DNA of 50,027 bases from the NCBI GenBank assembly GCA_964350645.1, contig CAYGJY010000001.1, positions 274,621 to 324,647 of the forward strand, written 5' to 3'. The position numbers and the translations under genes were made by a program. This document shows, piece after piece, positions 1 through 50,027 of this stretch; the stretch's first letter is position 1; every line of letters begins with the position of its first letter. A model generated the notes under the pieces. The model was not told the DNA's origin. It ran no database searches and saw only the letters and a program-made list of their open reading frames with translations. This stretch comes from an uncultured Candidatus Saccharibacteria bacterium (GTDB lineage Bacteria > Patescibacteriota > Minisyncoccia > Phycocordibacterales > UBA918).

Positions 1-388
1 GTTGTTTATGGGGATGGTGATCACAATTTTGAGTACCCTGACCTTGGCGTTGTACTTCTATTTACGTTCGCTCGATATCCCAATAGAAGAACTCAGAAGT
101 GCGATGTTCCTCTCAATCTCAGCCGACTCACTCTTTATGGCCTTTGCTTTCCGTTCACTTACGACTCCGGTGTGGAAGATTCCACTCCATACCAATTTAT
201 TTTTTGTCGGTTCATTTTTACTAAGCGTGGCGTTGCTGGGGATTGTCCTCACTATTCCATTTTTCCAGTATCTCTTGTCGTACACGCCACTACCGCTCTT
301 TGACATTCTTCTGGTTGTTGGCTTCAGTCTCGCGTCATTGATAACAATCGAGCTTGGGAAATGGATTTTTTTCGAACGACGAAAATAA
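1..388 (+). CDS. Cation-transporting P-type ATPase, C-terminal membrane part (5' truncated)
   Basis: Hydrophobic helices with FAFRS..TNLFF..IPFFQYLL..TPL..IELGK pattern typical of the Cation_ATPase_C domain; runs off the window start. Confidence 0.75.
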   Translation, partial: LFMGMVITILSTLTLALYFYLRSLDIPIEELRSAMFLSISADSLFMAFAFRSLTTPVWKIPLHTNLFFVGSFLLSVALLGIVLTIPFFQYLLSYTPLPLFDILLVVGFSLASLITIELGKWIFFERRK

Positions 389-414
389 TCACTTCGTGTT
401 AAAATACCAGCATT

Positions 415-1494
415 ATGGATCCAATTCAGCTTATTGCCATGGTGCTGCTTTTAGCAATAGTAGCCCTCCTCGTCTACAATTCATTTTTTAAAACTGGAGA
501 TTCCACAGTTGATGATAAGAGTATGTTGTTATTACAACAGCAGCTTCAGCAGATGACTGAGACGATGGACCGAAAACTCGGCGAAAGCAACAAAGCTATG
601 CAGGAGGGAAGTCGGATGCAATTTCGGGACAGTAAAGAGCTGATGCAGGAGATCAGTCGTGACGTCAACGAACAAATGCGTGATGTAATCAAAAATGTTG
701 CTGAAGTGAAAGAAAGTAGCAAGCAGGTTTTCACCGTTGCTGATCAACTCAAAGAACTCCAAAATATTCTCAAAAACCCGAAGCAACGCGGTGTGCTTGG
801 TGAATATTACCTAGAGACAGTGCTACAAAACGTGCTGCCACCGGAAAGTTTTCAAATGCAGTATGCCTTTGAGGACGGGGAAGTCGTAGATGCGGCTGTG
901 TTTGTCAAAGGCAAAGTGATTCCGGTGGACTCTAAGTTTTCTCTCGAAAATTACAATCGTTTTGCCGAAGCTTCTGACGGTACTGAGAAAGTCCAGTATG
1001 AAAAAGTGTTTTTAAATGACCTCAAGCTCAGAATTACTGAAACTGCCAAGTACATTCGTCCGAGCGAGAAGACCACGGACTTTGCCTTTATGTTTATTCC
1101 GCACGAAGGGATTTACTATGACCTCTTGTCAAACAAAGTTGGTGCTGGGGAAGATAACCTGATCCAACGGGCAGCCGGGAAGTATAAAGTGATTATTGTG
1201 TCACCAACCTCTTTCTTAGCCTACCTCCAGACGGTGCTCCAAGGCCTTAAGGCGATGGAAATTGAAGAAAAGGCGCAGGACATCATCAAGAACGTTGAGA
1301 AGCTGTCAGGGCACATTGCCAAGTATGAGGATTATTATCAAAAGATCGGTAAGACCCTTGAAACGACTGTGAACCACTACAACGCTGGCTACAAAGAGCT
1401 CAATAAGATCGACAAGGATGTGACGCGGATCACAGGTGATTCGATTGATCTCGATGTGTTGGAACTTGATAAACCACATAAGGCTGAGGTGTAG
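415..1494 (+). CDS. rmuC: DNA recombination protein RmuC
   Basis: N-terminal TM, coiled coil, KQRGVLGE, VDSKFSL, FAFMFIPHEGIY and IVSPTS motifs. Confidence 0.93.
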   Translation: MDPIQLIAMVLLLAIVALLVYNSFFKTGDSTVDDKSMLLLQQQLQQMTETMDRKLGESNKAMQEGSRMQFRDSKELMQEISRDVNEQMRDVIKNVAEVKESSKQVFTVADQLKELQNILKNPKQRGVLGEYYLETVLQNVLPPESFQMQYAFEDGEVVDAAVFVKGKVIPVDSKFSLENYNRFAEASDGTEKVQYEKVFLNDLKLRITETAKYIRPSEKTTDFAFMFIPHEGIYYDLLSNKVGAGEDNLIQRAAGKYKVIIVSPTSFLAYLQTVLQGLKAMEIEEKAQDIIKNVEKLSGHIAKYEDYYQKIGKTLETTVNHYNAGYKELNKIDKDVTRITGDSIDLDVLELDKPHKAEV

Positions 1495-1607
1495 AGAGAG
1501 TCGGACGTATTCGCTTAAAGCTCAAGTCAAATTTTAACGAGAGGTTCTCGCTGTCGCTGCGGGTTGTCAAAATGAATCACCTGGGTTTTCTTGTTATAAA
1601 ATGAAAA

Positions 1608-1674
1608 CCGGCGCGGAGCATTACCAAGTTGTTCTTGGATATTAAATATCCTACTTAGTAATGCACCGCGCCGG
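1608..1674 (-). terminator. Long hairpin with T-tract on the minus strand, downstream of the small basic ORF
   Basis: Arms CCGGCGCGGAGCATTACCAAGT / ACTTAGTAATGCACCGCGCCGG (20/22 match), inner GGATATT/AATATCC, AAAA at 1604-1607. Confidence 0.6.
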
Positions 1675-1719
1675 CAGATGATCCTGTCAGTTGCTTACTG
1701 GCTCTCTGTATCTCGGAGC

Positions 1720-1854
1720 CTAGGGCTTTTCCCTTGTTTGGCATTTTCCAGCTGCTTTTTGTGCAGCCTTTGCATCAGTTGGTTTGCCCTTTGCAGCAGC
1801 TCTTTCTGCTGCAACTTTCCTGCGCTTTTTGGCCGCCGCCTTTTTGGATGCCAT
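1720..1854 (-). CDS. Small Lys/Ala-rich basic protein (44 aa)
   Basis: GAGGAGG then 4 nt then ATG; upstream TTGACA-16-TAATTT; MASKKAAAKKRRKVAAERAAAKGKP... Confidence 0.6.
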   Translation of the reverse strand: MASKKAAAKKRRKVAAERAAAKGKPTDAKAAQKAAGKCQTREKP

Positions 1855-1975
1855 ACTACCTCCTCTGGTTGGTAAATCAAAATTACCAGTTCGTTTGCTT
1901 TTGTCAACTGGCCCAGCCAAATCTATTGCAATTTATAAGGATTCTTGTATAATCGAGCGACTTTAAATTAATGAT

Positions 1976-2317
1976 ATGGCCGAAAAAGCAACTACAACCG
2001 AAGAATTTGCTGTTATCGAAACCGGTGGCAAGCAGTATGTCGTGTCTGTTGGGGATGTTCTCGATGTAGAACTCCTTGGTGGTGACATCAAAGAAGGAGA
2101 CAAAGTGGAGTTTGATAAGGTGCTGATGACCGATAATGGCGGGTCTGCGACTGTCGGGGAACCGTACATCAAGGGAGCCAAGGTCAAAGCTTCATACGTG
2201 GCCTTCAAGAAAGGACCAAAAATCTCAATCTTGCGCTACAAAGCCAAGAGTAACCGAGACCGAAAACTCGGCCATCGCCAAAAGTTTGCGACGGTGAAGA
2301 TTGAATCGCTCGCGTAA
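1976..2317 (+). CDS. rplU: 50S ribosomal protein L21
   Basis: FAVIETGGKQY and KLGHRQKF motifs. Confidence 0.97.
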   Translation: MAEKATTTEEFAVIETGGKQYVVSVGDVLDVELLGGDIKEGDKVEFDKVLMTDNGGSATVGEPYIKGAKVKASYVAFKKGPKISILRYKAKSNRDRKLGHRQKFATVKIESLA

Positions 2318-2333
2318 GCGACTTGCGTACGAA

Positions 2334-2369
2334 GCACGAAAAAACTCCCCTTGGGGAGTTTTTTCGTGC
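2334..2369. terminator. Bidirectional intrinsic terminator between rplU and recR
   Basis: GCACGAAAAAACTCCCC-TT-GGGGAGTTTTTTCGTGC perfect inverted repeat between convergent genes. Confidence 0.88.
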
Positions 2370-2382
2370 CGTTATGTAAATA

Positions 2383-2994
2383 CTATGAACGATTTCGCCA
2401 CGCGTTCTTGATCGTCTCGGGATCAGCGTATTCGAGCTCTGAACCAGTTGAGAGCCCACGACCGAGGTAGGAAATTTTGAGTTTTGTTGTATCGGTATCT
2501 TTAAGGAGAGATTCAACAAACCGTCCGGTATTTTCTCCGTCTGGATTAACTGAAAAGGCGAGGATCACTTCTTCAAGTCCTTCAGGCAGTCTCGCTTCTA
2601 CGAGGGTTTTTAACATTCCACCGCGAAGTTTGTTTGAATCCTTGGCGTTTAGAAGTGGTACAGTGCCGCCAAGTACAAAATACAGACCGTCATACACACC
2701 AGCCCGTTCAATAGTTTGGATATCTGAGTCTCGTTCTACTATTGTTAATTTAGAAAAATCACGACTACTATCACTACAGATAGCGCAGAGGGTTTCAGTT
2801 CCTTGAGCAGCAAAAAAACGACGACAACTTTTGCATTCAACGATATCATCTTGTAATGAGGTTATCAGTGCTGCGATTTCTTTCACCTCAGTGGTTTGCA
2901 TAGTAAGTACATGAAAGGCGAAGCGTCGCGCTTGACGAGCGCCAACTCCAGGAAAGGTCTCAAAGTATCTGATTAATTTATCTAAATTGTTCAT
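2383..2994 (-). CDS. recR: Recombination mediator RecR
   Basis: FPGVG HhH motif, C4 zinc finger, Toprim domain (IVE, YFVLGG, GRGLSTGSELEYAD). Confidence 0.95.
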   Translation of the reverse strand: MNNLDKLIRYFETFPGVGARQARRFAFHVLTMQTTEVKEIAALITSLQDDIVECKSCRRFFAAQGTETLCAICSDSSRDFSKLTIVERDSDIQTIERAGVYDGLYFVLGGTVPLLNAKDSNKLRGGMLKTLVEARLPEGLEEVILAFSVNPDGENTGRFVESLLKDTDTTKLKISYLGRGLSTGSELEYADPETIKNAWRNRS

Positions 2995-4391
2995 TAAAAA
3001 TCGTCATCGTTAGCTCGAGTTGACTCAATAGCAGCATTGGAATGCTGGGTGTCGAGATTGAGGAAGCGAACGTGCTGACCATCGAAGTAGAGCTCACAGG
3101 AACCAACAGGACCGTTACGGTGTTTCTCAACCATGATTTCTGCAATGTTTGGTCGTTCGGATTCTTTATTGATTTTGTCCTCACGGTGAATAAACATCAC
3201 GACGTCAGCGTCTTGTTCGATTGATCCAGAGTCACGAAGGTCAGACAGTCGCGGCTTGCCACCACGTTGTTCAACAGCTCGTGATAGCTGCGACAGCGCT
3301 AAGACTGGCACGTCGAGTTCACGGGCAAGGATTTTAAGAGAGCGAGAAATTTCAGTGACTTGTTGCACCATAGAATCGCTCGCCTTGGTCGAGGTGGGAG
3401 ACATGAGTTGGAGGTAGTCGACGATCAGCAAGTCGAGTCCGTGTTCGTTTTTTAGACGACGAGCAGACGAGCGCATTTTCAAAATGTTGTTACCAGGTTG
3501 GTCATCGATATGGATTGGTGCTTCAGAGAGTTTTGCCATCGCTGCTTGGACCGCCTCAAATTCTTGATCAGTCTTTAATTTACCAGTGCGGAGCTTCCAA
3601 GAATCGACTCCAGCTTCAGCTGCGAGCATACGGTCGACAAGTTGTTGGTCACTCATTTCGAGTGAAAAAATACCAACTGAAGCGCCATACTGCACGGCAG
3701 CGTTACGAGCTAAGTCTAGAGCAAAAGTAGTTTTACCCATGGACGGTCGAGCCGCCAGGATTATTAGGTCAGATTTTTGTAAACCAGCCAGGATGTTGTC
3801 GAGCGCACCGAAGCCGGTAGGGACACCACGTTTTTCATTTTGGTTCGCACTTAAATGTTCAAAGCGCTCCCAGGCTTCTGTCAGTGATGACCCAATTGTG
3901 CGGAACCGTTGCGTGGTGCTGTTGTTGGTTACACCATAGACTTTCTTCTCAGCTTGGTCGAGGGTTTCGTCGATGTTGTCTGGGTCAGAGTAACCCATTT
4001 CAGCAATGTCATCAGCGGCGTTAATCAGGCCACGTAAGACAGCTTTATTTTGGACTTGTTCACCATAGTAGGTAGCGTTGCCAGCTGCTGGGACAGTCTC
4101 GATCAGTTCGGTGATGTACGTACCACCGCCGACCCGCTCAAGTTGTTTATTGCCTTTGAGTTTGGTGGTGACCGACAAGAAGTCGATTGGATCACCCTTC
4201 ATAAAAATCTCTAAGATCGCGCGGTAGATCTCGCGGTGCTTTTCAGCATAGAAGCTCTCAGGGAAGACAACTACTGAGATGTCGTGCATCACATCTGGCT
4301 TCAATATAATCGCTCCAAGCAGCGCCTTTTCAGCGTCGATGTTGGTCGGGGGAGTGCGTAAGCGCTTGCTTAATTCTGGAGCGTCGTTCAT
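2994..4391 (-). CDS. dnaB: Replicative DNA helicase DnaB
   Basis: AARPSMGKT Walker A, IVDYLQL, LSQLSR, DLRDSGSIEQDAD, KHRNGP; no intein. Confidence 0.98.
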   Translation of the reverse strand: MNDAPELSKRLRTPPTNIDAEKALLGAIILKPDVMHDISVVVFPESFYAEKHREIYRAILEIFMKGDPIDFLSVTTKLKGNKQLERVGGGTYITELIETVPAAGNATYYGEQVQNKAVLRGLINAADDIAEMGYSDPDNIDETLDQAEKKVYGVTNNSTTQRFRTIGSSLTEAWERFEHLSANQNEKRGVPTGFGALDNILAGLQKSDLIILAARPSMGKTTFALDLARNAAVQYGASVGIFSLEMSDQQLVDRMLAAEAGVDSWKLRTGKLKTDQEFEAVQAAMAKLSEAPIHIDDQPGNNILKMRSSARRLKNEHGLDLLIVDYLQLMSPTSTKASDSMVQQVTEISRSLKILARELDVPVLALSQLSRAVEQRGGKPRLSDLRDSGSIEQDADVVMFIHREDKINKESERPNIAEIMVEKHRNGPVGSCELYFDGQHVRFLNLDTQHSNAAIESTRANDDDF

Positions 4392-4462
4392 GGCTGCCTA
4401 TTTTAGCATGAATCACCGATTGACGATTGTGTTAGAAAATGTTGAAAAGTAGTGGATAGTGG

Positions 4463-5917
4463 CTAGATTTTAGTTAATTTTGGGCCTTCAGCACTGTCTT
4501 CAATGGCGTAACCTTTTTTGGTGAGAATATCACGCAGTTTGTCTGCCTCTGCCCAATTACGAGCAACGCGCGCAGCTTCACGTCCATCAAGGAGGTTTTG
4601 GATGTCAGTCGGGACTTCGGTGGCGGCCAAAAAGCCAAGGGCTTTTTGGCCGCTTTCGACGTCAAGGTCAAGACCAAAACCAAGCACACTGTCGAGTTCA
4701 ACTATCGTGGCCCGTTTGTTTGGAGCTGGGATGTCAGTTTCTTTGAGAAGTTCGTGCATCAGGGCAATTGCTTGTGGCGTATCAAGGTCGTTATTGATGG
4801 CCTCTACAAAGCGTTGGCGGTAGTCAAAGTCGATTGTGCCTGTAGTGTCCAGACAGTCTTCGTACATAAAGCGCCGGAGGCGGAGCAGAGCTTGTTTACT
4901 GGCAGCAAGTGCTTCCATTGAAAAATTAACTTGGGTGCGATAGTGTGAGGTCAGCAACCAGTAACGATACTCAGCGCCTGAGAAGCCAGCTTCAAGTAAT
5001 GTCCCAAGGTTGATGCTATTGCCGGCTGATTTAGCGATTTTGTCACCTTCAATTTGAATGTGTTCGCTATGCAACCAATACCCAACAAATTGTTTGCCAG
5101 TAGCGGCTTCACATTGAGCAATTTCGGCGTTGTGGTGAGTTGGAGCGTTATCGACACCACCGGTATGGATGTCGATTTGTTTGCCAAGCGTCGCCATCGC
5201 CATCGCTGAGCATTCAATATGCCAGCCAGGGAATCCTTGCCCCCATGGACTACTCCAACCCAAGTCACCTTTTTTCCAGACAGCAAAGTCAGCAGGGTGC
5301 TTTTTTTCTGAATTCTCTGCAACACGGGCGCCACTTTTAAGGGTATTTATGTCGATGTTGCCGAGACGACCATACGTCGGAAACTTAGAAATATCAAAGT
5401 AGACACCGTCAGACGTTTCATAGGTGTACCCTTTTTCGTCCAGGGTTTTGATGAGGGTAATTTGTTCTTTTACGAAGTCACTTGCTCTGGTGTATTGCGT
5501 TGGAGGAATAATTTCCATTGATTCAGCATCAGCTTTAAAAGCAGCGATGTATTTGTCTGTCAGCTCACGCATGGTCCGCAAGGAAACTTCTAGGCCTTCA
5601 CGTTTAAGACCTTTCATAATTTTATCTTCGCCAGCGTCAGCATCGTCAGTGAGATGGCCGAAGTCAGTGAGATTCATAGTGTGGTTGACACTGTAGCCGT
5701 TGTATTCAAGGGTGCGCTTGAGAACATCGGCAAATACAAAGGCTCGTAGATTACCGATGTGTGCAAAGTCGTAGACAGTTGGGCCACAACTGTACATAGT
5801 GACTTTGCCAGATTTGCGGGCAGTAAAAACCTCAAGTTTGCGCGACTCCGTATTATATAGCTGCAATGCTGGAAGATCGATTGGCGGTATTTTGGTTGAA
5901 GAAAAGAGGTTGAACAT
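4463..5917 (-). CDS. cysS: Cysteine--tRNA ligase
   Basis: CGPTVY, HIGN, PGWHIECSAM, DIHTGG, KIAKS. Confidence 0.98.
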   Translation of the reverse strand: MFNLFSSTKIPPIDLPALQLYNTESRKLEVFTARKSGKVTMYSCGPTVYDFAHIGNLRAFVFADVLKRTLEYNGYSVNHTMNLTDFGHLTDDADAGEDKIMKGLKREGLEVSLRTMRELTDKYIAAFKADAESMEIIPPTQYTRASDFVKEQITLIKTLDEKGYTYETSDGVYFDISKFPTYGRLGNIDINTLKSGARVAENSEKKHPADFAVWKKGDLGWSSPWGQGFPGWHIECSAMAMATLGKQIDIHTGGVDNAPTHHNAEIAQCEAATGKQFVGYWLHSEHIQIEGDKIAKSAGNSINLGTLLEAGFSGAEYRYWLLTSHYRTQVNFSMEALAASKQALLRLRRFMYEDCLDTTGTIDFDYRQRFVEAINNDLDTPQAIALMHELLKETDIPAPNKRATIVELDSVLGFGLDLDVESGQKALGFLAATEVPTDIQNLLDGREAARVARNWAEADKLRDILTKKGYAIEDSAEGPKLTKI

Positions 5918-5934
5918 AGTGATGACTAGTATAG

Positions 5935-5973
5935 CAAAAAGCCGGCGATCCCAAAGGGATCGCCGGCTTTTTG
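5935..5973. terminator. Intrinsic terminator after corA, abutting the cysS promoter
   Basis: CAAAAAGCCGGCGATCCC-AAA-GGGATCGCCGGCTTTTTG. Confidence 0.85.
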
Positions 5974-6046
5974 AGTATGCTACAGGTCGGCATGAATTTG
6001 CAGCAGTGAAACGTTCCAGAGATTAGCACCAGCTGTCACGTTCGTT

Positions 6047-6958
6047 TTACATCCACTTTTTGTATCTAAAGTATCCAAAGAACGTGATAGATACCACCGC
6101 CATAATACCGAGAATCAGCCAAAAATCGCCAGGTCTACCAACGATCGGCGTGGTTTGTGTATTCATCCCAAACATAGAAGTAAAGAGAGTCAGTGGGAAA
6201 GTGATGAAGGCAAGGATGGTGAACGTCTTCATGATTTCATTTTGTTTGGTAGAAAGTAGGGAGTCATTGGTGGCTCGTAAATCTTCGAGCATTTTTATTA
6301 CTGAGGCCAGACGAGTTTTTTGGTGACCGAATTCATTTTGGAGAGTTTCGATGTGTCTGAGGTACGAGACTCCGAAGGCAAGAGCAGCTTTCTCCTTTAA
6401 TTCTTCCAGCGGCAGTTCATGGGAAGCAATAACTTGTCGGAAAGTGATCAAACGGCGACTTAAGGTCGATATTTCAAATACCATTTCTTTCTCACGTCCT
6501 TGAAAGATTTCTTCCTCCACGTCAGCCATTTTTGACTCCAGATAATCAAGTTTTACTGTCATTGTGCGGTACATATGTTCTAGAAGTCCAAAACACAAAT
6601 GGGCGCCACTTGCTGTTTTGCCAAGCTGATTAACCATACTTGAAACTTCAAACTCTTTAGAAAATCGATGAATTGCTTCAATATCTTCAAATCTGATGGT
6701 TACCAAGTGTTTCTTAGTAGCGATAAATTTAACTTCGTGGGGATGGTTGATATCGACTCGCTTCACGATTGGAAAATCGAGAGTAATTTTAAGGAATCCT
6801 TTTTTGGCAAGTACATCAGATCGAGGCGTCATGGTAGTGAGATCACTCGTAAACTCAAGCGGAATCTTGCATTCAGTAATCACTTCTCGAATCTCCTCGG
6901 TTGACGGATTAATAACGTCTAGCCACGTCAATTGGTTGTGCTCATACCGTCGTATCAT
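6047..6958 (-). CDS. corA: CorA-family Mg2+/divalent cation transporter
   Basis: QNEIMKTFTI, PLTLFTSMFGMN signature and two C-terminal TM helices. Confidence 0.92.
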   Translation of the reverse strand: MIRRYEHNQLTWLDVINPSTEEIREVITECKIPLEFTSDLTTMTPRSDVLAKKGFLKITLDFPIVKRVDINHPHEVKFIATKKHLVTIRFEDIEAIHRFSKEFEVSSMVNQLGKTASGAHLCFGLLEHMYRTMTVKLDYLESKMADVEEEIFQGREKEMVFEISTLSRRLITFRQVIASHELPLEELKEKAALAFGVSYLRHIETLQNEFGHQKTRLASVIKMLEDLRATNDSLLSTKQNEIMKTFTILAFITFPLTLFTSMFGMNTQTTPIVGRPGDFWLILGIMAVVSITFFGYFRYKKWM

Positions 6959-7069
6959 ACTGTCTTAATGATACCAAATGATTGTCAGAATTTGATAGAG
7001 AGTACTGGATAGTGTGCATCAGCTATTTTTTGGCGGATCTGATGTCCTGTGAGATAATGCCAGGGATAT

Positions 7070-8398
7070 ATGGACGATAATCAAACTACACTTCAGCCAA
7101 CGGAAACAGGGAAGCCTGCCAATTCTAATTTGTTATTAGGGATTGGGTTAGCAGTTGTGTTCGCTGCTGCAGCTTTTTTCTCTGGTGTACAGTTCGGCTC
7201 AGGATCTGGTCTCACTAATGGAGGCATGGAAGCTAGTGCTTTTTCTCTATTCCAGAACAATAGCCAGCCAGCTGAAGGGGTTAGTTTGGAAGAGTTCTGG
7301 CGGGTATGGAATCTGATGGAAGAAAAATTTGTTGCTAGTACAACGACAGAGCCAGTAACTATTGAGCAGCGTCTCCAAGGAGCGATTGACGGTCTTGTCG
7401 AGAGCTATGGTGATCCGTACAGTATTTATCTACCGCCAGTTGATGCTGAGCAATTCCAAGAAGATATTTCAGGTAACTTCAGCGGGGTTGGGATGGAGAT
7501 CGGTGAACGTAATAACGTTATTACGGTTATTTCACCGTTACCTGATACTCCAGCCGAGCGCGCTGGTGTAGTGGCTGGCGATATTATCGTCAAGATTGAT
7601 GGTGAGTCAACTGAAAGTATGAATGTCGATGAAGCGGTGAATCGAATTCGAGGTGAAAAGGGAACTGAGGTGAAGTTGACAATCTACCGTGAAGGCGAAT
7701 CAGACTTCAAAGACATTGCGATCGTTCGTGACACAATCTTGGTGCCAACTATTAAAACTGAAGTTCAGGGTGACGTGTTTGTTATTAAACTCTTTAGCTT
7801 CAACGCTATAGCTGAATTAAAGATGCAGGAAGCACTTCGAGAGTATGTGACGTCAGGAACCAAAAAAATGGTGATCGATTTACGTGGTAATCCAGGCGGT
7901 TTTTTGCAGAGTGCGGTATCAATCGCTGGCTATTTCTTACCGACAGGTAAAGTGGTTGTGCGGGAAAGCTTTGGCGGCGGCATTGATGAGCAAGTCTTCC
8001 GCAGCCAAGGGAAAGATTTGCGACAGTTTGCACCTGAAGAGATTGTTGTACTAATCAATGGTGGTTCTGCTTCTGCATCCGAGATTTTAGCTGGAGCGCT
8101 CCAAGAGCATGGTGTCGCAACCTTGATCGGTGAAACCACTTTCGGTAAAGGGTCTGTCCAAGAATTGGTTGAACTACCTGATGGCTCATCACTTAAAGTT
8201 ACCGTAGCACGCTGGCTGACACCAAATGGCATTTCAATTTCTGAAGGAGGACTAAAACCTGACATTGTCATAACGCGGACGCCACAACAATTTCTGGAAA
8301 ATATTGACCCTCAACTCAATGCCGCTCTTGAATGGCTTGCTGGCAACAAAAATATCACTGATAAAGCAGCTACCTCATCACCAGCCTTCCCTGAGTAG
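7070..8398 (+). CDS. Carboxyl-terminal processing protease (S41, CtpA-like) with PDZ domain
   Basis: DPYS, GVGM PDZ loop, IDLRGNPGG, SASASEI, TFGKGSVQ. Confidence 0.95.
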   Translation: MDDNQTTLQPTETGKPANSNLLLGIGLAVVFAAAAFFSGVQFGSGSGLTNGGMEASAFSLFQNNSQPAEGVSLEEFWRVWNLMEEKFVASTTTEPVTIEQRLQGAIDGLVESYGDPYSIYLPPVDAEQFQEDISGNFSGVGMEIGERNNVITVISPLPDTPAERAGVVAGDIIVKIDGESTESMNVDEAVNRIRGEKGTEVKLTIYREGESDFKDIAIVRDTILVPTIKTEVQGDVFVIKLFSFNAIAELKMQEALREYVTSGTKKMVIDLRGNPGGFLQSAVSIAGYFLPTGKVVVRESFGGGIDEQVFRSQGKDLRQFAPEEIVVLINGGSASASEILAGALQEHGVATLIGETTFGKGSVQELVELPDGSSLKVTVARWLTPNGISISEGGLKPDIVITRTPQQFLENIDPQLNAALEWLAGNKNITDKAATSSPAFPE

Positions 8399-8506
8399 GG
8401 CAGTTTTAACAGCCATGCATCTGTGCTATATTAGCGCCTAATCAGTGCTGGTAGACAGAGTTACCAACAACAGATATTTAACAGATACATCTAATCAACA
8501 GTCAGT

Positions 8507-8953
8507 ATGAAAGTAGTGTTATTACAAGACGTAGCGAAGATTGGACGACGCTTTTCCGTCGTTGACGTACCTAATGGGTACGCGCTCAATATGCTTATCC
8601 CTAAAGGTTTGGCTGAAGCAGCTACGCCAGAAAACATGAAGCGAGTAACTGCAATGAAAAATAGTGCCAGTACATCCCAGGCTGACAAGGAGAGCTTGTT
8701 TGAAGCGGCTTTGTCACTGATTGAAGGTAAAGCAATTGTTGTGTCAGCTGCTGCAAATGATAAAGGACATTTATTTGAGGCTGTGAAACTGGACTCAATA
8801 ATTGGTGCTATTGGTGGCCATGGGGCAGTTGTGACTGCTGAACAGCTTGCCATCGATACTCCAATCAAAGAAGTTGGCGAACACACAATTGCGTTGCGCG
8901 AGGGCGATGTAACCAAAAAAATTACTATTACAGTTGAAGCAGCTACTGCCTAG
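8507..8953 (+). CDS. rplI: 50S ribosomal protein L9
   Basis: MKVVLLQDV..V.VPNGYALNMLIPKGLA; GHLF; PIKEVGEH. Confidence 0.95.
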   Translation: MKVVLLQDVAKIGRRFSVVDVPNGYALNMLIPKGLAEAATPENMKRVTAMKNSASTSQADKESLFEAALSLIEGKAIVVSAAANDKGHLFEAVKLDSIIGAIGGHGAVVTAEQLAIDTPIKEVGEHTIALREGDVTKKITITVEAATA

Positions 8954-8964
8954 TACGTACTCGT

Positions 8965-9681
8965 ATGCACAAGAACTTTAAACTCATTGGTATTACACTC
9001 AGTCTCTCAGCCTTAATTATTGCTGGTATGGTATGGTTTGTTGATTATCAAGCAACCAAAAATAGCGAGACACTATTAACCTATGACGAAACACTTGATG
9101 AATCAGAATTTTTAGACGGCCCATTATCACCAGAGGAACTAGAAGTATCTAACCCAGAGGTATCAAACACTATGAATCCAACAGCAATTATTACAACAAA
9201 TCAAGGAGTGATTGAGCTTGAACTATTCGCTGACCAAATGCCAGTAACTGTCGGTAACTTTGTATCACTTGCAAACAGTGACTTTTACGATGGCACTAAA
9301 TTTCATCGCATTATCGATGGCTTTATGATCCAGGGAGGAGATCCAAATACAAAGTCTGATGATACCAGTAGTTACGGAACTGGTGGATCTGACAACATTC
9401 AGGACGAGTTTGTGGCTGGTGAATTACTAACCAATACCCGAGGAAGCATTGCAATGGCTAATACTGGCCAACCAAACTCAGGTAGTAGCCAGTTCTTCAT
9501 CAATTTAGGCGATAATAGTCCACTGGATTTTGATGATAACCGACAACCAAACTCAAAGCACCCAGTATTTGGTAGAGTTGTTAACGGTATGGATGTAGTT
9601 GATAAGATCGCCAAAGTTGAGACTGGAGCACGTGACATTCCGGTCACACCAGTGATAATTGAATCAATCGAGATTAAGTAG
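8965..9681 (+). CDS. Cyclophilin-type peptidyl-prolyl isomerase with N-terminal membrane anchor
   Basis: FYDGTKFHRII, FMIQGGDP, IAMAN, GSSQFFIN, HPVFGRV. Confidence 0.95.
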   Translation: MHKNFKLIGITLSLSALIIAGMVWFVDYQATKNSETLLTYDETLDESEFLDGPLSPEELEVSNPEVSNTMNPTAIITTNQGVIELELFADQMPVTVGNFVSLANSDFYDGTKFHRIIDGFMIQGGDPNTKSDDTSSYGTGGSDNIQDEFVAGELLTNTRGSIAMANTGQPNSGSSQFFINLGDNSPLDFDDNRQPNSKHPVFGRVVNGMDVVDKIAKVETGARDIPVTPVIIESIEIK

Positions 9682-9694
9682 AGTACCGACTGTG

Positions 9695-9737
9695 GAATAC
9701 GAAAAAGGCCTGGCGTTGCCAGGCCTTTTTCGTATTC
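9695..9737. terminator. Bidirectional terminator between PPIase and rpmA
   Basis: GAATACGAAAAAGGCCTGGC-GTT-GCCAGGCCTTTTTCGTATTC. Confidence 0.88.
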
Positions 9738-9745
9738 AAAACTGC

Positions 9746-10024
9746 TTACGCAGTGGTAACAGATACTTGCTTCTTGGTCACTACTTTGCCGTTGAAACGG
9801 GTCTTTCGACTCTCGTTGAATGCAACTGTACCATCAGTCATAGCAAACAGCGTATGGTCTTTACCGACCTTTACATTCTTTCCAGCTTCGATCTTGGTTC
9901 CGCGCTGTCGAACAATTACTTGTCCTGTTTTTACTGCCTGACCATCTGCACGCTTTACACCGAGATACTTTGGTTGCGAGTCACGCAGGTTTTTAGCTGT
10001 TCCGCCTCCTTTTTTAGTTGACAT
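9746..10024 (-). CDS. rpmA: 50S ribosomal protein L27
   Basis: [37 protein letters not shown]. Confidence 0.97.
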
Positions 10025-10036
10025 ACGTTATAATAA

Positions 10037-10426
10037 TTGAAATTAAGTGGCGAGAGTATACAAGAAATGTACGAAAAAATCAAGCTAGTTTTGCAAGATG
10101 ACGCTTTATTTTATAGCTTTTTGTTGATTCTGGTAGGAATTACTGCCTTTGGACTGGGTAAGTTATCTGTTGTCGAGTCTTTAGCAGTGACAGGAGAGCC
10201 AGCCGCTGTAAACCTCACTACTCAAACTCGAATGAGCCAACCCGATGTTACTGGGGGAACAGGCGTAACTGAACGGTTGGTTGCCTCTAAAAACGGCACA
10301 AAATATCATTTACCAAGCTGTCCCGGAGCGAAACAGATTGCTGAGCAAAATAAGATCTTTTTTACCTCAGCAAATGAAGCTCGAGCGGCTGGCTATCAGC
10401 CAGCCGCTAATTGCCCTGGGCTATAA
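10037..10426 (+). CDS. Membrane-anchored protein with C-terminal Ada-like metal-binding domain (start may be ATG 10067)
   Basis: TM helix, then ASKNGTKYHLPSCP..I...N.IFF.S..EA.AAGY.P...C. Confidence 0.75.
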   Translation: MKLSGESIQEMYEKIKLVLQDDALFYSFLLILVGITAFGLGKLSVVESLAVTGEPAAVNLTTQTRMSQPDVTGGTGVTERLVASKNGTKYHLPSCPGAKQIAEQNKIFFTSANEARAAGYQPAANCPGL

Positions 10427-10436
10427 TATCTCTGTC

Positions 10437-11036
10437 ATGTCACAAGAAGGTCCCGAAATGCTACAAACACGCACGGCTCAGATTGTTGAGTGTATGAAAA
10501 CAACTTATGCCGGACTAGCTGGCTTGCAGTATCTTGGTATAAACAAAGATGAAGATGCTGTTACTTATGAAATGTTTCGAGGTCGCTACCAACACGAAAG
10601 TTCTGAGTATGTGTGTGAGATCTTAGTGATTGGTCCCTATGAATCAAGCAATATCCCAAGTGCGTCACAAGAGCGAATTAGATTTAAATTTATTGATGGT
10701 TCTGCAAACATTACTCTTACGTTCACACTTTTTGAGATCGATGAAGTGCAATGTCTTAAGTCAGCTATAAAAAAAACGGATGCGTCTCATGTACTACCGC
10801 TCCGACTTGGAGCTGAGTTATATACAAAGATTGTTCCTCAATTTTGCTCCGCAGTTGCAAGTCAGAGAGATGCTTCAGTACTTCATCTGGTAGGTCGAGG
10901 GTCTGTCCAGGGTGATAGTCTAGAGTCTAAACGGTGGGATGCCCTATTTGTACCAATACTAGAGAATTTAGGTTATACAAAATCTGTGGAAGATGGAGAA
11001 GTGCATTGGCAAAAGATTTATCAACCGACTGAATAG
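10437..11036 (+). CDS. Hypothetical protein (199 aa)
   Basis: In-frame ATG 10437 preceded by TATAAT and 9 nt; no recognisable motif. Confidence 0.65.
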   Translation: MSQEGPEMLQTRTAQIVECMKTTYAGLAGLQYLGINKDEDAVTYEMFRGRYQHESSEYVCEILVIGPYESSNIPSASQERIRFKFIDGSANITLTFTLFEIDEVQCLKSAIKKTDASHVLPLRLGAELYTKIVPQFCSAVASQRDASVLHLVGRGSVQGDSLESKRWDALFVPILENLGYTKSVEDGEVHWQKIYQPTE

Positions 11037-11074
11037 TAATAAATACTATTCTTACAAAAACCATGATTATTCAG

Positions 11075-11737
11075 CTACCAGACAATGATTGGCAGGTTAT
11101 TTTTTTTTAAATAGTTGTTTGTTTTTGAAAAATGCTTGCAACCAAAGAAGCCACGATGGACAGAGAGTGGGGAAGGGTGAGGAGCTTCGAGGATTAGATG
11201 TTTTGCAGTATTAATCAAAGTAGTCTTGCTTCGAGCATAGCTACCCCAGAGAAGAAACACTATGTGCTCTTTTTCGTCAGAAATTTCCTGTATAACAGTG
11301 TCGGTAAAAGTCTCCCACCCAAGACCTTGGTGCGCGCCGGCTTCGCCGGCGCGCACGGTCAGAGTTGAGTTTAATAGCAATACTCCTTGTTTCGCCCAGC
11401 GCTCTAGGTTACCACTCTCAGGTATTTCACTCTCAGTATCAGTTTTAATTTCTTTGTATATATTCTGAAGTGATGGCGGGATAGTTACACCATCAGGCAC
11501 TGAAAAGGCCAGGCCGGTTGCTTGTCCGGGGCTATGGTAGGGATCTTGTCCCAGAATGACCACGCGTACCTTATCAAAAGGGCAGTGAGCGAAAGCATTA
11601 AAAATTATTTGTTCAGGTGGATAAACTGTTTCAGCAAGATATTCGGCTGTGACTGAAGCTGCCAGTGCTTTGAAATAGTCTTTTTCAAATTCACCTTCAA
11701 GTTTTTTGTGCCAATCTTGGGGAATTAATTCCTGCAT
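11075..11737 (-). CDS. ung: Uracil-DNA glycosylase, family 1
   Basis: ILGQDPYH, PPSLQNIYKE, QGVLLLN, HPSPLS. Confidence 0.97.
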   Translation of the reverse strand: MQELIPQDWHKKLEGEFEKDYFKALAASVTAEYLAETVYPPEQIIFNAFAHCPFDKVRVVILGQDPYHSPGQATGLAFSVPDGVTIPPSLQNIYKEIKTDTESEIPESGNLERWAKQGVLLLNSTLTVRAGEAGAHQGLGWETFTDTVIQEISDEKEHIVFLLWGSYARSKTTLINTAKHLILEAPHPSPLSVHRGFFGCKHFSKTNNYLKKNNLPIIVW

Positions 11738-11739
11738 GA

Positions 11740-13350
11740 CTATAGTGTGATTGGTAAGAATTGTATGTCACCACGCTCTTTGTATGAACAGTCTGATTCC
11801 TCGTAGGTGTTGAGCGTGAAATATACCCCAGATTCGTCCTGTTCCCAGTACAGTAAATTATATTCGTTTAGTGGCCCAGCTGAGGTAAGTACGCGCATCT
11901 TTTGCGTGTCTAGATCCAACAATTTAATCTGGTTTTGAATTGAAGGAGCATCTCCCATGCCTCCACAATTTCCGCTCCCAATAACCTCAGCATCGGTAAT
12001 AATCATATGTGTTTTTTGAGGAGAGAGGAGCCACTGATTGGTATTTATATTCCAACCACCACCAACTTCAGTATGAAAATTCTGTAAAATGCTCGGCTCA
12101 GTACTCCAGGTGCCGTCAATGTTCCTCGTGCGATACCTTAGTTCACGAAATGAATACCCCTCGTAGGGCATTACGGTAGCGTAGAGCAGTTGATTATTTG
12201 GAGACATAGCGATTTCCGCCAAACCGCCTTTCCCAAGTGTGCCAAAGTCAGAAATATTTGTTGCTAAACTATCTGTATTAATTTCAATGAAGTCGATGTA
12301 TTCCTCAGTATATCTAACAGGATTATCAGGGTCTTCGAAGCGGACACCACTAAAATACAGCTTACTCCCATCAGGCGATAAGTGTATTCGGGTGGAACGA
12401 TGGTAACGATTACTTACATCAGAAAAGATAGTGCTGGTTGCACCAGACAACAGGTTCAATTTGTTGATAGTAGGGCTGCCAAAGCTGGCAGTATAATAGA
12501 GTTCTTCTGCACCATGGTTGTAAGTAATTTTGTTTGCGTCTGTCAAGAGAAGAATTTGTATTGGTCCTTGTGGTTCAGCGCTAAAGATATGTTCATTACC
12601 AAGTATGATAAGTTTTCCTTCAACTGCATGGAAACTATTTGAAGGGTTTAGTTGCTGAGAAGTAAGAACTTCGACTACAGCACCATTTGCGTCCGTGATG
12701 GTGGTATAAAAAAGCCCAGTATTCCACTCTCTCAAGCCTGTCATGTCAGAAAACTTAAGTGGGGCAACTAGTTCGTCGGCGTCATCTCTCCAGATGACAT
12801 TAATACCGGTGTTCTGGTCGTAGCTTTTAGTAAGTGCTGACTGGAATTCATTGATGGGTATAGTAAATATTTGGTATTCGCGACCGCGAGAATAACTGCC
12901 ACCACCGAGCGTTTGGTCAATTTTATAGATGGCAGCATCATCATAGCCAACCGCACCAGAGAGGTATGTAAAGGTATTAGGGTCTGCATCAGTTAATTGG
13001 AGGGCTATATTCGGATCGCCCTGACGATAATAATGCACAGTGTCACCAATGCGGTAGAAGACTTCATTTTTTTCGTGACCATAGACATGGGCGTCTTCTG
13101 CTCCCGCAGGTAGGCGTGGGGGTGTTTCGGCAGAGTCTACGTCAATCGAAGTGAAATCTAATTGTGGAAGGGTTTTAGATGTGGTCTCTTTTGCCACTAG
13201 CTCAGTATTTGTCTCCACAGGTTGAAAGGCAAAAAATAACGTCACGATTGAAGGTAGTAGCAGAGCTAGACTGACGACTATTTTTTGTTGGGCAGATACT
13301 GTCCTGACTGTAGGTGTTGGTTCCAGTGCTTCTTTTTCTTCAAGTTCCAT
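11740..13350 (-). CDS. Membrane-anchored extracytoplasmic protein, probable beta-propeller
   Basis: One N-terminal TM; repeated SPDGSKLYF / SPNNQLLY / SPQKTHMII and IKLLDLDT blade-like motifs. Confidence 0.7.
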   Translation of the reverse strand: MELEEKEALEPTPTVRTVSAQQKIVVSLALLLPSIVTLFFAFQPVETNTELVAKETTSKTLPQLDFTSIDVDSAETPPRLPAGAEDAHVYGHEKNEVFYRIGDTVHYYRQGDPNIALQLTDADPNTFTYLSGAVGYDDAAIYKIDQTLGGGSYSRGREYQIFTIPINEFQSALTKSYDQNTGINVIWRDDADELVAPLKFSDMTGLREWNTGLFYTTITDANGAVVEVLTSQQLNPSNSFHAVEGKLIILGNEHIFSAEPQGPIQILLLTDANKITYNHGAEELYYTASFGSPTINKLNLLSGATSTIFSDVSNRYHRSTRIHLSPDGSKLYFSGVRFEDPDNPVRYTEEYIDFIEINTDSLATNISDFGTLGKGGLAEIAMSPNNQLLYATVMPYEGYSFRELRYRTRNIDGTWSTEPSILQNFHTEVGGGWNINTNQWLLSPQKTHMIITDAEVIGSGNCGGMGDAPSIQNQIKLLDLDTQKMRVLTSAGPLNEYNLLYWEQDESGVYFTLNTYEESDCSYKERGDIQFLPITL

Positions 13351-13466
13351 AGTGTGAATATACCACAGGCATTACCAACAATACCACAGCGCGTGGTATA
13401 GTTTTTCATGACAGCAGAACATGTCTCGAAAGAACAACAACTAGAATGTATAAGATAGACTAAAGT

Positions 13467-14060
13467 ATGCTTATTCTCGACATCGAAGCCTCAGGCACTG
13501 AATATCACACGCACTCGATTGTCTCGATTGGGGCAGTAGATTTTACTAATCCTGAGAATCGATTTTATGGTGAGTGTAAAATTTGGGAAGGAGCTCACAT
13601 TATGGATGGTGCGTTAGAAGTGAATGGTTTTACAGAAGCAGAGATTACTGACCAAAGCAAACAGACTGAAGCTGAGCTGGTTACCCAGTTCCTTGAATGG
13701 ACGCAACACTTAGGCGACCGAACGATTGCCGGTCAGAATCCGAGTTTTGATAGGGATTTTGTACGCGCGGCCGCTGGCCGCGCACATCTACCGTGGGATT
13801 TAGCGTATCGGACGATCGACACCCATAGTCTTTGTTGGATGCATATCATTAAGCAAGGAAATAAGCCACCAGTTGACGCACAGCACCGTCGTAGTTCACT
13901 GACGCTTGATTCAATTCTGCAGTACTGTGGCATTCCTGAAGAACCACAACCGCACAATGCACTGACTGGGGCACTCTGTCACGGCGAAGTGGCTTCTCGA
14001 TTACTGTACGACAAAAAATTACTCCCAGAATTTGATCACTTTGCGATTCCCTGGCTGTAG
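13467..14060 (+). CDS. DEDDh-like 3'-5' exonuclease
   Basis: LDIEASG (ExoI), GQNPSFD (ExoII), IDT, HNAL (ExoIII). Confidence 0.85.
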   Translation: MLILDIEASGTEYHTHSIVSIGAVDFTNPENRFYGECKIWEGAHIMDGALEVNGFTEAEITDQSKQTEAELVTQFLEWTQHLGDRTIAGQNPSFDRDFVRAAAGRAHLPWDLAYRTIDTHSLCWMHIIKQGNKPPVDAQHRRSSLTLDSILQYCGIPEEPQPHNALTGALCHGEVASRLLYDKKLLPEFDHFAIPWL

Positions 14061-14079
14061 TGCGTGCTAAACTGTAAGC

Positions 14080-14829
14080 ATGTTAAGAAAAAGTTCAGCG
14101 AAAAAGAGCGCCAAAAAATCAAAAGTAACCCTGCATGAAACCAACCAGCATTGCCGAGTAGTAACAGACTTGCTGAGTCCGGACGGTGATGCCGTAGAGA
14201 GCTGGCGTGTATTTCGTATCATGGCAGAGTTTGTCGATGGCTTTGATATGCTGCGAAAGTATGGCCTTGCAGCTACCTTCTGGGGTAGTGCGCGAATGAA
14301 ACCAGGAGATAAATACTATAAAGAAGCTGAAGATTTGGCTGCAAAGTTAGCCAAAAAAGGTTTTGCGGTGATCACCGGTGGCGGACCAGGAATTATGGAA
14401 GCCGGGAATGTTGGCGCCTTCAAAGTTGGTGGTAAATCAGTCGGCCTCAATATCAAATTGCCTTTTGAGCAGAAACTAAACCCGTATGTTACTGAAAGTG
14501 AAACTTTTGATTTTTTCTTCTCTCGTAAAGTAATGCTTACTTTCGCTTCGGAAGTGTACGTGTACTTCCCAGGAGGTTTCGGTACCCTCGATGAATTTTT
14601 TGAAATCGTAACGCTGATTCAAACTAAAAAAATCGAAGCCGTTCCGATCGTTCTCTACGGAAAAGATTTCTGGGATCCACTTCTTAAATTCTTTAAAGAA
14701 GACTTGCTGAAAAAGCACAAGACAATCAGTAAGGAAGATCTTGATTTGTTTGTCGTGGCTGATTCTGTGGAAGAGGCGTACAAATATATTCTTAAAAATG
14801 TCGATTGCAGCAATATTCGTCAGTACTAG
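14080..14829 (+). CDS. LOG family nucleotide phosphoribohydrolase (TIGR00730-like)
   Basis: GSAR, TGGGPGIMEA, RK, PGGFGTLDE. Confidence 0.93.
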   Translation: MLRKSSAKKSAKKSKVTLHETNQHCRVVTDLLSPDGDAVESWRVFRIMAEFVDGFDMLRKYGLAATFWGSARMKPGDKYYKEAEDLAAKLAKKGFAVITGGGPGIMEAGNVGAFKVGGKSVGLNIKLPFEQKLNPYVTESETFDFFFSRKVMLTFASEVYVYFPGGFGTLDEFFEIVTLIQTKKIEAVPIVLYGKDFWDPLLKFFKEDLLKKHKTISKEDLDLFVVADSVEEAYKYILKNVDCSNIRQY

Positions 14830-14832
14830 CCT

Positions 14833-15771
14833 ATGGATATGCAAAATAAAACCATCCTTGATACGTTTACGATAGAGTCTATCCCAGATTTAGATGTTGT
14901 TACACTAGGGGCTCTAGAGTTACTGTCTAATGCACAGATTCCACTAGTTGATTTTTCGCAATTTAAACGTCCATTAGTTGTTGGCAGTGGAAATGCGGCT
15001 GTGACCGGTAAGTTACTATTTGCTGATGTAGACGCTGTTTTTGCCGACGAGTCATCCTATGTTGAAAAATTGAATTCCATCGAGACAATTGATGGAGCAG
15101 TCTTGATATCTGCCTCTGGGAGCAAACATGCAGTTGAAATTGCCAATGAATTAAAACGTAGAGATTTAAAAACTCTACTCCTAACAAACAATCCTAAAGC
15201 CCCTGCAATAGAGATTGTGGGGGACTCTGCTGCATATGTTTTTCCGCGTAATCGAGAACCTTATACGTACAATACATCTACATATATGGGTATGATATTG
15301 TCAAAAACTTGTGAGCAGCCAGCGGATATACATGCGTTTTTAATTAATAAAGTTGCTCCAGCTATACCAGAAAACATTGCAACATACGATGCCTATTATC
15401 TAATGTTGCCTGAAAAGTTTAATGCAGTTCGTGAGATGTTCGCTACCAAATTTGATGAGCTATTTGGGCCGGTTCTTATGGGTAGGATTTTTACAGAAGA
15501 ACAGACTAAACATGCAAAAACAGTCATTACAATGGATCGAGAGTTATTTATTAGTTTTGGAATCGATAACAATGATTATGGATTAGCAAAAAATCGTTTG
15601 GTTATACCACTCCCGTCTGATGCTTCATATGCTGCCATGATGAGTATAGGCTATTTTGTGATTGGCCATATTCAGCGTGGGAAACCAGCCTACTTCAAGG
15701 ATCGCGTTGTAGATTATACAGCTGAAATATCCAAAGTTTTTAATCAGGAAATTAAGCCTATAGTGGAATAA
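14833..15771 (+). CDS. SIS-domain (sugar isomerase-like) protein
   Basis: VVGSGNA, LISASG and LLLTNN motifs fit a SIS fold; adjacent to a ROK kinase. Confidence 0.6.
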   Translation: MDMQNKTILDTFTIESIPDLDVVTLGALELLSNAQIPLVDFSQFKRPLVVGSGNAAVTGKLLFADVDAVFADESSYVEKLNSIETIDGAVLISASGSKHAVEIANELKRRDLKTLLLTNNPKAPAIEIVGDSAAYVFPRNREPYTYNTSTYMGMILSKTCEQPADIHAFLINKVAPAIPENIATYDAYYLMLPEKFNAVREMFATKFDELFGPVLMGRIFTEEQTKHAKTVITMDRELFISFGIDNNDYGLAKNRLVIPLPSDASYAAMMSIGYFVIGHIQRGKPAYFKDRVVDYTAEISKVFNQEIKPIVE

Positions 15772-15774
15772 GTT

Positions 15775-16620
15775 ATGAGCTACGTACTTTTTGACATTGG
15801 TGGAACAAAGACACGAGTTGCAGTTTCTGAGGACTTGAAAACATTCAGTGACCCCATTAAGTTTGATACACCAAAAGACCCGAAGGAACTCGTGGCGATT
15901 ATGGCTGAAAAAGTGGCTGCTATGACGGATCGAGAAATTGAAGCAATGGCTGGTGGGCTGCGCGGAATTCTTGATCATGACAAAACCATGATGATACATG
16001 ACCCAGGAGGGGCTCTACCATCCTATGAGGAGTGTCCGCTGGGTAATCTGTTGAAAAAAAAGTTTAAAACTGACATTTTCTTGGAAAATGATGCAGCAAT
16101 GGTTGGTCTCGGTGAGGCAATTTTCGGAGCGGGGGAAGGCTATGATATTGTTGCCTATCACACCGTAAGTACGGGTGTTGGGGGTGTTCGAATTGATCAT
16201 GGTGAAATTGATGCTTTTGCAACTGGATTTGAACCGGGACATCAAATTTTGGACATTGATCACACGGTGCTCGGCACAGACAAAGAAGCTACTCTTGAAA
16301 ATCTTGTCTCGGGCTCAGCCCTTGAGGAACGATCAGGGATTAAGCCCTATGAGATTCCACAGTCAGACGCAGTGTGGAATCAGTTAGCTGAGTACTTAGG
16401 TTATGGTCTACGTAATACCGCGCTGTATTGGTCACCTGATGTGATTGTACTGGGTGGGTCAATGATTGTGGGGGATCCACGTATTCTATTGGCTGATATC
16501 ATTCGACATACACATGAGATCGTGGGTGATAGTACAAAAGTGCCTGAGATTGTTGATGCTACCCTGGGTGACTATGGCGGTCTGTACGGTGCGATGGCAC
16601 TCTTAAATGCTCGTGGGTAG
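15775..16620 (+). CDS. ROK family sugar kinase (glucokinase-like)
   Basis: DIGGTK, ENDA, STGVGG, EPGH, LGGS. Confidence 0.92.
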   Translation: MSYVLFDIGGTKTRVAVSEDLKTFSDPIKFDTPKDPKELVAIMAEKVAAMTDREIEAMAGGLRGILDHDKTMMIHDPGGALPSYEECPLGNLLKKKFKTDIFLENDAAMVGLGEAIFGAGEGYDIVAYHTVSTGVGGVRIDHGEIDAFATGFEPGHQILDIDHTVLGTDKEATLENLVSGSALEERSGIKPYEIPQSDAVWNQLAEYLGYGLRNTALYWSPDVIVLGGSMIVGDPRILLADIIRHTHEIVGDSTKVPEIVDATLGDYGGLYGAMALLNARG

Positions 16621-16725
16621 ATAGTATCTCTTCAGCGAGATAGTACAATAATTTGCAAGTTGATCTTCTGAGCATAAGTGGAGTGAAAACAATCAAGAAA
16701 TAGGTATTGCTGTAAGACAATATTG

Positions 16726-16758
16726 ACTTAAAATGGCTATTTTGAGCCATTTTTAAGT
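16726..16758. terminator. Inverted repeat downstream of the ROK gene (terminator or operator)
   Basis: ACTTAAAATGGCT-attttg-AGCCATTTTTAAGT. Confidence 0.5.
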
Positions 16759-16789
16759 TTGCAAAAAACAATAAGTATCGTGTAAATTA

Positions 16790-16817
16790 TTGACAAATAT
16801 ATAAAATATGCTATAAT
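16790..16817 (+). promoter_or_regulatory. Consensus sigma70 promoter
   Basis: TTGACA-16 nt-TATAAT with extended TG. Confidence 0.85.
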
Positions 16818-16824
16818 GCTAAAA

Positions 16825-16950
16825 CGTTGATAATCATGCTATGATTGTCCGGTTGCGATCTTCGGATCGCTTTTGTATGACATGTGGTCATGCAACTGGC
16901 ACTCGATCAAACTGTGTCTGACGTATGTCAAAAGTACACATGATCGATTG
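16825..16950 (+). ncRNA. Candidate structured 5' leader RNA
   Basis: Several nested helices including a C-UUCG-G tetraloop, right after the promoter; family not recognised. Confidence 0.55.
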
Positions 16951-16978
16951 TTAGATTGTTACATAAGACACTTGGCTT

Positions 16979-17431
16979 ATTATATCCACCGTTATTACAG
17001 CAATTATTGCTGTTACAGGAGCAGGATCAGACATCTCGATGAACGAAACTGCTTACGGCTACATTACTACAGAAGTGGATTCATATACGGAACGACGATT
17101 GGCTGCAGGTGACCATGAACAAACTGAAGAGCTTGTTCGCACCTACTTCCGCGACATCCCAGTAATGATTCAAGTAGCTCGTTGTGAATCAACCTTTCGT
17201 CACACATTGGCCGATGGCTCAGTGTTGCAAGGAAGAGTTGACAATGACGATACTGGTGTAATGCAAATTAATAAGCGTTACCACCAGGCTACTGCTGAAA
17301 AACTCGGTCTCAATTTGAATGACATCTATGACAACATGGAGTATGCTCGCTATCTCTACGAGAAGCAGGGTACACAACCATGGAGTGCATCGTCACCATG
17401 TTGGGGTCAAACCCTTGCGTATAACAACTAA
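16979..17431 (+). CDS. Lytic transglycosylase / Rpf-like lysozyme-fold protein (likely non-canonical start; first ATG at 17039)
   Basis: VARCES catalytic Glu, GVMQIN, YARYLY..GTQPW..S..CW; in-frame hydrophobic segment before the ATG. Confidence 0.75.
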   Translation: MISTVITAIIAVTGAGSDISMNETAYGYITTEVDSYTERRLAAGDHEQTEELVRTYFRDIPVMIQVARCESTFRHTLADGSVLQGRVDNDDTGVMQINKRYHQATAEKLGLNLNDIYDNMEYARYLYEKQGTQPWSASSPCWGQTLAYNN

Positions 17432-17455
17432 GTTGTGAACGCATATATCTCCACA

Positions 17456-17487
17456 TAAAAAGACCGCGCTATAGCGCGGTCTTTTTA
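17456..17487. terminator. Bidirectional terminator
   Basis: Perfect 32-bp palindrome TAAAAAGACCGCGCTATAGCGCGGTCTTTTTA between convergent genes. Confidence 0.85.
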
Positions 17488-17916
17488 GTATTTCCTATGT
17501 TGTTGTTGGGCTTGGGGTTTCCCGCTTTGTAATGAGCCAATGCCTCGACTATGAGCGTAGAGTAATAATAAACCACCAAGAATCGCAATATTTCTTACAA
17601 AGATAACTTCCCTGACACCAGCTACAGTCCATGAAAGAGGGTTGTAAAAGAGAAGGGTAGAGATAGCTATGTAGATTGCTAAAAGTAATGAGGCCAGCTT
17701 TGTGTGGAATTTGATAACGATAAGTACTCCCAGGATCATCTTGCTAAGCGCAGTAAGAAGGACTGCTAACGGGGCCATAGGGATACCGAGGTTGCTAGCA
17801 ACAGTAATAGAATCGGACAGCGTTAGAAGGTTGTTGGCGCCACTGATTGCAAAGAATCCACCAATAATAATACGTGCAAGAGTAGCAGCCGAAACGTCAG
17901 TTGGGGTCATGTTCAT
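17485..17916 (-). CDS. DoxX family membrane protein
   Basis: LARIIIGGFF, FVRNIAILGGLL; ATG at 17916. Confidence 0.8.
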   Translation of the reverse strand: MNMTPTDVSAATLARIIIGGFFAISGANNLLTLSDSITVASNLGIPMAPLAVLLTALSKMILGVLIVIKFHTKLASLLLAIYIAISTLLFYNPLSWTVAGVREVIFVRNIAILGGLLLLYAHSRGIGSLQSGKPQAQQQHRKY

Positions 17917-18046
17917 ACAGAGCGTGCTTAATTGATAAACTCTACTTTTGTATGTTGTTCTTGTATTTTTAGTATGCCATAAGTTCAGAAAAAATAAATA
18001 CCTTACGACCAGAGGCCGCAAGGTAGTTATTTCAATTTGTCCACGT

Positions 18047-18478
18047 CTACAGGGTTGGGGTAGGCGTCACCGGTTCAGATTTTTGATTGTAGTGAGCAAA
18101 TGCACCAGCATGAGCTGCCATAAAGAGTAGAGCACCAACAATTGCGATGTTCTTCATAAACATGATTTGTTGCATTGGGTTCTCTGCCCAGGTGCCTGGC
18201 CCATGGAATGGAAAGCTAATAAAGAGAGTAAATGCTGCGAGAGCAAGTGCTGCTAGTTTTGGCTGAAATCCTATAAGCAAGGCTCCACCGGCACCAATTT
18301 CTAAAGCTATAGCAAGCACTGCTAACAGCATGCCGGCAGGGAAGCCAACAGATTCAATATATCCAGCTGTGCCGGCTACATCCATAAGCTTACCCACACC
18401 GGCTAAAACAAAAAATGCCCCCATTACAATGCGTCCAGCTGGTGCCATATAAGCAGCAGCAGTGTCGAGTATTTTCAT
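18047..18478 (-). CDS. DoxX family membrane protein
   Basis: GRIVMGAFF..AGVGK, LEIGAG, FMKNIAIVGALL. Confidence 0.9.
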   Translation of the reverse strand: MKILDTAAAYMAPAGRIVMGAFFVLAGVGKLMDVAGTAGYIESVGFPAGMLLAVLAIALEIGAGGALLIGFQPKLAALALAAFTLFISFPFHGPGTWAENPMQQIMFMKNIAIVGALLFMAAHAGAFAHYNQKSEPVTPTPTL

Positions 18479-18531
18479 ACAAACGAATTAAAAGTTACTA
18501 AATGGTAATAGTTATATTATACTCTAGTACT

Positions 18532-19008
18532 ATGGCAAAAACAGCATCTCGTTATTGGCTTTTAAAAAGTGAGCCCGACTGTTATTCAATCCATGATCTC
18601 AAACGCGATAAGGTCGACATGTGGGATGGTACTCGCAATTATCAGGTACGGAATATGATGCGCGACGATATGCAAGTGGGGGATAGGGCTCTGTTTTATC
18701 ACTCAAACGCCGGCGATCAAACTGGAGTAGTTGGTACTATGAAAATTATGAGTCAAGCCTATCCTGATCCGACACAATTTGATCCAAAAAGTGATCACCC
18801 AGATCCAATGTCTGACCCAGAAAATCCACGCTGGCTGTGTGTTGATGTGGCGTATGAATCTACTCTTGCAACACCTGTAACATTGAAAGAATTAAAGCTC
18901 GACCCCAAGTTTGCTGACATGCCAGTGATAATGAAAGGGAATCGTTTGTCGGTCATGCCAATTAAAAAAACACATTTTGACCGAATTGTTAAGCTTGGTT
19001 CAAAATAG
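18532..19008 (+). CDS. EVE domain protein
   Basis: YWLLKSEP, WDGTRNYQVRN, FYHS, RLSVMP; start at ATG 18532. Confidence 0.93.
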   Translation: MAKTASRYWLLKSEPDCYSIHDLKRDKVDMWDGTRNYQVRNMMRDDMQVGDRALFYHSNAGDQTGVVGTMKIMSQAYPDPTQFDPKSDHPDPMSDPENPRWLCVDVAYESTLATPVTLKELKLDPKFADMPVIMKGNRLSVMPIKKTHFDRIVKLGSK

Positions 19009-19009
19009 T

Positions 19010-19237
19010 ATGGCGACTGCTAAAACAGGGAAGCGTTATCGTCACTATAAAGGTAAAGAGTACACTGTGCTGGCTCTAGCACACCATACAGAAACACTTG
19101 AGGATTTAGTGGTGTATCAGGCAGAATACGATACAGAGGATTTTGGCTCCAAACCGGTATGGTGCCGACCACGGGAAATGTTTGAGGGACAAATTGAAAT
19201 TGATGGAGTAATGAAAGATCGCTTTACAGCAATATGA
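19010..19237 (+). CDS. DUF1653 family protein
   Basis: YRHYKG.EY.V..A.HTET.E.LVVYQ..Y...WCRP..MF. Confidence 0.9.
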   Translation: MATAKTGKRYRHYKGKEYTVLALAHHTETLEDLVVYQAEYDTEDFGSKPVWCRPREMFEGQIEIDGVMKDRFTAI

Positions 19238-19830
19238 CAAAGTATGTATTAAATTCTGGAGGATTAAAAAACAATCCAAACCGAGCAAGAATGTATTTTG
19301 ATGAACTCTGTAAAGGGATGAGTTCTAAAACGAAAGTTTTATGGTGCTTTTTTGCGACACTACCTACGCCAACAAAAGTGCGCTTTGAAAAATATACAAA
19401 CTTATTTGCTGAATATTTTCCTGAGTCTGTCAGTCCTCAGAATTTTAATGCAACACTTGAAAACTTTGTTGAAGAAGTAAGACAGGCTGATGTGGTTTAT
19501 TTACATGGAGGTGAAGTAGTACCTCTGAAAGAGGTACTACAGCAAATTGACTACCAAGAAGTTTTTAGAGGAAAAGTAATTGGGTGTAATTCAGCAAGTT
19601 CAATGGTCTTTTCATCAAGTTACTGGAGCTGTAGCAATCGTACGTGTGGAGATGGATTGGGATTGTTTGACATTAAATATCTGGCTCATTATAAGTCAGA
19701 ATATGGCTCTAATGATCCGCGTGGGCCAATTGATTGGGAAGCAGCCAAAGCTGAACTGACAGCATACGGAAATATTGAACATGAAGTCGTTGCTTTAGAA
19801 GAAGGAGAGTTTAGAGTATTTGAGGTCTGA
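19234..19830 (+). CDS. Peptidase S51 (dipeptidase E / GATase1-like) family protein
   Basis: ADVVYLHGG, nucleophile elbow GCNSAS, GLGL, LAHY. Confidence 0.7.
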   Translation: MTKYVLNSGGLKNNPNRARMYFDELCKGMSSKTKVLWCFFATLPTPTKVRFEKYTNLFAEYFPESVSPQNFNATLENFVEEVRQADVVYLHGGEVVPLKEVLQQIDYQEVFRGKVIGCNSASSMVFSSSYWSCSNRTCGDGLGLFDIKYLAHYKSEYGSNDPRGPIDWEAAKAELTAYGNIEHEVVALEEGEFRVFEV

Positions 19831-19831
19831 T

Positions 19832-20623
19832 ATGAAAATTGGATTTTTTGATTCTGGGTTAGGGGGAATTTTGATTATGAAGGCAGTTGCCAAAGCACTA
19901 CCTGAGTTTGATTATGAATACTATGGAGATACCGCTAACCTGCCATATGGTGATAAATCGGAGGCAGAGATTTATGAGCTTACCAAAGCTGGTGTGCAAC
20001 ACTTGTTTAAGCGCGACTGTGCTTTAGTTATTTTGGCCTGTAACACAGCCTCGGCTGAGACGTTGAGACGACTTCAGCATGAATGGTTGCCAGAAGTATA
20101 TCCAGACCGAACCCTGCTTGGTGTGATTATACCGATGGTGGAGGAAGCAATTACCTCTGGATGTGCTCGAATGAAATTATTGGCGACTAAGCGGACAGTT
20201 AGTTCTGGAAAATATCATCTTGAACTCGATAAGCGAAATGAATTTGATTTGAAGCTTGAAGCTATCGCGACTCCTGAGTTAGTTCCACTCCTTGAGTCTG
20301 GTCAGGTGGACGAAGCGGTGGCTTTCACTGAATCTAAACTTGGAGCGGCATCTGAAGTGGGGGAGGGAGAAGGAGTGATTTTGGGGTGCACACACTATGT
20401 GCTACTTAAAGAAAAATTACGCGAGTATTATGGCAAAGATTTTATTGTGTTATGCCAAGATGAAATTATCCCAGCCAAACTTAAATTATATTTAGACAAT
20501 CATCCTGAACTATGTAAAAAACTGGGCTCAACCAATCATCGAAATATTTTCCTCACAGAACACAGGGGAGATTACGATCAAGTGCTACGGACCTTTTTAG
20601 AGGGACAGTTTATTGGTGGGTAA
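19832..20623 (+). CDS. murI: Glutamate racemase
   Basis: FFDSGLGG, PYGDKS, ACNTAS, LGCTHY. Confidence 0.96.
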   Translation: MKIGFFDSGLGGILIMKAVAKALPEFDYEYYGDTANLPYGDKSEAEIYELTKAGVQHLFKRDCALVILACNTASAETLRRLQHEWLPEVYPDRTLLGVIIPMVEEAITSGCARMKLLATKRTVSSGKYHLELDKRNEFDLKLEAIATPELVPLLESGQVDEAVAFTESKLGAASEVGEGEGVILGCTHYVLLKEKLREYYGKDFIVLCQDEIIPAKLKLYLDNHPELCKKLGSTNHRNIFLTEHRGDYDQVLRTFLEGQFIGG

Positions 20624-20752
20624 AGAGTGTCAGCAGATTCTCTTAAACGTCGCACAATATATCTTTTGCGACATGTATATATTGTACATATATACTATAT
20701 AAACCTTGCTTAGAACCACATATCCTGCTCAGGGATTGCTTTTAAGGTATGT

Positions 20753-21433
20753 TTATACCTTAAGATCTGTGTATATATAACTATTGCGATGCAGTTTCAG
20801 GATTTGGGCTGGCATATCGTTAATTTCATGCTTTTCATGCAAAAGCTTGTTAAGGATAGCTGTCTTTTCTATACCGGATACGTAGCCAATTAGTTCATCG
20901 CACTTAAGCAGCCAACTAGGCGTAATTGAGGCTCTAGAATCGATTGTAAGGCTTTGTAGGTGTACCGGTACGTAGGTCATATCCTCTTTATACATCTCTG
21001 AGAACTTATCAACTGGCAACGGAAAAATTCCGGCTGTGTGACCGTCGTTACCTATACCTACCACTGTAATCGTAGCGACAGAATGTTCTTCAGAAAAAAT
21101 TTTTTCAATTTGTTTGGAAATTCTACTAGCGAAATTTTCTGGAGTTTCTTTTAGTACATTGCTGGTGTCAATCACTGTATGATGAGCGATGAATTCTGAG
21201 AAATATTCTTGTAATTGATGATAGTTATTGTCACTCGCCTCACCTACCCGCTCATCCCCCATTATAAATATTGTGCGACGCTTCTGCTCTGACGCAAGGT
21301 TAATATAATCGACAATCTTAAGTGCTGATCCTCCAGCCAATAGACAAAGCACTTGCTTTCCCTGTGCGTTGATGTAGTTACTTATGTGTTCTCCAGCTGC
21401 AGCTGCCGGGTCTTCTGAATTTTTAATTTCCAT
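20753..21433 (-). CDS. pgl: 6-phosphogluconolactonase
   Basis: LAGGS, GDER, GIGNDGHTAGIFP; lies behind zwf and gnd. Confidence 0.85.
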   Translation of the reverse strand: MEIKNSEDPAAAAGEHISNYINAQGKQVLCLLAGGSALKIVDYINLASEQKRRTIFIMGDERVGEASDNNYHQLQEYFSEFIAHHTVIDTSNVLKETPENFASRISKQIEKIFSEEHSVATITVVGIGNDGHTAGIFPLPVDKFSEMYKEDMTYVPVHLQSLTIDSRASITPSWLLKCDELIGYVSGIEKTAILNKLLHEKHEINDMPAQILKLHRNSYIYTDLKV

Positions 21434-22334
21434 CTTTAGTAATAATTGAGTGGCCACCAAATTGATTACGCATGGCAGAAATAAATGTACCTATTCGTGA
21501 TGGCTTCTGTCGAGTCGCCTTACGTTGCGCTAAGGCTGCTTTTAGTACAGCAACATCGTTATTGGCGATAATATATTCCATCTCTGTTTCAGTCTCTCCT
21601 TTGGGTACTTCGCCAGCGATTGTGTCGAGATAACCGGGAGTACGATACGAATCACCAAGCCAGGTCGCTAGCTTACTAGTTATGATACTCTCATGTTCGT
21701 AGGCTTTAAGAGCCTCTTCAAGGTTGAGGTCAAATTCTTCTTGATGTTCTTCTAGAACATTGACACCTTCAGCGATAGCCCCCATCATGCCGTATTCGAT
21801 ACCGTTGTGAACCATCTTTACAAAGTGACCAGCTCCAATGTGGCCAACATGACCAAAGCCGTTTGGTGCTGCTAGAGCTTCAAACAGCGGTCGTAATTCT
21901 TCAACTATCACTTTCTTTCCACCAACCATCAGTGATGCACCATGACGAGCTCCCTTCATCCCACCTGAGGTCCCGCAATCAACGTATTCGATGCCCATAT
22001 GTGCTGCTTCTGTTGCACGGCGAATAGTATCTTTGAAAAATGTGTTTCCCCCATCGATAATAATGTCGTTTTGTCTTAGTAGCGGATAGATTTCTGTAAG
22101 GATGTCGTCATTAAATTTAGAAGGTACCATGAGCCAGACAATCTTTTTCGCGGGCATTGCGGCTAGGGTTTCTTCGATTGTGTTGTAGATAGTTACACCA
22201 GTGTCTGCCGCGGTAAAACGGGCTTCTTCTGATACATCAAAACCGTGAACAATATACCCCTGTTCAACTAAGTGAGTAGACATAGCTGCTCCCATTCGAC
22301 CAAGTCCAATAAATATTAGTTCTTTCTTTTCCAT
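21423..22334 (-). CDS. gnd: 6-phosphogluconate dehydrogenase, decarboxylating (short type)
   Basis: IGLGRMG, IDGGN, DCGTSGG, GHFVKMVHNGIEYG, RNQFGGH. Confidence 0.95.
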   Translation of the reverse strand: MEKKELIFIGLGRMGAAMSTHLVEQGYIVHGFDVSEEARFTAADTGVTIYNTIEETLAAMPAKKIVWLMVPSKFNDDILTEIYPLLRQNDIIIDGGNTFFKDTIRRATEAAHMGIEYVDCGTSGGMKGARHGASLMVGGKKVIVEELRPLFEALAAPNGFGHVGHIGAGHFVKMVHNGIEYGMMGAIAEGVNVLEEHQEEFDLNLEEALKAYEHESIITSKLATWLGDSYRTPGYLDTIAGEVPKGETETEMEYIIANNDVAVLKAALAQRKATRQKPSRIGTFISAMRNQFGGHSIITKDGN

Positions 22335-22355
22335 AATATAGTTAGCTAGTAAGGA

Positions 22356-23762
22356 TTATAATAATCGCTTTTTCGGCCCCCCACTACCCTTTTTGTATGT
22401 TTGTAATGGTACAGACTCAATGTGTTTTAGGATCGTGTTGATATATTTCCACTGAGCAAGTACTTCTTCGGTTGTGGTAAACAGAGTTTGATCACCATGT
22501 ATACAGTCTATCAAAACTTTTTCGTAGGAATTTTTAATCTCATCTTTTCCACCAGCACAATCAAACGAGAGTGTACGACTTTCAAGTTGGTACCCAAGTC
22601 CAGGTTTTTTGGCATTAAGGGTAATGTGCATTTGCTGTTCCGGTGATATGGTGAGACGAATTTGATTCGCAGTCGTCTCACAGTTAGCAGTTAGGAATAG
22701 TCCAGTAGCAACGTCTTTGAATGTAACAGTGACTTCGACCAAGGCTTTATCTAGGGCTTTCCCTGCAGAAAGAAATATTGGTACATCAGTCCAGTTGGGA
22801 TCTCGTAGTTCTGCTTTTAGTTCAAAGAAAGTTTCAGTGTCAGAAGCCGCACCAACTCCAGTGGTGTCACGATAGCCAGCGTACTGTGCTCGCACAAACT
22901 GCTCAGCGATGGTGTGTCGCGTTAACGGTTGTAGCTTTTTCAAAATAGCTAAACGGTTTGTTCTGATGTGTTCAGCATCGAAACAGGCAGGTTCTGACAT
23001 GGTAAGGAGTGCGAGAAGTTGTAGTAAATGATTTTGACCAACATCACGCAACGCGCCAATGCCATCGTAGAAAGCACCACGATTACTTGCATCCACTTTT
23101 TCATGCATCACAATTTTAATACTTTCTATGCCCTCTTTATTCCAGGCACGTTGCATGAGAGTGTTAGCAAATCGAAATGACAAGATATTTTGGACTGCTT
23201 CTTTAGCAAGATAGTGGTCAATTCGAAAGATTTGTTCTTCTGCAAAGAGATTACCGAGTTGTTTGTCTAACTTTTGGGCTGTCGCGACGTTATTACCAAA
23301 AGGTTTTTCGACTAACAAGCGCGACCAAGCAGTTTTTGCTGTTTTGTGAAGTTTGTGATGGTGAAGTTGCTTGAAGATGCTGCTATACGAACTAGGTGGA
23401 ACGGCTAGATAAAAAATTCGATTAGTACATTGTCTATTTGCTTTAACAAAGTTGATTTCTTTCTTTAAGGTCTGAAAAAGTGCGTCATCTTCAAAGGAAC
23501 CTGATACAAAAAACAAACGCTTACAGAATGCATCAATTTTTTTCTGATCGTGGTGTGTCTGTTCTTGATTGACAATAATTTCGTTAACAAAAAGTCTGTA
23601 TTCTTGGTGTGAGTATTGACGTCTCGCAATGCCAAAAATTGAAAACTTTTTTGGGAGTTTGTCTTTGCAATATAAATCAAACAAAGCTGGCAAGAGCTTT
23701 CGAGTACTTAAGTCACCTGTACCACCAAGAATTATTATCTGGAGTGGAGATACTGACTTCAT
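22356..23762 (-). CDS. zwf: Glucose-6-phosphate 1-dehydrogenase
   Basis: GGTGDL, EKPFG, RIDHYLAKE, DVGQNHLLQ. Confidence 0.97.
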   Translation of the reverse strand: MKSVSPLQIIILGGTGDLSTRKLLPALFDLYCKDKLPKKFSIFGIARRQYSHQEYRLFVNEIIVNQEQTHHDQKKIDAFCKRLFFVSGSFEDDALFQTLKKEINFVKANRQCTNRIFYLAVPPSSYSSIFKQLHHHKLHKTAKTAWSRLLVEKPFGNNVATAQKLDKQLGNLFAEEQIFRIDHYLAKEAVQNILSFRFANTLMQRAWNKEGIESIKIVMHEKVDASNRGAFYDGIGALRDVGQNHLLQLLALLTMSEPACFDAEHIRTNRLAILKKLQPLTRHTIAEQFVRAQYAGYRDTTGVGAASDTETFFELKAELRDPNWTDVPIFLSAGKALDKALVEVTVTFKDVATGLFLTANCETTANQIRLTISPEQQMHITLNAKKPGLGYQLESRTLSFDCAGGKDEIKNSYEKVLIDCIHGDQTLFTTTEEVLAQWKYINTILKHIESVPLQTYKKGSGGPKKRLL

Positions 23763-23814
23763 AGGGCTAGTGTAGCGTAGAAACTAATGTATGACGAGTG
23801 GACTGTTTGACCCG

Positions 23815-23837
23815 AAAGCCCGCTAATGCGGGCTTTT
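23815..23837. terminator. Intrinsic terminator-like hairpin
   Basis: AAAGCCCGC-TAAT-GCGGGCTTTT. Confidence 0.7.
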
Positions 23838-23886
23838 GTGTGGGTAAGTTCCTACGATGCACTGCATCGCACTTACATAATAGCAA

Positions 23887-23931
23887 CAATTCACAGGGTT
23901 ATTCACAGACTTATCCCCAGAGTTACACACA
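23887..23931 (+). promoter_or_regulatory. Array of four DnaA-box-like 9-mers at 12-bp period
   Basis: CAATTCACA 23887, TTATTCACA 23899, TTATCCCCA 23911, TTACACACA 23923 versus consensus TTWTNCACA. Confidence 0.7.
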
Positions 23932-23940
23932 GAAATAGCT

Positions 23941-25251
23941 CTACAGAGCTGGCAAATAGGCCATTGGATCGATGTAGCCTTCAGTCGCTGCACGTGGAGT
24001 ATAAGCAGGGCCACAGCTTGTTACGGTTTTGAAGTCACTGTAACGGATTACTTCGACAGCGTCTTTAGCATACACAGTAAAGTGCAGGTGAGGACCAGTA
24101 ACATAGCCAGTTGCTCCAACATATCCAATCAAATCTCCAGTGTTTACTTTAGCGCCGGGATAGATATTGGCAGGAATAGCGCTCTGATGGGCGTAGAGAG
24201 TTGAGAGACCATTAGCATGATCGATTAAAGTCCATTTTCCCCAAGCATAACAACCAGCCACTGCGTCAGTATTGTCTACCCATCTAACGGTTCCAGATAA
24301 TGGTGCGTAGATAGGTGTCCCTACTGGCGCCCCAAAGTCGACCCCAGGGTGGTAGCCACGCCCATAAATGCCTGGGTTATTTTTGGCGAACTCAGTCCCT
24401 CCAAAAAGCTGCGTAATGATAATGTTCTCAAGTGGCCAATCAAATACAGCAGTGCCTCGCGACGGAATGGTATTGGGGTCAAGGATAAATTGTAGCTCTG
24501 CTTCAAATGATCGAAGTTCAGATGTAATCTGATCGCGAACAGCTTTTTTTTCAGCCAAAAGAGCTTGGTAGTTTGCTTCTTCGCTTTTTGTTTGTTGGAG
24601 TAACTCCCCCTTTTCTTTTTTGTTGTTTGATAAAACTGCTTGCTGTCCGTTGTATTTTTCTTTTAAGCCGAGGAGCTCACCTCGTTTTATGGTTTCATTA
24701 CTGTATTTATCTTCCAATTGTTTTTTCAGTGATACCAAACTGTAAACCTGTGCTTGCATACTAGTCCTGACTGTTTCTAGGTCTTGCACTTCTGTCCAAA
24801 ATTCTGAGAGGTTTTTGTGTCGTAAGAGCAGTTCAATCATGCTTTCATCGTCTGTTACGTACAGATTACGAATGATGCGCGCCATGGCTGCTTCGTTTTG
24901 TTCAATCCCCTCTTCTGTGTCACCAATCTCCAGAGTGAGTTTGTTAATTTCAAGATCAGTGCTGCTGATTTGATTTTCAGTATAACTAATATCAGCCAGC
25001 ACTTTTTTCCGTTCGAGTTCAAGAACATTAATGGCTTTTTCAAGGGTGCTGCGTTCGGCACCCACTTCTTGCAGCTGGGCTTCAAAGGCAGCGATTTCGG
25101 CTTCAATGGCATTGAGACGGTCGCCCCGCTCAGCAATTTGTTGTTGCAGTACTTCAATGTCGGTTTGTGCATTCACCAAAGTAGTACCAAGCAACATGCT
25201 TGGCATTAAGGAAAGGCCTATAAGAAATGCAAACGCTCTACGCAGGGACAT
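23941..25251 (-). CDS. Coiled-coil M23 peptidase (EnvC/PcsB-like architecture)
   Basis: Signal peptide, long coiled coil, HPGVD, YAH and GPHLHF zinc ligands intact. Confidence 0.9.
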   Translation of the reverse strand: MSLRRAFAFLIGLSLMPSMLLGTTLVNAQTDIEVLQQQIAERGDRLNAIEAEIAAFEAQLQEVGAERSTLEKAINVLELERKKVLADISYTENQISSTDLEINKLTLEIGDTEEGIEQNEAAMARIIRNLYVTDDESMIELLLRHKNLSEFWTEVQDLETVRTSMQAQVYSLVSLKKQLEDKYSNETIKRGELLGLKEKYNGQQAVLSNNKKEKGELLQQTKSEEANYQALLAEKKAVRDQITSELRSFEAELQFILDPNTIPSRGTAVFDWPLENIIITQLFGGTEFAKNNPGIYGRGYHPGVDFGAPVGTPIYAPLSGTVRWVDNTDAVAGCYAWGKWTLIDHANGLSTLYAHQSAIPANIYPGAKVNTGDLIGYVGATGYVTGPHLHFTVYAKDAVEVIRYSDFKTVTSCGPAYTPRAATEGYIDPMAYLPAL

Positions 25252-25253
25252 TA

Positions 25254-26711
25254 TCACTGTATTTTATCACAGACTGATTTTACTCGCGCTAGAGTTTCTT
25301 CTTTCTGGAGTGTATAGCAACACATAAAGGGGTCTGGTGAACGTTCACGTCCGGTTAAGGCAACACGTAAAGGCCAAAGTACCTCTCCCCGCCCCACCTC
25401 ACTGGCGTAGTCCCAGAGAGCATTTTTTATGTTTTCTGGGGTGTCGAATTCAACTTTCTCCAATAGTGCACTAATGTGCAGTAAGCGTGGTTTTGCTGCT
25501 CTCGGTGAAGGGTCATTTTTCCAAGCAATCAGTGCAAGATCAATTTTTGGTTCTGCAAACACCCAGTCGTATTCTCCCGCTGAGAATGCTTCTCGCAATT
25601 CTACTTGGTTATGCGTACGTTCAATTAACTCATGCAGGAGTCGTTCAATACGCTGTGGTGAGTCAGCTGATTGTTGGCTAAGTATTTCGGGCACAGTTGC
25701 AAGCACGTACTCGAGCTGCTGATCAGCTGGTAATGTTCCGAGGTATTCTTTGTTCATCCAGCGGAGTTTGTCTTCGTTGAAAGCACCGCCAGATTTTTGA
25801 ATTTTCTCAAGACTAAAGGCGGTGAGCAGCTCCTTAGGATTAAAGAGCTCGCGTTCACCACCAGGGTTCCAGCCAATGAGAGCAAGAAAATTTGCCATTG
25901 CTTCGGGTAAATACCCATCGGCTTGATAGTCGAGCAGGTCTTTAGCACCATCACGTTTGCTAAGTTTCTTTTTGCCGTCTGGGCCCATGATCGGTGGCAG
26001 GGTAACAAACGTTGGATAAGGAATTTCTAAGGCATCATACAGGCTCAGGAATTTAGGTGTACTTGAAATAAACTCTTCACCTCGCATTACGTGAGTAACA
26101 CCCATTTCGAGGTCGTCGATAATATGGGCAAAGTTATAAGTTGGATAGCCGTCTGCTTTGAGGATAATAAAGTCGTCAAGTGCTTCTTCCCCAGCTTCCA
26201 GATCGCCGCGGACGACATCCTGCCACTGATAACGTTTGATCTCTGGTACCCGGAATCGTACTGGGGTTTTTCCATCCCAGGGCATGATAGATTCAGGGCG
26301 ATGATCGCGGAATAAAAACGGACGCTTGGTTGCTTCGGCTTCAGCACGAAAAACGTCCACTTCTTCTTGAGTGTAAGGATCAGGATAGGCTAACCCTTTT
26401 TTGATTAGTTGCTCGACATATTTCTTATAGGTTTCTAAACGATCTGACTGGAGACATGAACCGAAAGGCCCTGGCTTGTCAGGACCAAAGTCCCAGTCGA
26501 TGCCAAGCCAGCTGAGTGACTGTTGGATATGTTCAATTGAACCGGTCACTTCACGTGCTTTGTCGGTGTCTTCAATTCTAAGGATAAATGTGCCGGCGTT
26601 TTGACGGGCAAAAAGCCAGGCGTAGAGGGCAGTTCTGACACCGCCGATATGCAAAAAACCGGTTGGAGAAGGTGCAAAGCGGGTTACTACTGGTGAATAG
26701 GAATCTTTCAT
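25254..26711 (-). CDS. gltX: Glutamate--tRNA ligase
   Basis: RFAPSPTGFLHIGG, RIEDTD, KLSKR. Confidence 0.97.
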   Translation of the reverse strand: MKDSYSPVVTRFAPSPTGFLHIGGVRTALYAWLFARQNAGTFILRIEDTDKAREVTGSIEHIQQSLSWLGIDWDFGPDKPGPFGSCLQSDRLETYKKYVEQLIKKGLAYPDPYTQEEVDVFRAEAEATKRPFLFRDHRPESIMPWDGKTPVRFRVPEIKRYQWQDVVRGDLEAGEEALDDFIILKADGYPTYNFAHIIDDLEMGVTHVMRGEEFISSTPKFLSLYDALEIPYPTFVTLPPIMGPDGKKKLSKRDGAKDLLDYQADGYLPEAMANFLALIGWNPGGERELFNPKELLTAFSLEKIQKSGGAFNEDKLRWMNKEYLGTLPADQQLEYVLATVPEILSQQSADSPQRIERLLHELIERTHNQVELREAFSAGEYDWVFAEPKIDLALIAWKNDPSPRAAKPRLLHISALLEKVEFDTPENIKNALWDYASEVGRGEVLWPLRVALTGRERSPDPFMCCYTLQKEETLARVKSVCDKIQ

Positions 26712-27832
26712 TACAGGTGTTCTTTACCAATTTCTAATAAAGTATCAGCGAGTGTATAGGCTGCGTCCGGTTGTGTAAAGGCTTTAGCGGCTTCCGACAT
26801 TTGCTTGTAGAGGTCTTGGTCTGTGAGGATTTTTGTAATTTGAGCATCAAGCATACCGTCGGTGAGATTTGCCTCTTCGAGTACAGTGGCGCCACCCAGT
26901 TTGGCATAGGCATAGGCGTTAGTACGCTGATCATGACTAATGTCCTCAGGAATCGGAATGAGGATAGCTGGCTTTCCTAAAAGTGATAGCTCGGCTATTG
27001 TCCCACTTCCAGCTCGTGAAATAACAAGCGAAGCTGCGTTTTGAGCAGCTGCAAAAAGGTCACCTGACATGTGACCATAGACAAAGTAGTGGTCTAACAA
27101 CGTTGTGTCAGTTACAAGTGAGCCAGCTGTTTTACTCACCTCAGCCACATTAGCTACACCAGCTTGATGAATTATAGTGTAGTGAGGTAAAAGTTCGTCA
27201 AGACTATCGAGGATGAGATTGTTGATTCTAACAGCGCCAGTCGAACCACCCGTAATAAAAATAACTGGCCGTTCATTGGTGATGCCAAGTTTTTCATGTG
27301 GGTTTTGAATAGGTACCTGGAAGTATTTTCGGATTGGATGTCCTGTCAGTGCTGTTTTTTCCGGAGGAAAATTTTTAGCTGTTTGTGGGAATGAGATAGC
27401 AATATAGCGTGCAAAATGAGCTGCTAAGCGGTTGGCTCTACCTGGCGTAGCATCAGATTCATGAATGACAATTGGTATTCGGAGCAGCCATGCTGCCAAA
27501 ACTACAGGTACACTAGTGTGCCCCCCTTTGCTCATGATGACATCAGGATATAAAAAGTATAAGCGTTTAATGGCTACAAAAATTCCGTAGAGAACCTTAA
27601 ATATGTCGAGGAAATTAAGCAGCGACGCGTAGCGTCGCTGCTTTCCTGTTGGACACTGGACGTATTGTATATTCAGTCGGGCAAGAGAATCTTGGTTGTA
27701 TGGCTCAGGTCCAAGATAAAAAAGTTCAGTATTGGTCGCTAAAGCACGGTCACGATCTTGGATCGCCTCTGCAACTGCTATTAGTGGGTAAAAATGCCCA
27801 CCGGTTCCTCCTCCAACTAGTGCAATTCTCAT
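26711..27832 (-). CDS. murG: Lipid II GlcNAc transferase MurG
   Basis: GGGTGGH, IHESD, TGGSTGA, SRAGSGT..E, DQ..NA. Confidence 0.95.
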   Translation of the reverse strand: MRIALVGGGTGGHFYPLIAVAEAIQDRDRALATNTELFYLGPEPYNQDSLARLNIQYVQCPTGKQRRYASLLNFLDIFKVLYGIFVAIKRLYFLYPDVIMSKGGHTSVPVVLAAWLLRIPIVIHESDATPGRANRLAAHFARYIAISFPQTAKNFPPEKTALTGHPIRKYFQVPIQNPHEKLGITNERPVIFITGGSTGAVRINNLILDSLDELLPHYTIIHQAGVANVAEVSKTAGSLVTDTTLLDHYFVYGHMSGDLFAAAQNAASLVISRAGSGTIAELSLLGKPAILIPIPEDISHDQRTNAYAYAKLGGATVLEEANLTDGMLDAQITKILTDQDLYKQMSEAAKAFTQPDAAYTLADTLLEIGKEHL

Positions 27833-27881
27833 GATATTAGTATACCGCGAAGTGCAGCTTGAGGTTACGGTTTACCACAGA

Positions 27882-28985
27882 TTAGCTATGTTTCTTTTGA
27901 TATTTTGAGACGTTAAGTACTATACCAATAGAAATCATCGTAGCTAATAAAGCTGTCCCGCCATGGCTAATAAATGGCAGCGGTAGACCAGAGAGTGGTG
28001 CTAATGCAACCATGGCTGCGATGTTTAAGAATGCTTGGGTTGCGATTAAAGTCATGAAGCCAACCACTAAAAGCATGCCGAAGAGATCAGTAGCGTGCCC
28101 AGCGATACGATAGCCACGAAATGTAAAAATAGACAACAGTCCAATGAGTAGAACTGAACCGATAAACCCGAATTCCTCGGCGTAAACAGCAAAAATTGAG
28201 TCACCAATTGGCTCCGGTAAATACTCAAATTTTTGGATACTTTGTCCAAATCCGCGACCAGACACACCTCCAGAACCAACTGCGATAAGTGACTGGTTGA
28301 TTTGGTAACCTGAACCAAGTGGGTCAGATGAGGGGTTCATAAAAGTCATGATACGATCCTTGATGTACGGTCGAGCCATGGCTAGTAGTGCAAGCAGCAA
28401 AACGGCTGTGACTCCCATAATTAATACATCCCGCCACCGACCACCAGCAACCAAAAACATAGCAGTAGCCGCTGTCGCCATAACTAAAAAAGTATCAGTA
28501 TCAGGCTGGAGCAGGAGGAGAATGCCAACGATACCAACTATTCCAAAAAATGGCAGTGTGCCTTTAATGGTAGAAGTAATTTCTTTTTGCATCCCGGATA
28601 GCCAGGTGGCAGTGTAGATGATAAAGCCAATTTTCAATAGTTCAGCTGGTTGAAAAGAAAATCCTGCGATAGATACCCAACGTTGGGCACCACCATGACT
28701 GAATCCCAGTCCAGGTATAAAGACACAGAGTGTGAGTGCAACCGTGCCGAGAAAGATATAGAAGGCATATTGACGCCAATTTCGATAGTAGATTTGGCTC
28801 ATCACCAGAAGTGCAATGCTGCCACCTACGATTCCAAAAAGAAATTGATTAAACGCTACTGAAGAAAAACGAGCCCCTTCGCGGGCTAAAAGTCCAAGTG
28901 AGGCTGAAGAAAAAATCAGAAAACCAATAATGACTAGCAGTATCGTTATGATCAGTAGTGTACGATCGACACCTTTGATGTTCAT
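27882..28985 (-). CDS. ftsW: SEDS peptidoglycan polymerase FtsW
   Basis: GAQRW, FQPAELLK, LQPD, GYQINQS, LPEPIGDSIF, PFISHGG. Confidence 0.92.
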   Translation of the reverse strand: MNIKGVDRTLLIITILLVIIGFLIFSSASLGLLAREGARFSSVAFNQFLFGIVGGSIALLVMSQIYYRNWRQYAFYIFLGTVALTLCVFIPGLGFSHGGAQRWVSIAGFSFQPAELLKIGFIIYTATWLSGMQKEITSTIKGTLPFFGIVGIVGILLLLQPDTDTFLVMATAATAMFLVAGGRWRDVLIMGVTAVLLLALLAMARPYIKDRIMTFMNPSSDPLGSGYQINQSLIAVGSGGVSGRGFGQSIQKFEYLPEPIGDSIFAVYAEEFGFIGSVLLIGLLSIFTFRGYRIAGHATDLFGMLLVVGFMTLIATQAFLNIAAMVALAPLSGLPLPFISHGGTALLATMISIGIVLNVSKYQKKHS

Positions 28986-30055
28986 AAGGCGATAGTGACT
29001 AACATGCCAACAATTGCAAAGACAAAACCAAGGACCCAATAGCGCATAGCGACCTTCGCGTGTGACCAGCCGAGTGCTTCAAAGTGGTGATGGATTGGGG
29101 CGACTAGGAATACTTTCTTACCAGTGAGCTTTTTAGAAAGAAGTTGAATGATATTGGTTACTACAGTAACTAAGAGTAAAAAGCCGACAATCGGTAAGAC
29201 AGAAACTCCCTCTCCTTCCCCTAAAATGTCGGTCATAAAGGCAATGGTAGTAAGACATAAAGTTAATGCCATGACACCCGTTTCGGTCATATAGAACCGT
29301 GCAGGTGGAATGTTAAACCACAAGAACGCTAAAATACCACCGACAATGGTAGCGCAGAGGGCTGCAATATCAAATTGGCTCTGGAAGAAAGCAATACCAG
29401 TGTATGCCGTAAAAATAAATAGAAAAACACCACCAGCTAAGCCATCAACTCCATCAATGATGCTGCTTGCGTACACGGCAATGGCCACAAGTACAAAAAA
29501 TGGAATAAACCAAACACCAAGGTCAAGCGCAGCAAAACTAAAAAAACTAACTGATGAAACACCGAGCTTGGCGTAAAACCACCAAGCAGAAAAACTGGCA
29601 GTAATAGCTACGACAATAAGGCGCTGTGAAAGTGGCAGCCCGCCGGCGAAGTGTTTTCCGGTGCCTCTAATAACTAAAAGGTCGTCTAAGAAACCGACTA
29701 TGGCTCCTACAAGCAATGCAAACAATGGCAACCAGGTCTGAGAACGACTTAAGAAATCAAGACGTGAAAAAAGAGATTCTGGAAATATCCAACCAAGAAA
29801 AGCGATAAGAAAAATTGTAATGAAAACACTCGCCCAAATAACGATACCTCCCATGCGTGGTGTATTTGTATCCTTTTCTTTATGAAGTTGATCAAAGAGG
29901 GGGGTTTTTCCACCACCATAGCCTGATCCCTTGCCTGATTTTTTCTTCCAAGCTTTTAAGCGGTAAAGATGGAAAGTAACTAGCGGCGTTATCGCGATCC
30001 CAATAATAAAAGCGATGGCGGTGGGGGCAAATACTTTGATAATAGTGTCTTCCAT
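28982..30055 (-). CDS. mraY: Phospho-MurNAc-pentapeptide transferase
   Basis: TPRMGGI, GFLDD, DGVDGL, FNIPPARFYM, APIHHHFE. Confidence 0.95.
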   Translation of the reverse strand: MEDTIIKVFAPTAIAFIIGIAITPLVTFHLYRLKAWKKKSGKGSGYGGGKTPLFDQLHKEKDTNTPRMGGIVIWASVFITIFLIAFLGWIFPESLFSRLDFLSRSQTWLPLFALLVGAIVGFLDDLLVIRGTGKHFAGGLPLSQRLIVVAITASFSAWWFYAKLGVSSVSFFSFAALDLGVWFIPFFVLVAIAVYASSIIDGVDGLAGGVFLFIFTAYTGIAFFQSQFDIAALCATIVGGILAFLWFNIPPARFYMTETGVMALTLCLTTIAFMTDILGEGEGVSVLPIVGFLLLVTVVTNIIQLLSKKLTGKKVFLVAPIHHHFEALGWSHAKVAMRYWVLGFVFAIVGMLVTIAL

Positions 30056-30060
30056 AATAA

Positions 30061-31065
30061 TTATTTTTCTACTGCCAACCGCGCTTGTTCGCTTAACGTC
30101 AGTACGTCGGTAAATCGACCAGAACGCGTTGAACCAAGGACGACTACGATGATTGGGCGGTTAAGAGCCGCATCATACGCGATAGTAAGATTTCCACCAG
30201 CTAAGTCGGTGTAGCCAGTCTTAGAGCCTATGAGACCTTCTATCTGATTGATAGTAGGATTTGTATTCTCGATAGTATGTACAGCTCCACCCTGGCTTCG
30301 GATTGACGCTTCATCAATTTGAGTACTCTCAAGTATTTCTGGATAGTGGCTAAGTATATATTCCATTAGAAATGTCACATCACGGGCTGATCCGTAAGCG
30401 CCACCTTCATTAACTGAAATATCGAGTCCGGTTGGGTTACGGAAAAACGTTTGTTTGAGGCCGATTTCTTTAGCTCTGATATTCATTGCATCAACAAAAG
30501 AAGTTGGGGCATTATTGGGGTCTAGGATTGCTCCCGCTGCTGCAGCGATAGCAAAAGCACCGTCATTTGATGAACTCATTAGTGTCAGATCAAGTAAATT
30601 TTTTAGCGAAAATGATTCTCCCTCTAAAAAACCACTATTGCCAGATTGTTTAAGTGATAGTTCATCGATCATGACACTTTTATCGTTTTTGATAAGTTCG
30701 TGGGCAACGAGAGCAGTCATAAGCTTTGTAATTGAAGCCAGTGGCAGCTGTTCGTCAGGATTTTTTTCGTAGAGGACTTTTTGTGTTTGTACATCCCAGA
30801 CAAACGCCGCTTCTGCTTGGATACTGGTACCGGCAAACGGCATACTATTCTCAGTTTCGGTTTGTACCACAGCAGCAGGAGTGGCTACAGTGGCTGCGAC
30901 TGTTTCTGCTTGGAGTTCTTTAGTATTTGGTAGTTCTGGTAGTAATGATGAACCTAAGATGAGTAGCAATATTAGTGCTAAGATACCGAGTTGTTGTAAG
31001 ACTGGTAAGTGCGGTGCTGCCTCTTCGAGAACAGTATTTTCGGTTGAAGTAATTACTGGATCCAT
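30061..31065 (-). CDS. D-Ala-D-Ala carboxypeptidase (S11)
   Basis: SITK (SxxK), SSN (SxN), KTG; N-terminal TM. Confidence 0.92.
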   Translation of the reverse strand: MDPVITSTENTVLEEAAPHLPVLQQLGILALILLLILGSSLLPELPNTKELQAETVAATVATPAAVVQTETENSMPFAGTSIQAEAAFVWDVQTQKVLYEKNPDEQLPLASITKLMTALVAHELIKNDKSVMIDELSLKQSGNSGFLEGESFSLKNLLDLTLMSSSNDGAFAIAAAAGAILDPNNAPTSFVDAMNIRAKEIGLKQTFFRNPTGLDISVNEGGAYGSARDVTFLMEYILSHYPEILESTQIDEASIRSQGGAVHTIENTNPTINQIEGLIGSKTGYTDLAGGNLTIAYDAALNRPIIVVVLGSTRSGRFTDVLTLSEQARLAVEK

Positions 31066-31066
31066 A

Positions 31067-31600
31067 TTATGAAATTGCTGGCTCTTGATGAGCTTCAAAT
31101 TTTTCTAGAGTATTCATTATTTCTACAAATTCAGGCAGGTCTGTCTTTTCAGTAATGCCAAGATGAGCCATAAGGACAGTAGTGATACGATAGAGGGTTG
31201 TTTTAGAAGCTGCATCTTTTTCGATTAAACCTCGCACCAATAAGTTTCGCAAAATAAATGCCGAATTAACTCCACGAATACGGTCGATGTCAGCTCTGGC
31301 AATTGGTCCTTTATACAGAATGATGGCTAGAGTTTCTGCCCCAGCTTTGCCAATATCACGCTTCATTTCGTCTTTTCGGATTGATTCTATAAGCGCATCT
31401 AATTCAGGCGCAGTACCAAGTTCGACTTCTGTGTCACTTACAAACAGTCTGATGGCACCGGTATTAAGGTGAGCTTGTAAGGCGGAGAGAGATTTAGTCA
31501 ATTCTTCAGCCGTGCAGTCAAACAGCTTAATGAGCGCCTTTTTAGTCACTGGAGTTGCCTTGTAAAACAAGACAGCCTCGATCTTCTGCTCGAGTGTCAT
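31067..31600 (-). CDS. scpB: SMC-Scp complex subunit ScpB
   Basis: IEAVLF, ETLAIILY..PI.RADID.IRGVNS. Confidence 0.93.
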   Translation of the reverse strand: MTLEQKIEAVLFYKATPVTKKALIKLFDCTAEELTKSLSALQAHLNTGAIRLFVSDTEVELGTAPELDALIESIRKDEMKRDIGKAGAETLAIILYKGPIARADIDRIRGVNSAFILRNLLVRGLIEKDAASKTTLYRITTVLMAHLGITEKTDLPEFVEIMNTLEKFEAHQEPAIS

Positions 31601-31659
31601 ACAGCCTTATTTTAGCAGATACGACGTTAAAAAGCCCTTTATGTACACATGTGACAAGT

Positions 31660-32406
31660 CTACTGATAGTCGGGGACAGAGAATCCTTCACGTTTAATTT
31701 CAATGTCCTCAAAACGGTTGCTTTGTAGCACTAAAATACTGCCCTGTTTGACTGACTCTAAAATTGCTAAAAACCCAACAATGACTGTTGTTCGTTCTTC
31801 CTCCCCTTCAATGAGCTCTCTAAATGTCAGTTGCAGTTGTTTTTCGATACGTGTCTGTAAGCGATCCATCATTTCTTCGAGTGAAATTACCTTCCTAACT
31901 TGAACCTTTGGTTTCTCAGGCTTTATGGGCAATTCTTGAATGACAGCGTACATTGCGTCTTTTAGTACTGCTAGTTTTGTAAATTGATCGAGGGTGAAAA
32001 TTGGCTCTGTTTTGGGCACAAATTGGCGACTATGAGCCACCTGTTTTCCAAAATGTTCCTCTACCCCTTTCCCGGCACGCCGATATATCTGATACAGCTT
32101 GAGCCGCTCTTCTAAGTCTTCAATGGTATCGGTCTCTTCTTCAGTCAGTTCTAAGACGGGCAGCAGAGACTTTGATTTGATGAGGAGTAAGGTCGCTGCC
32201 AGTTGCACAAATTGTGTTGTACCGGGTAGTGATTTCTCTTGCATCTCGGCAACTTGGCGCATGTATTCATCAGTTACTTCAGCGAGTGAGATGTCATTAA
32301 TAAGTAACTTCCGCTTTTCGACAAGGTCAAGCAATAGATCCATAGGACCCTCAAAAGTCTCAGTTTTGACGGCGAAATGCTCAACGCTATACGCAGCAGT
32401 ATTCAT
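31660..32406 (-). CDS. scpA: Segregation/condensation protein ScpA
   Basis: FEGPMDLLL, IKSKSLLP, FLAILE. Confidence 0.93.
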   Translation of the reverse strand: MNTAAYSVEHFAVKTETFEGPMDLLLDLVEKRKLLINDISLAEVTDEYMRQVAEMQEKSLPGTTQFVQLAATLLLIKSKSLLPVLELTEEETDTIEDLEERLKLYQIYRRAGKGVEEHFGKQVAHSRQFVPKTEPIFTLDQFTKLAVLKDAMYAVIQELPIKPEKPKVQVRKVISLEEMMDRLQTRIEKQLQLTFRELIEGEEERTTVIVGFLAILESVKQGSILVLQSNRFEDIEIKREGFSVPDYQ

Positions 32407-32411
32407 AACAT

Positions 32412-32423
32412 AATGATATCATT
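32412..32423. promoter_or_regulatory. Palindromic bidirectional extended -10 element
   Basis: AATGATATCATT reads TGaTATCAT on both strands, 6 and 10 nt from the two divergent ATGs. Confidence 0.55.
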
Positions 32424-32432
32424 GAATTCTCT

Positions 32433-33281
32433 ATGGGAATTGCAGCGATGTTAGGAGTGGCCGTAATATTCGCTTTGTTTAGTGTGTTTATCACCTACAA
32501 CTCGTATATGTTTGGTGATTTGTTTCAGGTTGCGCTCCGCAATGGTTTGGCTTTTGTGATGCTACTCCCGATCCTTGTATGGCGTAAAACCCTATTCAAC
32601 TTTTCTAAGCGGGAGTGGTTGTTAATTGGACTGTATGCCTTTGGTTCAATTTTTGTATTAGTGATTGTGACGTTGGCGTATCTTAATGCTCCAATCAAAA
32701 CTGTTTTGGCAGTACGATATAGTATTTCAGTTATTTTTTCCGTATTTATCTCGGCGTTGATTTTTAAAGAAGCAATTAAAGGTATCAATATTGCGGCAGT
32801 TTTACTGGGGGTTATTGGCATTGTAATATTCGCCTACCCGTTTTTAGGATTTTTTACGATTGGGGTTTTGTATGCGCTCTTCACTGCTTTTAGCTTTTTG
32901 TTTGTGGGTGCGCTCCTCAAGAAAATAAGCACCGCACCAGAGGTGCTGATGGCAGCAGAGTTTAGCGCCGTCGCCATTGTTGTCGGGGTATTTGTGTTGT
33001 TAAGTGGTGCTCCGACAATTATTGCGTACAACCAGCTTTTATGGCTGGTGATGATTGTCTTTTCTGCCCTTTTGATCGTCGTGACATATCTGATGGTGTA
33101 CGGTTACCGTAAAATTAATTTCAACTTGGCAAACATCATTCTCACTTCTGAAATCGCGTTTGGATTACTCTTTGGGTATCTACTGCTGGGACAGACTGTC
33201 ACTGCGACCGAATGGGTCGGGATTGGATTGATTGCCGCAGCTGTTGTGTTGCCGCATGCAGTTAAGTTACTTCGCCGTTAG
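32433..33281 (+). CDS. EamA/DMT family transporter
   Basis: About 10 TM helices in two repeats; IFKE..K, SEIAF..LFG.LLLGQ. Confidence 0.85.
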   Translation: MGIAAMLGVAVIFALFSVFITYNSYMFGDLFQVALRNGLAFVMLLPILVWRKTLFNFSKREWLLIGLYAFGSIFVLVIVTLAYLNAPIKTVLAVRYSISVIFSVFISALIFKEAIKGINIAAVLLGVIGIVIFAYPFLGFFTIGVLYALFTAFSFLFVGALLKKISTAPEVLMAAEFSAVAIVVGVFVLLSGAPTIIAYNQLLWLVMIVFSALLIVVTYLMVYGYRKINFNLANIILTSEIAFGLLFGYLLLGQTVTATEWVGIGLIAAAVVLPHAVKLLRR

Positions 33282-33894
33282 TGAAGTGCCCACGCTTCTC
33301 CATTTCAGCTACCCCTACTTCACAATAACGAAGCATCACAGGAAAATTTCGTAATGGCTGGCGTTTGACTGACCAACATTGCTCAATTGTCTCACGATTT
33401 TTTTGCATAATTGCTTTGCCGTGGCCTGTAAGACACTGAAAAACAGGCTCTAGTTTGTCGAGAGCTTTAACAAATTTTGCTTCGGTGGTTTTCTCAGCTG
33501 AGTATTCTTCTAAGATTTCTTGGATCATTTTTTGGTTAGAGATAGGAGTACGTTTAAGAACCCGAATACATGAATCAATTTCTACGCTTCTCTGTTCAGT
33601 AGTTTTTAGGTAACCAATTATGTCGCCAGTTTCGATTTCGTCAATGTCGTGATACAGAACCATGTTATTAATTTTGGTTTGATCCCAGGTTTTTTCTGGA
33701 TTTTCTAAAGGTAGAAAGTAGTTATTGATAATCATCATACCGAACACATGCTCAGCAACTGATTCAGTCGCAATTTTTTCGTCACGATTGAGGCCATACC
33801 GAATCTCATGTTTGAGATTGTAGAATACTTGGAGCTTCTCAATTTCAGCTAGGATATATTCGTCTGTGAAAGCTTCTATTTTAATAGGATTCAA
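33262..33894 (-). CDS. HD-domain phosphohydrolase (YfbR/HDDC2-like); start uncertain (TTG 33894 or GTG 33924)
   Basis: LK...R, ESVAEH, HDIDE..TGD, EAKFVKALDKLE. Confidence 0.85.
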   Translation of the reverse strand: MNPIKIEAFTDEYILAEIEKLQVFYNLKHEIRYGLNRDEKIATESVAEHVFGMMIINNYFLPLENPEKTWDQTKINNMVLYHDIDEIETGDIIGYLKTTEQRSVEIDSCIRVLKRTPISNQKMIQEILEEYSAEKTTEAKFVKALDKLEPVFQCLTGHGKAIMQKNRETIEQCWSVKRQPLRNFPVMLRYCEVGVAEMEKRGHFTNGEVT

Positions 33895-35314
33895 TAAATT
33901 TAACGAGTAGTCGGACTGGTTCACCGGTAGAGCCGTCTACGAGCTTATCTGAGGCGATTGCTTCCATGCGTGGTGCAATGTCGATATGGCACCATGGGAC
34001 GCCCTTAGGGGCGAAGAATGACAAAAAAGCAGCTCCTTCAATCGTGCCACCAAAGCGAGAAAAATTAGGCAGGATGTTGGCGACGTCGGCACGAGTTTTG
34101 GTGAGTGGAGTTTTGTATTCGTCCCATAGAGGTAATGGCCATACGTAGTCGCCACTTTCTTCTCCCAGTGTCTGCAGTAGGTCAGTCAGTTTTTTGTCTT
34201 CACTTAAGATAGCTGAGGCGTGTTGACCCAAGGCTACAAGAGCAGCGCCTGTGAGAGTTGCAGTGTCTAAGATAACGCGCGGGTTGAATTTAGCGGCGTA
34301 GGACAGTCCGTCAGCCAGTACCAAGCGCCCCTCGGCGTCGGTGTGCAGCACTTCAATCGTCTTACCGGAGTGTGAATTAATGATGTCCCCAGCACGCATG
34401 GCTCGGTCTGAGACAGCGTTTTCTGCAGCTGGGATTATCGCTATGATATTTTTCTTAATTCCAAGCTTTGCAGCGCAGGCAATAGCGGCCATCACTGACG
34501 AACCGCCAGACATGTCGAGGTGCATGTCGTGCATATAGCCAGATGGTTTGACATTGAGTCCGCCCGTGTCATACGTAATACCCTTTCCAATTAAGACGAT
34601 TGGCTGCAGCTTCTTATCTTTAGAGTTTTTAGTTGGTTTTCCAGCGCCGTAGTACTCCATCACTATAAAGCGTGGCATATCTTTAGCTCCCTTCCCGACT
34701 GCCCAAAGTGCGTGCAGGCCTTCTTTTTGAATTGCTTTTTCATCGAGGATTTTGACAGAGACTTTACTTCCCTTAGCCAAGGTTTGAGCCGCTTTTGCTA
34801 AGGCAGCTGGAGTCATATCTTCACCAGTTGTGTTTGCGATATCGCGAGCTTTGTTGACGTATTCACCCACCACCAGGCCGCGATCAAAACCAGCTTTAGC
34901 TTTTTTGTTGAAGCCGCCGCAGAGCATAATTTCTTTGACTGGATTTTTCGCCTTTTCTTTGTTGGTTTTGTAGTCTGTAAAGCTATATGAAGCTAAGGTT
35001 AGGTTTTCAGCAATGGTTGAAGTGATCCAATCTTCACCGTAGATTTCTAGTTTAGGAAATGTAACTTGTGAAAATTGTACTGCCAAATAATCAATTTTAT
35101 GACTTTTGGCAGACTGAACTATAGAACGAATTAAAGTTATAAATTGCCGGGTTGTCAGATTCTTAGCTTTCCCAACTCCAAGGCGGTATTCGATAGTACC
35201 GTCTTTTGTTTCGACGAGTCGGTGGTAGTCTTTTTTATCTTCAGTGAGGACAAGTCGGGTGTATTTCTTTGGAGTATCGGCGACACTTTTCTGGCTGGTA
35301 GTAATTTTTGTCAT
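33881..35314 (-). CDS. pepA: Leucyl aminopeptidase (M17)
   Basis: GKGITYDTGG, DMSG, HTDAEGRLVLAD, ATLTGA, HIDIA. Confidence 0.93.
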   Translation of the reverse strand: MTKITTSQKSVADTPKKYTRLVLTEDKKDYHRLVETKDGTIEYRLGVGKAKNLTTRQFITLIRSIVQSAKSHKIDYLAVQFSQVTFPKLEIYGEDWITSTIAENLTLASYSFTDYKTNKEKAKNPVKEIMLCGGFNKKAKAGFDRGLVVGEYVNKARDIANTTGEDMTPAALAKAAQTLAKGSKVSVKILDEKAIQKEGLHALWAVGKGAKDMPRFIVMEYYGAGKPTKNSKDKKLQPIVLIGKGITYDTGGLNVKPSGYMHDMHLDMSGGSSVMAAIACAAKLGIKKNIIAIIPAAENAVSDRAMRAGDIINSHSGKTIEVLHTDAEGRLVLADGLSYAAKFNPRVILDTATLTGAALVALGQHASAILSEDKKLTDLLQTLGEESGDYVWPLPLWDEYKTPLTKTRADVANILPNFSRFGGTIEGAAFLSFFAPKGVPWCHIDIAPRMEAIASDKLVDGSTGEPVRLLVKFIESY

Positions 35315-35344
35315 AGGTAATATTAGTTAGTCTTTGCATTGTAA

Positions 35345-35385
35345 CAAAACCGTGGCGAATCCTGAAAGGATTCGCCACGGTTTTG
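35345..35385 (-). terminator. Intrinsic terminator after aspS
   Basis: CAAAACCGTGGCGAATCCT-GAA-AGGATTCGCCACGGTTTTG. Confidence 0.88.
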
Positions 35386-35392
35386 ATTCTGG

Positions 35393-36748
35393 TTATTTTT
35401 CTTCGGGTGTCTGATCTTCTTTGCTTGAAAGAAGAATGTCGATGCGGTTGATGTCTCGCGGGAAGAGGGCCGCTTCTTTCACGCTCCCGAGTCCGAGGAA
35501 CTTCTGGGTGAGGCGTTCTAGTCCCATCCCCCACCCACCGTGTGGCGGGATTCCGTATTTGAATGCCTGGCGGTAGAAACTGAAGTTTTCTGGATCAATC
35601 CCCTTGGCTTTAGCTTTTTCAATCAACATCCCCTCACTGTGGACCCGTTGGCCACCAGTAGTGATCTCAACCCCACGGTACAAGAGGTCGAAACTCTTGG
35701 TAAAACCAGGGTCAGTCTCATCTTCCATCGTGTAAAACGGTCGCTTGGAGACTGGGTAGTGAGTAATAAAGATGAAGTCTGACCCGAGTTCGGTTTTCGC
35801 ATATTCACAGAGCCAGCGTTCATCTTCTGGTTCGAGGTCTGGTTCTTTGGTCTTGTCTGCGCCAGTTTTCTCCTTGATCAGCTCCTGGGCTTCCCGGAGC
35901 TTCATGTGTGGGAATAGGTCACCTTCAGGCGTTAGGGGCAGAGTGGCCCCAAGAAGCTCAAATTCAGCTGCACAGGCCTCTTTTAGGTGAGTGACGATGT
36001 GTTGTAGAACTTTGGTTTCTACCCGCATGACATCAAGATGATCGGTGATAAAGCCCATCTCTGCGTCGATAGAGGTGTATTCATTGAGGTGACGCGTCGT
36101 TGCGTGTTTTTCAGCCCGGAAGACGTTGCCAGTGGTGTAGACTCGCTCAAAGACACCAACCATAATTTGTTTGTAAAGTTGAGGGCTGGTTGCCAAGTAG
36201 GCGCTTTTCCCTTTGAAGTAGTCGGTCTTAAAGACTTCTCCGGTGCCTTCAGCATCTTCACCAATTAGTTTCGGAGCTTGGAACTCTGTAAAGCCATCAG
36301 CATCAAGAGCGGCTCGGTAGGCTTTCATGATCTCACTTTGCACTTTGAAGATGGCTCGCTCTCGCTCGCGACGCAAGGTCAGCGGACGGAAGTCCATCAT
36401 AGTGTCTTGGTTGAGGTCGGTGTCAAGATCAAATGGTAATGCTTCTGACTGGTTCAGAATTTCTATGGCCGTGATCTCAAGCTCGATATCACCATTCATG
36501 ACGTCTTTGTTTACCATCTTCTCCGGACGCTGGTTGACGACCCCGGTTACCTTGAGGGCTGACTCTGGACGGGTGGTTTTAGCCACTTCCAGTACTTCAG
36601 GTTTACCAAAAACAACACCTTGGATAACGCCAGTGTGATCACGAAAATCAAAGAAAGCCATCTTCCCTTGATCGCGTACAACATCGACAATCGCATGTAC
36701 GGTTACTTCCTTTCCTGTTTGTTCTTGTAAGTTATTTATTTTTGTCAT
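35393..36748 (-). CDS. aspS: Aspartate--tRNA ligase, archaeal/eukaryotic type (possibly non-discriminating)
   Basis: 451 aa without the bacterial GAD insert; SPQLYKQ, FRAE.H.T.RHLNEY, EITTGGQR, PPHGGWGMGLERL, FPRD. Confidence 0.93.
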   Translation of the reverse strand: MTKINNLQEQTGKEVTVHAIVDVVRDQGKMAFFDFRDHTGVIQGVVFGKPEVLEVAKTTRPESALKVTGVVNQRPEKMVNKDVMNGDIELEITAIEILNQSEALPFDLDTDLNQDTMMDFRPLTLRRERERAIFKVQSEIMKAYRAALDADGFTEFQAPKLIGEDAEGTGEVFKTDYFKGKSAYLATSPQLYKQIMVGVFERVYTTGNVFRAEKHATTRHLNEYTSIDAEMGFITDHLDVMRVETKVLQHIVTHLKEACAAEFELLGATLPLTPEGDLFPHMKLREAQELIKEKTGADKTKEPDLEPEDERWLCEYAKTELGSDFIFITHYPVSKRPFYTMEDETDPGFTKSFDLLYRGVEITTGGQRVHSEGMLIEKAKAKGIDPENFSFYRQAFKYGIPPHGGWGMGLERLTQKFLGLGSVKEAALFPRDINRIDILLSSKEDQTPEEK

Positions 36749-36749
36749 G

Positions 36750-37085
36750 TTAATTAATTTTAGGATTGATAATTACAATGAGTTGGTTATTACTTGCTGT
36801 TCCTTGAATAATTTCAACTAGTGAGTCTGCATCTGAGATTCGGCCACAATCTGTTTTGAAAGATTCGTACTGATCTAAATATGTAGGGTCTGTTCTAAAC
36901 TTTAAGAAGAAAGCATTCGCACTAGTCTCAACAGATGTATTATTTCTCAACTTTTCATATGAATCTGTGTCAAATTCAAGAAGTGTAAAGCCATATTCAA
37001 TTGCTAATCTCTTGATTTCACTGACTGTCCGTCTCACTATTTCTTCAGGTGTTTCAATAGCTTTATGACTGTTTTCATTAAACAT
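36750..37085 (-). CDS. Hypothetical protein (111 aa) between the T-box and aspS
   Basis: ATG right after the T-box hairpin; stop 1 nt before the aspS ATG. Confidence 0.6.
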   Translation of the reverse strand: MFNENSHKAIETPEEIVRRTVSEIKRLAIEYGFTLLEFDTDSYEKLRNNTSVETSANAFFLKFRTDPTYLDQYESFKTDCGRISDADSLVEIIQGTASNNQLIVIINPKIN

Positions 37086-37232
37086 AAAATCGCCCCTACG
37101 GACATATTACGCTAATAATACATTCGTAGGGGCGATTACGATCAGGTGATCGTGCATCGCGGTGCCACCCTACTTCGGCTCAAATGAGCCCTCTTCATTA
37201 GTACCTCAGCGGTGTCAGTCGCTTCGTCGGTT
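37086..37232 (-). ncRNA. Minimal T-box riboswitch (Asp specifier)
   Basis: AGGGTGGCACCGCG T-box bulge, antiterminator/terminator pair, K-turn Stem I with loop ACUGACAC, Stem III; upstream of aspS. Confidence 0.88.
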
Positions 37233-37238
37233 AGTTGT

Positions 37239-37267
37239 AGGATAGCGCCAATACTTACCTTAGTCAA
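37239..37267 (-). promoter_or_regulatory. sigma70 promoter of the T-box/aspS unit
   Basis: TTGACT-17 nt-TATCCT. Confidence 0.7.
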
Positions 37268-37277
37268 TAAATCACTC

Positions 37278-37600
37278 TTATTCTGCGTACTCAAAATTCC
37301 TGAAATATTGATCATGTCTCATACTTTTTCCACTTTGGATAATCCTATGAAGACCAGGAAGGTGTGGGTTTGGTGTCCTGTTGATAATCACTGTTTCTTT
37401 GAAATTTAGCTTACCATTGATCCCTAGTGTACACAGTGCAAAATGAGTTTCTGGACTCACGACTATATTTTCGTCTTGGTAAGTTTTGACTTCACATATT
37501 AGATACACTACATCATCATAAATATAAATTTTGTATCAGGCTTAATTACCGGTTCTTTTATTGATTCATGCAATCGGGTTTTTTCATTGTGATCTTCCAT
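37278..37600 (-). pseudogene. Probable frameshifted hypothetical gene
   Basis: ATG 37600 (MEDHNEK...TKFIF) stops at 37508-37510; another frame continues YDDVVYLICEV... to 37278; one extra base joins them. Confidence 0.45.
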
Positions 37601-37611
37601 GTTGTTTTAAG

Positions 37612-38550
37612 TTAGGATAATAGACCAATCTTTTTATGAATATCGACCATTTTGGCGCTGGCTCGGGCGCGGGCCTTTTCACCACCGGCCTTGAGAACGT
37701 CCATGACATCAGCGTCGGTGATTTGATTGCGCTCTTCGCGCATAGGTCCGATGACAGCTTCAATGTCAGCCAGGAGGGCTTTCTTCAAGTCGCCGTATCT
37801 TCCCTTTTTTTCTTCGTAGAGTGCTGCTAATTCTTCTTCTGTCTTAAACAGTAGATGGATGGCATGGACATTTTCTGGATGGGTTCCTTCTGAGTCGGTC
37901 ACAATACTCATGACTGCCCTCTCAACTTCAGCTTCAGTGCCAAACAAAGGAATCGTGTTTTTGTAGCTCTTACTCATCTTTTGACCATCAACACCTGGGA
38001 TCACGCCAACTGCTTTCATGATGCGTTCTTCGGGCATGGTAAAGGTCTCGCCGTAAGCGTTGTTGAACTTAGTTGCGGCTTCACGAGTGTATTCGATGTG
38101 TTGCCGTTGATCTTCACCAACTGGTACTACTTCAGTGTCATAGAGGAGGATGTCAGCGGCCATCAGCATTGGGTAGTTAAACAAGCCAGCGTTCGCCTCA
38201 AGGCCTTTGGCGACCTTGTCTTTGTACGAGTGTGCTTGCATAAGAAATGGCACGGTAACAAGACATTCGAAAATCCAGGCGAGTTCAGTGTGCTCTTTCA
38301 CATCTGATTGTTTGAATAGGATCATCTTGTCTGGATCGATACCAGCAGCCAAATAATCCTTCACCGCGTTGATGGTGTTTTGTCGAAGAACTTCAGGGTC
38401 GCGCACGGTGGTAAGTGCATGATAATCAACCACCATCAAATGGCTATCGAATTCATCGTACATGTCTTTAAACGGCTTCAAGGCACCAAAGTAGTTGCCA
38501 ATATGCAGGGCGCCAGAAGGCTGTAGTCCAGTCAGTAGTCGTTTTTTCAT
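37612..38550 (-). CDS. trpS: Tryptophan--tRNA ligase
   Basis: TGLQPSG.LHIGN, YPMLMAADI, VGEDQ.QH, KMSKS. Confidence 0.97.
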   Translation of the reverse strand: MKKRLLTGLQPSGALHIGNYFGALKPFKDMYDEFDSHLMVVDYHALTTVRDPEVLRQNTINAVKDYLAAGIDPDKMILFKQSDVKEHTELAWIFECLVTVPFLMQAHSYKDKVAKGLEANAGLFNYPMLMAADILLYDTEVVPVGEDQRQHIEYTREAATKFNNAYGETFTMPEERIMKAVGVIPGVDGQKMSKSYKNTIPLFGTEAEVERAVMSIVTDSEGTHPENVHAIHLLFKTEEELAALYEEKKGRYGDLKKALLADIEAVIGPMREERNQITDADVMDVLKAGGEKARARASAKMVDIHKKIGLLS

Positions 38551-38589
38551 ATCTAGAGTGTACCAAGAAGCACTGCAGTCGCCAATTGA

Positions 38590-40257
38590 CTACATTGAGT
38601 ATGGGAGCTCTAAGGTAAAGGTAGAGCCCTTCCCCTCTCCATCTGAATGAGGAGTGATAGCGCCGCCCATACCTTCTGCCATTTGTTTAGCAACAAAGAG
38701 ACCAAGTCCGGTTCCGGTAACGTTAACTTTGTTTGCATTTTTAGCTCGGACAAATTTCTCAAACACATCTTCTAACGTCTCTGCACTCATGCCGACCCCA
38801 GTATCCTTGATAGCAACGTAAACTCGCTTTTTCTTTTTATTGTCACGAAGCTCCACGGTTATAGAACCTTTCGGAGTATATTTCATAGCATTGTCGAGTA
38901 AGTTGTGCACGATCTGATGGGTTTTACCTGGATCAGCTTGGACAAAACCACGACCGGTTAGCTCGGTTGATTTGTAGCGTATTACCAGACCTTTCTTTAA
39001 AGCTCCAGGTCGAACGTCATCAGTAATTTGTTCAACCATTTCTTTGAGATTAAAGTCTGTTATTTCATATTTCATACGACCAGCTTCGATGCGGGAGACA
39101 TTTAAGTAATCTTCAACTGATAGTGCCATATATCGACTTGACTCAGAGATTCTTTCGACAGCGTCTTTTCCTTTTGGAGTGAGTTTTCCGTAGCTTCCTT
39201 CAAGGAGCATTGAGGCGTAGCCACGAATCGAGGTTAACGGGCTGCGAAGTTGGTGCGATGCAATCGACACAAACTCAGATTTCATCTGATCCATAAGCTT
39301 CAGCTTGTGATTAGCTTTCTCGAGTTTTTTTGCCAACTGTTCAATTTCTTGTCGCTGCTTTGCTTCTTTTCCTGCAGTACGCAAGAACAACAAACCAAAT
39401 CCGAGGGTAGCTACAACTGTAGAGACACTTACAATTATCTCTGCTGATCCATCCGCAAGAAAGAGATTGAATACTTCGAGTAGAACAAAGATCGTAAAAA
39501 TGATTCGTACGTACCAGATTGAATCAAGCTTGAGATTAAAGGTGCCTTGTTCAAGTATTGTGTATGTTAGAAGCAGAATAAAAACTGGTAATGCAAACAG
39601 TGCGTAGAGATTAATTTCATATATGTCAGTGTATGTAGCAACAAACTCTGAGCCAGAAAAAATCGCTAAAAAGGCTGTACTGGTTAGGGTGAGGAAAGCA
39701 ATCCGTTTAATTTCGAGATTATCACTCCTGTTTTTAAAGCCGGCATAAAGCCCAACGACAACAATTCCAGCAATCACCAGCCATTCAATCACAAGCTTGT
39801 AGAGGGCCAAAAAATCATTACCGTACATTTCACAATTTGGTTCGTCAAACTCGTGAACAGCTGTACCTGCCATAGTGACTAGAAACGGTAATAGAGCCGC
39901 AAATAACACAAAAAGTAATGTTGGAATATTCAATTTTTTTGTTTTTGAAAAATCAACGATAACAAACGTAAAAATGAATAAATAAAATAATATATTTAAG
40001 TAATCCAATGTTGACCAAAAGGCTGCAACAGCGAAGTAAGAATTTGATGTCCAAGCAACCAGGTCTCCGATGAGCCAAAGACTAAGCAGTATGGTGAAAG
40101 AAAAAAATAACCACGCTTTCGTCTTGTTATTGGCGTAGCGGACTGCCAGTACACCAAGACCAAGACTGATTAACGTTGGGAAAAGATGTGAGTAATATGC
40201 CAAAGCACGAACTTCATTTGTTGTTTCGAAACACGTATTAATAAGGTCCATACTCAC
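38590..40257 (-). CDS. Sensor histidine kinase with multi-TM (7TM-like) input domain
   Basis: SHQLRSPL H-box, NLLDNAMKYT, DTGVGM, GTGLGL, GKGSTF; hydrophobic N-terminal half. Confidence 0.93.
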   Translation of the reverse strand: MSMDLINTCFETTNEVRALAYYSHLFPTLISLGLGVLAVRYANNKTKAWLFFSFTILLSLWLIGDLVAWTSNSYFAVAAFWSTLDYLNILFYLFIFTFVIVDFSKTKKLNIPTLLFVLFAALLPFLVTMAGTAVHEFDEPNCEMYGNDFLALYKLVIEWLVIAGIVVVGLYAGFKNRSDNLEIKRIAFLTLTSTAFLAIFSGSEFVATYTDIYEINLYALFALPVFILLLTYTILEQGTFNLKLDSIWYVRIIFTIFVLLEVFNLFLADGSAEIIVSVSTVVATLGFGLLFLRTAGKEAKQRQEIEQLAKKLEKANHKLKLMDQMKSEFVSIASHQLRSPLTSIRGYASMLLEGSYGKLTPKGKDAVERISESSRYMALSVEDYLNVSRIEAGRMKYEITDFNLKEMVEQITDDVRPGALKKGLVIRYKSTELTGRGFVQADPGKTHQIVHNLLDNAMKYTPKGSITVELRDNKKKKRVYVAIKDTGVGMSAETLEDVFEKFVRAKNANKVNVTGTGLGLFVAKQMAEGMGGAITPHSDGEGKGSTFTLELPYSM

Positions 40258-41091
40258 TTAAATATAACTTTTTCTATCTATAAAATCATTAACTTGGTTT
40301 GGATAACAGTCCCAGAAAATTCTTTCTTGTTCACGCACTGGTTGGAAATTTAATATAAGTGGCTTCACGCCATATTTTTTGATAGCTCGTTTAAATGCTG
40401 GGTTTACAATCTTGTCTGTGAATTCCCCATGTTTTTTACCAAATAAAAACACTTCAGCGAGAACATTTTTTTGCAAAAAAAATGTAAAAAAATGTTCGTA
40501 ATACTCGGCAGCATTTTTTGAATATAGTGAAAACCAGTCCGAAGCCTCGGTTGCTATATCGGACATTTTATACGATGTGATACTTTCAAATAACTCATGA
40601 TGAAAATCAATCAAAGATTCGCCATTTTTCGTTGTTATCTCGGAAAACCTTTTGCCAACATTTTGATTGAAGTCCACTATAGTGCGATTATGGTATACGT
40701 CTTTCTTAATAGAGAGTTTGTCATTATAAATAGGCAACTTCCCCAAACTTTTTTTATAAAAATTCCCTGCTGTAACAAATTTATCCTCATGAAACTCGAT
40801 TATGAGGGGTCGTAATTCAAGTTTTTTTGCTAATTCAATGATGTGTAATGTTTCATGCATTGGAGTTGCTACTTGCCTAAATAGCACAAGATTACCGCCG
40901 TCAGCAAGTCTTTGCATAGAGGCAGTAAGCTGTGTATTGGTAATAATTTTTTGTGTGAGTTGGTGATTGCTTGCCCGACTCTGAAGCTCATTACTTAAGA
41001 AATTTTCAGCGGTATATAGATGTTGGTGAGGGAGTCTTGGTTGAAAGATCCCTGAATACCAAGGTTCTTTTTTAACTGGAGCAGTCGTCAT
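40258..41091 (-). CDS. Hypothetical soluble protein (possible enzyme)
   Basis: About 277-aa ORF abutting the kinase start; motif-like RQVATP, EDKF, DFHH, DWF, YY, KPLI. Confidence 0.75.
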   Translation of the reverse strand: MTTAPVKKEPWYSGIFQPRLPHQHLYTAENFLSNELQSRASNHQLTQKIITNTQLTASMQRLADGGNLVLFRQVATPMHETLHIIELAKKLELRPLIIEFHEDKFVTAGNFYKKSLGKLPIYNDKLSIKKDVYHNRTIVDFNQNVGKRFSEITTKNGESLIDFHHELFESITSYKMSDIATEASDWFSLYSKNAAEYYEHFFTFFLQKNVLAEVFLFGKKHGEFTDKIVNPAFKRAIKKYGVKPLILNFQPVREQERIFWDCYPNQVNDFIDRKSYI

Positions 41092-41440
41092 TTTCTGGTT
41101 CACAGATTAGTTCTTCGCACATAGTAGATGTACTACTGTCAGTGCAGATATTACTACAGGAATTGTCAGTGCATAAATGGAAATCTTTGGCTAGTATTGA
41201 AAATACTCTGTAACTTTCGAGTGCATTTGGTGGGCAGTAGTCTTCACAATCGCGCACAAAGCAGGTGTGTAGTTCAGGATCACAGGTAGACTCAACTAGA
41301 AATATATAATCTTTAGCGTAGATATATTTTGTGAATGCTGTTAGAAAGACTAACGCCACAGATAACAACGTGACCAGCATCAAAATTTTTATTCTTTTTG
41401 AAAGTACTTGCATTTCAACCATCGTCACTAACGATACCAT
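41072..41440 (-). CDS. Small membrane-anchored Cys-rich protein
   Basis: One TM, then about 75 aa with 10 Cys. Confidence 0.75.
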   Translation of the reverse strand: MVSLVTMVEMQVLSKRIKILMLVTLLSVALVFLTAFTKYIYAKDYIFLVESTCDPELHTCFVRDCEDYCPPNALESYRVFSILAKDFHLCTDNSCSNICTDSSTSTMCEELICEPENDDCSS

Positions 41441-41471
41441 ATTCCTTGCTATAAATAAGCAAGTTTTCCAA

Positions 41472-42389
41472 TTAGTGTATAACTGCTAAGGCAACGCCGC
41501 CGAGGAAAACTAATATAATCCCAGCTAGTTTGTAGCGCCATCTCGGGTTAGGTCCCTCTTGTAAAAAACTTTTTACACCAAATCGAGCTAGTACAAAAGT
41601 GATCAATATAACAAAAATCGGTTGGTAACTTTCGCTGGCCTGCACGATGGCTAGTGGTGAAAACAAGATGGCGAAGGCAAATAGTGTGTCTCCCAATAAT
41701 GTTAAGGATTCATTAGCTGTATTTAGAGACACTGCTCTTTTGAGATGTTGTTCTATGAAAGAGATAAAATGTGACCGGTATGTTTCAAGAATTAGAAAAA
41801 GAAGTAGACCACTTACAACCATACCTAAGGATCGCCAGAACAACGACTGCCAAAAATCTTCTTGAACGGTAAAAATTTTAAACAAGCTATGCAAAAGAGC
41901 AATGGTAATTGATGCCCCAAGTGCATAAAACAAGAGTTTCTTTTTTATTTTGTTGGTTGCAGGCTGATAACTAACCAAAAGAGCACCAGAAATAATAACG
42001 AGGCCGCTAAGCATTTGCATGTGTGACAATGTTTCTCCGAGTAAGATGTATCCAAATATAAGTGAAAAAAATGGTGCTAGTACTAACAATGCCATAACCA
42101 CAGCAGCGTCGTCTTCAGTGAGAGCTTTCAGATAAAAATATAGCCAAACAACCATTAACACTCCTGATAATATCAGCACCAACGAGTCTACTAACTTAAT
42201 GTCAAAAATTACCCCTGAACTGAGTCCGAGTGCAATCAAAGCGAGAAAACCTGGGAAAAAACACGATAGCAACAATACACCACCGATGTTTCCGTCGGGT
42301 GAATATTTTGAAACTAGATGCTGGTCAATAACATTCGTGATTGACCAAAAAAAAGCTGCCATAGCACCTAATACAAATCCTGAGAACAT
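41472..42389 (-). CDS. EamA/DMT family transporter
   Basis: About 10 TMs; WSITNVID, LAPFF..IFG.ILLGE, QPIFV; ATG at 42389. Confidence 0.85.
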   Translation of the reverse strand: MFSGFVLGAMAAFFWSITNVIDQHLVSKYSPDGNIGGVLLLSCFFPGFLALIALGLSSGVIFDIKLVDSLVLILSGVLMVVWLYFYLKALTEDDAAVVMALLVLAPFFSLIFGYILLGETLSHMQMLSGLVIISGALLVSYQPATNKIKKKLLFYALGASITIALLHSLFKIFTVQEDFWQSLFWRSLGMVVSGLLLFLILETYRSHFISFIEQHLKRAVSLNTANESLTLLGDTLFAFAILFSPLAIVQASESYQPIFVILITFVLARFGVKSFLQEGPNPRWRYKLAGIILVFLGGVALAVIH

Positions 42390-42391
42390 AC

Positions 42392-42877
42392 TTAAAGTAA
42401 AAATAATGCTCCAAGTGGCAAGAGTAGCCACCAGAAGAAGTATTCAGGAGGAGCAAATAAAAATTGGATAGGAGTTCCTGGAGTGAGAAACTCTGTAACG
42501 GGTAATACTTGGAAACTAAAGGCCATAACGAGAACTGTGGCACTCAATGCAAATAGTAATTTGTGACCAAAGCCTTGGAAGGAGCTCTCTTCGAACTCAC
42601 GCGGCATCAAGTGATTGAATAGTAGAGTAGAAAGTACTGCAAAGACTGCAAAGACTGCCAGCATGATAATAGATTCAGTTTTAGCCGAAGAGGACGAACC
42701 TATGAGGGACTCGTAGTATGGAAACTCAATTGATAGTAGTAGAGCAAAGTAAAGTCCCAGAATGACGTTGATGAGTGTCTGCTTCCCTTTTATTAGGGCC
42801 ACGATCATAAACCCAGCAAACACGAGAATCAAATATAGTGACTCTTGCAAAAACGAAATGACAGTAACTGTATCCAT
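42392..42877 (-). CDS. Hypothetical membrane protein (CvpA-like topology)
   Basis: 4-5 TM helices; TATAAT 8 nt before the ATG. Confidence 0.65.
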   Translation of the reverse strand: MDTVTVISFLQESLYLILVFAGFMIVALIKGKQTLINVILGLYFALLLSIEFPYYESLIGSSSSAKTESIIMLAVFAVFAVLSTLLFNHLMPREFEESSFQGFGHKLLFALSATVLVMAFSFQVLPVTEFLTPGTPIQFLFAPPEYFFWWLLLPLGALFLL

Positions 42878-42929
42878 TAGTATTGATTATAGTGCATAGA
42901 CTGAAAGCTGGCTTTGACTAAGGGGATAA

Positions 42930-43349
42930 TTACTCTAAGCGTTCAATCGCAAGCAAAGTAGCATCTTGTAGATGTTTAAATCGATCACCCATTAATTTTA
43001 TGCCACCAAACCACCGTGTTACACAAATAATGCAGTTACTAACATTTTGCTTTTGCATTACCTTTAAGATAACCATCCCGGCTCCTGTCTCACCGTCGTC
43101 GCTTTTACTTTCATAGATAACCCCGTCATGGGCAATCCGTACTGCCCAAGAGTTATGAGTGGCTTTGGCATACTGCTTGTCTTGTTTCAGTTGCTGCAAG
43201 AACTTTTTAATAGTGTCTTTATTTTCTACTCGACCAATACTGACTGAGTATTTACTACCTCTATCTTTGATGATATTTTCATGTACAACGAAACTACTTT
43301 GAGGTTCTTTTGTATCCCCAAAGTCAAATTGTGTGTTTTGGTAGGGCAT
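42930..43349 (-). CDS. YigZ/IMPACT family protein (N-terminal domain only)
   Basis: DRGSKY, ATHNSWA, DDGETGAG, VTRWFGGIKL. Confidence 0.9.
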   Translation of the reverse strand: MPYQNTQFDFGDTKEPQSSFVVHENIIKDRGSKYSVSIGRVENKDTIKKFLQQLKQDKQYAKATHNSWAVRIAHDGVIYESKSDDGETGAGMVILKVMQKQNVSNCIICVTRWFGGIKLMGDRFKHLQDATLLAIERLE

Positions 43350-43351
43350 GT

Positions 43352-44431
43352 CTAAATTCCCTCTTCGCGTAGTTCCTCAATTAGTTTCCTGGCTTTTCTA
43401 GAAAGCTTTTGTGGTGTCTCTAGTTTAATCTTCACCAGGAAGTCACCTTGGCGACCATCTTGAGGTACTCCTTTCCCTTTGATACGAAGCATTTCACCGT
43501 GGCTTACACCAGCTGGAATTTTAATGTCAACGTTACCTTCAAGAGTTTCTACAGCGTAGGTCGCACCGAGTAGTGCATCGGAAAGCTTAATGGGAAGAAC
43601 TGCAATTAAGTTTGTTCCATCTCGGGTGATACGTTCGTGTGCTTTGACGTGGATTTTCACGTAGAGATCTCCGGGTGTACCTGCTGTAATGGCTTCACCA
43701 CGACCGGTCATTCTAATCATTTCGCCGTTTTGAATACCGGCTGGGATAGTGATCTCGATCTCTTCTTCAGCTCGCCTGATACCAGCCCCGGCACAAAAAC
43801 CGCACTTTTCTTTAGGAATTTTTCCGGTACCTCGGCAACTATCACAGGTGCGGACTGTCTGGAAACTGCCCATGATGCTTTGGCGGGTTTCGCGTATGCG
43901 ACCATTACCATTGCAAGTAGTACAGTCGGTCATTTCAGTACCAGCTTTTGCACCAGTGCCAGTACATTCTTTACACGTGTTGTTTTTCGTCAGAAGCACC
44001 TTTCTAATCGTACCCTGAATTGAGTCTTTGAATGGGAGTTCAATATCAATCGAAATATCACGTCCGCGAGCTTGTTGATCACCCCGCCCATTAAACATGT
44101 CACCAAAGTTGCTGAAGATATCATTGATATCAAATTCAAAATTTTGTCCGCCACCTGCTTGTTGGAAATCTGCCCAGTTGAAACCGCCAAATCCTTGACC
44201 TTGCCCCCCGCCAGCACCTGAAAATGCGTGCCCGTAGGCATCGTATTCGGCTTTCTTTTTGTCATCACTTAAGACGGCATAGGCTTCACTTATCTCTTTA
44301 AATTTAGCTTCATCGCCTGTCTTTTTGTCAGGATGATACTGCGCAGCAAGCTTACGAAAAGCTTTTTTAACTTCCTCTTTATTTGCTCCTTTTTCTATTC
44401 CCAGGATTTGATAGTAATCTTTTTGTGACAT
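43352..44431 (-). CDS. dnaJ: Chaperone DnaJ
   Basis: J domain with HPD, G/F region, four CxxCxGxG repeats. Confidence 0.97.
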
Positions 44432-44470
44432 AGGTATTTATGATTTGGTGCAGTCTATCACTGCTCAATC

Positions 44471-44493
44471 CTATACGCAAAATTTGCGTATAG
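44471..44493. other. Intercistronic hairpin between dnaK and dnaJ
   Basis: CTATACGCAAA-A-TTTGCGTATAG. Confidence 0.5.
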
Positions 44494-44502
44494 AGTGAAC
44501 AG

Positions 44503-46407
44503 TTATTTACTATCAGTGTCTTTTTTGGAATCGTCTACTTCTGCATCACGAACATTGTCATTGGCGTCTTTAGGAGCATCATTGGTTTGTTCTGCTGAAT
44601 CAGCGGCTGCTTTTTGCATTATCTCACCAATTTTTTGCATTTCAGCAGAGAGTGCTTCTGAGGCTGTCTCGATGGCAGCCTTATCTTCTTTGTCTTTCAC
44701 TTCTTTCAGAGTAATGATCTTTTCGTTGATATTTTTCACAACTTCTTCACCAGCTGCTTCGCCGTGATCCTTAACCGCTTTTTCTGCAGTGTAGATCATC
44801 TGATCTGCAACGTTGCGGACTTCAATAAGTTCTTGTTTCTTTTTGTCATCATCAGCATGAGCTTCGGCATCTTGTTTCATCTTTTCAATTTCGTCTTCGG
44901 TCAGTCCTGAATTGGCTTCAATGCGAATTGACTGTACTTTCCCTGTTGACTTGTCTTTAGCGGTCACATTGAGGACACCGTTGCTGTCGACATCAAAGGC
45001 AACTTCAATCTGCGGCACGCCACGTGGTGCTGGCGGAATGCCATCAAGTACAAACTTCCCGAGTGATTTATTGTCTGCTGCCATGGGTCTCTCACCTTGA
45101 GTGATGTGGATTTCAGTTGAGGTCTGATTGTCAGCTGCAGTTGAAAAGACTTGTTCTTTCTTAGTCGGGATATGAGTGTTTTTTTCTATTAGTTTTGTAG
45201 CTACACCGCCCATAGTTTCAATTCCTAGTGAAAGCGGTATCACGTCAACCAATGTAATATCTTGAATATCACCTTGGAAAATACCAGCCTGGATAGCTGC
45301 TCCAAGGGCGACCACTTCATCTGGGTTTACAGTTTTGTTTGGTTCTTTACCAAAGAGTTTTTTCACTGCTTCTACGATGGCTGGCATGCGTGTCTGTCCC
45401 CCAACCATGATGATTTCGTCGATCTCCTCTTTCTTAAATGGCGAAGCTTCAAGTGCTCGTTTGGTAATTTCAATTGAACGATCAATATACACAGCTGCAA
45501 GTTCCTCAAGTTTTGAACGGGTGAGTGTGATAAGAAGGTTTTTGGGTGTTCCATCGACATTAGCAATAAACGGGATATTGATTTCTGTTTCTCCAGAAGA
45601 CGAAAGTGTTTGTTTAGCTTTTTCAGCTTCGTCATCGAGACGTTGCAGTGCAAGCGGGTCTTTACTAAGATCAATCCCTTCTTCTTTTTTGAATTCATTG
45701 ATTAGGAAACGAACAATCTCTTGGTCAATATCACGCCCTCCCATATGAGCGTCACCGTCAGTTGACTGCACTTCGACAACTTCGTCACCTACTTCGAGTA
45801 CTGTGACGTCAAAAGTACCTCCACCGAAGTCGTAGACAACAATTTTTTCGTCTTTCTTTTTGTTAAATCCATATGCTAAGGCTGCAGCGGTTGGTTCGTT
45901 GATAATTCGCTTTACCTCAAGCCCAGCAATTTTACCAGCGTCTTGAGTAGCTTTGCGTTGAGCATCATTAAAGTACGCTGGGACAGTGATGACAGCCTCC
46001 GTAATTTTTTCACCAATCTTTGCCTCAGCGTCAGCTTTTAGTTTGGAAAGAATCATGGCTGATACTTCCTCAGGACGATAGTCTTTGTCTCCCATTTTTA
46101 CTTCGACTCCTTCGCTAGCGCCCTTCTTAACTTCGTACGGAACGATATCTTTGTCTTTCTGTACTGCCTCTTCGGCATACGTGTGCCCCATAAACCTTTT
46201 AATACCGTAGATGGTATTTTGCGGATTCGTTACCGCTTGTCGTTTGGCAATTTGACCAACGAGCCGGTCTCCCTTTTTTGAGATGGCAACAATTGAAGGT
46301 GTGGTTCGATTGCCTTCTGCGTTTTCGATAATAACAGGCTCCCCGGCTTCAATAATAGCCATGGCAGAGTTAGTTGTTCCTAAGTCGATTCCTAGTATTT
46401 TTGCCAT
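44503..46407 (-). CDS. dnaK: Chaperone DnaK
   Basis: [30 protein letters not shown]. Confidence 0.98.
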
Positions 46408-46417
46408 AAATATAGTG

Positions 46418-46987
46418 TTAGTTACTTAATAGTACTTTTGCTGGACGAATAATATGATCGTTTCGTGAATAGCCAAGTTGAACTACTTTAATCACTGTGT
46501 CTGTAGGTTGGTCAGATTCTTCCGAGCCAAGGGCTTCGTGTAGTTCGTGATCAAATACTTCGCCAGTTGGATCGTGAGCAGTGACGTCGTAGGCAGTAAG
46601 GATGCTTTGTAGCTGACCATAGATTGCTTCAATTCCCTTTCGCCAATTTTCATCGACACTTTCCCACACCGCTGCATTACTCATGGCCATAGTGAAGCTG
46701 TCACAAAGAGGCAGAAGTTTTAGGATAAATTTGTCAGTTTCTCGTTCGACCTCTGAATTTTTTTGTGTTTCGAGTCGCTTCCTGGCATTCAAAAACTCAG
46801 CTTTTGCTCGTTGGGCTTCTTCAAGGTGGGAACGCTTTGCTGTCTCACACTCTTTTAATTTGCTTTGTAATTGTTTAATTTTATTTTTGCTACTGGTCTC
46901 AACATCTTCGAGCTCAGGACTGTCTGTGTCGATTTCGGTTTCGAATTCTACTCCATCAGTCGGCTCATCTTTCTTCAAATTCGTCAT
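46418..46987 (-). CDS. grpE: Nucleotide exchange factor GrpE
   Basis: [17 protein letters not shown]......IRPAKV; ATG at 46987. Confidence 0.95.
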
Positions 46988-46996
46988 AGCGTGCGC

Positions 46997-47025
46997 ATTA
47001 TAACTCCATTTTTTATCTGTGTCAA
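46997..47025 (-). promoter_or_regulatory. Consensus sigma70 promoter of grpE-dnaK-dnaJ
   Basis: TTGACA-17 nt-TATAAT, 9 nt before the grpE ATG. Confidence 0.85.
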
Positions 47026-47123
47026 AAATGATACAGTAGCGCACTATTCTTCCTTTTAGATACCTTCACAATTTACTAATTTTATTATGTAATTAAAAAA
47101 AGTTTTACAGTATTGTTAAAATA

Positions 47124-47343
47124 TGACTGCCACCATGAAACATGGTGCGAATGTTATTGGACGGTAGCGGTCAGAACCAGGTTCCCGACACTACGCCAAA
47201 ACTGATTAACGAATGGATGTGCTATTCGCAAGAACAGCAGATCCAGGCACATCAATCGTCTTGTCACAGATGTGTAAAAGTATAGCGACCCATGTTGGTT
47301 GCAGCTCTCGGGAGGTTTGAGTTCTGCTCAAGTCGAGACTATA
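47124..47343 (+). ncRNA. Candidate orphan structured RNA
   Basis: Several nested helices in an intergenic stretch with no long ORF; family not recognised. Confidence 0.35.
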
Positions 47344-47365
47344 TATAAAAAGTTTGTGCAGGCAC

Positions 47366-47397
47366 AACAAAAAACCGGCAAAAGCCGGCTTTTTGTT
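47366..47397. terminator. Terminator after rpsI (T-tracts on both strands)
   Basis: AACAAAAAACCGGC-AAAA-GCCGGCTTTTTGTT. Confidence 0.82.
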
Positions 47398-47415
47398 TGT
47401 GACTTAGTACAAGTA

Positions 47416-47817
47416 CTAACGTTTCGACCACTGTGGTTTTCGACGTGCTTTGAGTAGCCCGAATTTCTTTCGTTCAACTGATCGTGGATCTCGCTTAAGA
47501 AAGCCAAGCGGCTTTAAAATGCTTCGTCGTGTTGCCTTTTCCTTTACAAGTGCACGTGCGATGCCAAGACGGATTGACTCAGCTTGTGATGACAGTCCCC
47601 CGCCACTTACTAGGGCGGTGATACTGTAATGCTCAATACCAGCTTCATCTGTACCGAGTACTGACTTCACGTCGTTTTGCAGGGCCACGTGAGGAAAGTA
47701 ATCTTCAAGAGATTTTTCATTAATAACAAAAGTCGTTTCTTTAGCAGGAGTTAAACGTACTCGAGCAGTAGCGGTTTTACGACGTCCAATTCCTTCAATG
47801 TATTTAGTGTCAGCCAT
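47416..47817 (-). CDS. rpsI: 30S ribosomal protein S9
   Basis: GRRKTATARV, GGG..SQAE, RDPR.VERKK.GL.KARR.PQWSKR. Confidence 0.98.
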   Translation of the reverse strand: MADTKYIEGIGRRKTATARVRLTPAKETTFVINEKSLEDYFPHVALQNDVKSVLGTDEAGIEHYSITALVSGGGLSSQAESIRLGIARALVKEKATRRSILKPLGFLKRDPRSVERKKFGLLKARRKPQWSKR

Positions 47818-47819
47818 AC

Positions 47820-48179
47820 TTACTCAGTTACGATTAAATTCTTCATTCGAACAGATTGTAGTTTGTTCTTCGGCAGCATGCCTTTGATTGTGCGACGAAC
47901 AACTTCTCCATATCCGAGACGCTTTCCAAGGTGTTCGAGAGTCTCTTCATTTCGTCCACCTGGATATCCAGAATATGACTGATAGATCTCTTTCTTCTTA
48001 CTATCAATGATGTCTAGCTTTGATGCATTCGTGATTGTTACGGTGACATCTGGAGCAATATTCTTAACAAATGCAGGTGTGTTTTTGCCGATTAGGTAGT
48101 TAGCAGCTTCAGTCGCTACTTTACCGAGGCGTTTACCGGCTGCATCGATGGTGTATTCAGTTGTAGTTGTAGTTGTCAT
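47820..48179 (-). CDS. rplM: 50S ribosomal protein L13 (short form)
   Basis: IDA.GK.LG, L.GK..P.F, SGYPGG, GMLPKNKL. Confidence 0.95.
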   Translation of the reverse strand: MTTTTTTEYTIDAAGKRLGKVATEAANYLIGKNTPAFVKNIAPDVTVTITNASKLDIIDSKKKEIYQSYSGYPGGRNEETLEHLGKRLGYGEVVRRTIKGMLPKNKLQSVRMKNLIVTE

Positions 48180-48181
48180 AT

Positions 48182-48535
48182 TTATACAAGTTCAATTACA
48201 GACTCATCTCTCCCAGCTGGAGTCTGACCCATCTTAATAATGCGAGTGTACCCTCCAGTGCGTTCTTTGTATTGCGGTGCAATTTCACCAAAGAGTTTCT
48301 TAAGAGTGGCCTCAGATGATGCACCAAGTTTTGAAGCAACGAGTCGTCGTGTCGCTACGGTGTCATCCTTTGCAGTGGTAATAAGCTTTTCTGCAAGTGG
48401 CCGCAGTTCTTTAGCTTTAGCAGTAGTAGTTTTAATTTTGCCTTCATTGAAGAGAGCGGCAACTAGACCACGAAGTAAAGCTGTACGCTGACTGCGTGTT
48501 CGGTTAAGTGTTCGGTTTTTTCGTGCGTGTTGCAT
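48182..48535 (-). CDS. rplQ: 50S ribosomal protein L17
   Basis: IKTT.AKAKELR..AEKLIT, R.GGYTRI.K. Confidence 0.97.
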   Translation of the reverse strand: MQHARKNRTLNRTRSQRTALLRGLVAALFNEGKIKTTTAKAKELRPLAEKLITTAKDDTVATRRLVASKLGASSEATLKKLFGEIAPQYKERTGGYTRIIKMGQTPAGRDESVIELV

Positions 48536-48536
48536 A

Positions 48537-49508
48537 TTATTCTGAGAGGGATACGTTTAGTCCCTTAAGGAGAGTGGCAATTTCATCGACACCTTTAGGT
48601 CCAATGCCATCGAGCGCTAGAATATCATCTTTTTTCTTTCGCACAAGCCCTCCGATTGTTCGGATATTCGCTTCCTCTAATGCCGCAAGAGTGCGCGCTG
48701 ACAAATCAAGGGTTTCGATTCGGGTCTTGAGGACGTCAGGGTCGACTTCAGGAGTAGTTGATGAATCATCAACTGACTCGGCAGCTTCTGCCACCGCGGA
48801 CTTTTCAGGATGGCTTTCTTGGAACCCGATGATGGCTTTAAGTTGGTGTACCATTACTTCAATTGAATTTTCAAGAGCTTCACGAGGAGTCATTGTTCCA
48901 TCTGTTTCGATTATCATTCGTAGTCGGTTGTAGTCAGTTCGGTCACCAACACGCATATTCTCGACTTCGTAGTTGGCGCGTCGGATTGGCGTAAAAACAG
49001 CATCAAGAGCGATAGTTCCAATGTCCACCTTTTCTTTTTGGTGTACTTCACGTGCAACATAACCAAGACCTTTTTCTACGGTGAATTCAATTTCAACTGC
49101 AGTACTTTTGGCGGTAATCTCACAGATTTTTTGTTCTGGACTGAGGATTTCAACTTGACTTGGTACGTCAATGTCGGCAGCAGTTACGATACCAACACCT
49201 GACTTCTTGAGCGTAATAGTGATTGCATCATCAGCATGTGAAACAAGACGAATTCGTTTAATATTGAGAAGAATTGTAATGACATCTTCTTTAACGCCAC
49301 TTATAGTGTCAAATTCGTGCTTAACACCGTCAATTTTTACATGTGTAATAGCTGCACCCGGTAGTGAAGAGAGGACGATTCGTCGGAGTGAATTACCGAG
49401 GGTGTGTCCGTAGCCTGGGTATAGTCCATCAATCTCGTAAATACCACGAAAATCTTCTTCGCTAACAACTCGTGGCTTTGATGGCAATGTTACATTGGTT
49501 TCTAACAT
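48537..49508 (-). CDS. rpoA: RNA polymerase subunit alpha
   Basis: GYGHTLGNSLRR, HEF.TI.GVKED, alpha-CTD. Confidence 0.98.
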   Translation of the reverse strand: MLETNVTLPSKPRVVSEEDFRGIYEIDGLYPGYGHTLGNSLRRIVLSSLPGAAITHVKIDGVKHEFDTISGVKEDVITILLNIKRIRLVSHADDAITITLKKSGVGIVTAADIDVPSQVEILSPEQKICEITAKSTAVEIEFTVEKGLGYVAREVHQKEKVDIGTIALDAVFTPIRRANYEVENMRVGDRTDYNRLRMIIETDGTMTPREALENSIEVMVHQLKAIIGFQESHPEKSAVAEAAESVDDSSTTPEVDPDVLKTRIETLDLSARTLAALEEANIRTIGGLVRKKKDDILALDGIGPKGVDEIATLLKGLNVSLSE

Positions 49509-49535
49509 AATGATTTGTTATTAGGACTAAAACTA

Positions 49536-50027
49536 CTAACGACTGTAATATTCGAGGACTTGTTCAGGGTCAAACAATGTTTCTGATGGTTCGTAGGTCG
49601 GTAATGCAGTCATCTTCCCTTCTAACTTCTTAGCATCCATTGCTAGCCAAGAAGGCACGGCAACAGCTTCGTGTTTTTCAGCAAAATTCTCAAATAGTAC
49701 TGAAGATTTACTTCCTTCACGAATAGTGATTATGTCACCAATTTTTACTTGGTGAGATGGAATAGTCATCTTCTTGCCGTTTACTAGCAAGTGCCCGTGT
49801 GAGGCCATTTGGCGAGCGGCTTGTCGAGTTTTTGCAAGACCGAGTCGATATGCAACATTGTCAAGACGAGTCTCAAGTCTAACAAAAAGCAAAGCGATAG
49901 GTTGGTGACTCTTACTAACTGATTCATCAACATAGCGGCGAAGTTGTTTTTCTGAGATACCGTATGAAAAACGCATTTTCTGCTTCTCAATCAGTTGTTT
50001 TTTGTAGTCACTCATCTGGCCAGGACG
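49536..50027 (-). CDS. rpsD: 30S ribosomal protein S4 (5' truncated by window end)
   Basis: SDY..QL.EKQK, LETRLDN, ARQ..SHGH, EYYSR. Confidence 0.97.
   Translation of the reverse strand, partial: RPGQMSDYKKQLIEKQKMRFSYGISEKQLRRYVDESVSKSHQPIALLFVRLETRLDNVAYRLGLAKTRQAARQMASHGHLLVNGKKMTIPSHQVKIGDIITIREGSKSSVLFENFAEKHEAVAVPSWLAMDAKKLEGKMTALPTYEPSETLFDPEQVLEYYSR

What the first reader, a model, noticed from the sequence alone, without database searches (positions are those of the whole stretch)
37086..37267. Miniature Asp T-box riboswitch (ultrashort K-turn Stem I, no Stem II) controlling an archaeal-type aspS
Seen, minus strand: a promoter TTGACT-17-TATCCT, then ACC-GAC-GA-AGCG-[ACUGACAC]-CGCU-GA-GGU. 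That is a consensus K-turn under a 4-bp stem whose apical loop holds GAC, an Asp codon (37214-37216), followed by A. A short linker leads to Stem III (GGCUCA/UGAGCC, 37177-37190) and the T-box AGGG-UGGCACC-GCG (37158-37171), which pairs with CGC-CCCU. A competing 13-bp hairpin (37088-37100 / 37125-37137) is followed by a U-rich run into the AUG. Established: the bulge UGGN pairs with the tRNA NCCA end, so UGGC implies discriminator G73, as in tRNA-Asp. Specifier, discriminator and downstream gene therefore all agree. Only about 60 nt lie between the predicted start and the T-box. Canonical T-boxes contact the tRNA elbow with a long Stem I, and the ultrashort-Stem-I actinobacterial ileS T-boxes rely on Stem II; this one has neither. 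Inference: a minimal T-box class in CPR bacteria that standard models could miss. The 3' hairpin arm holds AGGGG about 7 nt before the AUG, so control could be termination or RBS sequestration.
Basis: partly seen in the sequence, partly recalled or inferred. Interest (0 to 1): 0.88.

Follow-up and report, generated by a model that had tools for sequence, protein, structure and literature searches.

The report
Minimal Asp T-box leader without Stem II
This is a real but unusually small tRNA-sensing T-box leader in front of the aspartyl-tRNA synthetase operon of a tiny Patescibacteria (CPR) genome; it has lost two of the parts that T-boxes are thought to need for holding their tRNA, so it may show the smallest natural form of this switch.

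Summary
On the minus strand, 37267-37078, lie a promoter-like pair, a K-turn under a 4-bp stem whose loop holds GAC followed by A, a 12-nt linker, Stem III, the T-box bulge UGGCACC in an antiterminator, and a competing 13-bp (extendable) terminator followed by a U-rich run. Rfam's T-box model scores it 35.1 bits against a threshold of 93, so standard annotation misses it.

The genome's own tRNA-Asp has anticodon GUC and discriminator G73. The synthetase is an archaeal-type, probably non-discriminating AspRS.

Two corrections:
- The AUG after the hairpin starts an orphan 111-aa ORF. aspS starts 337 nt further on.
- This genome hardly uses Shine-Dalgarno sites, so transcription termination is the likelier mechanism, not RBS sequestration.

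I examined 41 aspS-type leaders from related Paceibacteria. Twenty have an ultrashort Stem I plus a Stem II hairpin, 18 of them with the IIA/B element. Ten, the window among them, have neither Stem II nor IIA/B. Eight more also lack Stem III. The window's closest relative still has the full Stem II domain, so the loss is recent, and such losses recur on the AspRS tree.

Function is inferred, not shown. I rate it a new variant of a known kind, interest about 0.64.

The parts
37262..37267 (-). -35-like hexamer TTGACT
   Evidence: The position relative to the K-turn is conserved in 23 of 36 related leaders, including the sister leader L032.
37239..37244 (-). -10-like hexamer TATCCT after a 17-nt spacer. 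It ends 7 nt before the K-turn, so the inferred transcription start is about 37232-37235.
   Evidence: The start is inferred, not mapped: no RNA run was listed.
37203..37231 (-). Ultrashort Stem I. It has a K-turn (C-stem ACC/GGU, bulge GAC, tandem GA/GA), a 4-bp stem AGCG/CGCU, and the 8-nt loop ACUGACAC, which can also be read as an A.C-closed CUGACA.
37214..37216 (-). Specifier GAC (Asp), preceded by U and followed by A.
   Evidence: The genome's tRNA-Asp has anticodon GUC. GAC is present in 36 of the 41 aspS-type leaders.
37191..37202 (-). Single-stranded 12-nt linker ACUAAUGAAGAG. Its 3' end AAGAG fits the RRRxG purine string. It stands where Stem II and IIA/B lie in the sister leader.
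   Evidence: The motif definition comes from PMC7583486.
37177..37190 (-). Stem III hairpin GGCUCA-UU-UGAGCC, followed by GAAGU at 37176-37172.
37128..37171 (-). Antiterminator.
- Helix A1: AGGG 37171-37168 with CCCU 37131-37128.
- T-box bulge: UGGCACC 37167-37161.
- Helix A2: GCGAU 37160-37156 with AUCGC 37136-37132.
- Extra hairpin on top of A2: CGAUCA-CC-UGAUCG 37152-37139.
37088..37137 (-). Terminator hairpin. The outer 13 bp are AAUCGCCCCUACG/CGUAGGGGCGAUU and inner A-U-rich pairs extend it. Its 5' arm uses the 3' strands of A2 and A1.
   Evidence: Two compensatory base-pair changes against L032 are seen.
37080..37087 (-). U-rich tail UUAUGUUU, 6 U in 8, which contains the AUG of the 111-aa ORF.
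36750..37085 (-). Orphan 111-aa ORF, the first gene after the leader.
   Evidence: No Pfam or NCBIfam family. Only itself among 5.8 billion clustered proteins. No Atlas lead.
35393..36748 (-). aspS: an archaeal-type, probably non-discriminating aspartyl-tRNA synthetase of 451 aa. Its start lies 1 nt after the stop of the 111-aa ORF.
   Evidence: GatB is present. No AsnRS scores over the cut-off.

Best explanation
The element is a genuine Asp-specific T-box leader that has lost the whole Stem II/IIA-B domain. Like its relatives, it has only an ultrashort Stem I.

Proposed mechanism (inferred). Transcription starts a few bases before the K-turn. Uncharged tRNA-Asp pairs its anticodon GUC with the loop codon GAC and its 3' end GCCA with the bulge UGGC. 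The K-turn and a flexible 12-nt linker let the Stem III/antiterminator domain reach the acceptor end. This stabilises the antiterminator, so RNA polymerase reads on into the 111-aa ORF and aspS. With charged tRNA, or none, the stronger terminator hairpin and its U run form and the transcript ends.

Shown here: the sequence elements, their fit to the genome's own tRNA, the two alternative folds, and conservation and covariation in relatives.

Not shown: tRNA binding with only these two base-pairing contacts, and any switching.
For: 1. T-box core. RF00230 gives E 3.8e-6 with Stem III, the T-box and the antiterminator aligned at high posterior probability. My model R1 finds only this leader (94.4 bits, a training member) and the thrS leader (22.5 bits, E 2.2e-4) in the genome.

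2. tRNA fit. tRNA-Asp has GUC and G73. The second T-box of the genome has loop codon ACC and bulge UGGA, which fits tRNA-Thr(GGU) with U73.

3. Alternative folds. Without the 3' arm the antiterminator is the minimum-energy fold, at -38.1 kcal/mol. With it the terminator wins.

4. Stem I module in 35 distinct relatives. The first GA is invariant; the second is GA in all but L032, which has AA. Stem pair 3 is G-C 15, A-U 17, U-A 2. C-stem pair 2 is C-G 32, G-C 2, U-A 1. The A after the codon is invariant; the base before the codon is U in all but one leader (L067, A).

5. The loss is recent and the remainder is kept.
- The sister AspRS (L032, 81% identity, support 99 in both trees) has a leader with Stem II S-turn, IIA/B and Stem III.
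- The 3' half of the two leaders is nearly identical.
- Two compensatory pairs differ in the terminator.

6. Loss is recurrent. The 8 class-B rows in the tree need at least 5 changes. The Stem II state among T-box rows needs at least 8. All 10 Stem II-less leaders that keep a Stem III retain GAC, UGGC, an antiterminator and a Stem III hairpin of unrelated sequence.

7. Termination.
- 6 U in the 8 nt after the stem. 27 of 41 relatives have at least 4.
- In relatives the start codon lies tens of nt beyond the hairpin.
- SD motifs are nearly absent before 468 long ORFs; for example GGAG occurs 5 times at spacing 4-11.

8. No other promoter-like site lies on this strand between the terminator and aspS.
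Against: - Biochemistry on actinobacterial ileS T-boxes, as reviewed in PMC7583486 (passages read), found that a truncated Stem I barely binds tRNA without Stem II, and that transcriptional T-boxes generally need the long Stem I. By that standard this leader should bind poorly.
- GAC:GUC is weaker than the GGC:GCC pairing used to explain why Gly T-boxes can do without Stem II.
- The top pair of the window's Stem I is A.C, as in 5 of 34 relatives.
- 34 of the 71 AspRS loci in the tree have no T-box at all, so the element is dispensable in this group and reduced forms could be on the way out.
- No transcript data exist for the start site or for termination.
- The leader classes were assigned by eye from the sequences. 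Only classes B and C were checked by folding.
Confidence: 0.68

Rival explanations
1. Decaying relic. The leader descends from a T-box, but after losing Stem II it no longer responds to tRNA. aspS is then expressed by terminator leak-through or from another start, and the element is on its way to being lost.
For: 34 of 71 related AspRS loci have no T-box, and in many of them aspS follows trpS directly. The review states that Stem II is essential when Stem I is truncated. The top of Stem I has an A.C mismatch.
Against: - An unresponsive leader with an intact 13-bp-plus terminator and U run would choke the only AspRS gene found in the genome, a presumably essential gene. That gene probably also supplies Asn-tRNA.
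- Specifier, bulge, antiterminator and terminator are all intact.
- Compensatory changes separate the window from its sister leader.
- Stem II-less forms arose at least 5 times, and each kept all other parts.
- A G-C pair at the base of A2 is reported to sense charging as well (PMC11404447 passage).
Confidence: 0.14
2. Mainly translational control. The 3' arm of the hairpin hides AGGGG, 7 nt before the AUG of the 111-aa ORF, as in actinobacterial ultrashort-Stem-I T-boxes.
For: AGGGG at 37097-37093 lies 7 nt before the AUG at 37085. Ultrashort Stem I and insertions on helix A2 are described as features of translational T-boxes.
Against: - SD-like motifs are almost unused in this genome, and GGGG and AGGG show no enrichment at SD spacing: 5 against 5, and 6 against 7.
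- Related leaders have the same hairpin and U run, but their start codon lies 20-60 nt or more downstream with no SD.
- aspS itself has no SD and starts 1 nt after the stop of the ORF.
Confidence: 0.1
3. The switch works, but it needs a helper that replaces Stem II. Candidates are a protein that binds the K-turn or the codon-anticodon helix, or extra pairing of loop bases: U before and A after the codon lie opposite A37 and U33 of the tRNA.
For: The U-codon-A pattern holds in the aspS (34 of 35 distinct leaders; L067 has A before the codon), thrS, ileS and valS loops. The tRNA-Asp loop is CUGUCAC, so five pairs are possible on paper. Four of the 10 Stem II-less leaders that keep Stem III are followed by a small ORF.
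Against: No L7Ae-family protein was found in the 96.7%-complete genome. The small ORFs are not alike by BLASTP, and the window's ORF has no relatives. In solved T-box complexes U33 is engaged in the U-turn; this point is recalled and was not tested here.
Confidence: 0.08

Closest known systems
Actinobacterial ileS T-boxes with ultrashort Stem I. Their description by Sherwood et al. 2015 is recalled and cited through PMC7583486; that paper itself is not held. TBDB calls them 'class II'.
   Same: A K-turn under a very short Stem I, with the specifier in the terminal loop. No elbow-binding distal platform. An extra hairpin on top of helix A2. The same T-box bulge and Stem III purine flanks.
   Different: Those leaders carry a Stem II S-turn and a IIA/B pseudoknot that are required for tRNA binding, and they act by hiding the SD. 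The window has neither element, and it has a terminator with a U run in a genome that hardly uses SD. Its relatives, including the sister L032, do have the Stem II domain but also carry terminators.
glyQS-type glycine T-boxes
   Same: No Stem II and no IIA/B. The K-turn is followed by a flexible single-stranded linker that projects the discriminator. They act by transcription termination.
   Different: They keep the long Stem I whose distal motif stacks on the tRNA elbow, and they rely on the all-G-C codon GGC. The window has a 4-bp Stem I and the codon GAC.
Rfam RF00230 T-box leader
   Same: Model positions for Stem III, the T-box and the antiterminator align well.
   Different: The score is 35.1 bits against a gathering score of 93. 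The model's placement of Stem I (37346-37300) lies upstream of the conserved promoter and is not supported by relatives.

Membership tests
T-box riboswitch (RF00230 and the general definition) | Antiterminator with a 7-nt bulge UGGN-ACC between helices A1 and A2 | tested here: met
   AGGG-UGGCACC-GCGAU...AUCGC-CCCU.
T-box riboswitch (RF00230 and the general definition) | Mutually exclusive terminator (or sequestrator) that uses the 3' strand of the antiterminator | tested here: met
   The 5' arm 37137-37125 overlaps the 3' strands of A2 and A1. The terminator is the minimum-energy fold of the full leader.
T-box riboswitch (RF00230 and the general definition) | Specifier codon matching the regulated gene and a tRNA anticodon; UGGN matching the discriminator base | tested here: met
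   GAC with tRNA-Asp GUC; UGGC with G73; AspRS downstream.
T-box riboswitch (RF00230 and the general definition) | K-turn (GA motif) at the base of Stem I | tested here: met
   Sequence consensus is met: a 3-bp C-stem, a 3-nt bulge and tandem G.A/A.G, conserved in 35 distinct relatives. The fold itself was not tested.
T-box riboswitch (RF00230 and the general definition) | Stem III with purine flanks, 5'-RRRxG-Stem III-AA-3' | tested here: met
   AAGAG-GGCUCAUUUGAGCC-GAAGU. The motif is as given in PMC7583486.
T-box riboswitch (RF00230 and the general definition) | Long Stem I with a distal tRNA-elbow platform | tested here: not met
   Stem I is 29 nt in all, and the promoter-like pair ends 7 nt before it.
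T-box riboswitch (RF00230 and the general definition) | Rfam gathering score | tested here: not met
   35.1 bits against 93.
T-box riboswitch (RF00230 and the general definition) | Antitermination that depends on uncharged tRNA | not testable with these tools
   This needs in vitro transcription or a reporter assay.
Ultrashort-Stem-I T-box of the actinobacterial ileS type | Ultrashort Stem I with the specifier in the terminal loop | tested here: met
Ultrashort-Stem-I T-box of the actinobacterial ileS type | Stem II with S-turn, plus the IIA/B pseudoknot | tested here: not met
   Only a 12-nt linker lies between the K-turn and Stem III. The domain is present in the sister L032 and in 19 other related leaders in full or reduced form.
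Ultrashort-Stem-I T-box of the actinobacterial ileS type | SD sequestration | tested here: inconclusive
   AGGGG lies 7 nt before the AUG, but the genome shows almost no SD use, and a U run follows the stem.
glyQS-type T-box | No Stem II or IIA/B; a flexible linker after the K-turn | tested here: met
glyQS-type T-box | Long Stem I and a GGC specifier | tested here: not met

The most novel reading that the evidence does not exclude
Natural T-boxes can work co-transcriptionally with only two base-pairing contacts to the tRNA: a loop-loop codon-anticodon contact and the NCCA-bulge contact. No elbow platform and no Stem II clamp would be needed. The sensing core is about 100 nt (104 nt in the window). 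Paceibacteria have reached this minimal form repeatedly, and some lineages have gone further and dropped Stem III, giving cores of 86-103 nt.
Probability: 0.5. Interest if true: 0.82.

Novelty: new variant of a known kind. Interest (0 to 1): 0.64.

Why it matters
Current models rest on Bacillus glyQS and actinobacterial ileS leaders. [quoted passage not shown]

A family in which both supports are missing, yet every other functional part is kept, tests that rule directly. [quoted passage not shown] The window and L032 form a natural deletion pair for binding and read-through assays.

A working tRNA sensor of about 100 nt would also be the smallest natural scaffold for engineered tRNA-responsive switches.

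Finally, T-boxes are common in Patescibacteria: 51 of 151 sampled genomes have one at E <= 0.001. Almost all fall below the Rfam threshold (5 of 151 above it), so they are likely to be missing from annotation and from TBDB. TBDB's short-Stem-I model was run on Actinobacteria only, and its sequences under 100 nt were dropped.

Tried and rejected
- Stem I placement by Rfam. The model puts it at 37346-37300. I rejected this: it lies upstream of the promoter-like pair whose position is conserved in 23 of 36 relatives, the sister locus has an unrelated sequence and a terminator-like hairpin there, and the K-turn/GAC hairpin is the conserved module.
- Chance resemblance. Rejected.
- Expression data. 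No RNA holder was listed, so no start site or termination point could be read.
- Contigs of four DNA runs of one study, one of which may be the source. The near-identical strain contigs show no difference in the leader and two in the 111-aa ORF. Two contigs from other organisms match only the T-box core. This is too little variation to say anything.
- The 111-aa ORF. No Pfam or NCBIfam family; only itself in the word-indexed protein search at 'near' lengths (longer and shorter forms were not searched); Atlas scores below 0.8. Small ORFs in the same place in L011, L025, L038 and L046 gave no BLASTP match to it or to each other at E <= 0.01.
- First terminator script. Global folding of 150 nt picked spurious long-range pairs, so I replaced it with a targeted search. 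That search still picks a different hairpin in about 7 leaders, so '27 of 41' is a lower bound.
- MAFFT alignment of the window against L032. It misaligned the 5' half across the deletion, and I compared that half by eye.
- Model R1. It was built from only 10 leaders with Stem III left unstructured, so its reach is limited: 8 of 151 class genomes, the window's own genome included.
- Literature. Searches gave 0 papers for 'T-box riboswitch' + Patescibacteria, T-box + candidate phyla radiation + tRNA + riboswitch, and T-box + Parcubacteria. 'T-box' + 'truncated Stem I' gave 3 papers, and T-box + aspS + specifier + riboswitch gave 2. I saw those five only as listings, except for the two I had read passages of, and none describes this form in what I saw. 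Of PMC7583486, PMC7778990, PMC11404447 and PMC11297988 I read passages found by term search only. Sherwood et al. 2015 is not held, so what I say of it is recalled or taken from the review. Supplements, such as the TBDB model figures, were not seen and could list such forms.
Full report
**What is there.**

Read on the minus strand, the finding's coordinates are exact. In order:
- TTGACT (37267-37262), 17 nt, TATCCT (37244-37239), then 7 nt.
- ACC-GAC-GA-AGCG-[ACUGACAC]-CGCU-GA-GGU (37231-37203), with GAC at 37216-37214.
- A 12-nt linker, ACUAAUGAAGAG.
- Stem III, GGCUCA-UU-UGAGCC (37190-37177), then GAAGU.
- The antiterminator, AGGG-UGGCACC-GCGAU...AUCGC-CCCU (37171-37128). It carries an extra hairpin, CGAUCA-CC-UGAUCG, on top of helix A2.
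- The terminator, AAUCGCCCCUACG...CGUAGGGGCGAUU (37137-37088), followed by UUAUGUUU.

RNAfold returns these helices. Without the 3' arm the antiterminator is the minimum-energy fold (-38.1 kcal/mol, z -3.55). With the 3' arm the terminator replaces it (-56.9 kcal/mol, z -3.9, 0 of 200 shuffles as good).

**How standard tools see it.**

Rfam finds nothing in the 50-kb window at gathering thresholds. In a relaxed search RF00230 scores 35.1 bits against a threshold of 93 (E 3.8e-6 on 601 nt). Stem III, the T-box and the antiterminator align at high posterior probability, while the model's Stem I is forced onto 37346-37300.

In the whole 935-kb genome (6 contigs, 96.7% complete) only one other site scores: 35.7 bits, in front of thrS.

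**Fit to the genome's own tRNAs.**

ARAGORN on the genome gives tRNA-Asp with anticodon GUC, anticodon loop CUGUCAC and discriminator G. This matches the specifier GAC and the bulge UGGC.

The thrS leader has a hairpin loop CUACCAA (ACC followed by A) and the bulge UGGA. tRNA-Thr(GGU) has discriminator U. Two independent matches in one genome make chance very unlikely.

**What it controls.**

The AUG at 37085 opens a 111-aa ORF (36750-37085). It has no Pfam or NCBIfam family, no relatives in the word-indexed search apart from itself, and no Atlas lead.

aspS (35393-36748, 451 aa) starts 1 nt after that ORF's stop. It has the class II core and the OB anticodon-binding domain. It scores above the cut-offs of both NCBIfam models named aspartate--tRNA(Asn) ligase: 480.6 against 353, and 381.4 against 368.4. 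This is the archaeal-type, non-discriminating form.

GatB is present, and no AsnRS reaches its cut-off. This enzyme therefore probably feeds both Asp-tRNA and, through transamidation, Asn-tRNA.

trpS lies upstream at 37612-38550.

**Relatives.**

RF00230 in 61 related genomes gave sub-threshold hits in 36, and none over the cut-off. The 31 loci fetched all hold a T-box core. By their N-termini the next long ORFs are AspRS-like or ThrRS-like in 29 of them. L007 and L023 precede unidentified ORFs. Representatives were checked against families.

A search with the AspRS protein returned 80 loci, titled as Patescibacteria, Paceibacteria, Kaiserbacteria and the like. Of these:
- 25 have a T-box core within 1.5 kb upstream.
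- 8 lack enough upstream sequence.
- 47 have none by my pattern. In many of these aspS follows a trpS-like gene end directly.

In all I had 56 leaders: 41 aspS-type (bulge UGGC), 13 thrS-type (bulge UGGA), and the two unassigned ones.

**Stem I is a conserved K-turn plus specifier loop.**

For 37 aspS-type leaders (35 distinct) I could delimit the module. The pair counts are:

| Position | Counts |
|---|---|
| Tandem GA | first GA invariant; second GA in all but L032 (AA) |
| C-stem pair 2 | C-G 32, G-C 2, U-A 1 |
| Stem pair 1 | G-C 20, G-U 5, C-G 5, A-U 3, one mismatch |
| Stem pair 3 | G-C 15, A-U 17, U-A 2 |
| Top pair | G-C 26, A-U 2, A.C 5 (the window among them), A.A 1 |

The loop is CUGACA, with or without a further C or A, in 28 of the 35.

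Across the 41 aspS-type leaders the codon is GAC in 36 and AAC in 3 (L024, L091, L094). In 2 (L029, L047) Stem I was not located within the 200 nt I examined.

All 13 thrS-type leaders show UACCA in a hairpin loop (by eye).

A phylum-wide RF00230 scan found matches in 51 of 151 genomes at E <= 0.001, with 5 of 151 over the cut-off. Among the loci I read:
- Ultrashort loops with AUC precede IleRS (L131 and L136 checked against families; L138 checked only as a class I I/L/M/V-type synthetase; L139 by likeness).
- A loop with GUC precedes ValRS (L140).
- AAC loops precede bacterial-type AspRS-like ORFs (L149 and L161, by eye).

An AAC specifier before AspRS makes sense for a non-discriminating enzyme.

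**The middle region is what varies.**

I sorted the 41 aspS-type leaders by eye from the sequences printed. Classes B and C were also checked by folding.

| Class | Content | Number |
|---|---|---|
| A | Stem II with S-turn motifs (GAGGGAAGAA...AGUAGAACCCUCC), IIA/B-like element, Stem III | 9 |
| A without III | as A, but no Stem III | 4 |
| A2 | short hairpin in place of Stem II, IIA/B, Stem III | 5 |
| II only | Stem II only | 2 |
| B | no Stem II, no IIA/B, Stem III kept (the window among them) | 10 |
| C | no Stem II and no IIA/B (L078 keeps a small hairpin in the Stem II position), and no Stem III | 8 |
| Asn | Asn-type, different in detail | 3 |

In class B each leader has a hairpin at the Stem III position, of unrelated sequence and 4 to about 20 bp. 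It is preceded by an RRRxG-like string and followed by GAAGUA or a near variant.

The distance from the K-turn to helix A1 is 32 nt in the window, 41-70 nt in the other class-B leaders, 22-41 nt in class C, and 70-127 nt in the measured leaders that keep the Stem II-IIA/B domain (51 nt in L105, which has Stem II only). From the K-turn to the end of the antiterminator the window measures 104 nt; the shortest relative, L081, measures 86 nt.

**The loss is recent and recurrent.**

I built AspRS trees of 71 rows, by FastTree and by a quick IQ-TREE search. The rows are those loci in which my ORF-picking pattern found a clean frame. L069, L076, L105 and one class 'A without III' locus were dropped.

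In both trees the window pairs with L032 (81% identity, support 99). L032's leader has the full Stem II, IIA/B and Stem III. The two leaders share:
- the promoter layout, TTGACN-17-TATNNT followed by 7 or 8 nt and then the K-turn;
- a nearly identical 3' half.

In the terminator stem they differ by two compensatory pairs: C-G and G-C in the window, U-A and A-U in L032. The window therefore looks like an L032-type leader with about 60 nt, the Stem II domain, cut out.

Class B (8 rows) needs at least 5 changes on the tree, class C at least 3, and the Stem II state among T-box rows at least 8. The tool warns that two long branches meet elsewhere in the tree. The window-L032 pair is not affected by that.

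**Where transcription starts.**

The promoter match alone is no better than chance. However, a -35/-10 pair ending 4-11 nt before the K-turn is present in 23 of 36 leaders with enough upstream sequence, against a shuffled mean of 0.3 and a maximum of 2. In L032 a terminator-like hairpin even precedes the -35.

This argues against a hidden long Stem I upstream. No RNA data were available to map the start.

**Termination or sequestration.**

Three observations bear on this:
- The stem is followed by 6 U in 8 nt. 27 of 41 relatives have at least 4, which is a lower bound because my script picked another hairpin in some leaders.
- In relatives the start codon lies well beyond the hairpin.
- Before 468 long ORFs of this genome, SD-like words are rare. 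GGAG occurs 5 times and GAGG 10 times at spacing 4-11. GGGG and AGGG are no commoner there than further upstream (starts were guessed as the first ATG).

I therefore favour transcription attenuation. AGGGG 7 nt before the AUG may add little.

**Comparison with what is known.**

Passages of the review PMC7583486 state the following:
- The K-turn either positions Stem II or, where Stem II is absent, projects the discriminator.
- Truncated Stem I alone barely binds tRNA.
- Transcriptional T-boxes generally need the long Stem I.
- Translational T-boxes often carry insertions on helix A2.

PMC11404447 states that Stem III is present in all T-boxes identified so far, and that a G-C pair can replace the G.U sensor pair. 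The window has G-C there, as do 13 of the 18 class-B and class-C leaders.

The window thus combines the two known reductions: the ultrashort Stem I of the actinobacterial ileS type, and the missing Stem II domain of the glyQS type. It does so in one leader that appears to act on transcription.

I found no description of this form, nor of T-boxes in this phylum, in the searchable library. TBDB's pipeline would probably not have caught it. Papers outside the library and all supplements were not seen.

**Verdict.**

It is a member of the T-box family by its core. It fails the membership tests for both established reduced subtypes, so I file it as a new variant of a known kind. Whether the bare two-contact RNA really switches is the open and testable question. 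I put that at about one half to two thirds.

Noticed in passing
L045, L048, L049, L050, L055, L070, L078, L081 (leaders upstream of aspS; coordinates): Eight related Asp leaders have no Stem III hairpin between the RRRxG-like purines and helix A1 (fold energies 0 to -1 kcal/mol; L078 has only a hairpin in the Stem II position). They keep the K-turn, GAC, UGGC, the antiterminator and the terminator. A 2024 paper states that Stem III is present in all T-boxes identified so far. They fall in at least 3 places on the AspRS tree.
   Followed up: partly
Own genome G000:C1:123846-123981 (locus L001 1501-1636, minus strand); outside the window: The genome's only other T-box lies in front of thrS. It has loop CUACCAA, bulge UGGA, a clear terminator, and then about 190 nt before the start codon. 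Across the 13 thrS-type leaders, AGAGAUUG before the specifier hairpin and CCUAAUCUG after a second, variable hairpin look able to pair (AGAUU with AAUCU). If so, the specifier hairpin sits inside a larger junction rather than on a K-turn. This was seen by eye only.
   Followed up: partly
window 36750-37085 (-); also L011, L025, L038, L046: An orphan ORF of about 100 aa sits between the leader and aspS in five loci, four of them Stem II-less. The five ORFs show no BLASTP likeness to one another, and the window's ORF has no relatives anywhere searched.
   Followed up: partly
L024, L091, L094, L149, L161: Leaders with an AAC (Asn) loop codon stand before AspRS genes: archaeal-type in L091 and L094, a short bacterial-type in L024, and bacterial-type by eye in L149 and L161. 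This fits non-discriminating AspRS in organisms that make Asn-tRNA by transamidation. In the window's genome tRNA-Asn(GUU) also has G73, so on paper it could pair with GAC through one G.U.
   Followed up: partly
L013, L021, L045, L049, L055, L066 and others, just after the terminator: A conserved run of the form UUUUCGUUUCUCC follows many terminators. It can pair with the terminator's 3' arm (GGAGGGGCGA), giving a third alternative hairpin. The window lacks it. Its role is unknown.
   Followed up: no
window 37278-37600 (-): The roughly 345 nt between trpS and the leader's promoter hold only a 30-codon and a 76-codon ORF, without Pfam families. A strain variant in one DNA run differs at 12 positions and one insertion within 37376-37571, while the leader is unchanged. 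This may be a decayed gene or a spacer.
   Followed up: no
whole genome G000: Shine-Dalgarno-like words are almost absent before 468 long ORFs. No 16S 3' end matching a recalled 11-nt 16S 3'-end motif was found in the assembly, and no L7Ae-family K-turn-binding protein was found.
   Followed up: partly
L148, L158 (phylum sample): Glycine T-boxes (bulge UGGA) stand before ORFs that look like GlyRS by eye. In them GGC appears to sit in the terminal loop of a very short hairpin, and in L148 no Stem II is evident. The doubly reduced form may therefore not be limited to aspS. This was seen by eye only.
   Followed up: no
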